A stretch of DNA of 64,000 nucleotides, taken from contig CATNEN010000038.1 in NCBI GenBank assembly GCA_950097015.1, forward strand, positions 29,698,001-29,762,000, given 5' to 3'. Numbering within the stretch: position 1 is the first letter of the stretch; the number at the start of each line of letters is the position of its first letter. The DNA comes from Macrostomum hystrix. Taxonomy: Eukaryota > Animalia > Platyhelminthes. Made by a program: the position numbers and the translations under genes. Below are positions 1 through 64,000 of this stretch, piece by piece. The notes under the pieces were generated by a model. That model had not been told where the DNA came from. It did not search any database and was given only the letters and a program-made list of their open reading frames with translations.

Positions 1-272
1 ACGGCTGCAGGCAATAGCAGCCGTATTGGTGACACTAGACCCGCAGCCAGCGAGGAGGCAATTCTGCACATCTCGCTGACTCCAGAGCACACACGCACAC
101 ACATACCCTACGCAGTAACACACTCACAAAATTGTGTACATCTGTGTACTTTCTCATAGTCAGGCATTGTACACTCCCACTGTGCGTTGGAGGTTGGCCC
201 AGAAGAGCGTAAATTGCACGACAAGCCCCCCAACCCCAAATGAATGTGGCCTCGCCGCGGAATCGAGCTCTA
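1..272 (-). mobile_element. tRNA-derived SINE family A, partial copy
   Basis: Reverse complement matches the copies at 6253 and 57965 (gattccgcggcgaggccacatt, gtgtacactgcctgac, ctggctgcgggtctagtgtcacca). Confidence 0.75.
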
Positions 273-366
273 GACCGCTGTCACTCACACACAATGAGTA
301 ACATTACTAAGGATGTAAAAGAAAAAAATTTAAGTTAAAGATGAACCAATTGACGAAGTCCCTCAC

Positions 367-3300
367 CTCGTATGAATCACTTGGCCACATCGAGTGCGAC
401 AGTGATGGTATGAAGCTGTATTCACTGAAATAAATGTCATGCATTTCAAATGTCTGAGTAACATTGTGTTTGTAACGAGAACACATTGTAGAATGCTTGA
501 TTACAATATTTAAAAGGCTGATTCAAAGGCAAATTTACTCACTCGCAATCTTGCTTGCAGGTTGTTGTGCAATCAGTAAAAGCATCCTTCTCAGCACTTT
601 GAGCACACATGGCTAAAAATGAACACGTCGTCAGTGTGCTAATTATGCTCCAATTTCACTACATCTGAAAAACTGAAAACCAAAAACAAGCCTCACCGTT
701 GGTGCTGATGGTCGAGCTTGTAGAGTTGTATTCGTACATGCAGATCGCATAGCTGCTGTTGTACAGAGGGTCAACAGTCGGATCGGATATGGGAAGATTA
801 GGAGAACTGCAGCGGCAGCGCTTCTCCACTTTTCTCTGCATGCAGGTCTTCATGCAGGCCTTTTAAAATCAATTTGAGGAAATATCTTTTATTTTAAGCC
901 TAAATTGACCGCACGAATACCAAGCCCGTTTTCCTGAAGTTTGTGTGCCTATGTAAAACCTGCAGCCAACATCTCCAATGGGAAATCAAGTCCTGGTACT
1001 TCTACTGTTGACAAATATACGAGGGGTGTCCAAAAAGTAGTGATACTTTTGCTCGTACAGCCTTACTGCATGCTTGAAAATCAGCAAGTTTGGTGTTGTT
1101 GGAAAGCGAAAAATATCAGCTTTAATTTGACTGCAAACATTTAACAAAAACACAACCTATAACAAAGTTATGAATAGAAACACACAACAAGGTCAGCCAT
1201 AGAGTTACAATGAATTTATGCATGGTGTAACAGGTCAAGAAGTTTCGACAGTTAGTATGACTCATCATCATCAGGGAGGGAAGCTTTCTCGACATAATTA
1301 CCCCCCGATTGCACGCACTTCTCCCAGCGACGAAACAAGTGATCAATCGCATCTGCGTAGATCTGTCGCGGAATCACGTGCAAAAGTACTCTGCGGACTT
1401 CCTGTTCCAGGTGATCACGGCTGACATGGACACGGCCCCTCAGGTGGCGCTTCAATTGAGGGAAAAGGGCAAAATCCGCAGGCGCGAGATCTGGCGAATA
1501 TGGCGGATGAGGCAGAAGGTCAACTTTAGCTTTTTGATGGCCTCCATTGTTTGGTGGGCAGTGTGCGGCCGGGCGTTGTCATGATGCAGGATGACTGGCT
1601 TGACTCCCGAGCGCCGCTTATTTTGGATGTCTGCCTTCAGGCTTGCAAGGAGAGACGAATAACGGTCTGCGTTGATCATCGTATTCGGCTCCAGGAAGTC
1701 AATGGTGATTGGGCCATTACAGTCAAAGAAAACTGACAGCATGATTTTCTTACAGTGAGTTTCACGGCGAGCCTTGAGTGGTGGGTCGGAACCCTTAAGT
1801 GTCCACACTTTAGACTCTTGCTTTGTCGGCGGGTCAAAATGTGGAACCCACGTCTCGTCGCCAGTAACAATCAACTGGCGGAACTGATTCCAGCCACCGC
1901 GTTGACTTACCAGATTCAGGTTCCCTTGGCATGTCTGCTGGCGCTGCAGTCGCATATCAGCAGTGAGGAGCTTTGGGACCCAGCGGGCGCTCAGCTTAAC
2001 GAAGTTCATATTGGTCAGGCAGAGATGAACCGTTGATCGTGGCGTGTCGAGTCTGTCAGCAATCTCACGAATTGTCATTCTGCAGTCTTCTTCCAGCAGA
2101 TCAAGAATCCGGTCAGCCAAAGCCTTTGAGCTTGGTGCAGATGGCCTTCCTGGCCTTGGCAAGTCAGCCAAATTTGTTCTTCCTGACTCAAATTGCTCGA
2201 CCCATCTGTACACCGTCATGCGACTTACTGCTTCGGCTCCGTGAATGCTGCACAGATGATGGTAAATCTCCTGTCCACTTTTCCCAATACTCCATAGTGT
2301 GTGAATTGCGTGTCGCTGTCCTTCCTTTGAGCGCACGTCCATAACTGTCAGTTGAACAGAATCTGGTCTTTAAAAAGCAAGCACTTGTGAAAGAAAAATG
2401 AGCTGGCAGTGCAGAAGCAGGCAGGCAGGCAGAAGCAAGCAGGCAGTGCGAAGAAGACTTAGCCACAATTTACCACAGACAAAAAAGCAACCCTCGTACG
2501 CTCGTAAAATGCTACCCCAGTATTTATTGGTTTACATTTATTGATTTGTTAAGCTCTAAAGCTTCATGAATCTTTGAGGCAGATAAAAACTCAACAAAGT
2601 CAACCATACAGTATTTTTGTAAGTCTATGAGCAACCCTTGCTCAAATAGACAGTGATAACTTTTTTTAAAAACAACATATGAGGATGATTTTTTAGTCAA
2701 ATTAAGGCTGATATTTTTCGCTTTCCAACAACACCAAACTTGCTGATTTTCAAGCATGCAGTAAGGCTATACGAGCAAAAGTATCACTACTTTTTGGACA
2801 CCCCTCGTACATAGAAGGAAAATTTTATTTCAAAGTCTCAATAACTGGCGATATTTAGTAATGGGCCCAGGGGGTTGTAGCCTTGAGGTTAGAGCGTCAG
2901 ACAGACTATTTGGAGGTCGGATGCATAATTCGCGACTCCACTGGACCTGCATTGCTTCGGTCCACCAAGCTGTTAAATTGGTACCCAGCATTAGCTTGGG
3001 TAATTGCGGGTGGGTGTAGCTTCCCCCCAGTCCATGGACTGAACAGCCGTACGCAGCCTTCAGATGCGCCACGCAATAGCTGCGGCTGTGCTGTCGGCTG
3101 CACATTTGGCCCAATTGGGACAGGTTTAATCAATAAATTAAATAATCTAGACCTGCGGTTTGGTACATTGCACCAATTAAACTCACCAACTTTGAGTAGT
3201 TTGCATTCGGCATTGAAAAATTGGATTTAACGGCGTACATGTTGTTCTCCTTATTGGCGGTGACGTAGTCAATTTGACAATCATCGGCGTAAGGGTAGGA

Positions 3301-6300
3301 CATGCGCTTTGTCACCACCTGGGACAAAATAATTAAAGCTTTATTATGCACAAGGATGTACTATTTCGCGTTAGTCAATTAGATCAAGAAAATTTGTTTG
3401 AGAAAATTAGTTGCTCCTTAAAAAAGAGCAACTGTGGGAAAGTCACTCTATGGGAATGTGAAGCTGTGGGAAAGTCACTCTATGGGAAAGTCAAGCTGTG
3501 GGAAAGTCTGTGGGAAAGTCACTCTATGGGAAAGTCAAGCTGTGGGAAAGTCTGTGGGAAAGTCACTCTATGGGAAAGTCAAGCTGTGGGGAAAGTTATA
3601 ATTATGAAATGTCATTCAGATGAGTTCTGCCTCACTCACCTCCTTGAGCCCAATGTAGGTCTCCTGTCCTGGTGACACAGTTATGCCGGTATCCTCAGGA
3701 AATGGCTGTTTATTTGGCTCGTGAACTACAACAACGACGCCAGCCGAATTGGCTATTGCGCCGACGTATTGAGTCTGTTCTATGTACAGGGTCAGCTTGA
3801 GACCGTGCAGAGGGCCGGACTGTAGAACAGTCACTGGGTCTTGGTCGCTGCGAGCCGCATTGAATATGTAGCAATTGCCGTACAGCGGATGAAGGAAGCG
3901 TGAGAAATTCCTGTCGATGTAACATAGCGATTTTTTTCTTTTTTTCTTGTTATTTTGGGAATGTTTCGTGTGTACATTTTCTCCTATCCTACTTAAAGTG
4001 CTTATCCTACTAGGCAGCAAAAATTGACAGAGAAAATCTACTTTTTCGCAACTCACTTTATTGGAAAGTCAGTCTATTGGAATGTAACTTTATGGTAAAG
4101 TCACTCCATGGGAAAGTCACTCCATGGGAAAGTCACTCCACGGGAAAGTCACTCCATGGGAAAGTCACTCCATGGGAAAGTCACTCCATGGGAAAGTCAC
4201 TCCACGGGAAAGTCACTCTATGGGAAGTGACGCTGCGAGAAAGTCACTCGATGGAAAAAAATACTCTATGGAAAAGTCACTCTATGGGAATGTAAATCTA
4301 TGCGAAATTTACTCGATGGGAATGTCACGCTGCGTGAAAGTCACTCTATAGGAAAGTCACTCCATGGGAAAGTCACTCTATAGGAAAGTCACTCCATGGG
4401 AAAGTCACTCTATAGGAAAGTCACTCCATGGGAAAGTCACTCTATAGGAAAGTCACTCCATGGGAAAGTCACTCTATAGGAAAGTCACTCCATGGGAAAG
4501 TCACTCTATAGGAAAGTCACTCCATGGGAAAGTCACTCTATAGGAAAGTCACTCCATGGGAAAGTCACTCTATAGGAAAGTCACTCCATGGGAAAGTCAC
4601 TCTATAGGAAAGTCACTCCATGGGAAAGTCACTCTATAGGAAAGTCACTCCATGGGAAAGTCACTCTATGGAAACGTTACTCTATGGTAAAGTGACTTTT
4701 TTACAGGTTACGTGCACTAGAGAATAAGAACTGATGCATTGCAGTTGAAGGCTGCGTACAGCTGCGTAATCGCTGGAATTGGGGCAGCAACGCCGGCCCA
4801 AACTCAAATATTAAGAGATATTTTATTTTAAGCGCTTAGTTAAGCTGTACTCGTAGCTCGTACTATTTAGCTTTTCGAACGGCAAGAGATCGCCTACTCA
4901 CTGTTGCTGACAGTACTGATTTCCAATGCTGCAATCTATGAGGAAGTCGTTCAGTTGGTTGCCAACCTGAGTTTTCCAGGTACCAGTCAGTGAGTTGTAA
5001 TAGTCCAGAAAGCTGTAGGTTATGCCCAGACTTTCAGGAATAGCGTTAGGTCCCATTGCGCTTAGGTTTTTAGACGAATTACTGCTGTAGATGCTGCCAG
5101 TGATCCAGGAGAACTGTACAAATAGAATGCGTGTTATATTTACGAGAAAACAGTTCTGCAAACCCATGATACTGGAAACTGGAGAGACAAAATCTCCCGC
5201 CAAACCCCCATTTTCCAGACCATTTTGTCCAAGGTTGTGCATCAGAATTTCAGGACACTAGGGTCCGGAAAATGTAGGTTTGGCCGCGAGTTGTCTCTCC
5301 ATACAGTTTCTAGATTCAGAGCTACATGCTCAGGGATTCAATTCCCAATTTTAGCGCTGACCTTATCAGATGACGGCGGCGGCGGTTCGATGCCCCTGCC
5401 AGCTGAACGTTTTCGTCGACCAGGACGCGCTGTTTTAGTTAGAGACATGAGCGACGCTTGCAGTTGTGCATTAAAAAATTATCAATATTAATCATAGCTA
5501 TAACAAGAGTCTCACCGCTCGAAGGTGGAGGACCACCGCTAGCGGGGGTCGTGTCACCCATCGCAGTTGTGGCGGCTGTTACAGGGGCTGGCGTTGGTCC
5601 CGGTGTAGCGGCGCTACGAGTGGAAATTCTACCGTCTGTGCTGTTAGTGCCTGCGGACAAAGTGAGGATCGCTAAACAGTAGTGCCTAATTCGCGTAAGG
5701 GCAAAGTACTTGTATTTTGAAGCTTCATACAGGTGTGTAAATCTGCCCTGAATTTCTCATCGTCAGACAGTGTACACTCTCACTGTGCCTTGGAGATTGG
5801 CCCTCAATTGCACGACAAGCCCCCAAGCCTTCTCTCCGCGACTGCGCCCCAAATGAATGTGGCCTCGCGGCAGAGTCTGGGACAGGTAACTTGGCTACCT
5901 ATTAGTTTAAATACGTAGTTTAGTATTCCCCACAGTGAGAAAACTGCATGGTCGCTAAAATGTATAAGATCATGAAAAGCCTGCAAAACTCACTAGTAGT
6001 CGATGAGGTACTGCTAGTGTTGCTTACGAACGACTGGGACATTTGCTTTGCGCGAGCCGGATTCAGGTTGCAAACTGTTACGGCTGGGAACGGCCGAGGC
6101 ATCAGCGTCTCCACTGAGCGTTGAACCAGCATCGGATAGGAGTAGTACTTCTGAACAATGCCCACAATCTGCCAGACCATGATGCCTGCAAGTTAGCGAT
6201 CTTTAGCTGTTTTTACTATAAAAATCTACAAAATGCCATGACCATAAGTATCGGTGCTCGGTGGCAGAGCGGTTAACGCGTTTGCCTCTCGCACCCAGGT

Positions 6301-8390
6301 CCCTGAGCTCGATTCCGCGGCGAGGCCACATTTATTTGGGGCGCAGCCGCGGAGAGAAGGCTTGAATGCTTTTCGGGCAATTTACGCCCTTTAGGGCCAA
6401 CCTCAAAGGCACAGTGAGAGTGTACACTGCCTGACGATGAGAAATTAAGGGCAGATGTACACACTTGTGTGAGCGTGTGCCTGTGTACGGTATATGTGTG
6501 CGTGTGTGCTCAAGCCTCACTGGCTGCGGATCTAGTGTCACCAAATGATGTGCCAGTGCCCGCAGCCGTCTTGCAATTATTATTATTACCATTATTATGA
6601 CCATAAGTAATGAGAACTCCTAAAATAGCAAGCTGTAGATAGTGATTAAATCAATGCCAGGGAATGTTCAAAGGTCTTGACAACCAGTTTTGTTACATTT
6701 CGTCTCTAGATAATAGCTCAATCAATCCGCATGATTGAAGTATTTGAAAGCATATTAATTGTGCCCATTCTCACAACAGAACTAACGGGTGTCCCAAAAA
6801 GGGTAACACTTTGTGCGCTCACTGTGAGTGAGCAGTTAGGCGTATAGCCTGTAATTTAACAGGTCTACAGCAAACATTTGTAAGCTTTTCCCACAATTAG
6901 GTTACGAAAAATTGCACCAGAGGCGAGTTATTGAGCACAGAAGTGTACGCTATAGCTTTTCTGTCAAGCTTAGCCTACACAAAAAAGGATAAACAACAAC
7001 GTACAGTGAGCATAGCAATATGGTGTTCATAAACTTTTATCTGTGCCTCAAATTATACCCATCATTTTCAATGCACTCACGGAGCCGACCAAAGAAGCCA
7101 TCGGCGGCATTGCGGATAGCATCCATCCGGTTCTGTCGAATCCAATCAAAAGCTCGAACAATGGATGCGTTCAGATGATGAAAATTCTCCTCCTGGATGT
7201 AAAAGCCTCCCTGGGCGTAGACGAGCTTACGAGCAAAGCCCCAAAGAAAGTATTCGACCGGATTCAAATAAGGTGACCTTGCTGGCCAAGGTGTGTTAAA
7301 AAACTTGCTAATCACTCTATCGGCACCGAAAGCGTCACAAAGAAACTGGTGAGTCGAGACGGAAGTGTGAGCAGTTGCACCATCTCGCACAAACCAAACG
7401 TTTCGGATGCCTGCCGCATGAAGATCCGGAATCAGAAAAAGCTCCCATGCATCCTGATAAGCCCCAGAGTTGACAGTTCCAGGAAAAAAAGAGGGCCCCA
7501 ATTAAGCCAGTCTCGTGACACTGCAGCCAATACAGTTGCTCTTTGAGCATTTTGACGTGCTTCGGCTGGTGTTCGACGATGTTCGGGGCTGTGCCAATTA
7601 CGTGTGAACCAGAACCGCGCGGTCATTCGTGAGATTGACCGTGCCGTCTGTTCGAAATGTGGCTTCGTCGAGAAACACAACTGGCTGATTGGTGTTCTCA
7701 AGAGTGTTCAGCATTAGATGACACAGTTCTGCTCGCTGCACAAAGTCGCTTGGTAGCAGTCCGTGCTTCTTCTCTGCACGATATGCATGCAGGTGAAGAT
7801 CCTGTCTCGCGATTCGCTGCACAGTCGAAGTTGACATTTCGAGGTCTCTTGAAACTTGTCTCAGAGATTTTCTCTCACCCTCCAACTCTCTCATCACGTC
7901 AAAAACGCGCTCTTCTGTCCTGACACTGCGAGGTCTGCCACTGTGTCCTTTATGTGACAACTGTAAGTTCTTTTTTGTCAGAAACTTTTGCAACAGTTGA
8001 TGAACAGTCTTCTTTGTGCAAACAGGAATGGCAGCAGCGTTTGGTTGAGCATTTGGCCAAGTGTTAAACTGTCTCGAAGCAGCTGTGACGCTCTCTCCAT
8101 TTCGGTAATATCACTGGATGATCCGAAGACGAGTTTCTTCTTCAAACTTGCAAGCCATTGACGGTTTCTGAACTATGCAGCTGCTATGGTCCATGGGAAA
8201 TTTTAACGTTAGATCAGTCTCAGAGTCTATGCATGCTCTGTCATTTTTCTTACGCAAAGATTGTACCATGACTACGTGGCTATCGGGCGGGCTGATATTC
8301 GATTATTGCCATAGACGATGTCATTTTGGCCCGAAAAGTTGGGCCGATAATGGATTATTTTTGTGTATTTTAACGTATAGCCACCATGGA

Positions 8391-8422
<32 letters not shown>

Positions 8423-10078
8423 TATATTATTCATCCATGATAGCCACATACTATAAGCCACATAGTCTATGGTACAATCACAGTATTACCCAGGCTTTGC
8501 GGGCGATAATGAGAAATCCCTCGGGCGCCTTCGGCGCCCTCTGGCTTTCCCATTATCGCCCTGAAAGCCTGGGTAATAATATACTATTGTCTATGGCCTA
8601 CGTCTATGGCAAGGCTTAGCAGCGAAGCTAGCGTACACTTACAAGCTCAAAAAATCAATAGCGATTTTTCAAATAAACTGGCATTTGACCACACACCGTC
8701 TCAGAGATTGCAAAATATTGTCTATGGCAGCTGTGTAGGCAAAGCTTGACAGAAAAGCTAGCGTACACTTCTGTGCTCAATAACTCGCCTCTGAAGCAAT
8801 TTTTCGTAACCAAATTTTTGTGGGAAAAGCTTACAAATGTTTACTGTAGACCTGTTAAATTACTGGGCTATACGCCTAACTGCTCACTCACAGTGAGCGC
8901 ACAAAGTGTTACCCTTTTTTGGGACACCCGTTATAATCTGACTGAGTGTGATTGTATCTATTGTTTCATTTGCCGCTTAGTGTAGCCTCATAAAATTATC
9001 ATCTGCATTGAGTACTATTAGTTCGGGCGACCATGTCAATTTATTATCGCGCGACAATTCTATTCATTTATTAATTAGTGCTGAAACGATCACCTGCCTC
9101 TACTGATTTTGCACGCGTTTTACCTGGGATGCATTTAAGGTGATTGTACAAATTATTGCATATGAAGATCAATTAGGTTTGCTTTAATAAACAATAGACC
9201 ACAGGTCAAGTGATCAAGTCCCTACTCTCGTTAATTGAACAGTTTAGACAGTAAATTTCCTGCAATGTCGTGTCTACTTGAATACATGTCTTTTTGACTC
9301 AGTGTACGAATAGATACATTTTCTAACAATACGACCAGGGCCGGTTATGCTTTAGTTCTTACCGAACCGAAGTATATATTTGGCTTAGAATCAGTCAGTA
9401 ACAAATGAAAGAACTCTTCGAAATCCGGAATAAAAGAGCTAGACGCAGTACACTATACACAGTACACAGTACATGGAATACAGAACACAGTGTACACAGT
9501 ACACAGTACAGTACACAGGACATGGACACAGTACACAGTACACAGTACACAGTACACAGGACATGGGACACAGAACACAGTGCATGGGACACAGTTCACA
9601 ATACACAGTTATACAGGACGTAGCACACAGTACACGCTCATGCAGTACATAATACACAGTATACACGACACAGGCGACACAGTACACTTACACAATACAC
9701 TGTACATACAGAACACTGCGTGTACACACAACACTGTACACTGCATATACGGAACACAATAATACAGGACGCAGTGCACATTGCACAATATTGTGCGAAT
9801 TTTAGCGTATATTACAATTATTATTACTATTATACTAAAACGATCTCATGAGTCTTACCCAGTCCAGCCAGCAGCAGCAGAGTCCAGAATGACTTCTTGA
9901 CCGGATTATGATTTCGAGTAATATTAGGCAGGCCATGCATTCCAGTGTGCTCCGCCCAGTCTAGCACAAGAGTCCGCATCGATCGCTTCGGCTTCTGCGG
10001 CACCTCGCTGGCGTTGGCCATCATGTCGGGGTCCGGAGAGCCGTTCGGTGGCAGAATGACTTCGTCCATCTTGCTCAT
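367..10078 (-). CDS. DEG/ENaC/ASIC-family amiloride-sensitive channel, 3'-partial (continues off the left end)
   Basis: GT-AG exons join in frame: 10078-9859, 6185-5994, 5650-5516, 5429-5362, 5113-4902, 3910-3640, 3318-3187, 859-697, 612-543, 424-367. Motifs: pre-TM1 HTGMHGLP, TM1 FWTLLLLAGLGIMVWQI, PFPAVTVCNLNP, YGNCYIFN, GPLHGLKLTL, GVVVVVH..PFPEDTGITVSPGQETYIG, Cys-rich thumb (CMKTCMQ..CRC), SMWPS. Confidence 0.93.
1020..2807 (-). mobile_element. mariner (DD34D) DNA transposon with ~113-bp TIRs, intronic
   Basis: TA at 1018-1019 and 2808-2809 flanking near-perfect inverted repeats 1020-1132 / 2695-2807 (CGAGGGGTGTCCAAAAAGT...). Confidence 0.95.
1252..2342 (-). pseudogene. mariner transposase with one frameshift near 1520
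   Basis: WVPKLL, IVTGDETWV and HHDNARPH in ORF 1452..2342; after a 1-nt shift the frame continues LLPHPPYSPDLAPADF..RWEKCVQSGGNYVEK (ORF 1252..1455). 34 residues separate the second and third catalytic Asp. Confidence 0.92.
2863..3110 (+). mobile_element. SINE family B (degenerate tRNA-like head)
   Basis: tRNA-like start (gggggttgtagccttgaggttagagcgtcagac), then ctgcattgct..aaattggtacccagcattag and cagccttcagatgc, shared with the copies at 23183 and 53497. Confidence 0.6.
3431..3595. repeat. minisatellite, ~16-bp GGGAAAGTCACTCTAT-type units
   Basis: Direct tandem copies visible. Confidence 0.85.
4062..4707. repeat. 16-bp minisatellite (GGGAAAGTCACTCCAT / AGGAAAGTCACTCTAT, alternating as a 32-bp unit in the 3' half)
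   Basis: Direct tandem copies; the array ends with an inverted unit and TTTTTTACAGG. Confidence 0.92.
5729..5872 (-). mobile_element. SINE family A, internal fragment
   Basis: Reverse complement of the gaggccacattcatttggggcgcag...ctgacgatgagaaa segment of the full copies. Confidence 0.75.
6253..6600 (+). mobile_element. tRNA-derived SINE family A, near full length
   Basis: A-box-like gtggcagagcgg, B-box-like gctcgattcc, conserved body with a long hairpin, (ATT)n tail. Confidence 0.82.
6785..8931 (-). mobile_element. Tc1/mariner-superfamily element, rosa/DD41D-like, with ~195-bp TIRs
   Basis: TA at 6783-6784 and 8932-8933; inverted repeats 6785-6981 / 8732-8931 (ACGGGTGTCCCAAAAA...). Confidence 0.92.
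7037..8158 (-). pseudogene. degraded rosa/DD41D-like transposase
   Basis: SGRPRSVRT, VFLDEATFRTDGTVN, WFVRDGATAHT and WPARSPYLNPVEYFLWG are split over ORFs 7598..7993 and 7037..7501; there is an in-frame TGA shortly after the likely ATG. Confidence 0.88.
9445..9790. repeat. degenerate 7-bp ACACAGT repeat
   Basis: Visible low-complexity tandem array. Confidence 0.8.
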
Positions 10079-13000
10079 GATGGCTATTAGCTTGACGGCC
10101 TTACAAATCTATGCTTAAAGACTTAATTTCTAGACTGCTAGTTAAGTGGAAATCTGTGATTTTATTTATTGAAAGTATATTTCTTTTCTTTGTTGTAATT
10201 TGTGCTGATCACTAACTTTTATATAGCTGCAGTACAATGAAATTTATAAAAGCGGTGAGTGCAGAGCGCTTAAGTTTTTCCGGTTTTATTCAGCTTGGTC
10301 AGCACACATTCTCTACTAAAGTTTAGAGTGGTGTGGATAATTCGCTATATACTTCGTGGAACAATCCAGAGACCCGTTCCATTGTTTGAAGTTGCTTTAC
10401 TATCGCTCTTTTGACACAAAACTATGCGCTGTTGTCTGCACTCAATTGCATCGGTCGTAAAACGCATGAGCTGAGCTTAGTTAATCGCCACGAATGAAAC
10501 TGGTTTGATTTTAGAGCATCGTTGCCTAACTGTCAGGAACAAAAGAACTGGATTGCTTGTCAAGTATGCAAGCATGGACAAATAAACAATGAATTGTCAT
10601 ATGAACGATAAAAACAGGCGTAACTGATTACACAATGTAATTTAAATCAAACTTTGGAATGTCGGACGATCATTTTAACCAGGCGTGCAGGAGCTATAGG
10701 TGTGGCGACAGCATTAATTGACGACGATATTACATCGAGAGCGAATTATGATTAGTCCAAAACAGCTAGATCCCAAAGTATAAAATGTATGTATATATAT
10801 GTATATTTATATCATGTCTGCATTATTATGTAATTATAACTCTGTGTAAAAACCACTCAAAGTGGATTTACTTATGAATATTACTCACGCGCATTACAAA
10901 ACAGACAAACTGACAAAAAAGCAAATTTAAACTAAGAGCGAGCATAATTAGAAATCTCAATTTTGACCTTCGATTACTTTATCATTGCTGAATTACAATA
11001 TGCATGCAATAGATGTATATTAAATTTAATGCTTTAACTAATTTCGTTCCATTGGGACAGGTTTTCTCCCAAATATAAAAAAATGAAACACGTTTATTTC
11101 CATTTCGCTCTTTATTTTCATTTGCCTAAGCTAAACTTAGAACTACAGAAGCTAGTCGTTCTGAACGCATATAATAATGATCAATTTATGCACTAAAGCT
11201 GAGTGCAATTACTAATTAAGTAAAAATACCAGACTAAGTAATAATTAAAGACAAATCCAAAAATCAGCTGACATGCAAAAAATGAAGCTGATGCGACAGC
11301 TCACTCGTTATTGAACTCTTCAATTATATTTTTCCTGAATAAAATAAAATAAAAAAATATATTAAATTCAAATACAAAGAGATTGTGGCAAAAAATTATT
11401 CCTCTTTTGCTTTCACACACTTTTTTGATTTAATACATACAGAATTTAACTTTTAAATTGACGCAATTGTATTAAATTAGTTACAGTGGTCGCCGCACTT
11501 TTGAATTTAACAACACGAAGATATAGTTGAACTTTTAGCATTGATGCATTCGCTGAGATTATTATGTTATGTTTATTTGCCGACAAGGAACTGAGTGACG
11601 AAGCAGACGAACTAAGACGAAAAACTTAACTGAGCGACTTGATCCCTCAGAACGCCCCCCATAAAAGACGTGCAAAACTAATTAAATTATCAGCAGCTTA
11701 AAATACAGAAGACGGTTTGAATAATAGGCGTACATACATTATAAATTATGATTTAGTTTAACAATCGCACTGTTGTGACAGGGACTGTGACTGTGAAATG
11801 TGACATTTCATAAGGGACAATTTCATAACACAATGTTGACATTTTTGGGCATAAACCTAATTTGAGTGAAGTCGTTGTTTGTCCGACATGTAATCATGGA
11901 TGTTTGGCTCTGAAAAATTTGTTTATAATTAAAATAACATGGCTAATTAGACAAACTAGGCCTATAGTAATGACTATTCAGTAGTTGCATTTTTATCTGT
12001 GAATTAAAGACATTGGTGCAAACTCGCCAAATTTCATTATTTATTGCTTCTTGTGAAGATAACATATTATATTAGTTATTTACTAGCAATTTGCTCTTCC
12101 CTTTGGGGACCTTAAACTTGAAGGCAACTGTGCAATTGTGAAACAGTATTTTGTTAGGGCCTAGTCAATAAAATTTATTTTATAGCAGCTAGCCAAGTTA
12201 AGTATTTTAACAAACATAAAAACATAAATTTTAATTGACAACCTTATAGGCCTAAAATACATATTATGCTCCTCCAATGTCTCCTGCCATCAACATAGTT
12301 TTGCTTCATGACTCTGTACTGTCTCACTTTTTTGCTTCTTTTTGGCATCATTAACATTTCATCATAAATCTTGATTATCTATATATATAAAAGTGAAAAC
12401 TCTGTGTGTGTGTCTATGTGTGTGTGCAACCTTTTGTCTTTATAGATGCCGAAACCGCTCAACCAAATCGCACCAAACTTTGCACATACCTAAAACCACC
12501 TAGGCTGAGTGCAATAGGCTACTCAAATTCCCGAAAAATCATTTCCTTCCTGCTCAAAAGTGCAAAAAACTGCTCAAAAATAGTCAAAAAATCACTCAAT
12601 TCAACATATCGTCGCTCCACTTTGTCAGATTTTCTCCAAATTTGATCAACTTACACTTTACATGTTTTCCAACAATGCTGTCAATTTTGAACATCTCTAC
12701 TCAATCCAGAGCAAAGCTGCATCATCTCAAAGTGAGTCACTTTTTGACTCACCTCCCCTCCGCCACTCTGCGGGCCAAATTTTATTATAGCCACCCACTC
12801 CCTTCCCCGGGCGCCGAAGCCCCAGACTGTACATTGTATTTCAAGCCGTGAATGTAGTGCGGTGGCGTCCCAGTGCGCAGGGCTCTCCGGTCGATATTTC
12901 TCTCCAGCCAGCCTGGGATAGAAGAAAGAGAGAGGCTGGCGTACAGTGCTTTGCTAAAATATACAGAGGCTTAGCCTCTCCCACTGAAGAGAAGAGAAAG

Positions 13001-13340
13001 ATTTTTCAACACAGGTCCCCTGTCATTCGGACTACTTCTAACTTTCAGATGCCACCTAAGAAAAGTTTTTTAAGTTGCTTGACTAAAGCAGCTCGACAAG
13101 CAACAGCAAGGCCATGCAGTAGAAGACGGCGCAACAACAGCAGCACCAAGACCAAGCACCTCAGCACAGCCACAAGCAGCTTCAAGTGAAAATGAAGCTG
13201 AGCCAGTCCAGCCTTATAACATTCGACCTCGGACAAGAGCACAGACATCAGGCACCAGTGGAAGCAGTGCTGGAGCTGCAATAAGTTCTACAGCCAGTCA
13301 CGGCAGAGACGTAGATAGGCGACGAGAGCTTAACAGAGAG

Positions 13341-13712
13341 CGAACTGCCGAGGCCCGTCGCAATGAGACTGCAGTCCAGACACAGCAGCGCCAAGAACAG
13401 AACAGAGACCGGACTGCCGAGGCCCGTCGCAATGAGACTGCAGTCCAGACACAGCAGCGCCAAGAACAGAACAGAGACCGGACTGCCGAGGCCCGTCGCA
13501 ATGAGACTGCAGTCCAGACACAGCAGCGCCAAGAACAGAACAGAGACCGGACTGCCGAGGCCCGTCGCAATGAGACTGCAGTCCAGACACAGCAGCGCCA
13601 AGAACAGAACAGAGACCGGACTGCCGAGGCCCGTCGCAATGAGACTGCAGTCCAGACACAGCAGCGCCAAGAACTGGACAGAGACCGGACTGCCGAGGCC
13701 CGTCGCAATGAA
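13341..13712 (+). repeat. 69-bp tandem repeat (~5 copies) within the RepHel reading frame
   Basis: Identical units reading RTAEARRNETAVQTQQRQEQNRD in the RepHel frame. Confidence 0.88.
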
Positions 13713-14218
13713 ACAGCCAACCAGGCTGAAGTGCGTCGGCAGGATGATCGAGAGCGGCATAGGGAACGCGCTGAGACCTTCCAATTTGTTGGACCACCCC
13801 CGGCCCCAACAAACCCCAACGTTGACGAACCTGATCAGCCAGCTGGCCCACGTCCTTGGGCACTGAATGCGGCTCTGAGTTATGATCCCACTGTTGTCTA
13901 TGGTGTCCATCCTAAACTTGCGATGGCGAGAATTTCGGTCAAATGCGCACGCTGCAATGCATTAAGATGGGCCAACGAAACTCCAGGCATGTGCTGTTCC
14001 AACGGAAAGGTCAGACTTGAACCTTTGAACGAGAACCTGCCACCATGCCTTCGGCATCTGTTGCTGGGTGAGACAGAAGAATCTGAGCACTTTCTGTCTA
14101 ATATCCGGTGCTACAACAGCTGCTTTCAAATGACTTCTTTTGGAGCTAAAAGTATTGTCCGTGAGCCAGGGTTCATGCCTGCATTCAAAGTCCAAGGTCA
14201 GGTGTACCATGACATAGG

Positions 14219-17200
14219 TGTTGTATGTGAGGCAGCGTGGCCAAATGAAGAACGGAGCACTGGGTTAGAAGGTTGGAAAAAACGCGAGCCTTCCAAAGGC
14301 CTGTGCGCACTAATATATATTTTAGCCAGTCAGAGTAAACAACAACCCCCGTCCCGGCCTAGACCGGTTCGGATGGACCGACCCCCCCAGCCAATCAAAA
14401 TGCGCCACGCGCACTCTAAGGCGGCATGCAAGCCGCATACACAACATCACCCCCTTCGAAAAGGAAAAGGGATTAACGCATGGGGGAAAACAACAGTCCA
14501 TTGGTGCGCAAAGTTCAACAGTTCTTCCAAGCAAACTGCACATCAACTCGGGCTGAACCGATTAGGTGGTCTCCGGATCCGGCTGCCCCGCCTGGGCTGT
14601 GGCAGCGGCGTCTCGTTGCCCGCCGGCAGCCTCACCGGTGGGTCTGGCCATGGTATCGGCGCCATCAGTGCGCCGAGTCCAACGTCGGCCGCACCATTGT
14701 CCGCCGCTGGTGCACTGGGGACGCTGACAAGGTATCGGAGTGCCATCGCGAGCCGTCGTCGAGCAGCCAGGACTCGGGGCCCAGCCGCCGAATGATTTGC
14801 CGAACGTCGCCCAGCCGTGTCGCCAGCTTGTGAGCATTCTGTGGCCGGCGAACGCGCACGGTGTCGCCAGCCTGCAGTCGTGAAGGTCGGGCGCCTCGAC
14901 GACGATCGGTGGCTAGCCTGGCCTTCTCCTTGTTGGCTTGGACTCGCCGCTCTGTGGCCTCCGCTGATGTAGCTTTCGATGTCGGCTGGCGGATGCCTTG
15001 GCTCCACTGGTTGAGTGGCCCTCGGAGCGGCCGGTTGATCATCAGCTCGGCAGGCGTCAGGCCCGTGGTCGCATTCGCCGTCCAGCGGAAAACGGAGTCT
15101 TTCTCGAGCAGCTCTCGCAGCGGCCTCGCAGTCTTTTCGAAGTCGGGGATGAACTTAGCGAAGTAGTTGACGGTTGCCAGGAACGAAGAAACGGCTCGTG
15201 CTGTTTTCGGTGCCGGGATGCTGAGCACGTCCTCAACATTGGATTTGGACGGTCGAACTCCGTCGGCAGAGATCCTGCAGCCCAGGAAGATGATCTCCGG
15301 GACGCCGATCTGACACTTCTCCCTGTTCAGCGTCAACCCGTTGTCGCTCAGTCGTTGGAGTACCGCTAGGAGTCGCTCGTTGTGCTCATCGGAGTTGACG
15401 CCGTGAATGACGATGTCGTCCACCGAGTGTCGGACACCCTTGATGTCGGCCAGGATCGTTGACAGGATTTTCTGGAAGCAGGCGCCGGAACTGGACATGC
15501 CGAATGGGACTCTCGTGAACTGGTAGAGACCACAGTGAGTGATGAACGCAGTCAGCTGCCTGCTGCCTGGGTGCAGCGGGATTTGAAGGTAGCTCTGCTT
15601 CAGGTCCAGCTTGGTGAACACCTGGGCGCCCGCGAACTCGGCGGCCAGCTCCTCCTGCGTTGGCACGGGGAACTTGTCTGGGTTGATGGCCTGGTTGCAG
15701 TTTCGCAGGTCGACGCAGAGTCGCAGGTCGCCGTTCTTCTTCTTGGAGACGACCAAGTTCGACACTCAAGGAGACGCGTCGATCTTCTTTATGATACCTG
15801 CGGCCTCCATCTTATTCAGTTCGTCCTTCACGCGGTCCTGCAGCGCAAGTGGCACCCGGCGCAGCGGCTCGACCGTTGGCGTCGCATCCTGGCGCAGCAG
15901 CGGCCTGTGGCAGAACTTCTTGGCCATGCCGATGCCGTTGAAGATGCGTGGGAACTCCTCTGCGATGTCTTCGACGCTGCTGATCGTGTTGACTCGGATC
16001 GAGAAACCCAGCTTTTCCATGCCGTCGATACCAAGGATGTTGGCACCTCGTCGAGTGATGAAGAATCGGCAGACCGCAGACTTGCCATGGTGCGCGACGC
16101 GCAGCTCGGCCGTCCCCAGAACCTCGATTGCTGATCCGGTGTAAGAGAACAGCTGCTTGTGGGTCGGCGTGATGACAAGTTGCTTCGGAAGTCGCTTTAC
16201 GGTCTTCTCGTTGATGATGTTGACCCTTGAGCCAGTGTCCAACAAGAGTTTGACGTCGATTTCGGCGATGCTGCAGTTTACAAAGCTTAAAAGAGATGCG
16301 TCACCCTGAACTGCAGACACCTCGAATGGCTCATTGTCATCGTCGTCATCCTTGACGGTGCGGACCTTACGTCGCTGTCGGCAACATGACTTAAAATGAC
16401 CGACCCGGTGGCAGTGCAGGCAGGATTTGTCCTTCGCTGGACACTCAAGGGCGCGGGCGGCGTGCCCAGCCATTCCGCAGTTGCCGCATCGCGCGTCCGA
16501 GCTAGATTTCTGCGGCATCGCATGCTTGGGTCCCTTGCGTGGCGGACGCTGGCTGATCTTCTGGATGCGGGACTCCAACTCCTTGTCGTTCTTGCCGTCG
16601 CGCAGGTTCTTGGCGTCGTTGATGGCGGATTCAACTTGAATCGCTAGGGCTGTGGCTGTCTCCAGCTCGAGCACCTTATCCATGAGCAGTCGCTCTCTGA
16701 TGCGCGGCGAATGGGTCTTCTCGATGATCTGGTCCCTGATCATCTGGTCTTGAAGAGCGCCGTATTCGCAGTCTGCTGCGAGTTCGCGAAGGGCGTCAAC
16801 GAACCGGCTGATCGGCTCGCCAGGCATCTGGGCGCGTGACTTGAATCTGTAGCGGTTGCTGATGGTGCTATGCGACTGGCCGAAGATCGTCTTCAGCTCT
16901 TTCACCAGCTTGTCGAAGGTGTCGACGTTAGCCGTTGGCAGATTCCTCAGCGTGTAGATTCGCTGGCCCTCCTCGCCAAGCAGATGGATGAGAATCGCCT
17001 TCTTGCGTGCGTCCGATGCTTCGTTAAGGTCCAAGGCCTCCAGGTAGATCTTGAATCCTTCGATCCAACGATTCCAAGGCGTGTGTGGCTGTCCTGGGTG
17101 GGCGAGAAACACGCGTGGCTCGGAAATGCTCAGGCTCGTCGCCATGTTGTATGTGAGGCAGCGTGGCCAAATGAAGAACGGAGCACTGGGTTAGAAGGTT

Positions 17201-17372
17201 GGAAAAAACGCGAGCCTTCCAAAGGCCTGTGCGCACTAATATATATTTTAGCCAGTCAGAGTAAACAACAACCACCGTCCCGGCCTAGACCGGTTCGGAT
17301 GGACCGACCCCCCCAGCCAATCAAAATGCGCCACGCGCACTCTAAGGCGGCATGCAAGCCGCATACACAACA
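14219..17372 (-). mobile_element. Ty3/Gypsy (Mag-like) LTR retrotransposon, internally deleted
   Basis: 228-bp LTRs at 14219-14446 and 17145-17372 (TG...CA); 5-bp TSD ATAGG (14214-14218, 17373-17377); PBS TGGCGACGAG and a purine tract (GAAGGGGGTGA) on the minus strand. Confidence 0.96.
14665..17145 (-). pseudogene. gag-protease-RT polyprotein with a premature stop; RNase H and integrase core missing
   Basis: Gag with two CCHC knuckles, protease LLDTGS, RT LRLCVDLR / FTKLDLKQSYLQI / PFG / SVDD. TGA replaces Trp in ASP*VSNLVV at 15766. After FRWT the sequence jumps to the integrase tail ATTGLTPAELM. Confidence 0.92.
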
Positions 17373-20300
17373 ATAGGATCATTGCTACCACTGCCTGGAG
17401 AGGAGCCAAAGTTCCTGCAGATCTACTTCATGGGAGATCATCAAGAGCAGGTTGAGCGCCGATGTAGAATCGCTCCAGGAGTGCGTGCCAACATTGTATT
17501 TGAGTTACAGGAAGTCCTGCACGAGAAAAATAATTATGTTCGTCAATTTAAAACTGCCATGGAGAGGTTGCCACGGGACACAGAGGAGCACAGAGTAGTC
17601 ATTCGTGCTGATAAACGGCCTGCAGGCCAGCATGAGAGGAGATATAACGCACCAGTTGTTAACGATGTCGCAATTCAAATTGTTGGGCAGGAATATGAGA
17701 AGCAAGACATTGTTCTGCAGCTGCGAAGCAATCAGTTGCAAAGGATTTCTGAGCTGCACAAAGCCTATGATACATTGCAGTATCCGCTTATTTTCTGGGA
17801 CGGAGAGGATGGGTACCACATCAACATCAGGCAAATTGACATTCGCACTGGAAACCCATCGGCGACAAAGAATGACAAACGACAAACAAACCCCTGACAG
17901 ACCGCCCCAAAACAAAATTCCTGGATCTGCCACTGACTGTATAGAGGAGTGGCTAAGAGACATGTTTCTAAAGAAGTAATCGGGGCTTTTTGGACAAACT
18001 TTTCACTTATTTTTTACTTAAAACGCCCTTAAACAAACTCTTCACTTTTCATTAATGCAGTAAATAAATAAATGGTGACCTGCACTATAAAGTTAATACA
18101 GAGACGTGAATTGCTTACTGCTTTGCTTTAAATTTCTGCCCCAAAAACAACAGGCAAAAAAGCTAGTTGACATTGATTCTAATGATTTAACTTACAAAGT
18201 GCTACTATAGCAACATACCCAAAGCAGTAAAGTTGTCAATTTTTAGTTGAAGAATTAGCTTTGACTCCAAGAAAAATACACTAAAGAGATAGGGCAAAGA
18301 AGGTTTCTTTAGTCCAATTTATAAGGCTCCATTTTTGAAAATTACAATGAGAATTGTCAAATCAAGCCACATGGTCCCAGTCTGTTTCACATCAAATCGT
18401 CAAAATTTGAAAAAAATGGTCAAATAGCCTTGGAGGAGATACAAATTATACATACATACATAGAAAAAGACAGGTTTTTTCCTATTTATAAGAACATGAA
18501 ACTGAAATTGATAATTTTAAGCTTGCTATGACCATTGTTGGAAAAATTGGCATCTTTTGGTGTTGGTCTTTCATCCTAGTTGGCAACTATCTAGGAGGAG
18601 GTTCGTTACAACCATAGTCAGGAAGGTGGCACAGCATGCTCTGGAATAAATTTTGGAGGGGCAATCTTTATGCCGTCTGTACACCATCTATGTGCCATCT
18701 GTGAGCTGTTTCTCTATGTTAAAGGACCCATGTTAACCCTATGGGTATATGATATATTAATGTTACAAAATATGTGCTGTGCTTGTCCACCAATGTGTGC
18801 CAAGACACTTTATGTGCACTGTGCTTGTGCGCCAATGTGCACAGAGACCATTTGTGTGTGAGGTAATTCCCCCCTCAGAGGCCACTTTCCTGACTTTGGC
18901 ATTACAAACCTGTCTTGCCAGCCCATCAATGATGTCAGCTTTAGTATTATTAGGATTTAGGTGTGGTTTTGCTGTCCCACATTATAACAAGGAAACCTTG
19001 ATATGACTTAGTGTGTGTATACATAGAACATGTATACTGGCATGTTCTATGCAAAATACTGTGTCTTGGCCTATGGTCTTCAATGAGGTTTTTTAAAGTT
19101 AAAACAAATGTACATTTTTATCTTAATAGAAAAGATGATATTTGTAAATAGTAAAAAGATACCTTACTCTAGAAGTTTAAATAAGTATTAGCATTTTTGT
19201 TTAAAAAATGCATTTTCTTATAAGATACTATGTTTTTGCTTATCTTTTTACCCAATTAGAAAGCATTGATTACAATATTAAAGATGTAACCAATATAAAT
19301 ACTTGTACTTTGCCTCTAAACTTATCAAGTAGCACAATATTTAGTTCTTTGATTTTCTGTTTTCCTGATTCTCTTCCAAACTTGGCTTGCTAAACTTGCT
19401 ACTAAGTAAAAAATCTTCAAGCCTCAAAATTTGCCACTATGCATATGCTATAAAATAGTTCTTATTGTTGCCCAAATCTTGCCCTAGTCCATATTATGGA
19501 TCATATGCAGAAAATTAGAGTGTGAATTTGTGTTGCCTGCCCAATTTGGTATATATGGTTGGTATGCACTTGCCTTACAATTATTTCTTAGCATGTGAGG
19601 CAAACTTTTAATCATGCACTTAATTTAAGACATTTTAGTGTGCCTTCCAATTTTTTCTGCCATGCATGATCTATACTTTAGGGCCTAGTAGCCAGCAAGG
19701 CAAGTCAGTGACCAATAACCACTCTAAAGCTACTTAAGGATCCTTAAAAAATAGCTATTGGAATTAGAAACTGATAGACTACAATCTATCATCAGGAACA
19801 TCCTAAGTGTATGTGTAAATTCGTATTTATATGATCCTGTAGCTCTACTCTAGTAACATATTTTTTATCAGGTTTCTTGGCATGTACCCAATTCTGGATG
19901 TTAGCTGCAAAAAACTATATATATTGAACTTCGACCCTTTGGTGATTTGGAGTCTGTAAATGGCAATTCTCAATATTGTCAAGGGCAATAGTAAGGCCTA
20001 GTAAAGGAGTTGAACATTTACTTGGTAAGCTAGCTAATGTTTTAGCATGAAAAAATCAACACTTTTAGTCTTTGTCTATCTTTTAATCTTGCATATATTG
20101 TAAGATTCTTACTAGGATTAGAAAATAGCCTATATAGCAACTATTTTTATAGGTTCAAATTTTCTACAAAATTATTCCTATAATTGTACATACCTCTTAT
20201 AAACTATTGCCAAAAAGGCAGTGCTGCTTGGCCTCATGCTTTAAATAGCATGTTTGTGAATTTCTCAAGATATTTTTGATGGGGATTATAAATAGAAAAG

Positions 20301-20915
20301 GAATGGATCTTGGTTATCTCAGTAACTTGCAACTATCTCCTTGGACAATACAAAAGCAAATGCCTACAAAAATCTAGTCAAATTAAAACATTTATTGGTA
20401 TTTTACCATTTTTTCTCTAACACAATTAATGTTCACTTCAACTTTGTTTAATTTTTTTTCAGTTGCATTTTGCTTCTGGTATAGCAAACTCTGTAGCAAA
20501 AGATTCTAAACCATTTCTCTAAACCAATTATAAAAGGCCTGTTTAAAGGAGTCATTGCTTTAAGAAATGTAGCTTTTAGCTAACAATAACAGTTTTATTC
20601 TCTATTCTAAATTTTTAGGTTTTATATTTGCATTAGCTTCTGCCTTCTGCCTAATCTAATTCTAGATCCAATCACAAAGATAAACTTGATTCTTATACAG
20701 TCAAATGATTGATTTTTTGACATATTAGGTTACCTGTCCTCTTATTTAATGTCATTGAGCATGCTAGTGTGTCCTAGTGTGTCATTGAACTTGTGCTGAA
20801 ATTTTTTATCTAAGTCTGATATAAAATTGATTTACACTTTTCAGCTTAAGATTGCAACTTTTATTTATAACTGAGAAACACTATCTAAGCCAGTCATAAC
20901 CAGCCCAATTGAATT

Positions 20916-23900
20916 ATGGCCACGCCGCCCTATCCAATCTATGGCAAAGCTGGTGAGCCAAGTGCTCCACCGCCAGCACAATATGGTCCTCCACCACCAG
21001 CTTATCCTGGTAGCCAGCAGTCACACTCTGGCTATGTGCCTCCGCCACAGCAGCAGCAACTAAATTATCATCAGAAGCCGCAGCCAAAGGTGCAGACTAG
21101 TCACGGCATTCTGGGCTCATTGGGTAGCATCGGGCGCGACGTAGCTAAAGGCTTGAATTCGTTTGCCACCGAGGCTAGCAGTGTCTATAGTCGCAGTGTT
21201 CACGGCGACATTGTTTCTCAGCTAGTTAATGGTGAGGCTTTCATTCCACTAACTTCATTCCATAAAAATATCAAATCCTATGACTGTGTACAATGCCTGA
21301 CGATGAGAAAGTCCGGGCAGAAGTACGCAACTGTGTGAGTGTGTGCTCAGGAGACAGCAAAATGTGCAGAATTGCCTCCTCGCCGGCTGCGGATCTAGCG
21401 TCACCAAGTGATGCGCCATTGTCCACCACCCTCTTGCAATTATTCTAATAATTTTTATTGTTTTTCAGCGTTAGTAGTAGTAGGTAGACCATTTTTTGTG
21501 ACTGTTATGGTCACATGTTGCCGTTGGTGACCATTTTTCGTGACTGTTATGGTCACATGTTGCCGTTGGTGACCATTTTTCGTGACTGTAATGGTCACAT
21601 GTTGCCGTTGGTGACCATTTTTCGTGACTGTTATGGTCACATGTTGCCGTTGGTGACCATTTTTTGTGACTGTTATGGTCACATGTTGCCGTTGGTGACC
21701 ATTTTTCGTGACTGTTATGGTCACATGTTGCCGTTGGTGACCATTTTTCGTGACTGTTATGGTCACATGTTGCCGTTGGTGGCCATTTTTTGTGACTGTT
21801 ATGGTCACATGTTGCCGTTGGTGACCATTTTTTGTGACTGTTATGGTCACATGTTGCCGTTGGTGACCATTTTTTGTGACTGTTATGGTCACATGTTGCC
21901 GTTGGTGGCCATTTTTTGTGACTGTTATGGTCACATGTTGCCGTTGGTGACCATTTTTTGTGACTGTTATGGTCACATGTTGCCGTTGGTGGCCATTTTT
22001 TGTGACTGTTGTGGTCACATGTTACCGTTGGTGGCCATTTTTTGTGATCGTTCATCAAGGTCACTATGTGACTGATCAGTGTGACCATTTTTGTGACCGT
22101 TTTTTCAGAGTTATATGTTTCTTTATTTCTCTCTTGTGGATAAAATAGGATTTCAGTATATAGAGCACACCAAGTTGAAATAAAAATGCATATAACACAT
22201 TCCCACACATGCACAGACGTTTACACGGTGGATAGATCGATATATTAATATAGATAGATAGATAGGGTATTTTTTAAAAACTATGTGCTAAATAATGTTA
22301 GGGGCAAAATTTATTCACTGTGTTCCTGTTTCCGATTCTTCTGCTTGACCTTACTCTCGATTTTTCGGTCATATGGCCATGTCTGCAGATATGTCTCAGG
22401 ACGGTCACACAGACGGTCACATTACGGTCACATAACGGTCACTGAAATGTCACAGAACGGTCACAGTAATCAGTCACAGAATGGTCACACAGAACGGTCA
22501 CAGTAAACAGTCACAGAATGGTCACACAGAACGGTCACAGTAAACAGTCACAGAATGGTCACACAGAACGGTCACAGTAAACAGTCACAGAATGGTCACA
22601 CAGAACGGTCACAGTAAACAGGCACAGTGAACGGTCACAGTAAACAGTCACAGAATGGTCACAGTAAACAGTCACAGAACAGTCACAGTAAACAGTCACA
22701 GAATGGTCACAGTAAAACCTTCACGGAATGGTCACAGTAAACAGTCACAGAATGGTCACACAGAACGGTCACAGTAAACAGTCACAGAATGGTCACACAG
22801 AACGGTCACAGTAAACAGTCACAGAATGGTCACACAGAACGGTCACAGTAAACAGTCACAGAATGGTCACACAGAACGGTCACAGTAAACAGTCACAGAA
22901 TGGTCACACAGAACGGTCACAGTAAACAGTCACAGAATGGTCACACAGAACGGTCACAGTAAACAGGCACAGTGAACGGTCACAGTAAACAGTCACAGAA
23001 TGGTCACACAGAACGGTCACAGTAAACAGTCACAGAATGGTCACATATAACGGTCACAGTAAACAGTCACAGAATGGTCACACAGAACGGTCCCAGTAAA
23101 CAGGCACAGTGAACGGTTACGTTTCACGGTCACAGACTAAACGGTCACAGCCCCCTTTTGTGACCGTTCTTTTTTATACGGGATTAAGCGTCGGACTCAC
23201 AACTTTAAAGTCGCGGGTTCGATTCTTGGCTTAGTCGAAGTAAACTCTGCATTGCTTTAGTTTAGGCAACTGGTAAATGGGTACCAGCATTAGAGCTAGG
23301 GTGTGGCGTCCTCCTAGTCCATCGAATGAAAAGCTGTACGCAGCATTCAGATGCTTTAGGCCTAATCTACTCTACTACTAACTAAACTGCCTTTCAACTC
23401 ACTACAGGCACCACCGTCATCCTGATTTCTCGAGTCAGCGGGCGCAGCCTGCAAATTGTTCAGTCCTACGATGGCCGACTAATTGTAGACGCCGCTTGTA
23501 CCGATTCGCCGCAAATCTTCAATAACAAATGGCTGGTGACACGATTCCCTAATTGGTTCCTATTTTCTAACTATAACAATTATCTGGCCATTGAGGGCGG
23601 AAATCTTGTACTAGCTACTGGGATTGTAAGTTTTCTGCCTGATTTATTTATCTATCGATTCTTTATTATAGATTTATCTATTTTTATTTTGATTCTAGAT
23701 TGTATATTATTATCCTCACATTATTGATTCCTTATTCTAAAAGAAGCCATTTTTAATCAAATTCCCTGCTTCTTATCATACAGTAACCTTCATTATCACT
23801 CTTATTCTACAATTATCGATTTCTTATTCTACAATTATCGATTTCTTATTCTACAATTATCGATTTCTTATTCTACAATTATCGATTTCTTATTCTACAA

Positions 23901-25744
23901 TTATCGATTTCTTATTCTACAATTATCGATTTCTTATTCTACAATTATCGATTTCTTATTCTACAATTATCGATTTCTTATTCTACAATTATCGATTTCT
24001 TATTCTACAATTATCGATTTCTTATTCTACAATTATCGATTTCTTATTCTACAATTATCGATTTCTTATTCTACAATTATCGATTTCTTATTCTACAATT
24101 ATCGATTTCTTATTCTACAATTTTCGATTTCTTATTCTACAATTGTCCATTTCTTATTCTACAATTATCGATTTCTTATTCTACAATTATCGATATCTTA
24201 TTCTACAATTATCGATTTCTTATTCTACAATTATCGATTTCTTATTCTACAATTATCGATTTCTTATTCTACAATTGTCCATTTCTTATTCTACAATTAT
24301 CGATTTCTTATTCTACAATTATCGATTTCTTATTCTACAATTATCGATTTCTTATTCTACAATTATCGATTTCTTATTCTACAATTATCGATTTCTTATT
24401 CTACAATTATCGATTTCTTATTCTACAATTATCGATTTCTTATTCTACAATTATCGATTTCTTATTCTACAATTATCGATTTCTTATTCTACAATTATCG
24501 ATTTCTTATTCTACAATTTTCGATTTCTTATTCTACAATTGTCCATTTCTCTTTCTACAATTATCGATTTCTTATTCTACAATTATCGATATCTTATTCT
24601 ACAATTATCGATTTCTTATTCTACAATTATCGATTTCTTATTCTACAATTATCGATTTCTTATTCTACAATTATCGATTTCTTATTCTACAATTATTGAT
24701 TTCTTATTCTACAATTGTCGATTTCTTATTCTACAATTGTCTATTTCTTATTCTACAATTATCGATTTCTTATTCTACAATTATCGATTTCTTATTCTAC
24801 AATTATCGATTTCTTATTCTACAATTGTCGATTTCTTATTCTACAATTGTCCATTTCTTATTCTACAATTATCGATTTCTTATTCTACAATTATCGATTT
24901 CTTATTCTACAATTATCGATTTCTTATTCTACAATTGTCCATTTCTTATTCTACAATTATCGATTTCTTATTCTACAATTATCGATTTCTTATTCTACAA
25001 TTATCGATTTCTTATTCTACAATTATCGATTTCTTATTCTACAATTATTGATTTCTTATTCTACAATTATTGATTTCTTATTCTACAATTATTGATTTCT
25101 TATTCTACAATTATCGATTTCTTATTCTACAATTGTCCATTTCTTATTCTACAATTATCGATTTCTTATTCTACAATTATCGATTTCTTATTCTACAATT
25201 ATCGATTTCTTATTCTACAATTATCGATTTCTTATTCTACAATTATCGATTTCTTATTCTACAATTATTGATTTCTTATTCTACAATTATTGATTTCTTA
25301 TTCTACAATTGTCCATTTCTTATTCTACAATTATCGATTTCTTATTCTACAATTATCGATATCTTATTCTACAATTATCGATTTCTTATTCTACAGTTAT
25401 CGATTTCTTATTCTACAATTATCTATTTCTTATTCTACAATTATCTATTTCTTATTCTACAATTATCGATTTCTTATTCTACAATTATTGATTTCCTCTG
25501 TTCATACTGCTCAAATACCGTCCTCACTATTTCCCAATGCCAATGCGCGCAGCCGGAGCCAGGCAAAGCTCCACCCTCCGCTCGCTTCAAGCTGCACCAA
25601 TCGGAGCACTTCCTACTGTTGGAGAGTGCCATCGCTCCACATCAATACGTTGCGGCTCTAGAGAGTGGCCAGATTAAACCGCCCGCCGCTTCTACAAGCG
25701 ACAAATATTCGCAATTTGGCGTACAGTTCTGCACTTTTCGCTAG
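20916..25744 (+). CDS. uncharacterized protein: Pro/Tyr/Gln-rich N-terminus plus a probable beta-trefoil (fascin/FGF-like) domain
   Basis: Exons 20916-21231, 23408-23625 and 25553-25744 join in frame with GT-AG ends. The fold call is an impression from the repeating LISRVSGRSL / NYLAI / LLLESAIAPHQYV pattern. Confidence 0.75.
21285..21445 (+). mobile_element. SINE family A, 3' fragment
   Basis: gtgtacaatgcctgacgatgagaaagtcc...gctgcggatctagcgtcaccaa...gcaattatt. Confidence 0.72.
21486..22045. repeat. 42-bp minisatellite (~13 copies)
   Basis: GTGACCATTTTTTGTGACTGTTATGGTCACATGTTGCCGTTG units. Confidence 0.95.
22400..23182. repeat. 37-bp minisatellite built from GTCACAG subunits
   Basis: AACGGTCACAGTAAACAGTCACAGAATGGTCACACAG units; the array ends with an inverted unit and TTTTTTATACGGG. 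Confidence 0.92.
23183..23360 (+). mobile_element. SINE family B fragment
   Basis: gcgtcggact..gtcgcgggttcgatt (tRNA T-arm/B box), ctgcattgct, aaatgggtaccagcattag. Confidence 0.65.
23800..25495. repeat. 22-bp minisatellite (~77 copies), intronic
   Basis: ATTTCTTATTCTACAATTATCG units. Confidence 0.97.
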
Positions 25745-26484
25745 GCTTACGATTGGAACTAAAACAATTTGAGTGAAGACTACTACTTAAAGTAGTTAAA
25801 AACACGAGCATATTTATCTTTTGTGATTTTTTTGGCAAATAGTTTTGATATTTATCCCTAATCAGTAATTAATTTTTTTCATACAATTCTGAATTGTTTA
25901 TTTAATAGTACTTTTTCGACCATTAGGATTTGTAAAAAACTTATTTCGATATGTAATCCTGTGCAATTAGAATGTGTCCACTATTTATCCAGTTTTAAAT
26001 AGATTACAATGGTTTTTCTTCCATAGTAATATGTCAAGTATATTTCTGTGAGCTTATTCAGGTTGTTTTCAGTTGTATTAAAATATATTTAAGAATGTTC
26101 TTTTAACAAAATTAAATCAGATTTGCATGATCCTTTTTCAAATTTCAAGAAAAAAACTTTCTGGTTGAAAATTAACACTTATGTTCTCTGCTTCTATAAC
26201 TCCTTCTATACTACTAAGTGTTTGTTTTTCAGAATTTTTTTTAATGGTCTCAATTTCGAACGTAAAAAGATTTTGTTTTTTAAAGCCATTTTAATAAATA
26301 GGACTGCTCCGAGTGATTTTTTCATATTTATTCTATCTAAAATGACAACTCATCATGTTTTTAACGTATGTTTTCGTTAGTCTAGATTAAAATTAAGGAC
26401 AAAGTGGCAACTTTTCTATAAAGTTTCCATGAAAAATTCTTACCTATAATTCGATAGAAATGGAACAAAATGGAAATCCATTCA

Positions 26485-28090
26485 TAGATTCTATCAAGAT
26501 CTCACAGCTTCCATCCGGATCTCACAGATTCCATCAGGATCTCACAGATTCCATCAGGATCTCACAGATTCTATGCAGATCTCACCGATTCCATCAGGAT
26601 CTCACAGATTCTATGCAGATATCACCGATTCCATCAGGATCTCACAGATTCTATGCAGATATCACCGATTCCATCAGGATCTCACAGATTCTATGCAGAT
26701 ATCACCGATTCCATCAGGATCTCACAGATTCTATGCAGATATCACCGATTCCATCAGGATCTCACAGATTCTATGCAGATATCACCGATTCCATCAGGAT
26801 CTCACAGATTCTATGCAGATATCACCGATTCCATCAGGATCTCACAGATTCTATGCAGATATCACCGATTCCATCAGGATCTCGCAGATTCTATGCAGAT
26901 ATCACCGATTCCATCAGGATCTCGCAGATTCTATGCAGATATCACCGATTCCATCAGGATCTCGCAGATTCTATGCAGATATCACCGATTCCATCAGGAT
27001 CTCACAGATTCTATGCAGATATCACCGATTCCATCAGGATCTCACAGATTCTATGCAGATATCACCGATTCCATCAGGATCTCACAGATTCTATGCAGAT
27101 ATCACCGATTCCATCAGGATCTCACAGATTCTATGCAGATATCACCGATTCCATCAGGATTTCACAGATTCTATGCAGATATCACCGATTCCATCAGGAT
27201 CTCACAGATTCTATGCAGATATCACCGATTCCATCAGGATCTCGCAGATTCTATGCAGATATCACCGATTCCATCAGTATCTCGCAGATTCTATGCAGAT
27301 ATCACCGATTCCATCAGGATCTCACAGATTATATGCAGATATCACCGATTCCATCAGGATCTCGCAGATTCTATGCAGATATCACCGATTCCATCAGTAT
27401 CTCGCAGATTCTATGCAGATATCACCGATTCCATCAGGATCTCACAGATTATATGCAGATATCACCGATTCCATCAGGATCTCGCAGATTCTATGCAGAT
27501 ATCACCGATTCCATCAGGATCTCACAGATTCTATGCAGATATCACCGATTCCATCAAAATCTCACCGATTCCATCAAAATCTCACCGATTCCATCAAAAT
27601 CTCACCGATTCCATCAAAATCTCACCGATTCCATCAAAGTCTCACCGATTCTATCAACATCTCACAGATTCTATGCAGATCCCACCGAGTCCATCAAAAT
27701 CTCACTGATTCCAATAAAACTCACTGATTCCATCAAAATCTCACTGATTCTATCAAAGTCTCACCGATTATATCAACATCTCACAGATTCTATGCAGATC
27801 TCACCGATTCCATCAAAATCTCACTGATTCCATCAAAATCTCACAGATTCCATCAAAATCTCACCGATTCTATCAAGATCTCACTGATTCCATCAAAATC
27901 TCACTGATTCCATCAAAATCTCACCGATTCCATCAAAATCTCACCGATTCCATCAAGATCTCACAGATTACATCAAAATCTCACTGATTCCATCAAAATC
28001 TCACCGATTCCATCAAGATCTCACAGATTACATCAAAATCTCACTGATTCCAATAAAATCTCACCGAGTCCATCAAAATCTCACGCGGCC
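26485..28090. repeat. 40-bp (2x20) minisatellite
   Basis: ATCACCGATTCCATCAGGAT-CTCACAGATTCTATGCAGAT units decaying into 20-bp units. Confidence 0.96.
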
Positions 28091-28387
28091 ATTCCATCAA
28101 AATCTCACTCATTCTATCGGAATCTCATCCAATTTATCTGAATCTCACCCGGCCATTCCGTCATCTCACAGATTCCGTCAGAATCTCCACCAGTTTATCA
28201 AGATCTCACTTTTTCAATCAGAATCTCACCAGTAATATCAAAATCTCAACCAGTCCTTAAAACCACATCTTACAACCACATCTAGATCAAATCTAGATCT
28301 GAACTATTCTATTAGTTTCTCACCCACAAAAATTATAAGCTTGATTTGCAACATTGCGGCGCATTCACATTTAACATATTTTTGCAG

Positions 28388-31300
28388 GCCCCACACTGGG
28401 CATGGCAGACGCTGTACGCCGTTGGCCTCCTTCTATTAACCTACCTGTTGATCTATCTGCGCAAATTGCGTCACAGACGCCTGCCAGATCCGGGAGTTCC
28501 CGCTCCGCTTGAAGGTAACGCCGGCATTCGTAATAGTAGTCATCGATGGCGACGTATCGGACACTTTGATAGGCCGGCCTATTGCGGCGTCTCAGGCGGC
28601 GGGGCCATGCTCGAAGGCGCCGTCTGTCAGTATTGCGGTCTCTGCGTCTCAGACGACGAGCTTAACGTTGCCGTCCGCGCCCTGCCATGCAAGCCCATGG
28701 CATTGTTGGACTCTGAATTAGCCGATCCTCCAGCATTAGATGGCACTCCGCATCATTGGGTTGAAGGCAACCTGCCAGCCTATTCAACCTGTTGCGTCTG
28801 TCAAGATGCCTGCGGCGAAGCTGGCCGATTGTGCGACCTTCGCTGCGCCTGGTGTCAGCGCTGCGCACATCCCGACTGTCTGAATGAGCAGCGACTAGCT
28901 AAGCTGTGCGATTTCGGTCGCTACGCTGACGCGGTTGTACCTCCACACTGCGTGCAGCTGTCTAGACCTAGACGGCGCCAGCCTAGCCTACTGTCTATGG
29001 TTCGAGCACCCCGCCTACCTGTGGTCTGGCGGCCTCTTATTGTTCTAGCTAATCGGCATAGCGGCGGCGGAGAGGGCGACGCTGTGCTGCAACGATTCCG
29101 GGCTGTGCTAAATCCGGCTCAGGTGAGAATCGATTATTTGGAATGACTAACCTGTATGAATCATTGTAATGACAAAAAATTAGGACTGATTTAACAAGAC
29201 CAACCTGTATGACTGATTTACGACCAACCTGTATGACTGATTTATGACCAACCTGTATGACTGATTTATGACCAACCTGTATGACTGATTTATGACCAAC
29301 CTGTATGACTGATTTATGACCAACCTGTATGACTGATTTATGACCAATCTGTATGACTGATTTATGACCAACCTGTATGACTGATTTATGACCAATCTGT
29401 ATGACTGATTTATGACCAACCTGTATGACTGATTTATGACCAACCTGTATGACTGATTTATGACCAATCTGTATGACTGATTTATGACCAACCTGTATGA
29501 CTGATTTATGACCAACCTGTATGACTGATTTATGACCAACCTGTATGACTAATTTGTAATTACTATCCCGTATGACTGATTTGTGATGACCATCCCATAT
29601 GACTGATATTTAATGACCAACCTGTATGACTAATTTGTAATGACTATCCCGTATGACTGATTTGTGATGACCATCCCATATGACTGATATTTAATGACCA
29701 ACCTGTATGACAAATTTGTAATGACTATCCCGTATGACTGATTTGTGATGACCATCCCATATGACTGATTTTTAATGACCAACATGAATGACTGTTATGA
29801 CGGGCCTGAATATGACTGATAGTAATGACAAACGTGCATGACTACATGTAAAGACTTAACTTGTGCCATTGATTTTATTTCGTTATCTTTCGTTCGTATT
29901 ATCCTTAGTTAAATACCATAATAAATGTTTCCCAGGTGCTCGACCTCTCTGAAGTGCCGCCAAAAGTTGCTCTCGGCTGGTGCCGCCTCCTACCAGAAGG
30001 TGTGACAGCTCGCCTACTGGTCTGCGGCGGCGATGGCACAGTCGGTTGGGTGCTATCATCCGTCGAAGAACTTGGACTAAGTCCGCCGCCTCCGTTGGCA
30101 ATATTTCCACTCGGGACTGGCAATGATTTATCTCGCATACTTGGCTGGGGTTCCGGATCTAGCGCCGACGATCTAGATGGGGTAGACGCGTTGCTTAGCA
30201 ACCTAGTCAACGCTAGCATTGACAAACTCGATCGTTGGCTAGTGTCGGTTCGACCAAAGCGTTCGTTAAATCTATTATCCGGCCCGAGACAGTTTACTAT
30301 GAGTAATTATTTTAGTCTCGGTGTTGACGCCATGGTGGCGTTGAATTTCGACTCTGCTCGACGAAATCTTCCATCACTGACTGGCAGTCGGATGATCAAT
30401 AAACTGTGGTGAGCATACTTTTTTAGTGGCTTATCCTGCAAGAAGATCTCGATGATTTCTTTTAATAGATCTGCATGATTTCTTCTTATAGATATGGATG
30501 ATTGCTTCTAATAGATCTGGGTGATTTCTTCTTATAGATATGGATGATTGCTTCTAATAGATCTGGGTGATTTCTTCTTATAGATATGGATGATTGCTTC
30601 TAATAGATCTGGGTGATTTCTTCTTATAGATTTGGATGATTGCTTCTAATAGATCTGGGTGATTTCTTCTTATAGATTTGGATTATTGCTTCTTATAGAT
30701 TTGGATGATTGCTTCTAATAGATCTGGGTGATTTCTTCTTATAGATTTGGATGATTGCTTCTAATAGATCTGGATGATTTGTTCTTGTAGATATGGATGA
30801 TTGCTTCTAATAGATCTGGACAAATTCTCCTTTATCTCTTATATTTTTAGATGATTTGTCATAGATCTATATAAATTATTCTCGTTGATAATGATGATTT
30901 CTCATCGAGTAAAAATAAATTTACATATATCTGAATTATTTCTCCCTGTTATTTTAAAATTGGAAATTGCTTTGGATCCGTTTTTTTACGAATCGCGATT
31001 TGAAAGAGGGCTAAATAAAGTTGGGATCCATATTTTTTCTCCGAGCTCTAAAAGGTTTATTCTTGTAGATCCTGTCACATTGCGAAAATAAGTGCCGCAT
31101 TGTTAACTACTTTAAGTAGCAATCGCGTAAATGTTTCCAACATCCACGCAGGTACTTCGGTTACGGCACTCGAGACCTGTGGGAGCGCGCCTGCCGAAAT
31201 CTGCACCGGCGCCTCACCGTTATCCTGGACGGCCGAACTTTGAACCTGCCAGAACTCGAAGGCCTAGTTGTGTTGAACATCGCCTCCTGGGGCTCTGGCT

Positions 31301-31704
31301 GTCATCCTTGGGGCTCGGGCAATCTCACTCCTGTAGCTTCGTCCAACAGCGTCAGTTCGTCTAGTTCAACGACACAAGAAACGGCGGCAGCGGCTGTGGC
31401 AGCAGCTTCGGCTTCGTCGGACGCGCATTTTCGACCGCAATCTCACGGCGACGGCCGTTTCGAACTCATGGGCCTGCACTCCAGCTTTCACATGGCCCAA
31501 CTGCAGATGGGATTGGCGCCTGCTATTCGCCTTGGCCAGGGCTCCAGTCTGCAGATTGTACTTCGGTCTGGCCAGGTGCCCGTTCAAGTTGACGGCGAGC
31601 CCTGGCTGCAGGGACCCTGCATTGTCACCGTCGGACTCAAGGGACAGGCTGCTGTGCTCCGGTGTTTGACTTCCGCCTCTTCTTGGACTGATCGGAGATC
31701 CTAG
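28388..31704 (+). CDS. DGKE: diacylglycerol kinase epsilon (start codon unresolved)
   Basis: Exons 28388-29122, 29936-30408, 31152-31704. N-terminal TM helix, two C1 domains (HHWVEGNLP..CCVC), PLIVLANRHSGG, VCGGDGTVGWVL, PLGTGNDLSR, NYFSLGVDA, EGLVVLNIASWGSG, VQVDGEPWLQ. Confidence 0.92.
29150..29790. repeat. 24-bp minisatellite in a DGKE intron
   Basis: TGACTGATTTATGACCAACCTGTA units. Confidence 0.93.
30465..30822. repeat. 46-bp (2x23) minisatellite in a DGKE intron
   Basis: ATAGATATGGATGATTGCTTCTA-ATAGATCTGGGTGATTTCTTCTT units. Confidence 0.88.
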
Positions 31705-31719
31705 TGCTTCTCGTTTGTC

Positions 31720-32356
31720 TCTACCTGTCTTTAGATTTAACTGTCTTTTCTCTCAACCTGTCTTTAGAAGCCTGTCTTCCCTCGATCTGTCTTTAGAAGC
31801 CTGTCTTTTCCCTCAACCTGTCTTTAGAAGCCTGTCTTCCCTCGATCTGTCTTTAGAAGCCTGTCATTTCTCCTAACCTATCTTTAGAAGCCTGTCATTT
31901 CTCCCAACCTGTCTTTAGAAGCCTGTCATTTCTCCCAACCTGTCTTTAGAAGCCTGTCATTTCTCGTAACCTGTCTTTAGAAGCCTTTCATTTCTGTCAA
32001 CCTGTCTTTTGAAGCCTGTCATTTCTCCTAACCTGTCTTTAGAAGCCTGTCATTTCTCCTAACCTGTCTTTAGAAGCCTGTCATTTCTGTCAACCTGCCT
32101 TTAGAAGCCTGTCATTTCTCCTAACCTGTCTTTAGAAGCCTGTCATTTCTCCCAACCTGTCTTTAGAAGCCTGTCATTTCTCCCAACCTGCCTTTAGAAG
32201 CCTGTCATTTCTCCCAACCTGTCTTTAGAAGCCTGTCATTTCTCCCAACCTATCTTTAGAAGCCTGTCATTTCTCCCAACCTATCTTTAGAAGCCTGTCA
32301 TTTCTCCCAACCTGTCTTTAGAAGCCAGTCATTTTTGTCAACCTTTTTTCTCGCTG
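31720..32356. repeat. 31-bp minisatellite directly after the DGKE stop
   Basis: AACCTGTCTTTAGAAGCCTGTCATTTCTCCC units. Confidence 0.92.
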
Positions 32357-33122
32357 AATATCATAAGATGCCTGTCTTTCTTTGTTTCTACCTGTCTGTT
32401 CTTTTTACCCGTCTTTAGAAGCCTTACGTAGTCCTTTGTTTCCAACCGTGTCTGATTTAGCCACATCACTAAAATCGTATCTTCATGTATCTGTGATTAT
32501 CTGCATTCTAAATTCTATTTAATAATACTTTATCTCGAGTTTTTGCTTGAAACCGGTGTCACAAATGAAATTCACATAAATTAGTTCTTTCGCTTTATAT
32601 ATTTAATTTATATTCAGTCACGTAAATAGTTTTTTTAGTATATTATAATTTTGTATGCACCGCTAATCTATAGTATCCATTCATTCATATCCATATTGCA
32701 TCCATTGACTCAATCATAGGCTTATTAGTTAACGTAATATCCAAGTCCAAGTGACATTGTATTGTGCAATGCTTGCATATTCAAAAATCTCTGTGATAAA
32801 TGCTTTGTGTACATTATTTCTTATTCTTCTTATTTATACATGTTTGTTATTAACTTAACTTGTAAACAATTGTTCTGGTTTTTACTTCAGGAACTCTCAT
32901 TCTACTTATAGTGAACTGTAATTAGATTTTTATTAGCTGTTTTCTGTTTCGAAACTGTCTAGACTGTCTATACTTGCGGCCTAGCTAGTGTTGTTTTGTA
33001 AAAGGATTAGCACATGTGTTGTATATTGTATTTAATTTTCACGTCAAGCATTACTTGTTACACATTCATTTCGTTCTTTGTTATATACCTTTAAACTATT
33101 AACGTTACTAGATGACTTTGAC

Positions 33123-35390
33123 TACAGGAATCCAAACAACACCATCATCCTCCTGAACTTCAGGAACCGCTCCGCCACCCTCATCCTCCTGAACTTTAGA
33201 AACCGCTCCGCCACCCTCATCCTCCTGAACTTTAGAAACCGCTCCGCCACACTCGTCCTCCTGAACTTCAGTAACCGCTCCGCCACACTCGTCCTCCTGA
33301 ACTTTAGAAACCGCTCCGCCACACTCGTCCTCCTGAACTTTAGAAACCGGTCCGCCACACTCGTCCTCCTGAACTTCAGTAACCGCTCCGCCACACTCGT
33401 CCTCCTGAACTTTAGAAACCGCTCCGCCACCCTCATCCTACTGAACTTTAGAAACCGGTCCGCCACCATCATCCTCCTGAACTTCAGTAACCGCTCCGCC
33501 ACACTCGTCCTCCTGAACTTCAGGAACCGCTCCGCCACACTCGTCCTCCTGAACTTTAAGAACCGCTCCGCCACCCTCATCCTCCTGAACTTTAGAAACC
33601 GGTCCGCCACCATCATCCTCCTGAACTTCAGTAACCGCTCCGCCACACTCGTCCTCCTGAACTTTAGAAACCGCTCCGCCACACTCGTCCTCCTGAACTT
33701 TAGAAACCGCTCCGCCACACTCGTCCTCCTGAACTTTAGGAACCGCTCCGCCACACTCGTCCTCCTGAACTTTAAGAACCGCTCCGCCACCCTCATCCTC
33801 CTGAACTTCTGTAACCGCTCCGCCACACTCGTCCTCCTGAACTTCAGGAACCGCTCCGCCACACTCGTCCTCCTGAACTTCAGTAACCGCTCCGCCACAC
33901 TCGTCCTCCTGAACTTCAGTAACCGCTCCGCCACACTCGTCCTCCTGAACTTTAGAAACCGCTCCGCCACACTCGTCCTCCTGAACTTTAAGAACCGCTC
34001 CGCCACCCTCATCCTCCTGAACTTTAGAAACCGGTCCGCCACCATCATCCTCCTGAACTTCAGTAACCGCTCCGCCACACTCGTCCTCCTGAACTTTAAG
34101 AACCGCTCCGCCACCCTCATCCTCCTGAACTTCTGTAACCGCTCCGCCACACTCGTCCTCCTGAACTTCAGTAACCGCTCCGCCACACTCGTCCTCCTGA
34201 ACTTTAGGAACCGCTCCGCCACACTCGTCCTCCTGAACTTTAGAAACCGCTCCGCCACACTCGTCCTCCTGAACTTTAGGAACCGCTCCGCCACACTCAT
34301 CCTCCTGAACTTTAGAAACCGGTCCGCCACACTCATCCTCCTGAACTTCAGTAACCGCTCCGCCACACTCATCCTCCTGAACTTCAGTAACCGCTCCGCC
34401 ACACTCGTCCTCCTGAATTTTAGAAACCGCTCCGCCACACTCGTCCTCCTGAACTTTAAGAACCGCTCCGCCACCCTCATCCTCCTGAACTTTAGAAACC
34501 GGTCCGCCACCATCATCCTCCTGAACTTCAGTAACCGCTCCGCCACACTCGTCCTCCTGAACTTTAGAAACCGCTCCGCCACACTCGTCCTCCTGAACTT
34601 TAGAAACCGCTCCGCCACACTCGTCCTCCTGAACTTTAGAAACCGCTCCGCCACACTCGTCCTCCTGAACTTTAGGAACCGCTCCGCCACACTCGTCCTC
34701 CTGAACTTTAAGAACCGCTCCGCCACCCTCATCCTCCTGAACTTTAGAAACCGGTCCGCCACACTCATCCTCCTGAACTTCAGTAACCGCTCCGCCACAC
34801 TCGTCCTCCTGAATTTTAGAAACCGCTCCGCCACACTCGTCCTCCTGAACTTTAAGAACCGCTCCGCCACCCTCATCCTCCTGAACTTTAGAAACCGGTC
34901 CGCCACCATCATCCTCCTGAACTTCAGTAACCGCTCCGCCACACTCGTCCTCCTGAACTTTAGAAACCGCTCCGCCACACTCGTCCTCCTGAACTTTAGG
35001 AACCGCTCCGCCACACTCGTCCTCCTGAACTTTAAGAACCGCTCCGCCACCATCATCCTCCTGAACTTCTGTAACCGCTCCGCCACACTCATCCTCCTGA
35101 ACTTCAGTAACCGCTCCGCCACACTCGTCCTCCTGAACTTTAAGAACCGCTCCGCCACCCTCATCCTGAACCTCCGAAATCGCTCTGCCACCCTCATCCT
35201 CCTGAACCTCCGAAACCGCTCTGCCACCCTCATCCTCCTGAACCTCCGAAACCGCTCTGCCACCCTCATCCTCCTGAACTTTAGAAACCACTCCGCCACC
35301 CTCATCCTCCTGAACTTTAGAAACCGCTCCGCCACCCTAATCCTCCTGAACTTTAGAAACCGCTCCGCCACCCTCGTCCTCCTGAGCTTC
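33123..35390. repeat. 36-bp minisatellite (~63 copies)
   Basis: AACCGCTCCGCCACACTCGTCCTCCTGAACTTTAGA units. Confidence 0.96.
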
Positions 35391-35506
35391 ATGGACACAT
35401 TCTTAGGCCTTAAACTTTAAAGGAATGTAAACATTTCCGCAGTATTCGTCCTAATGCTAAGCCAAGTTGTCATTATTTTCAGATTCTGAACATTTAATAG
35501 TGAAAC

Positions 35507-36211
35507 ATGACCAGTATGCAGATGCAAGCCACAGCGGCAGTCCAACGCCTACAGGGTACATGGCGCTCCGCAATGGGTCGCATGACCAACCAAATGTTCC
35601 CAGTCCGTAAGCAGGACTTGGAGAAGATCAGATTGCAAACTGGTCGCACAGGTTTGGAATACGCCACTTTCCTGCCGCTGCAGATTGTCTACTATTTCAA
35701 CGCTTTCTTTGCACCATTCTGGCTTGTCGGCTTCCTATTGTCAATCATCGACAAGTACAGCAGGCTTAGCTACATCCTGCAGCCAATTCTTATTGCACTA
35801 TTCTGCTTGTATTGCATTCTGGAATTCATCAGATTGTACATTGGCTACTTTGGCAATCTATCGGAGAACATTGCTGATCTGGCTGGTAGTTGGTTAATCA
35901 CAGCTATTATCCAATTGCCTGCTATCTGCTTCTTTCTGTTTAACTATTATCTGCTGGTCAATCCTTTTGAAATCGTCATACACGCCATTGAATTCACATT
36001 TGTCCTATTGGAGGTCATCATGGGTCTCTACACTATTAAAGTATTTCAAACTGTGCAAGCTTTGAAATTTCATCACAAAATGGAATACTTCAATCCGGAT
36101 GGCACCGATCAGGCTATTGATGAGCGACAGGACGGCTACGTTTATTATAATAACGCATTCGATGGCACAGAAATGCGCAGGCGAACAGCCGGTCAGACTA
36201 CCATTGCTTGA
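35507..36211 (+). CDS. TMEM17: TMEM17-like ciliary transition-zone membrane protein
   Basis: Single ORF with LPLQIVYYFNAFF and LEFIRLYIGYFGNLSENIADLAGSWL, matching the TMEM17/TMEM216 family signature; four hydrophobic segments. Confidence 0.85.
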   Translation: MTSMQMQATAAVQRLQGTWRSAMGRMTNQMFPVRKQDLEKIRLQTGRTGLEYATFLPLQIVYYFNAFFAPFWLVGFLLSIIDKYSRLSYILQPILIALFCLYCILEFIRLYIGYFGNLSENIADLAGSWLITAIIQLPAICFFLFNYYLLVNPFEIVIHAIEFTFVLLEVIMGLYTIKVFQTVQALKFHHKMEYFNPDGTDQAIDERQDGYVYYNNAFDGTEMRRRTAGQTTIA

Positions 36212-36252
36212 CTTGAGGACTAGACTTGCTGATGGAATGGATGAACATTTAT

Positions 36253-36860
36253 GGGCCAGCCATTCCGCTAATCCATGTGACCTTCAGTGGGCTATTCTGC
36301 TAATCCATGTGACCTTCAGTGGGCCATTCCGCTAATCCATGTGACCTTCAGTGGGCCATTCTGCTAATCCATGTGACCTTCAGTGGGCCCTTACGCTAAT
36401 CCATGTGACCTTCAGTCGGCCCTTACGCTAATCCATGTGACCTTCAGTGGGCCATTCCGCTAATCCATGTGACCTTCAGTGGGCCATTCCGCTAATCCAT
36501 GTGACCTTCAGTGGGCCATTCTGCTAATCCATGTGACTTTCAGTGGGCCCTTACGCTAATCCATGTGACCTTCAGTCGGCCCTTACGCTAATCCATGTGA
36601 CCTTCATTGGACCACTCCGCTAATCCATGTGACCTTCATTGGGCCATTCCGCTAATCCATGTGACCTTCAGTAGGCCCTTACGCTAATCCATGTGACCTT
36701 CAGTGGGCCATTCCGCTAATCCATGTGACCTTCAGTGGGCTATTCTGCTAATCCATGTGACCTTCAGTGGGCCATTCTGCTAATCCATGTGACCTTCTGT
36801 CGGCCCTTACGCTAATCCATGTGACCTTCAGTGGGCCATTCCGCTAATCCATGTGACCTA
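36253..36860. repeat. 32-bp minisatellite in the TMEM17 3' region
   Basis: GCTAATCCATGTGACCTTCAGTGGGCCATTCC units. Confidence 0.93.
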
Positions 36861-37632
36861 CTGTAGGTTATTTATCAAGAAACTAAGTGATGATTTATAA
36901 TCCGAACATATTTCATTTATTTTTAATTTACTTTAATTGGATTTTTTGAACAGCTGTGCTTTAATATATGTATTGTATAGTAAATTCCATTGTACGAGTA
37001 ATAATGTGATTGTATTCTCGCTGTATTAACTTTTTGTAGCTTCTATGCTTTATGTTTATGAAAAAAAATCGAAATAATTTCTTTTTAGTGCCTAGTTACA
37101 AAGCCTTTTGATAGCAAATTTATAGACTACATAATTCTAACTGATTATTTAAATCTTTGCGAGTTCGCTTTCTTTAATTCATTCCGTCCGCTGGCTGTGA
37201 CATCGGTTCTTTAATACGTTTTTTTATCAAAAATGTTTCTTTATAAATTTTGAATGCATGTTAAATACACGTTTAACAATTGTATTTTTAGTTATACCAC
37301 TGCACTATAGTTTCTTAATTTCTTACTTGTTATGTTGGAATATACTTTAGAGTTTGTTTGTTAAGTAGAAAACAGTTGCCTTCAATTCGACTGAATTTGG
37401 TGCCCAAACTGGAATTAAACCACGAAGTAAGTTTACTATACTATTTCTGTAACATTTTATTATTTTTCTGTTTTGACTTAACACATGAGTCTTAGTTAGA
37501 ATTGTTGCTAACATTATAAGCTTGATTTAGAATTATATAAACGCGGCGATAACCTTATCTGTAATCAAAACAGAAACTTTTATTAGTATCGGAGTTAAAT
37601 AGGGTTTAAAAGGCCTTGAAATTTATTTAATT

Positions 37633-37700
37633 GTGATGAAATTTTATTTAACAAAGAAATCACTTATGATTGAAACTCAAAGCTGATTTAATGAGACTGA
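37633..37700 (+). ncRNA. SNORD57: box C/D snoRNA family A copy 1 (SNORD57/snR51-like, 18S Am99/100 guide)
   Basis: C box GTGATGA; guide AGCTGATTTAATGAG antisense to 18S CUCAUUAAAUCAG; D box CTGA. Confidence 0.88.
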
Positions 37701-37890
37701 TATTTAGACACCTGTCATTTCAAATGCAGATCATAATCCATACGTTCAGTGTATAATTAAAGTGCTGTTAACTCTTTTCTTTTCAGACTTAAACTGTGAA
37801 AATATTCATTACAAACACACGATGGTAAGCTTGTTAAGCGTGTTTATTACTATAAGTAGCGCATAAGTATATATATTGTTTAAAAAGCGA

Positions 37891-37973
37891 ATGATGACAA
37901 TTGAACAGTTGACTCAGTGACACCCAATTAAGGGTTCATTGTAATTCACTTGATATTAACCCCAGCTCTCTGA
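37891..37973 (+). ncRNA. box C/D snoRNA family B copy 1
   Basis: ATGATGA ... TTGAACAG-TTGA ... TTAACCCCAGCTCT-CTGA; short terminal stem GCGA/TCGT. Confidence 0.88.
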
Positions 37974-38074
37974 TCGTTTAATCTGGACATTTTAATTTCT
38001 TTGCAATCGTATTTGTTTAAGCTTACTGTTTACTATAAGTAGCACGTTAGCGTATTTTTGTTATAAACACTATC

Positions 38075-38157
38075 GTGATGACAATTGAACAGTTGACTCA
38101 GTGACACCCAATTAAGGGTTCATTGTAATTCACTTGATATTAACCCCAGCTCTCTGA
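38075..38157 (+). ncRNA. box C/D snoRNA family B copy 2
   Basis: GTGATGA...CTGA; interior appears identical to copy 1. Confidence 0.87.
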
Positions 38158-38440
38158 TGTGGTAGTCTGTTAGCATTCGTCTGTATTTAAGCCGATATAA
38201 TATGTATATATATTTATTTAATTCTTTGTTTTTCTATTTTCAGATTGCATTATGAACAGTTCGACAACTGCTTTTCTCCTAGTGTAAGTAAAATTACTAG
38301 TATTTTGCGAATCATTTCCTCTTTTCTATTTCGAAATAAGAGATACGATATGGAGAAATGAGACACTGAATAGATTGACTTAAAGCTGACTCAATGCTTT
38401 AACATCTCTGAAAGACTATTCAATACTTAACCCTGAGTAG

Positions 38441-38533
38441 ATGATGACATTTGAACAGTAGAAGTGAGGTCGTCAATCACTGTCACTGATGTACCTTGCA
38501 AACTTAACCTTGATATTAACCCCAGCTCTCTGA
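38441..38533 (+). ncRNA. box C/D snoRNA family B copy 3
   Basis: ATGATGA...TTAACCCCAGCTCTCTGA. Confidence 0.85.
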
Positions 38534-38788
38534 CATACAATACCGAAATTTAGGTAGGATGATGATAATTTTGTTTAGATTTCTACTAAATTCCTGACCT
38601 GTTTAGTTTATTTATATCATTGCAGAAATCTCCGTGGTGTCACAATATTCAAGTAAGTTGAAATCTACTTAGTAATTGTTATTACTTACCTACCCGATCC
38701 TATTTCACTCGTTGTAAAAGCCAATGTTGATATCCAAGTAGAAGCAGCTGCTAGACAATGTTTTAAAGGCCTTAAGATTTAGTTAATT

Positions 38789-38856
38789 GTGATGAAATTG
38801 TATTTAACAAAGAAATCACTTATGATTTAAATTTAAAGCTGATTTAATGAGACTGA
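38789..38856 (+). ncRNA. SNORD57: box C/D snoRNA family A copy 2
   Basis: GTGATGA...AGCTGATTTAATGAGACTGA. Confidence 0.88.
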
Positions 38857-39049
38857 TATTCAAATGTATGTTATTTAAACTGCAGATTATGTAAATACTA
38901 GGCTAATATAATTTACATTATCTTCTTAATTTTCTTGTTTTTTAGGCAGGAAGCAGTTCCGACCTCTATTAAAAAACATAACACGGTAAGTGCTAAGCAA
39001 GTTTTTTTAGTTTTAAGTAGCATATAAGTATATACTATTAAAAAAGCGA

Positions 39050-39133
39050 ATGATGACAATTGAACAGTTGACTCAGTGACACCCTAATTAAGGGTTCATT
39101 GTAATTCACTTGATATTAACCCCAGCTCTCTGA
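39050..39133 (+). ncRNA. box C/D snoRNA family B copy 4
   Basis: ATGATGA...TTAACCCCAGCTCTCTGA; terminal stem GCGA/TCGT. Confidence 0.87.
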
Positions 39134-39381
39134 TCGTTTAATATGGAATATATATAGATAATAGTTTTTATACGTCGTGTTGTGTTCATAATAGTAAAAT
39201 ATTATTATGTCTTCAGTTGATAAAGACTCTACTCATTAAAACGAATATTTTAAGTCATTTTATTCTTATTTTAATTTCAATTCTTTTAGAACGAACCAAC
39301 GGATCGGTAAACTATTGGGTAAGATTTAAGAACTATGATTATAATGCTCATTTTGTTTTTGCTTTTTGTCGATGCTTTATT

Positions 39382-39453
39382 GTGATGACTATTCTAGTTT
39401 ATCATGATTGTTTTCCACGGTGATTATTACAAAAGCTGATTTAATGAGACTGA
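39382..39453 (+). ncRNA. SNORD57: box C/D snoRNA family A copy 3
   Basis: GTGATGA...AGCTGATTTAATGAGACTGA. Confidence 0.86.
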
Positions 39454-39647
39454 TAATTTTTCACCGATTGCTGTTAAGCTTTAATCTATTTTAAAACTAT
39501 GAAAATTGAACTGTTGAATATTATTTTGTCATTTTTAGATTCTAACAAATTCAATTTAACAAGTACGACAACTACTTACTTCATAACGTGAGTAGTACGA
39601 ATAGCATTTGTTAAAAGGGTGTTAAAAACCTTACAACTGAGGCTATT

Positions 39648-39716
39648 ATGATGAAATTGTAAATAACAAAGAAATCAATTTATGATTGCAATTCAAAGCT
39701 GATTTAATGAGACTGA
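39648..39716 (+). ncRNA. SNORD57: box C/D snoRNA family A copy 4
   Basis: ATGATGA...AGCTGATTTAATGAGACTGA. Confidence 0.87.
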
Positions 39717-39898
39717 TATTTAAACACCTATGGAATCTATGGAGCTTAGATTCCATAGTTAGTATATAATATCATTAAAGTGCTCTTCATTATATCTTTT
39801 TCAGACTGAAAGCAGTTCCAAGAACACCAAGGTAAGTTTTAAGATTAGTTTTTTACTTTAAATAGGTCTAAGTATGATTTTTTTAAATAAAAAAACGA

Positions 39899-39982
39899 AT
39901 GATGACAATTGAACAGTTGAATCAGTGACATCCTAATTAAAGGTTCATTGTAATTCCCTTGATATTAACCCCAGCTCTCTGA
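39899..39982 (+). ncRNA. box C/D snoRNA family B copy 5
   Basis: ATGATGA...TTAACCCCAGCTCTCTGA. Confidence 0.87.
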
Positions 39983-40437
39983 TGTTGAAATCTGTAATCA
40001 ATATTTTTACAAGCTTCATTATAAAAAATTATTTCATCATTTTATTATCTTCTGTTTGTTTTAGATTGCATCATAGAGAAAAGTCTCGAAGATTCGTCTA
40101 CTACTTGTCTCTCTCATTGTAAGTAGTAATAATGGCATATTGCGAATATTATGTTACGCAAAATATAAAAATATAGAAACAGACTAAAGAGATGTGACAC
40201 TAGAGATACGAGAAATAGGAGAGATGAGAATCTATATTGTTCGGAGGATGAGACCGGTGAGACAGGACAGGGCAGAGATAATACAATAAGGTTTTATGCT
40301 ACAGGGGAGAGTTATGGGACTAGAGAGATTGAACAAGAGAGACATTTATAAAATCATGCTAGAACAATGACCTTCGGACCCTACTTTGTAATTACCAGCG
40401 TTTGTCGACCCACAATTTAAACACTTACCTAATTTGG

Positions 40438-40525
40438 ATGATGAATTTCGAACAGTTGAAGTGAAGTCATCAAACACTGATGTACTTCTACGAACTAAAT
40501 TTTGATATTAACCCCAGCTCTCTGA
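40438..40525 (+). ncRNA. box C/D snoRNA family B copy 6
   Basis: ATGATGA...TTAACCCCAGCTCTCTGA; interior resembles copy 3. Confidence 0.85.
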
Positions 40526-40845
40526 TATTAGTGAAGGAATCTAGAAAAGTAATATTTTTACTAAAACCGTGTTCTGTAATCTGTCCTCTTCAATTTTCAG
40601 TGCTCAGTATATGGCCCTTGTAACACATCACATTGTTTTCATGTAAGTATTTTATATGCGTAACATGATTAGTCATTCTGATAAATGTTACTGAACGATT
40701 GTCCGCAATACAGTCAATGTTTTTTTAGTTTTCTAGAATTTTCTGATATAAAATAGTCAAGGTTTTACTACTTATTAAACGCAACTTGAGTAGTGTGTAT
40801 GAATTTTCGAAGTTGTTTTAGTGACAGCAGTAATATCTGTCCCTC

Positions 40846-40901
40846 GTGATGAAAATTGAACAGTTGACTTCAAAACATTGATAATAACCCCAGCTCTCTG
40901 A
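40846..40901 (+). ncRNA. box C/D snoRNA family B copy 7 (short, 56 nt)
   Basis: GTGATGA-AAATTGAACAG-TTGA...TAACCCCAGCTCT-CTGA. Confidence 0.8.
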
Positions 40902-41089
40902 AAATAACAACTAGTTAGCAGCTTAATTACGCATTATAATTTGTCAAGTTAACTTTCATAACAGCCAATTATTTTCGTTTTAGATTCATAAGAAATCCGA
41001 CGGAAAACACTGCTTTCGATTATGTAACAACAAGTAAGTTCATCAATTGTATATTTTTGTAAACAACTTTTAATATAGATTGTTTTATC

Positions 41090-41161
41090 CTGATGATACT
41101 TATCATATAATGATAGTTTTGAATTTATTTGAAAATACAATAGCTGATTTAATGAGACTGA
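41090..41161 (+). ncRNA. SNORD57: box C/D snoRNA family A copy 5
   Basis: CTGATGA...AGCTGATTTAATGAGACTGA. Confidence 0.82.
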
Positions 41162-41576
41162 ATTAACCCTAGAGTATTGCATCTACTGTTCAAACTTATG
41201 ATTTTCATGTCAGTCGCTAATAAAATGCTTTTATTTTGTTTTTATAGGTAATAACAACGAGACCGATATACCTTGGTGAGTAGCATGTCAAGTATTTGAC
41301 ATTTTTCTTCTTTTCATTAAAATTGTTTTATATATATGACTAGCTTTTTTTGCCCGTTGTTTTTGGGGCAGAAATTTAAAGCAAAGCAGTAAGCAATTCA
41401 CGTCTCTGTATTAACTTTATAGTGAAGGTCACCATTTATTTATTTACTGCATTAATGAAAAGTGAAGAGTTTGTTTAAGGGCGTTTTAAGTAAAAAATAA
41501 GTGAAAAGTTTGTCCAAACAGCCCCCTCTTGATTACTTCTTTAGAAACATGTCTCTTAGCCACTCCTCTATACAGT

Positions 41577-41838
41577 CAGTGGCAGATCCAGGAATTTTGT
41601 TTTGGGGCGGTCTGTCAGGGGAGCGCCATGAGAATCACAGAGGGCCGAAAAAGGGCGCCAGGAGCCAAGAAAAGGCGCCAGCGGCTGAAAAACGGGAGCC
41701 AGCGGCTGAAAAAGGGGCGCCAGCGGCCGAAAAGGGGCGCCAGTGCTGCGACTGGCGCCCCTGGTGGGGGCATCTTATTCCCATGATTAAAATTTAGGGG
41801 GGCGACTGCCCCCCCGCCCCCCCCTAAATCTGCCTCTG
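41577..41838. mobile_element. hAT-type MITE nested in the Helitron
   Basis: TIRs CAGTGGCAGAT / ATCTGCCTCTG; exact 8-bp TSD TATACAGT at 41569-41576 and 41839-41846. Confidence 0.85.
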
Positions 41839-41990
41839 TATACAGTATGCATGTACACGCGTAGACATAAAGAAAATAGCCATGACATAACAATAACAAT
41901 GTCAAAGAAACAAAATTAAACTGTTTCAGAGTTCAGAGTTAGACAGGTCAAGGTCAATTCGTGACTACTTTTCTATTAATTGCTTGCGAG

Positions 41991-42630
41991 TCATCTCAAG
42001 GCCTGGGGATACACCACATTCTTCGTTCTTCCCCTTGGTGCGAAAATGAATAGGCCAGCTGGAGTTCCAACACGGGAGCAGGCGACATAAAGCTGCCCAT
42101 GCGAGAAGCACGGAGTCTCCAGGTTGATGCCAGCCACCTTCAGCGACTGTCCCTGAGCCTTGTTAATAGTCATCGCAAAGCACACTCTCACAGGGAACTG
42201 CAGTCGCTTGAACTGAAATGGCAGGTCCGTGGGGATAATTGGAATCCGGGGAACGAACACAGACTCTCTTCTGCCAGATCCAGTCATTATCGTGGCCTCA
42301 ATCACGTGTGGGAAGAGCCGCCTGACTATCAGTCTGGTGCCGTTACACAGCCTTGGCGCATTCAGGTTGCGGAGGAGCATAATTGGTGCCCCAACTTTCA
42401 GCTGCAAGTTGTGCGATGGAGTTCCAGGAGGATCTAGAGAGTTCAGAAACTCAACAGGATACTCCACAGCGGTGTCATCAGTCAACGTTGTATCAATTGA
42501 CTTGTAGGTGAAAACTGCACCTGGCAACTCCTGAAGCAGTTGGTAGTTAATTTCGTTGGCGGCATCATTTCTAGGACACAGAATTGCCCTCTCTGACAGC
42601 CAGTCAACGTCAGCATATCGAGAGAAATAG
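41991..42630 (-). pseudogene. PIF1-like helicase C-terminal fragment of Helitron RepHel
   Basis: RAILCPRN, LKVGAPIMLLRNL..LCNGTRL, RLQFPVRVCFAMTINKAQGQSL, FSHGQLYVACSRV, TKNVVY. Confidence 0.92.
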
Positions 42631-43314
42631 GCTGGCTGGAGAGAAATATAAACCGGAGAGCCCTGCGCACTGGGACGCCACCGCACTCACCGCACTCAGT
42701 CTCAGTGCTGCTTGGGGGCCAGTAGACAGTCTAGGGGTTTGGGCTGTGTACATTCACGGCTTGAAATACAATGTACAGTCTGGGGCTTCGGCGCCCGGGG
42801 AAGGGAGGGGGTGGCTGTAATAAAATTTGGCCCGCAGAGTGGCGGAGGGGAGTTGGGGTGGCTGTCCTCGGAAAACAAAAAGTGACTCACTTTGAGATGA
42901 TGCAGCTTTGCTCTGGATTGAGTAGAGATGTTCAAAATTGACAGCATTGTTGGAAAACATGTAAAGTGTAAGTGGATCAAATTTGGAGAAAATCTGACAA
43001 AGTGGGGCGACGATATGTCGAATTGAGTGATTTTTTGACGATTTTTGAGCAGTTTTTTGCACTTTTGAGCAGGAAGGAAATGATTTTTCGGGAATTTGAG
43101 TAGCCTATTGCACTCAGCGTAGGTGGTTTAAGGTATGTGCAAAGTTTGGTGCGATTTGGTTCAGCGGTTTCGGCGTCTATAAAGACAAAAGGTTGCACAC
43201 ACACACACACACACAGACAGACAGAGTTTTCACTTTTATATATATAGATTGTCACTAGTGCAAAACCCCTTTTTATTTTTAACAAAAAACATATAACGAC
43301 TTAATAATTGTTTT

Positions 43315-43379
43315 CTGATGATATTTTAACTTTCAAGATCAATTCATGATTGATCTATAAGCTGATTTAATGAGACTGA
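43315..43379 (+). ncRNA. SNORD57: box C/D snoRNA family A copy 6
   Basis: CTGATGA...AGCTGATTTAATGAGACTGA. Confidence 0.82.
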
Positions 43380-43565
43380 TATGTTATTGTTGATTGTTTC
43401 ATTAGAAAAAGTAAAACTTAAAACTTTTTATGACACAATTTCAATAAAACCATATATTTTAGATATTTATTAATGGAATTCCAAATTCAAGCAAAGAAAA
43501 AAGTGCGCAAAAAGAAATGTAAGTTTTTCTTTTTTGTTACCTCCAACTTATTTTTTTAGGAAAAT

Positions 43566-43635
43566 ATGATGAAATTATTTATTGGTTTAATGATCTTATT
43601 TATGATTGATTGGAAAGCTGATTTAATGAGACTGA
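43566..43635 (+). ncRNA. SNORD57: box C/D snoRNA family A copy 7
   Basis: ATGATGA...AGCTGATTTAATGAGACTGA. Confidence 0.86.
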
Positions 43636-43828
43636 ACTTAAGTATTACCTATACTGATATAATATGATATACTATTATCAATAGTTTGACTATGATATTC
43701 TATAGGAAATATTCATATTTTTTCAGATATTCGAATAGTTCCAGCCACAATGCGCTCTCTTTGTAGAGTTCCAAGGTAAGCTGACACTTTTTTCTGACAT
43801 GTCATGCTTTAGACCGAAATAGCCACAC

Positions 43829-43881
43829 ATGATGACACTTGAACACTTGATATTTAAATGAAATTAACCCCAGCTCTCTGA
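43829..43881 (+). ncRNA. box C/D snoRNA family B copy 8 (short, 53 nt)
   Basis: ATGATGA-CACTTGAACAC-TTGA...TTAACCCCAGCTCT-CTGA. Confidence 0.8.
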
Positions 43882-44088
43882 AAATGAATAATAATTATGT
43901 TTCATTAATTTGTATTAATAAACAATTGTATAATATAGTTTTTTTCACCCCAAAAAATTTCAGATAAGTCGCGTCTTCAAGAGGTCTACATAGAAAACTT
44001 AATTAGTTGTAAAATCTGAAGGTTAAAATAGAATAGACATTATTGCATATATATATTAATCATAAGTGTTACAATTTATTAAATTTCT

Positions 44089-46110
44089 ATGTTTCAGCAA
44101 TCAGTAACTGGCGCATCGTTTGACGCGGCCGTTGCCAAATTCACTGAGAATCGTCTAATTGTTAAAGAATTTCCATCTAGCGCAGATGAAGGCGAAGATG
44201 CTCGACTTAAAGTTCGCGGTTTGCAGGCTAACATGGAAATTAGACCTGGCGATATGCTCATCAAAATACCCGTAGATATTATGTTAGTTCCGCCTTCGAT
44301 GCCGTCTAAAACTACGCCATTGTATCGCCTATCGTTAGCTCTGTACAATGAATTGATATCATTATCATCGATTGGTCATTTGGAACATGTTAGAGCTTGT
44401 CTATTCAAGTCTAACCATACAATGTCTGAGATAGTCGTAGAGGTTGCAGCTAGTGTTGAGGCTAGAATTCAGCTTCGTGATCAACTGTTTATTGGCGCTT
44501 GCGCTGATCAGCATGGCGAATCTCTTGGCTATGCGGCCAAGCTGCTGATTGGTCGGCTAGCCGAGCTGGCTTCTGATTGGCTAGCGTCTGTCCCTACGGA
44601 GAATGCGAATGCTGCCAATACTGTAGTGGAGCGAAAGCTGCTTTGGTTGGCTTGCTGCTATTGGACTAACACTAGGTTAGTGAGACTTATCATTACATAT
44701 AAATCAGTGACAGCAGTTAGTGGTTACAAAAAATCACTTTCATATTTTCATCGATGTCTAGGCATATCCATTGAATAGAGGCCACATCCTCGTATTAGTT
44801 CGCATCCTTGAATAAAACTTTTATCGCCAGCGTTTTTTATCGCCTTTTTTATCGCCATAGTTTCTATGGTCTTAGCATCAGCTCTTATACTTGTAGTTGT
44901 GTACAGTGTACACATATTATCGTCAGTGTACAGTGTGCACATCTTATCGTCAGTGTATAAGTGTACACAGCCTCTTACCGACAGAGTACATTGTACACAG
45001 TTTCTTAACGTCAGTGTACAGTGTACACATCTTATCGTCTGTCTATAAGTGTACACAGCTTCTTATCGTCAGAGTACATCGTACAAGGAGTTTCTTATCG
45101 TCAGAGTACATCGTACAAGGAGTTTCTTATCGTCAGAGTACATCGTACAAGGAGTTTCTTATCGTCAGAGTACATCGTACAAAGAGTTTCTTATCGTCAG
45201 AATACATCGTACAAAGAGTTTCTTATCGTCAGTGTACATCGTACAAAGAGTTTCTTATCGTCAGTGTACAGCGTGCATAACTTCTTATCATGAGTTCCCA
45301 GCGTGCCCAATCATCCTCAGCTGACTTATCCTGTCTAGCGCTTATCAAAACAAGACGGGTTGCGTTAGCAAAATTAAAAAAATACTTCTCCATTAAACTC
45401 ATTGCAGAGTGGTACATTGTCCCGGCTTAAACCAAATCGTCCTTGCGCCATATTTCGATCTGTTCAATCATTCACCAACTGTGTCGGTAGAGACCGCTTA
45501 TGACAGCGTCTCACGAAGCTTGGTGTTAATTACAAACACTGCCTACAAAGCTGGAGATCAGGTGTTCATTAACTATGGTAACCATAGCAACATGACGCTG
45601 CTAGTTGAGTACGACTTTGTACTGGGCCAAGCCCCGATTGCACATGATTGCGTGCCAATCGGATTGATCGATATGTCATCAATATCTACTAGACAGTTCA
45701 AATGCTATCTACAGCAGTTTACCAAAATGGGCATGTGCCCGCCAGCTGATGCACTTTTATGCGACGGACTAATGTTACTCAAGTACTTTCATTTGACAAT
45801 TGACGGGCCTAGTTACTATCTGTTGTTGTTGCTTTATCTCGCAGCTAAGACTGCTAGTGAATCGACCATAGGTCTCTCTGACATTGTTAGTTCTATGAGT
45901 GAAGATCAGTTGATTAATTCTTTAAGGAGCGATCTTATCGATTTGTATAATAGACTAAAAGCTCGTCTGATTCGCGACAGAAACATGTTAGCTCGTCTTG
46001 CTATTAAAATCAACTCGAATTCCACTCCGCTTGGTAGGTTGCTAGGCAACTGCATCACAGTGATAGATGTCTGGTGCAATATTGTCAATTGTCTGCTTGA
46101 TAATATGTGA
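44089..46110 (+). CDS. SETD4: SET-domain lysine methyltransferase, SETD4-like
   Basis: Exons 44089(or 44098)-44675 and 45408-46110. Motifs RGLQA..IRPGDMLIKIP, WTNTR, LAPYFDLFNH, GDQVFINYGNHSNMTLLVEYDF. Confidence 0.8.
44898..45285. repeat. ~32-bp minisatellite in the SETD4-like intron
   Basis: CTTATCGTCAGAGTACATCGTACAAGGAGTTT units. Confidence 0.85.
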
Positions 46111-46254
46111 CTCGCTGGATAAAGAGAAATAGTAATGCAAATTTCGAATGCGTCGATTTAAAAATTTTTGTGCTTTTAAATATTAACTTTTTTATTAAAT
46201 GTGTTCTTGCGAAAAAGTTCTGCGTATTTTTTAATTTCTTTTCTTTACATCCAC

Positions 46255-46430
46255 TCTGCCTCAACTTCCTCCGCAAATCCTCAGGCACTGGCACTTTCCT
46301 CCCCAAATCCCCAGGTAGTGGCACATTCCTTCCCAAATCACCAGGTAGTGGCGCATTCCTCCCCAAATCACCAGTTAGTGGCGCATTCCTCCCCAAATCC
46401 TCCGGTTCTTCCATGTACTGTTCCAGATCC
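46255..46430. repeat. 30-bp tandem repeat (~5 copies) between genes
   Basis: TTCCTCCCCAAATCACCAGGTAGTGGCGCA-type units. Confidence 0.8.
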
Positions 46431-46483
46431 TCACTGGAGGATGCCGCCATTATTATTATTATTATTATTTTCGCAATTTTCAG

Positions 46484-48491
46484 TCGAACAGCAAGCCCAC
46501 CTCATCGTCCACCGCCGCTAAGCGTGTCGGCGGCGGCGTCAGCAGTGGCGACAATCACAGCAGCGACAGTCTGGGCAGCACAGCCACCAACGAGCGCATC
46601 TTAAAAGAGTGTCATCACCTTTACGCCAACAATGAGAATGGCCTGGTCAAACTAGGCCAGCTAGTCAACGTAAAACTTCTGCCGCCGCGAAAGAAAATAA
46701 CTGTTCTGCTGATTGGCAACCACTCGGCTGGCAAAAGTGCATTCATCAATTGGTACATCGAGAAGCAGATTCAGAAGGAGGGCGTCGCCATAGAGACACA
46801 GGGCATCACCATAGTAACGCAGGGAAAGAGGCGAGAATCATTAAGCGGCAATGCCACAATGCATTTGTTTCCGCAATTGGCACCGTTAGCCAAATTCGAC
46901 GGCGCAGTCTCAAATTTGAGTACTGAGCTATGTGACAGCATTGCTAAACGATTCGCTCTTGTGACCTTCATTGACACGCCTGGATTAGTTGACGGCTCAA
47001 TGTCGTACGCCTTCGACGTCAATCAAGTGCTGCTTTGGCTAGCTGTACAAGCAGATTTAGTGTTCGCATTCTTCGACCCGATTGGTCAGGCGTTGTGCAA
47101 AAGAACAATGCAGATTCTAGCCGAAATTGGCGATAAAATCGATCGCGATCGCATTGTATTCTTTCTTAGCAAAGCTGACGAGAGTGGAGATGAGACTGAC
47201 AGGCAGCGGGTGCTGATGCAGATCACTCAGGAGGTCTGCAAATGGCCTTCTTTGAATCGCACCTGCTTTGACATTCACACTATCTATAATCCGAATCGAG
47301 CTAAGCCTACTAGATGCGTCAATCAAATCGATGAAGCTGCTAAGACTATTGATAAGGCCATTCAAATGACGCTGCAGCATACGCTAAACGCGCTTGAGCA
47401 GGATTGCAAGGTAAGCAAATTTTAAGAGAGATTTTATTAACGACAGCTATTGACACATTTTTGGTAGTGATATGCTGTCTCAGTCCAAGAACAATTTCAA
47501 TAAACAGCGACAGTGGCCGCATGGACTGCTTAAACCGTATCTCAGCATTGATCTCAGCCTTGGGAAAATTGATAATTTCTATCCTCAATTTCAACATCCG
47601 TACGAGCTAGTCTGCCATGGCCGGGACAGACATTTCACCAGTCCGCGGACTGAACAGCTGGTTTGCAGCCTTTTCTATCTATATCTAAAGTGTTAGGTAG
47701 CGGGTCGTTAGTTCGAATCCTAACCGAGGATTTATATTGTATTAATTTCGGGCGCCGCTTCGGACAGAAGATTCTCAGGTCTTGTCGTGCAATTTACACC
47801 ATTGAGGGCCAACCTCCTCCAATGTAGAGTGAGATGTGTACACTGCCTGACGATGAGAAAATCAGGGCAGGTATACACACACCTGTGTGAGCGTGTGCAC
47901 AGGAGTCAGCGGAATGCGAAGAATTGCCTTCTCGCTGGCTGCGGGTCTAGTGTCACTATATGATTTGCCATTACCCACTGCACTCCTGCAATTAGTACTA
48001 TTATCATAATATGGGAATAATAACAGGAAAAAATCCCTCCCACCTGTCGCACCCAGCTGATTTCCCGGCGTTGCCACGAGGATCTGGCAGCCGACGGCGC
48101 TCGCGGTCGCGCCAACTGGGCAGCCAGATTTCGCTTCCTCCTTCTGAGCATGTTCGCCCTAATTCTCCCAGCTTTGCTAGCTGTGTGCGTCTCCGAGCCG
48201 ATTGTCATCCAGTTGCTAGGCTATTCGACTCCTTTGCACGACACCTTGGTGCCGCTCTATCGTCGCCTACCATCGGATTACATTCCTCACCTGTGGGGCG
48301 GAGTCGGCCTAGTGACCCTCGTATGCTTCCTATTAGCTCGCTGGTGCGGCCGTACCGCTAAACGATTCAGCCGGGCCGAACGGCGCCAGCTAATTCAGGT
48401 CAGCGAGCACGTGACCGGTTTCGTGGAAAATCAACGCAAAGATTTGTACACGGCCTATCTAAAGCAGAGTGTGAAAGATTCCGATTTCTAG
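46484..48491 (+). CDS. EHD/sarcalumenin/dynamin-like P-loop GTPase with two C-terminal TM segments (no genomic start codon found)
   Basis: Exons 46484-47410 and 48057-48491 join in phase 0. G1 LIGNHSAGKSAFINWY, G3 FIDTPGL, G4-like FLSKAD. Confidence 0.85.
47695..47995 (+). mobile_element. SINE family A, diverged copy in an intron
   Basis: gttcgaatcc, cttgtcgtgcaattt, gtgtacactgcctgacgatgagaaa, ctggctgcgggtctagtgtcac. Confidence 0.72.
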
Positions 48492-48846
48492 GCTTTCGCT
48501 TTTAACCAAATGTCTTACGTTGCTCTGAATTCAATTCTTATCTATTATAGAAATCAAATATCAAAGCCTTTGTCTTATATTGCTGACATGTCGTTTCGCA
48601 ATACTCTACAACAAAAATCACAGAATTACATTTGGTTGTTGGATTTTTGTTTGGGTTGCCTATTTTTTCTGTCTAGCTCTCTATTTCACTTTTTTATTTT
48701 AATCTGGATTGTTATTAAAAAAATCATATTTTGTTACGACAAAAAACTGTTTCTGTTTCATCTGGCATCACTTCTGCTTTTTTATTTTAGTCTGATTCCA
48801 GTATAATGTCATATTTGTTACCAATTTTTGTCCTGTGAATAACAAA

Positions 48847-49635
48847 CTTGACTCACTAGATGCAGCTTGACCCACTAGATGTAGGTTGACTCACTAGATG
48901 CAGCTTGACCCACTAGATGTAGGTTGACTCACTAGATGCAGCTTGACCCACTAGATGTAGGTTGACTCACTAGATGCAGCTTGACCCACTAGATGTAGGT
49001 TGACTCACTAGATGCAGCTTGACCCACTAGATGTAGGTTGACTCACTAGATGCAGCTTGACCCACTAGATGTAGGTTGACTCACTAGATGCAGCTTGACC
49101 CACTAGATGTAGGTTGACTCACTAGATGCAGCTTGACCCACTAGATGTAGGTTGACTCACTAGATGCAGCTTGACCCACTAGATGTAGGTTGACTCACTA
49201 GATGCAGCTTGACCCACTAGATGTAGGTTGACTCACTAGATGCAGCTTGACCCACTAGATGTAGGTTGACTCACTAGATGCAGCTTGACCCACTAGATGT
49301 AGGTTGACTCACTAGATGCAGCTTGACCCACTAGATGTAGGTTGACTCACTAGATGCAGCTTGACCCACTAGATGTAGGTTGACTCACTAGATGCAGCTT
49401 GACCCACTAGATGTAGGTTGACTCACTAGATAAAGCTTGACCCACTAGATGTAGGTTGACTCACTAGATAAAGCTTGACCCACTAGATGTAGGTTGACTC
49501 ACTAGATGCAGCTTGACCCACTAGATGTAGGTTGACTCACTAGATAAAGTTTGACCCACTAGATCTAGCTTGACCCATTAGATGTAGCTTGACCCACTAA
49601 ATCTAACTTTGACACACTAGATTTAGCTTGACCCA
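48847..49635. repeat. 40-bp (2x20) minisatellite
   Basis: TTGACTCACTAGATGCAGC-TTGACCCACTAGATGTAGG-type units. Confidence 0.95.
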
Positions 49636-50080
49636 GCCAAAGTAGGCTTGAATACTTTTTGTGACGCAAATTGATTTGATGCAAATCTACTTTTCTAAGT
49701 TTGAAATCCATCATGCAATGTTGTTTGTCTTCACTTCCACCTAAATTCAAATAATTAAGTGCAATGACGCACAGTGCCATTGTTCGTTGCAAACTTATCA
49801 TATTAATAGAAAAGGTAAGTTTTATCTGCTTATATTTCATACCCTAAATTTCGGTTATTTTTGGTTTCGGTGGGCAAACTTTTACTATATTATTATTAGT
49901 AGGATCGTTTGTTTTTTGTAGTGTTTCATTTACCAAATGGCTTCAAAGTTATTTCTAATTCGAATTATTTACTTTAAAAATACCTAAAATAAAAAAATCG
50001 TCACTAAATATCGTTTCGTCTTATTTGTCGGCCAACTCAGCGAGTTTTGTTAGATTTATTTCCGACATGTCTTCTATTAA

Positions 50081-50600
50081 CAGTAGGACTACCAAGCCAT
50101 TTTGCCCCCCTTTTTTATACCAAGGGGGGAATTCCCCCCTGAGAACATTTTTTGGCAGCGCCTGAAAGCTAACCGCGTAGGGTGGTGACTGGTTGACAGA
50201 CTAGGCGATGGTGTACTGTAGTTGAGCTGCATGCGCCTAATATTTAGGCTTCAGCAGTGAAATTTAAGAAATTCGCGTCAGCGTGTCCAGAGTGGCCTAT
50301 TTCCACATTTTTTGCATTTGAAGGTCCCGCAGTCCGTCTAGATAAAGGTAGGTGACCACCAAAGACGGAGATGATGCAGGCACATTCGGGTGACGTGCTG
50401 ATTAATTTTGAAGGCCCGGCAAGGCCGCACTGAGGCGCAGTGCAAATTCGTGTATAGGGGTGTATGAAATACACTAGCTCTTATGGGAAAAATCGGACCT
50501 TCGGCCAGAAACATTGAATATCTCGACGGTCTGAAGAGCTGGTGACTTGATTCTTGTTTCAGAAGATGCGCAACCAAAAGTTGGCCCGTGTTCTTGAGTA
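50081..50600 (-). mobile_element. non-autonomous DNA transposon remnant
   Basis: About 420 bp (50175-50598) is the reverse complement of 54186-54610; terminus CAGTAGGACTACCAA. Confidence 0.7.
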
Positions 50601-50988
50601 CCCCCTAGGTATTCACCACAGCCTTCAAGATAGTTCCCAAATCGATTTTTAGTAAAAGTCCATTTTATGGATCAAAATTTCCCGCCCTTTACGATTAACT
50701 GTAACATTCAAAGCCGTTGCATCGAGATATTCAACGATTCTTGTCGAATACCCTGGTGACAAGGACAGCTAATATAGGCTATTAAAAACACGTACTAGCC
50801 AATCCATATTGGGTCATTCTTTCGTATTTTTGAACATTATTGGAACATATGTTAGGGTACATAAGAATGGTACTGAAAACTAGTTTCTAGATTCAGAGCT
50901 CCATGCTTCACCATAGCTGCTTAAAATGTTGATTACTTTGTACTTTTATACCAGATTTATCATTCTCTGTCTCTCTGATTCCTTTCAG

Positions 50989-53900
50989 CGAGGCATATCA
51001 GGCGTTGGCCCTTCAATTCGCCAGATGGCTGCTTCTACAGCGGCAGCTTCGCCTTCCGCAGTCGTCCAGCCGTCCAGTTCTCGCTACCGACGCCGTCTTC
51101 GCAGTCGAAAGCGTCGACGATTTTTTCGTCGCCTCCTTCGCGGCACTGCCGGCGTGGCTTGCCTGACTGGCGCCGCCTTCCTGACTGTATTCGGCGGCCA
51201 TTTGGCCCGGATCATTGCCGAAGCCGCCGTGCGACCTCGACCGCCGCCAAGGCCAACGCAGCCACGGCTGTCGTTAACAGCGTTGCCGACTGTGTCTTCG
51301 CTTTTGTTTTCATCGACGACCGAGCACGGTCAGCCCCAGCCGAGCTTGTTGGGCTACGCTGATAGGCCATTTCTAGTCGTGTACACCGCGGCCTGTGTCA
51401 TGTCCCTCCTGCTAGTTGGTTTCGCCTGCCTACCTGGCTGGTGGCAGCCGCGAAGGCTGAGTCCGCGGCGAAGTCGGCGACGCTGGCGAGCTCAAGCGAT
51501 CGATGACGCGGCGGAGGACGACGATGTCGGATACGACCATTTTGGTTCCACGGCTGCTGAAGCTGCGGCTGTCAGCAAAGCGGAGGAGGCTAAATTGGTG
51601 AGCTTGAACTGTCTAAAGTGAATTGCGTGCTTTATCGTGTGGCTTTTCTGTTTGACTTCCCAGATGCCCAAATGTTGTTGTCTACTTTCTCCGGCCGACT
51701 CCCAAATCCTGTCGTCTAACTTCCCAGATCCCAAAATTCTATCATCTAACTTTTCAAATCCCCAAATTCTATCTTCTGGCTTCCCAAATCCCCAAATTCA
51801 ATATTCTGACTACCCAGATCTCCAAATTCAATCGTCAAACTTCCCAAATCCCCAATTTCTATCTTCTGGCTTCCCAGATCCCCAAAAATTCTATCTTGTT
51901 ACTTCCCAGATCCCCAAATTCTATCTTCTAACCTCATCTGTCCTCAAATTATTTCTTTATAACGTAATAATCGTTCATCATTTTTTCCCGATAGTTCTAC
52001 TCCAAAATTTTAGCTCTTCGTTGAAAAAAAGGAATAAATATTTTCCTTTTTATGATTTTAAAATCTACATTTAATTGCAGAGTGACCCGCACTACGTACC
52101 TGTACAGTTCGACTCAAGCAGTACCGAAGTGGACATCTACGCCAGCTTAAACGCTGATTATCCCATCGCCAGTAGACCGCATAGTGGAGCATCTGGCGCG
52201 GCCGCAGACGAAGCCTCGCCGCTGTTGCCGTCGCCCTCCTCGCTGCCGCCTCAGCATCATTTCTTCTCCGGCGGTGGTCGCAGGCGAGCTCGCGGAGTTC
52301 GCTTCTCGCGCGTCTCCGAGGTTCGGCAATTGAGCGAAAGCGAAGCTCACTCCGCCTCAATGGCTCGCATGTCCTATCAGGCATATCGGAGAGCTATCGA
52401 GAACTCGTTGGAAGCTACAGAGGAATTAGAAGAAGACGAGGATGCGGATGACGACGGATCTGATGAGGATTCCTACGAGGATTTCAATTCGGGAAATCGG
52501 GATATTGTTGATAGCGTTGAAGGACGCGTACTGCCGACTGGGTCGGATAGAAGTGAACTTCAAGCGGGTGTAGCATCGGGAGCTGCAGTATCTAATGGCC
52601 TAGTTGTTTTATCTGTTGTCGATACTGGAAAGGTTAGTGTAAAAGTTACTATTATTTTTTAAGCCCCTAAAAAGGCCGTTTTAAACATTTTCGCTTTTCC
52701 TAAATGTCTCGATAAGTTATTTTCCTTGTCTGTTGCAAAATTGGCAGAAAGTTTGAATATATTTGTTATCAATAGAAAACAAATGTTACTTCTGTGCGTG
52801 TCGTGTTTGTAGTATTGGCTCATCCGATATGTATCGAAAAGTATAAAACGATTTTTACTGTGCTTTCTACTATAATAATACGATATTCTATTCTTATACA
52901 CTAATACATTCAAAACTCGATATTGCATCGGTCTATCGATAAATGATACATAAAAATCATTCCAGTACAACTTTTTGCCACCCGATATGTATAGAAAAAA
53001 AGTTTTTTCTGTTTTTTTCTTAGGTCTAACTTATAGAAAAAATACGTACCACCATTTCACAATCCAGCTGGCACTAATGTTCGCCCCGATGTGGTTCCTA
53101 TCCGCCTGGTGCCTGTTAGAATCCCAGCGTCAATGGCTACCAACTCAGTCTGGTGTGACATTTATTTTCGCTTCAATTACTCCTCTGGCCGGCCTGCTGT
53201 TGTCTACGATCTTCCCGTCTGCATCAGCGGCCCGCGCCAGCTCTGCCATGCTGACTAAGACCGCCACCGTTCTGCTTGGAATCGGCGCCGCTTTCATAGT
53301 CGCCTGGCCTCAGTTGGATGCCAATTTTAGGCGGCACAATGCCGAAGCCGGCGCTCTCTGGGGCGCTTTGATTGCCGCTCTGGGTGCCCTCTGTATCGCC
53401 GCCTGCCTGGCGGGACTTCGCCGCAGGGCGCCACGATTGGCCTCGCTGCCTTCGCTGCTGATGCTCTGCGGTAAGACTGACTGTCCTCAGGTGGCCATGG
53501 GGTGTGGAGGGACTGTTTAAGATTGACTTCACCTTAAGGTCGGGGGTTCGATTCCCGACTTCAGTAAAACAATTTAAGTATTTTAGCAAAAACCGAACTC
53601 TGCATTGCTCTCTACATTGCTTCCGGCAAATCCAGCCTTTAAATGGGCACCAGCGTTGTTATTTCCAGTTCTAATTTACAAATTGCCCTCCAAAACCTGC
53701 CCCTCGCCAGGCTTCGTCGGCTTAGCGAGCTGTCTGATCATGTGGCCAGGATTTTTCATCCTGCACTACAGCAATCTAGAGCAATTTCAACTGCCCAATG
53801 CTACTAATTGGGGCCGGTTTATTGTGCAAGGCGTTGCCGGTGTGGCGTTGCCCGAGCTACTGCTACTGGTGTGAGTAGGCTTGTTCGTATATCATGAGAA

Positions 53901-55072
53901 TAGCTGATAACTATCAATAAACGAAAGGGAATTTGTGTCAATCAGCATTTATTATGCTCTTTTTCTTTCACTTCTTACAGAGGCTGTTATCTTACAAGCA
54001 GCCTGTCAGCCTGCATGTCCTTCACCTTGGCTGTGCCATTGGCTTACGCTGCCGGGTTGGCCTTTTTGCATATTGTGAGTTTTCATCCTAATTTATGCGT
54101 TTATTAACAGTAGAACTACCAACGGGGAAATTCCCCCTGACAACTTTTTTGTGCTGCACCCGAACGGAGCAACGCAAGTACACGAAACTCAAGAACAGGG
54201 GCCAACTTTTTGTTGCGCATCTTCTGAAACAAGAATCAAGTCGTCAGCTTTTCAGACTGTCGAGATATTCAATGTTTTTGGCCAAAGGTCTGATTTTTCC
54301 CATTAGCGCAAGTGTATTTCATACACCCCTATGCACGAATTAGCACTGCGCCTCAGTGCGGCCTATGCCAGGCCTTCAAAATTAATCAGCACGTCACCCG
54401 AGTGTGCCTGCATCATCTCCGTCTTTGGTGGTCACCTACCTTTATCTAGACGGATTTGTTGGACCTTCAAGGGCTACAACAGGTGGAACTAGGCCACTAT
54501 AGACACCCTGACACGAATTTCTCCAATTTCACTGATCAAGCCTAAATATTAGGCGCAGCTCAACCACAGGACGCCCTCGCCTAGGCTGTCAACCAATCAG
54601 TCACCACCCAACGCTGTTGGCATTGTTAGTCCTAATGGTAATACTTCCGATATGTATCGAAAAAATTGATTCCTGTACCAATTTTCAACAGCCAGCCTCG
54701 GAAGTCTGGCGCATCGGCCTAGGCGGTCCGCTCACTCTGGTCGCCTTCCTGGCCGTCGCGCTGTGGTTGCCTCGAATCCGCGCAGACGCCGGCGATCCCC
54801 TGCTGCGAGCGCTGATCGCCTGTCGAGATTTGTCTGCCCCCACCGGCGTACAACAGCTGTCATCGGGCAGTCTAAGCGACGGCGGCCAATCGCAGGATTG
54901 GCAAGGCCAGCAGAGTGCTCAGTCCGCTACCAGCAGCAGCAGCAGATCGTCCAGGGTTCGCGGACAGGTTCGCCGGCCCGTATCGGTGCCGGCCGCCGCA
55001 GCCATCGCCGCTGCCTCCGCCTCTGCGACCACATTGGCTGGATATCCGTCTTCGAGTTCGTCAATAAATTAG
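50989..55072 (+). CDS. SLC35F5: SLC35F5-like DMT-superfamily transporter
   Basis: Exons 50989-51597, 52081-52632, 53068-53470, 53711-53870, 53981-54074 and 54692-55072 join in frame. Motifs DRPFLVVY, LSDPHYVPVQF, GVRFSRVSEVRQLSESEAHSASMARMSY, GFVGL..MWPGFFILHY..EQFQLP, GCYLTSSL. Confidence 0.82.
51700..51930. repeat. 30-bp degenerate tandem repeat in an intron
   Basis: TTCCCAAATCCCCAAATTCTATCTTCTGGC-type units. Confidence 0.78.
53497..53660 (+). mobile_element. SINE family B fragment in an intron
   Basis: ggtcgggggttcgattccc, ctctgcattgct, aaatgggcaccagc. Confidence 0.6.
54108..54637 (+). mobile_element. non-autonomous DNA transposon (MITE-like) in an intron
   Basis: Imperfect TIRs CAGTAGAACTACCAA / TTGTTAGTCCTAATG; second copy at 50081-50600. 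Confidence 0.72.
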
Positions 55073-57812
55073 TAATTGTTTGCGGAATTCTCTAAATTAC
55101 TTCGCCCGATATGTGTCGAAAAAATGATTCATGCGGATAAATATTTTCTGTCTTTCTCGGATTGTACACAGTTTTTTCTATGCTAGTTGTTCACTATTTG
55201 CGCTGTTGGTCAATTTACAGTATATTTCAGGCTCATTAAAGTGTCCTTTTACTGATCGCGCTTCGCAGCCTTGATTTTATCAGTTAAGATTTTACTTCTT
55301 TGATTCCATGCCTGTATAGTTTCTGATTACCATTTGTAATCGATAGATGCGTATAACTGCGGGTTGTTTTGCATTGGAGGTTAGCCACCTTTTGGCTAAT
55401 TCTTTTTCTGAGATCTGAACATGTCTAGACGTTTTGTTTTGCCCGTCAAATAACTAATATATGTTCAGATATATATATCATTCAAACTAAAAATACTCTT
55501 GAATATATGTATTTGAAAAAATTGTTTATCATTAAAGGGGTTCGCTTTTAAACTCAGCACCCGATATGTTTCGAAAATAGTATGTATTGTTTACCAGTAA
55601 TTCATCTGTAATGATATTAATATTCAGTAACAACAGGTAAATTTTCATAGAACTGCTCAATTGAGTGCTGTTTTTATACTCACAATGAGCTAAATTCAGA
55701 GTTGTAAACGATTTCGATGTTCTTCGTATTGATATTCAGTTTATGAACTTTTTATTCTGGTATCGGCGTATTTTTTTCTTACCAGTCATTCTACAGTAGC
55801 AGAAGTTTGACCTAGTGTCAAGCGTTATTTTAGTTTTTATTCGCTTCAGTCGATTTTTAAAGTACAGTACTACGATTAGACATTCCACTGTAATTTACTC
55901 AAATTCCGCTTAAATTAAATGATTAAAGTTTAGGTTCAATAGAAAGCTTCTTTTCAAACTAAAAAACTAAAAACCGGCCGATATGTATCGAAAAAATGAA
56001 GTAAAATAGCTAATTCAGCTAGTTTTTCGGGTTGTAGTATTTGAAAAATGAACGTTTTTATATCGTGATATCGTGATTTCCCACTACAATTATATTTGTA
56101 CAATATTTCTGTCCTAAGACTCACAGTTCAAAAGTGCCTTTTGTAAGTAGGTTTGAAATTTTACAACATTTTTTCTTTTCTGCTAACTTGACGATTATTC
56201 TTGATTAGCCTGAAAGGTTTTCCGTCAAAATCGCCTCGGATTTTATCTGACATGACCGGTATTGTTAAAGGCATTACTTTGTAAAAAATATCTGGTGCTA
56301 AAAAACAATATACACATGCTTTATGCAATCATTTTGTGCCATTTGCAAGAAATTTTCCGATATTTTTAGTAACATTTAACCTATCAACTTATACTTTAAA
56401 AGAAATGAACACAATGTACGCATATTTTGTTTGATAATAAGTTTTGAAATAGATTTCAGTTTACTTTCGAAAAAACGAGCAAATTATATGTTTCGCCAAG
56501 CGAAGCTGTTGTAGTTAATAGCGAATGCGCACAAATACTATACGCATAGTCTTATTTAGGGAGGTTGTCAGTATTTCAGTATTATTATTATTGTTATATA
56601 GTTTGTTATAGAAAAATTGGACACTTAACAGAAAACTAGCACATTCAAACAATGAAACAGAAATATCGAGGTGGGACAAGGAACCAAAATACACATACTG
56701 TTGTACCAGTTGCAGCGTGCGATAGTTGTGTAGTTAGACGATAAATATTGCGAGCATTTTCGATGACGACGACGAAAACTAAAACTAATTTAATTAAATG
56801 CCGGATGGCAATGACAAAAATTGATTTCGAAGATGAATGGAAGATTGACTACTCGGGCATTTAACTAAAATTAAAGAAAAAGCTGTATATATCCCCTACA
56901 TGCTACTTATAATGTATCTAAAAATAATTATCTTGAATAGAAAGTAAGTTTTCAGTGAATTTAATTATTATTACTTTATTATCATACTTACGGAAAGTAG
57001 TAATTTTTGAAGGACATTGGTGTCTATTATTATCGCCAGGCAGGAAACTCATCCATTAAACAAATGAAGACGTTTTTACCATATTATTAGAACGAATTGA
57101 ACAGCAAAGTTTTATTTGTTAGGCTTTTGTTTTAACCGCTCCGTAAATATAATTTTCTGACATTTTAAGACCGTCTGATTACTGCGACTTGAAAGAAGAA
57201 AAAGCAAACAATGAGACACAAAAATCAGCAATGCGGAGAAAAACTACTGTTACAACTGCTTTTAGCGGTTGTAACAGAGAAAAGTAAACGGGACTGCGAA
57301 TTTGGGGACAAGTGAGCTTTGAATAGCAGATTTGTACTAATATTACGATCAGGAATATATTAAGGGGTGTGTCGGACTGTATTTTAAACTGTTAAGCTAC
57401 TTAAAGTAAGCGAGTCAATAAAATGTTGACATATTGCTTCTGAATTGAATAATTGATTTCGGCACATGCCAGACGACACACGGCGGTATCGAAAATTTGC
57501 AGTCCGGGTGGGATAGAGCATGACTTGAACTTAGGAGGCGGAAAACAAGACAGGACAGAATATTTTCAGAGATATTTTTGCAGACAGGCAGACTTGACAC
57601 CGACTTTTAGATTTGTGTTGTTTGTTTGCTCATAAACAGAAATATTTTCAGACAATGTGGGTTTAAATTGGTGTACGGGCTAATTGTATTATATTTGTCC
57701 CAAATTGGACACTGAATAACAGAATGTTTGATTTCAGACTTAATATTTCATCTCGCGTTGAATTTTGACTTTTTTTAGGCGCTGTCAAAGCATGTAACAT
57801 TGCTCAGCGTGG

Positions 57813-60800
57813 CTACTTGGCCGGCAAGTTGTACTTGACGTAGGGAACGTCAACGTCTTCGCCGGAGCTGTCATTGCAGGACAGTTCAATCACCAGGCTC
57901 TTCACGTAGCCAGGAATAGGCTTCTTGGTTACTTCTTCGACAACCTTCGATATCCTGTAGGAGTGGGGTGGCAGTGGCAGAGCGGTTGAGTCGTTTGTCT
58001 CACGCACCAAGGTCCATGAGCTTAATTCCGCGGCGAGGCCACATTCATTTGGGGCGCAGCCGCGGAGAGAAGGCTTGGGGGCTTGTCGTGCAATTTACGC
58101 CATTGAGGGCCAACCTCCAAGGCACAGTGAGAGTGTACACTGCCTGACAATGAGAAAGTCAGGACAGATGTACACACCTGTGTGAGCGTGTGCCTGCGTA
58201 CGGTATCTGTGTGCTCAGGGGTCAGCGAAATGGGCAGAATTGCCTCCTCGCTGGCTGCGGGTCTAGTGTCACCAAATGATGTGCCATTGCCAGCAACCCT
58301 CCCGTAATTATTAATTTTAATAATTTTACTCTTATTACTATTCTATATCCTGAGGGCAGATTGGTTGCTGTGGGGTTTGAGACAGATGAGGATCTGGGAC
58401 ATTTGAGAAGGACTAGAACAGACGCAACTTACTCGCAGGACAATCTGGCCTTCTTCTTAGCCGGCGGCATAAAGAATGAGAACAGCATAGAGATGCCCTG
58501 CGTTATCATCGTCACTTCGAGCTGATGCTTCTCCTAATATAGAAACAAAAGAGAACGTAATTTGTTAAAATGGATTCAGAAAGAAACGGACAAGCGTCAA
58601 CTTACCTGGAAGTAATCAATAAGCTGTTGCACAGTCATCTCGCCGTCAACCTCAAACCGATCCCACAGAGTGAACTCTTGGTCGTGATATTTGTGCTTAG
58701 CAGGCGGCAACGGCTCGGAGAAGGCAAAGAACGGGTGGGCCAGATTTAGGAAGCCGTTTTTATAATCCTCCAATTTATTGCGACCCTGCAACAGTTTGTA
58801 GAGTTCCAGACAGACTAATCCAACAGCCACGGATGTGGTGGTAGCAATAGCTGGCACAATTCGGCCAGCAATCATCTTGGTCTTGTGCCGGTCGGCCTGT
58901 TCAATATCGTAGTTGGCCGCTCTCAGATTGCTGCAGGCAGTGATGAAATCCATGTGATAATTGGTGTCGTCGTCTTTCTCAAATTCTACAACTCGAATCG
59001 AGCCGGCAAGCCCGGAGCTGATTAGCTGGGACTTCAATTCAATCAGGTCCTTGACAAGATTGTCCATAGAATCCGGCTCGTTAGATGAGGACACTGATAG
59101 TTGGCTCTGCAGCTCCGTATCTGTGGTTGCTATGCGAACACCAGAACGGGGCACGAACTCGGGCACGCTGACAGAGGCGGCCGATTGGCCAATGGCCTTG
59201 CGATCGCCGTAGGCGCCTTGGACACCGAACAGGAAGGCGCGCAGGTTGGCTGCGGCTGTCACGAAATCACAATGGGTGGCGTCGGCCGGATTAAATGTCA
59301 GAGGATTCGGGCACTTCTTGACGCCGCTCCAGAATGGGGCGCCGGATGACGTCACCTTTTAGGGGATTAATTAAGCGGCTGGATAAACTTCGAGAATGCA
59401 TTAATAGCGAATGCGTTCATTGGGATCCTGTAGTCAAATAGTGGGATAAATGGGTGCTGAATATTGTCATCGATTACTTGAATTGGAATATACTGCTGGG
59501 GATAAACTGTAAAAATAGTGGGATAAATTATGTGGGGATATTCAATGTATGTGGGGATAAATTTTTGTTAATATTCTAGTCACCTGACAGGATACATTTT
59601 TGGGAATATTCTAGTCACCGGGTGGGATACATTTTTGGGAATATTCTAGTCACCTGGTGGGACACATTTTTGGGAATATTCTATCCACCTGGTGGGATAC
59701 ATTTTTGGGAATATTCTATCCACCTGGTGGGACACATTTTTGGGAATATTCTACTCACCTGGTGGGATATATATTTGAGAATCTTCAATAATACTTTATT
59801 CACATAAGTCGGGCATTATATTATTCAATAAAGTTTACCCACCTGATTCGGCGGAAAGTTAAACAGCAACTGTCGAATCTGATTATTAAAAATCTCTTCG
59901 AATTGCATCCTAGCCCAGGCGATGCAGTCGGCAAAATCTTTCGGCCTCTTGTCCAACAGGTTGGTCTTCATCGATTCCAGCGTCTCAATGCCCTGATTGC
60001 CGGGCAGAGACAAGGTGCGCTCCATAAAGGTTGGATCGTGCAGGAATTGATGCAGAGTCTGAGACTGCTGACAGAAGACGCCCTCCAAATAGTCCCTAAT
60101 AAGGAATGATTCGAATCAGTCAATTGACGCTATCAAGGACTCCTAGATCTTCAATAAGGTAATTTTAGATAACTCACCTAGCCCACTGGATAGTGTGCTC
60201 AATTTGGTATGGGAAATTCTTCAGAGTACAAATTGGAGTTGTCTTCTCCGGCGGATCCTGCGAGCTACTATAGGACTCGGTCAGGTAGGGCAATACAACC
60301 TGAGTGTTGGCTTTGGTTCCAGTTGTGCCAGATTCCAATAGCGGCTTCCTATAATAGACGCAGCGCCTGTCAACGTAGGTGCGAGCTTCGACATTGTCCA
60401 GAGCGTTAACAACGACTGTTAGATTCTCAAAGAAGTCGTCAGTGTAGACAGCTTCAGTCTCCGATCCTACGCGATTCTCTTGCGCTTCAACTGACAGATT
60501 GGGATTCATGCGAACCGCTGCCGCGGCGGCGGTTGTAGATTTGGCTTGGCCAATATCCCAGGGTCGGAATAGGAACTGCCTGTTCAAATTGCTCTTCTCA
60601 ATACGATCCATGTCGGTAACAATGACCCGACCGCCTCGACTACCAGTGCCGATGCCCATCAGGGCGAAATTCTTGAGCAGCTCGCAGCCAAGTGCTCCAG
60701 CGCCAACTAGGAAGACGCGAGCTGACCCGAGACGGGCCTGAGGTGTCAGGTGATGGAGACATTGTGTGTCAGGTGATGGAAAAATTGTGTGTCAGATGAT

Positions 60801-63800
60801 GTGGACTTTGTGTCAGGTGATGGAGACATTGTGCGTCAGGTGATGGGGACATTGTGTGTCAGGTGATGAGGACACTGCGTGTCAGGTGATGAAGACTCTG
60901 CGTGTCAGGTGATGGGGAAATTGCGTGTCAGGAAAGGGAGGCATTTTGTCTCAGGTGAAGGAATGTCAGGTGCAAGAGTTTGCCCATGCCCAGTGAGGGA
61001 ATGTCAGGTGAAGGAGTGTGTCCAGTGAGGGAATGTCAGGTGAAGGAGTGTGTCCAGTGAGGGAATGTCAGGTGCAAAAGTGTGTCCAGTGAGGGAATGT
61101 CAGGTGAAGGAGTGTGTCCAGTGAGGGAATGTCAGGTGAAGGAGTGTGTCCAGTGAGGGAATGTCAGGTGAAGGAGTGTGTCCAGTGAGGGAATGTCAGG
61201 TGAAGGAGTGTGTCCAGTGAGGGAATGTCAGGTGAAGGAGTGTGTCCAGTGAGGGAATGTCAGGTGCAAAAGTGTGTCCAGTGAGGGAATGTCAGGTGAA
61301 AGAGTGTGTCCAGTGAGGGAATGTCAGGTGTAAGAGTGTGTTCAGTTAGAAAGACACTAAGTGAAAAATCATGAACTCGAACCTGAAAATCCTCGCCAAA
61401 GACGACACTCTGACCGGCGTATCGTCGCCCGTCAGCCGGGGCGTCGGTGACCGCAGTGGCGGCTCCCTCCGCGGGCAGGCACTCCAGGGCGTCAAAGTAG
61501 AGAAATTGTCTGATTGGATTGAACCGACCAGAGCAGGCCTTCATAACCTCCTGGCTGGCGGTGCCGCCGATGACAGCGTGCACGGGAGCCAGCTGGCCCG
61601 AGCTGATTCTGGCGAATGTGGCAGCTAGACTGGGCTCCGGGAGCGGCTCGAGGCCCTGACGCTTGGCGATGGCCTCGGCTGTGGCGGCTAATTCAGCGGC
61701 TTCGGCGGCGTTGCCGGGCTCCGGCCGGCGACCAGAGTGGGCCGCTTCGAATTCGTAAAGGGCCTGCGATGTGGCGATTTCGAAATTGATAGATTCAATG
61801 ATGGATCAGATGTAAAGCTTGATAGATCACATGTGAACTCTGATAGATCAAATGTAAAGCTTGATAGATCACATGTGAGCTCTGATAGATCAAATGTAAA
61901 GCTTGATAGATCACATGTGAGCTCTGATAGATCAAATGTAAAGCTTGATAAATCACATGTGAACTCTGATAGATCAGATGTGAAGCTTGATAGATCAGAT
62001 GTGAAGCTTGATATATCAGATGTGAAGCTTGATATATCAGATGTGAAGTTCGGTAGATCAGAGAATACTTCGAGATGCCATGAACCTGAATTATCTATTT
62101 AAAAATTCTGAGACAGAACTCACTTGGAACAGGGCGTGAATCTGCGCCGGCCGATCAAACTTGGCAAAGTCCGTGATGACAAATTCTGGATTAGCCAAAG
62201 CTTCTGGCAAAGATTTGAAACTAACTAGCTCAGGCATTTTAACTTCCTTGCAGTAGCCGCCCTTCTCGTAGGCTGGAAAGCTGCTAGTATCGCCGATTTT
62301 GAAACGACTTGGGCTCACCACCTAGGTATAATTAAATATAATTTTATCATTTACATGCATTTCTACTGCCAGTAGCATAACGAAGATACATCGTTATCTT
62401 CTGTGGAGAATTATGTCAGAGCTGCGCAAGATCATTCTAGAAGGGTTTCAATTCTATTTATGGATCTTAAGTCATTTAAGCTTTTCGTTGTGAAACGAAA
62501 TTACGCGTAGCGTAAAAGAGAAATATAATTATTTAGCTGTGACAAAACAAGACAGATCTTCTAAGTGCAGCAAGAACTGTAGTATGTAACAGAAATTAGA
62601 CGTAAAGGTTAGGTCAATAAAAAAATTTGTGCTGTACAACGCTGTACTTGTGCATTAGAATAGTATAGATTACTATTCACAATAGTCTTTCAGTTATTAT
62701 CCACATTGGTCTATCAGTTGTTATCCACATTGGTCTATCAGTTGTTATCCACAATGGTCTACAGTTGTTATCCACAATGGTCTATCAGTTGCTTTTCACA
62801 ATGGTCTATCAGTTGTTATCCACAATGATCTATTAGCTGTTATTCACAATGGTCTATCAGTTGCTTTTCACAATGGTCTATCAGTTGTTATCCACAATGG
62901 TCTATTAGCTGTTATCCACAATGGTCTATCAGTTGTTATCCACAATGGTCTATCAGTTGTTATCCACAATGGTCTATTAGCTGTTATCCACAATGGTCTA
63001 TCAGTTGCTACCCAATTCAACCTGTCAGTTGCTAAACAATTCAACCTGTCAGTTGCTAACCAATTCAACCACGGTCAGTTGCTAACCAATTCAACCTGTC
63101 AGTTGCTAACCAATTCAACCTGTCAGTTGCTAACCAATTCAACCTGTCAGTTGCTAACCAATTCAACCTGTCAGTTGCTAACCAATTCAACCTGTCAGTT
63201 GCTAACCAACTCAACCTGTCAGTTGCTAACCAATTCAACCTGTCAGTTGCTAAACAATTCAACCTGTCAGTTGCTAAACAATTCAACCTGTCAGTTGCTA
63301 ACCAACTCAACCTGTCAGTTGCTAACCAAATCAACCTGTCAGTTTATATCCAGAAAGCAAACTTATTATCTCACCTGTACTTTGCGCGGCTGGCAATTAT
63401 TGAGCGGCGTCATGCCCTGCACACCGGTAAAGGTGACATAGTCGCCATCCTCGAGATCGTGCCGAGAATCCTGGGCACAGGTGACGGTACCGTCGGCAGA
63501 CTGTTCAACCCAGTCAATTATGAAATTCTTGCACGGCTCTCCATTCTTATCCGTGACAGAGAATTGGTCGCCAAAATCGCAGAAGATGCCACCAAACAAG
63601 CCGGCAGCCGAGGCGGCGATAAATCTGGCACCTTGCTGCCTGCACAACTGATTAATGCGCAACTGTTCAGCCATTGGCCAATCGGTTAGCACCACCACCT
63701 GGTACTGCTTGATGACGTCATCAGTTAAATCGCCATCGAAGTTAGACACTCGAACGTAATTATTTAATTCGGCTAGCTTTGGCAGGCAGATTTGAGACCT

Positions 63801-64000
63801 AGACCTACTGCCGCCAATATCCGCCTCCTCAATGTAGAATTGGCTAGTGAGATCGGTCCAATCTGGCGGTGAATTATCGTGCAAGCAGACGGATTTAACA
63901 CCGCCCAAGATCACATTCTTAGCTATCTCAATACCAAGACCGCGTAATCCGCAGATCAATACATTGGACGTAGCCATGCTGCGCATAGCTTCATGTCCTA
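57813..64000 (-). CDS. UBA1: ubiquitin-activating enzyme E1, 5'-partial
   Basis: Exons >64000-63375, 62321-62124, 61763-61383, 60737-60178, 60095-59843, 59355-58606, 58533-58433 and 57954-57813 join in frame. Motifs [46 protein letters not shown], catalytic [28 protein letters not shown]. Confidence 0.97.
57965..58315 (+). mobile_element. tRNA-derived SINE family A, near full length, antisense in the last UBA1 intron
   Basis: Same head, body and AT-rich tail as the 6253 copy. Confidence 0.82.
59560..59775. repeat. 35-bp minisatellite in a UBA1 intron
   Basis: GGGATACATTTTTGGGAATATTCTAGTCACCTGGT units. Confidence 0.85.
60743..61345. repeat. adjacent 23-bp and 32-bp minisatellites sharing a TGTCAGGTG core, filling a UBA1 intron
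   Basis: GTGTCAGGTGATGGAGACATTGT units, then CCAGTGAGGGAATGTCAGGTGAAGGAGTGTGT units. Confidence 0.9.
61800..62060. repeat. 42-bp (2x21) minisatellite in a UBA1 intron
   Basis: GATAGATCACATGTGAGCTCT-GATAGATCAAATGTAAAGCTT units. Confidence 0.86.
62690..63345. repeat. two adjacent 24-bp minisatellites sharing TCAGTTG in a UBA1 intron
   Basis: CACAATGGTCTATCAGTTGTTATC units, then CAATTCAACCTGTCAGTTGCTAAC units. Confidence 0.9.

Follow-up and report, generated by a model that had tools for sequence, protein, structure and literature searches.

A putative non-coding host gene of Macrostomum hystrix with fifteen predicted box C/D snoRNAs from two families in its introns

Introduction

An AT-rich region of the Macrostomum hystrix genome contains two short motifs that recur many times over a few kilobases, and this raises the question of what kind of gene keeps them there. 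An earlier note, made from the letters of the region, had read them as the guide and D-box portions of box C/D snoRNAs located in the introns of a micro-exon host gene of the UHG/GAS5 type. Here we examine this reading in the window, i.e., the complete 64-kb stretch of DNA analysed, and in the 220-Mb assembly to which it belongs. Very likely, the locus is a non-protein-coding gene that undergoes splicing and bears, in 14 introns, 15 snoRNAs representing two predicted rRNA methylation guides. No description of snoRNAs of this flatworm was found in the literature searched.

Results

The 16-mer that defines family A occurs seven times in the window (0.07 expected by chance) and the 13-mer of family B exactly eight times (1.15 expected), all of them on the plus strand, between 37.6 and 43.9 kb, and where the earlier note had located them. 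Each copy is preceded by TGATGA and followed by CTGA, with 52–92 nt from the start of the C box to the end of the D box. The units follow one another in the claimed order, A B B B A B A A B B B A A A B, and the 15 of them are indeed distributed over 14 introns.

The putative first exon (37292–37426) ends at a GTAAGT donor at 37427; its 5' limit is tentative, position 37292 being no more than a candidate acceptor or start. Intron 1 contains snoRNA A1 (37633–37700), and exon 2 (37787–37824; 38 nt) leads to intron 2, which houses both B1 (37891–37973), 270 nt away from the 3' splice site, and B2 (38075–38157). Exon 3 (38244–38283; 40 nt), B3 in intron 3 (38441–38533), exon 4 (38626–38652; 27 nt), A2 in intron 4 (38789–38856), exon 5 (38946–38985; 40 nt) and B4 in intron 5 (39050–39133) come next. 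Exon 6 (39217–39318) measures 102 nt with the acceptor before 39217 and 29 nt (39290–39318) with the proximal acceptor. Intron 6 with A3 (39382–39453) is followed by exon 7 (39539–39587; 49 nt), intron 7 with A4 (39648–39716), exon 8 (39805–39831; 27 nt), intron 8 with B5 (39899–39982), exon 9 (40065–40118; 54 nt), intron 9 with B6 (40438–40525), exon 10 (40601–40642; 42 nt), intron 10 with the compact B7 of 56 nt (40846–40901), exon 11 (40984–41033; 50 nt), intron 11 with A5 (41091–41161), and exon 12 (41248–41275; 28 nt). Intron 12, which contains A6 (43316–43379) 83 nt upstream of its 3' splice site, reaches 2187 nt because of a young repeated element inserted on the minus strand (41330–43190, with true ends slightly outside these coordinates). 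The insert carries a minus-strand ORF fragment with a Pif1-helicase 2B domain. Exon 13 (43463–43518; 56 nt), A7 in intron 13 (43566–43635), exon 14 (43727–43775; 49 nt) and the compact B8 of 53 nt in intron 14 (43829–43881) complete the series up to the last host exon or junction region (43963–44096), which includes an ATTAAA hexamer at 44078, the ATG of a SET-domain ORF at 44089, and a strong acceptor ending at 44096.

In agreement with the earlier note, each of the 13 internal exons, counted at 27–56 nt, lies between an AG acceptor and a GTRAG donor; the acceptors are rich in pyrimidines. Splice-like motifs of this kind are strand-specific: GTRAGT is present 11 times there and 3 times on the minus strand (2.3 expected), and TTTYAG 16 and 5 times, respectively (5.8 expected). 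In 13 of the 14 introns the distance from the end of the D box to the 3' splice site is 75–92 nt; when the second acceptor of intron 5 (exon from 39217) is used, B4 is placed 83 nt upstream and all 14 introns fall within this range. By contrast, the distance between the 5' splice site and the snoRNA varies from 47 to 2040 nt. The position that box C/D snoRNAs prefer lies approximately 50 nt ahead of the branch point (PMC5519232), with which the constrained snoRNA-to-acceptor spacing is consistent. A single snoRNA is found in every intron except intron 2, whose B1/B2 pair arose from a recent 184-bp duplication and is still nearly identical.

Family A comprises seven copies of 64–72 nt whose D-box guide can form 15 bp with positions 96–110 of the genome's own 18S rRNA. 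The fifth-nucleotide rule applied to this guide points to 18S A99, which is the site of human SNORD57 (PMC10911272). By virtue of its predicted D-box guide, family A is thus of the SNORD57 type. The two RNAs share the antisense element beside box D as well as the target, and each has one functional guide only; the remainder of family A, however, is unrelated to SNORD57. Moreover, human SNORD57 is a single gene located in a NOP56 intron, while family A is present in seven copies in a non-coding host.

Family B (eight copies, 53–93 nt) can pair with 28S positions 3279–3290 via 8 contiguous bp and another 3 bp beyond a fixed C·U mismatch, and the guide selects C3282, i.e., the C of GAGCUGGG. Its core, CCCAGCUCU, aligns with the snR69 guide in the Rfam consensus (RF00475). 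We take C3282 to be equivalent to yeast C2948, presuming that the surrounding rRNA sequence is conserved. Family B is accordingly predicted to serve the same peptidyl-transferase-centre cytosine of 25S/28S rRNA as yeast snR69, for which guiding of C2948 is documented (PMC10899779). The likeness is confined to guide core and target cytosine. The guide of the snR69 consensus belongs to the 5' half of the RNA and precedes an internal D'-like box, whereas that of family B adjoins the terminal D box; in addition, the family B guide has a C where the 28S complement requires an A, and overall similarity to snR69 is absent. A matching G that would repair the mismatch was found in no rDNA copy, and no second snoRNA with a perfect guide for the 28S site is present in the 220-Mb assembly. 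Accessory pairing beside the main target does not stand out, ranking about 43rd among 538 windows. For the conserved D'-side region of family B, TTGAACAGTTGA, no convincing complement was detected in 18S, 5.8S or 28S rRNA, the ITS regions and the spacer, nor in U1, U2, U4, U5, U6 or SL RNA. Guide B also matches the rDNA spacer over 13 bp, in AT-rich sequence upstream of the U1 gene, and we regard this match as fortuitous.

SNORD57 (RF00274) is the best Rfam match for family A, with a top score of 27.8 bits for A3 against a gathering score of 47, yet every family stays below its gathering score; snR69 reaches 27 bits against 50 on family B, and with a misplaced alignment. At gathering thresholds, Rfam yields no match in the 64-kb window or in metagenome relatives. 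A snoscan-like control on both strands of the window recovered the seven A units and nothing else.

Within each family the copies agree at every position (100%) of the C box, the D box and the guide, while the internal regions outside these elements are 35–47% and the flanks 33–48% identical. Even old copies whose internal identity is as low as 2–24% retain every box and guide base. Between paralogous three-unit blocks the snoRNAs are 89–99% identical, as compared with 42–50% for the exons and 38–65% for the intron filler, and exon indels are not divisible by three. Terminal stems of 4–7 bp are possible in six copies; the other nine have 3 bp or less. Weak terminal stems are tolerated when snoRNA assembly is splicing-dependent (PMC5519232).

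Additional copies of guide A or B are found nowhere in the 220-Mb assembly. One guide match with a single mismatch, on contig C1 (L008), has no boxes. Judged from the assembled sequence, the locus is the genome's sole source of both guides, and the idea of a dedicated amplifier of two guides, put forward in the earlier note, fits this absence.

Discussion

The best explanation of the locus is, in our opinion, a tandem expansion that has produced 15 box C/D snoRNA genes of two families, all lying in introns of a spliced non-coding transcript, a reading that we consider probable. Against it count the Rfam scores below the gathering level, the short pairing of family B with 28S rRNA, the short terminal stems in about half the copies and the scarcity of stop triplets in the exons. 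The entire 6.6 kb would be transcribed by RNA polymerase II; after splicing and debranching, exonucleases would shorten each intron until only the snoRNP-protected core from C box to D box is left. Family A would then direct 2'-O-methylation of 18S A99 and family B methylation of 28S C3282 in the peptidyl-transferase centre, and one primary transcript could yield up to seven copies of A and eight of B. Motifs, boxes, rRNA complementarity, conservation pattern, splice-signal geometry and genome uniqueness were obtained directly; from them we infer that the locus is transcribed and spliced, that snoRNPs assemble and that the two rRNA sites are methylated.

Repeated clusters of few snoRNA kinds are typical for plants and trypanosomes, where endonucleases cut the units from a precursor. 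An unspliced polycistronic precursor processed in that manner, with merely incidental splice-like signals, would match the composition of the array. This is very unlikely given that fourteen strong donors, each paired with a strong acceptor, succeed one another in order and on a single strand, that the spacing between snoRNA and acceptor is constrained as opposed to the free spacing between donor and snoRNA, and that many copies do not possess the terminal stems favouring splicing-independent assembly (PMC5519232). Nor does the near-identity of B1 and B2, which testifies to the recent origin of some copies, lend much credit to a functionless, decaying repeat whose common motifs merely reflect recent duplication or gene conversion: boxes and guides are intact in the most diverged old copies, the guides fit functional rRNA sites, and guides for these conserved methylation sites exist nowhere else in the genome, so that we regard decay as extremely improbable. 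It is also highly improbable that the micro-exons encode a protein. What speaks for a protein-coding micro-exon gene is a stop-free chain of frames through exons 4–14 (452 nt, junction codons ignored), which is reached by 0.05% of within-exon shuffles and 1.7% of exon-order permutations, together with a count of 20 exon stop triplets where about 33 are expected from composition. However, once junction codons are read from the exon ends, stops appear at junctions 3/4 and 12/13 and leave about 114 open codons; there is no ATG in the open frame before exon 10, the longest ATG-initiated frame traced has about 36 codons, and the frame is lost with the 39217 acceptor. Furthermore, paralogous exons differ by 2, 11 and 13 nt in length in addition to their low identity, the segment that exons 5 and 8 have in common does not keep the same reading frame in both, and the antisense control for the chain gives 177 nt. 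On this exon-by-exon assessment, which is based on frame arithmetic only, the exons appear to be devoid of coding capacity and are less conserved than the snoRNAs, and the stop-poor frame is regarded as an oddity.

At its 3' end the host comes close to a coding gene on the same strand. No more than 126 nt separate its last acceptor (43962) from the ATG of the SET-domain ORF (44089), so that a separate promoter would have little room, and ATTAAA at 44078 is the sole poly(A)-like hexamer found in the junction region. The micro-exons might therefore be an outron, i.e., a long spliced leader, or else a non-coding first cistron, and transcription would proceed from them into the SET-domain gene. 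Spliced-leader trans-splicing at the acceptor that ends at 44096 would then set free the mRNA of this gene; the snoRNAs would remain unchanged. We regard this as a serious possibility, albeit one that falls short of an even chance. In line with it, the ATTAAA precedes the strong acceptor by 13 nt, the acceptor lies on a codon boundary of the SET-domain ORF, and the spliced-leader exon of this genome, located in the SL region of the rDNA spacer, ends in ATG, such that trans-splicing at this acceptor would preserve the SET-domain frame. On the other hand, ATTAAA is common by chance in AT-rich DNA, and an internal promoter might be present in the last introns. Another array on the same contig has its own terminal exon with AATAAA, and no coding gene follows within 1.5 kb, indicating that an arrangement of host running into gene is not general. 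That the array forms the spliced non-coding upstream part of a polycistronic unit, with spliced-leader trans-splicing freeing the mRNAs of the SET-domain and GTPase genes downstream, seems to us somewhat unlikely. If true, snoRNA supply in this flatworm would be tied to transcription of the operon, and what trans-splicing removes from the transcript would itself be the snoRNA precursor. As to the neighbouring genes, TMEM17 has an orthologue in Macrostomum lignano, while for the SET-domain ORF no match was obtained within the length limits of the search.

The array of intron-encoded snoRNAs conforms to a type of host gene that is already known, of which the locus is a repetitive example. Every test at the level of the sequence (boxes, guides, spacing, exon divergence) was consistent with the UHG/GAS5-type host envisaged in the earlier note. 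Like vertebrate UHG/SNHG1 and GAS5 and Drosophila dUhg, the flatworm gene would have short, poorly conserved exons without a long ORF and one box C/D snoRNA per intron, positioned at a fixed distance before the 3' splice site, with the snoRNAs as the conserved product. Those hosts, however, carry mostly many different guides, while here two kinds are present seven and eight times as a result of local duplication; furthermore, a protein-coding gene adjoins the flatworm host, and spliced-leader trans-splicing occurs in this organism. The mammalian SNORD115/SNORD116 and SNORD113/114 clusters likewise consist of units of a short exon plus a one-snoRNA intron, belong to few families and are embedded in a long non-coding transcript. 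By contrast, these mammalian arrays are imprinted, contain far more copies and encode orphan snoRNAs without rRNA targets, whereas the flatworm array is small and both of its families are predicted canonical rRNA guides.

With its junction to a gene that is probably trans-spliced, the locus lends itself to a simple test of whether a snoRNA host can act as an operon leader. Our analysis adds two well-supported predicted rRNA methylation guides for this flatworm, one for 18S A99 and one for a 28S cytosine in the peptidyl-transferase centre. Both would be supplied from a single, locally amplified locus only, and one which, being ORF-less, gene finders would miss.

Two families of conserved box C/D units

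The two recurrent motifs that an earlier note had described occur exactly in the claimed numbers: the 16-mer of family A is present seven times (0.07 expected by chance) and the 13-mer of family B eight times (1.15 expected), all of them on the + strand only. Likewise, the claimed boxes surround every copy, with CTGA directly 3' and TGATGA upstream, at a span of 52–92 nt as measured from the first nucleotide of TGATGA to the last nucleotide of CTGA. In an alignment of the seven family A copies, box C and the 20 nt comprising guide and box D are 100% identical, and the internal region (46 columns) has a mean identity of 47% with a minimum of 24%. The eight copies of family B are 100% identical in box C and in the 17 nt of guide and box D, 94% identical in a 12-nt element shortly after box C, and 89% identical in a TGATAT-like C' box, while their internal spacer varies in length from about 8 to 45 nt and has a mean identity of 35% (minimum 2%). 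Flanks of the snoRNA copies are 33–48% identical. Because boxes and guides are invariant even where the copies otherwise share almost nothing, the alignments point to selection acting on each snoRNA copy and not to recent duplication alone.

Family B also carries the element TTGAACAGTTGA 11 nt after box C (e.g. 37901–37912), which consists of a D'-side guide region and a TTGA D' box and persists even in those two copies that have diverged most. A search for its target in rRNA, the ITS regions, the spacer, U1, U2, U4, U5, U6 and SL RNA yielded nothing convincing, and the element may represent an orphan second guide.

Predicted rRNA targets

Targets were sought in one 11.6-kb rDNA repeat of the M. 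hystrix assembly (220 Mb, 42 contigs), with 18S, 5.8S and 28S annotated by Rfam. Over 15 consecutive bases, guide A is the complement of 18S positions 96–110, and its fifth nucleotide upstream of box D faces A99, which in human is assigned to SNORD57 (PMC10911272). Our snoscan-like control covered both strands of the 64-kb window and asked for TGATGA 40–120 nt upstream of CTGA and, adjoining CTGA, a perfect complement of at least 10 nt to rRNA of this genome; it recovered only the seven units of family A. SNORD57 was also their best Rfam match, but at a sub-threshold 27.8 bits versus a gathering score of 47. Family A corresponds to the functional definition of SNORD57 by its predicted target but does not reach the Rfam score threshold.

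Guide B pairs with 28S 3279–3290 (GAGCUGGGUUUA) and would select C3282, which we take to be the equivalent of yeast C2948 on the basis of conserved rRNA sequence and the aligned guide cores. The guide B core is also present in the Rfam consensus of snR69, with which family B shares target and guide core but not architecture. In yeast, 25S C2948 is methylated through snR69 and has the snR71 target A2946 next to it in the peptidyl-transferase centre (PMC10899779). Pairing between guide B and 28S is not perfect, as positions 2–9 and 11–13 are paired and position 10 is a C·U mismatch: the guide has a C where perfect pairing with 28S needs an A, and the uridine opposite is conserved and lies in the peptidyl-transferase centre. 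This mismatch is fixed in 8/8 copies (37957–43881). None of the rDNA copies of the genome has a G that would repair it, and a genome search for another snoRNA-like gene with a perfect 28S guide found none. We regard families A and B as predicted functional equivalents of SNORD57 and snR69, not as proven members.

A probable non-coding host with intronic snoRNAs

Between consecutive snoRNAs lie 13 predicted exons of 27–56 nt, each preceded by a pyrimidine-rich tract that ends in AG and followed by GTRAG (mostly GTAAGT), in agreement with the micro-exons previously proposed. The splice-like signals are strand-specific, with GTRAGT found 11 times on the + and 3 times on the − strand (2.3 expected) and TTTYAG 16 and 5 times, respectively (5.8 expected). 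The most telling feature of the predicted host is the position of the snoRNAs relative to the acceptors. In 13 of the 14 introns, 75–92 nt separate the end of box D from the 3' splice site; on the donor side, the interval between 5' splice site and box C varies between 47 and 2040 nt. Intron 5 is an outlier with 156 nt between box D and acceptor; use of an upstream acceptor (exon start at 39217) gives 83 nt and would extend exon 6 to 102 nt. According to PMC5519232 (citing Hirose and Steitz 2001), roughly 50 nt lie between intronic box C/D snoRNPs and the branch point downstream of them, a fixed spacing to the 3' splice site being a hallmark of splicing-dependent assembly. Both this spacing and the weak terminal stems (at most 3 bp in 9 of the 15 snoRNA copies) fit such a mode of assembly.

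One block of three units, namely A, a B of 83 nt and a B of about 90 nt, is present three times in the array, and among these paralogous blocks the snoRNAs are 89–99% identical, the intron filler 38–65%, and the exons (38, 40 and 27 nt) 42–50%. Divergence of exons at least as fast as that of intron filler is the signature of a non-coding host as predicted here. Intron 2 harbors two nearly identical B copies derived from a recent 184-bp duplication in which the copied donor site was destroyed. Intron 12 (2187 nt) was recently enlarged by a 1.86-kb repeated element (41330–43190) with at least 40 near-full-length copies, 95–100% identical, elsewhere on many contigs of the genome. This very young element, which includes part of a Pif1-type helicase ORF (2B domain) on the − strand, looks like a non-autonomous, Helitron-derived element.

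That the exons encode protein, i.e. that the locus is a micro-exon coding host, is in our view very improbable, even though they are poor in stops (20 stop triplets versus about 33 expected from composition) and each of them is open in at least one of the three frames. When exons were inspected one by one and frames chained arithmetically, junction codons being ignored, one chain stayed open for 452 nt. Of the shuffles within exons only 0.05%, and of the permutations of exon order only 1.7%, attained these 452 nt, and the antisense control gave 177 nt. However, once the codons that span the junctions are read, stops appear at junctions 3/4 and 12/13, and what is left is an open frame of about 114 codons with no ATG before exon 10; use of the acceptor at 39217 would break this frame. 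Moreover, the reading frame of a homologous segment common to exons 5 and 8 differs between the two exons, and the lengths of the indels between paralogous exons are not multiples of three. Exons 4–12 (38626–41275) are A/C-rich and T-poor relative to the introns, and the open frame is probably a compositional oddity of such exons plus chance; their composition is perhaps related to splicing enhancers. Boxes, rRNA complementarity, splice geometry and exon divergence together support, at the level of sequence, the non-coding host of the UHG/GAS5 type first put forward, and we consider an intronic C/D snoRNA array in such a host to be the likely interpretation.

Neighboring genes and the 3' end of the host

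TMEM17 (35507–36211; 89% identical to an M. lignano protein), a minisatellite (~36250–36860, after the TMEM17 stop codon) in which a 36-bp unit is repeated about 17 times, the host, and a SET-domain gene follow each other on the + strand. No AATAAA was found in the 1.2 kb between TMEM17 and the host. Long overlapping ORFs on both strands at 33078–35420 (780 and 758 aa), which have strongly negative GC skew and no Pfam match, probably reflect low-complexity or repeat sequence.

How the host ends relative to the SET-domain gene can be read in several ways. Its last acceptor (43962) is located 126 nt before the SET-domain ATG (44089), and this genomic ATG overlaps a strong acceptor that ends at 44096 on a codon boundary of the ORF. 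The only poly(A)-like hexamer between these two acceptors is an ATTAAA at 44078. Possibly, the host ends here and is followed by the SET-domain gene as a downstream cistron that undergoes trans-splicing. The spacer of each 11.6-kb rDNA repeat (contig C17, 1–14000, − strand) contains a U1 snRNA gene as well as a spliced-leader gene, the exon of which has ATG at its end, and trans-splicing at 44096 would thus keep the reading frame. Alternatively, the SET-domain gene may have the micro-exons as its long leader or outron, or a promoter may reside inside the last host introns. A host abutting a coding gene is not general, because a second array on the same contig (C38, 6331001–6348000, − strand), which has at least ten copies of a guide (ACTTGCCCTC, followed by CTGA) that matches 18S position 557 by complementarity, closes with a terminal exon bearing an AATAAA and is not adjoined by a coding gene. 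At a site upstream of U1 and some 1.4 kb beyond 28S, the rDNA spacer also holds a 13-bp complement to guide B (one G·U pair), which we attribute to chance.

Relation to known arrays and origin of the guides

In its predicted way of working the locus matches UHG, GAS5 and dUhg, the non-coding multi-snoRNA hosts of vertebrates and fly. The mammalian SNORD115/116 and SNORD113/114 arrays are alike in repeating very few families but differ in that both guides described here are canonical rRNA guides. Nothing on Macrostomum snoRNAs was found in the literature searched. The proposal that the array amplifies two guides fits the finding that neither occurs elsewhere in the assembly with up to one mismatch allowed. 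A single near-match on contig C1 was without boxes and was rejected as a snoRNA.

A strict search of metagenome contigs for the family B combination of C' box, guide and D box identified four contigs, each with one copy of a plausible 60–70-nt box C/D snoRNA of the same layout; none of the four matched an Rfam family. Three of them belong to one organism and have the canonical guide (A), which pairs perfectly with 28S. The fourth, L022 (3686–3708, − strand), has the C-for-A variant of the flatworm family and derives from an unrelated animal, as seen from exons of an SLC6 transporter and a polyhomeotic-like ORF. Because these contigs share the guide and L022 also the mismatch, the comparison indicates that the guide B type, even its mismatch, is older than Macrostomum; the amplification appears to be local.
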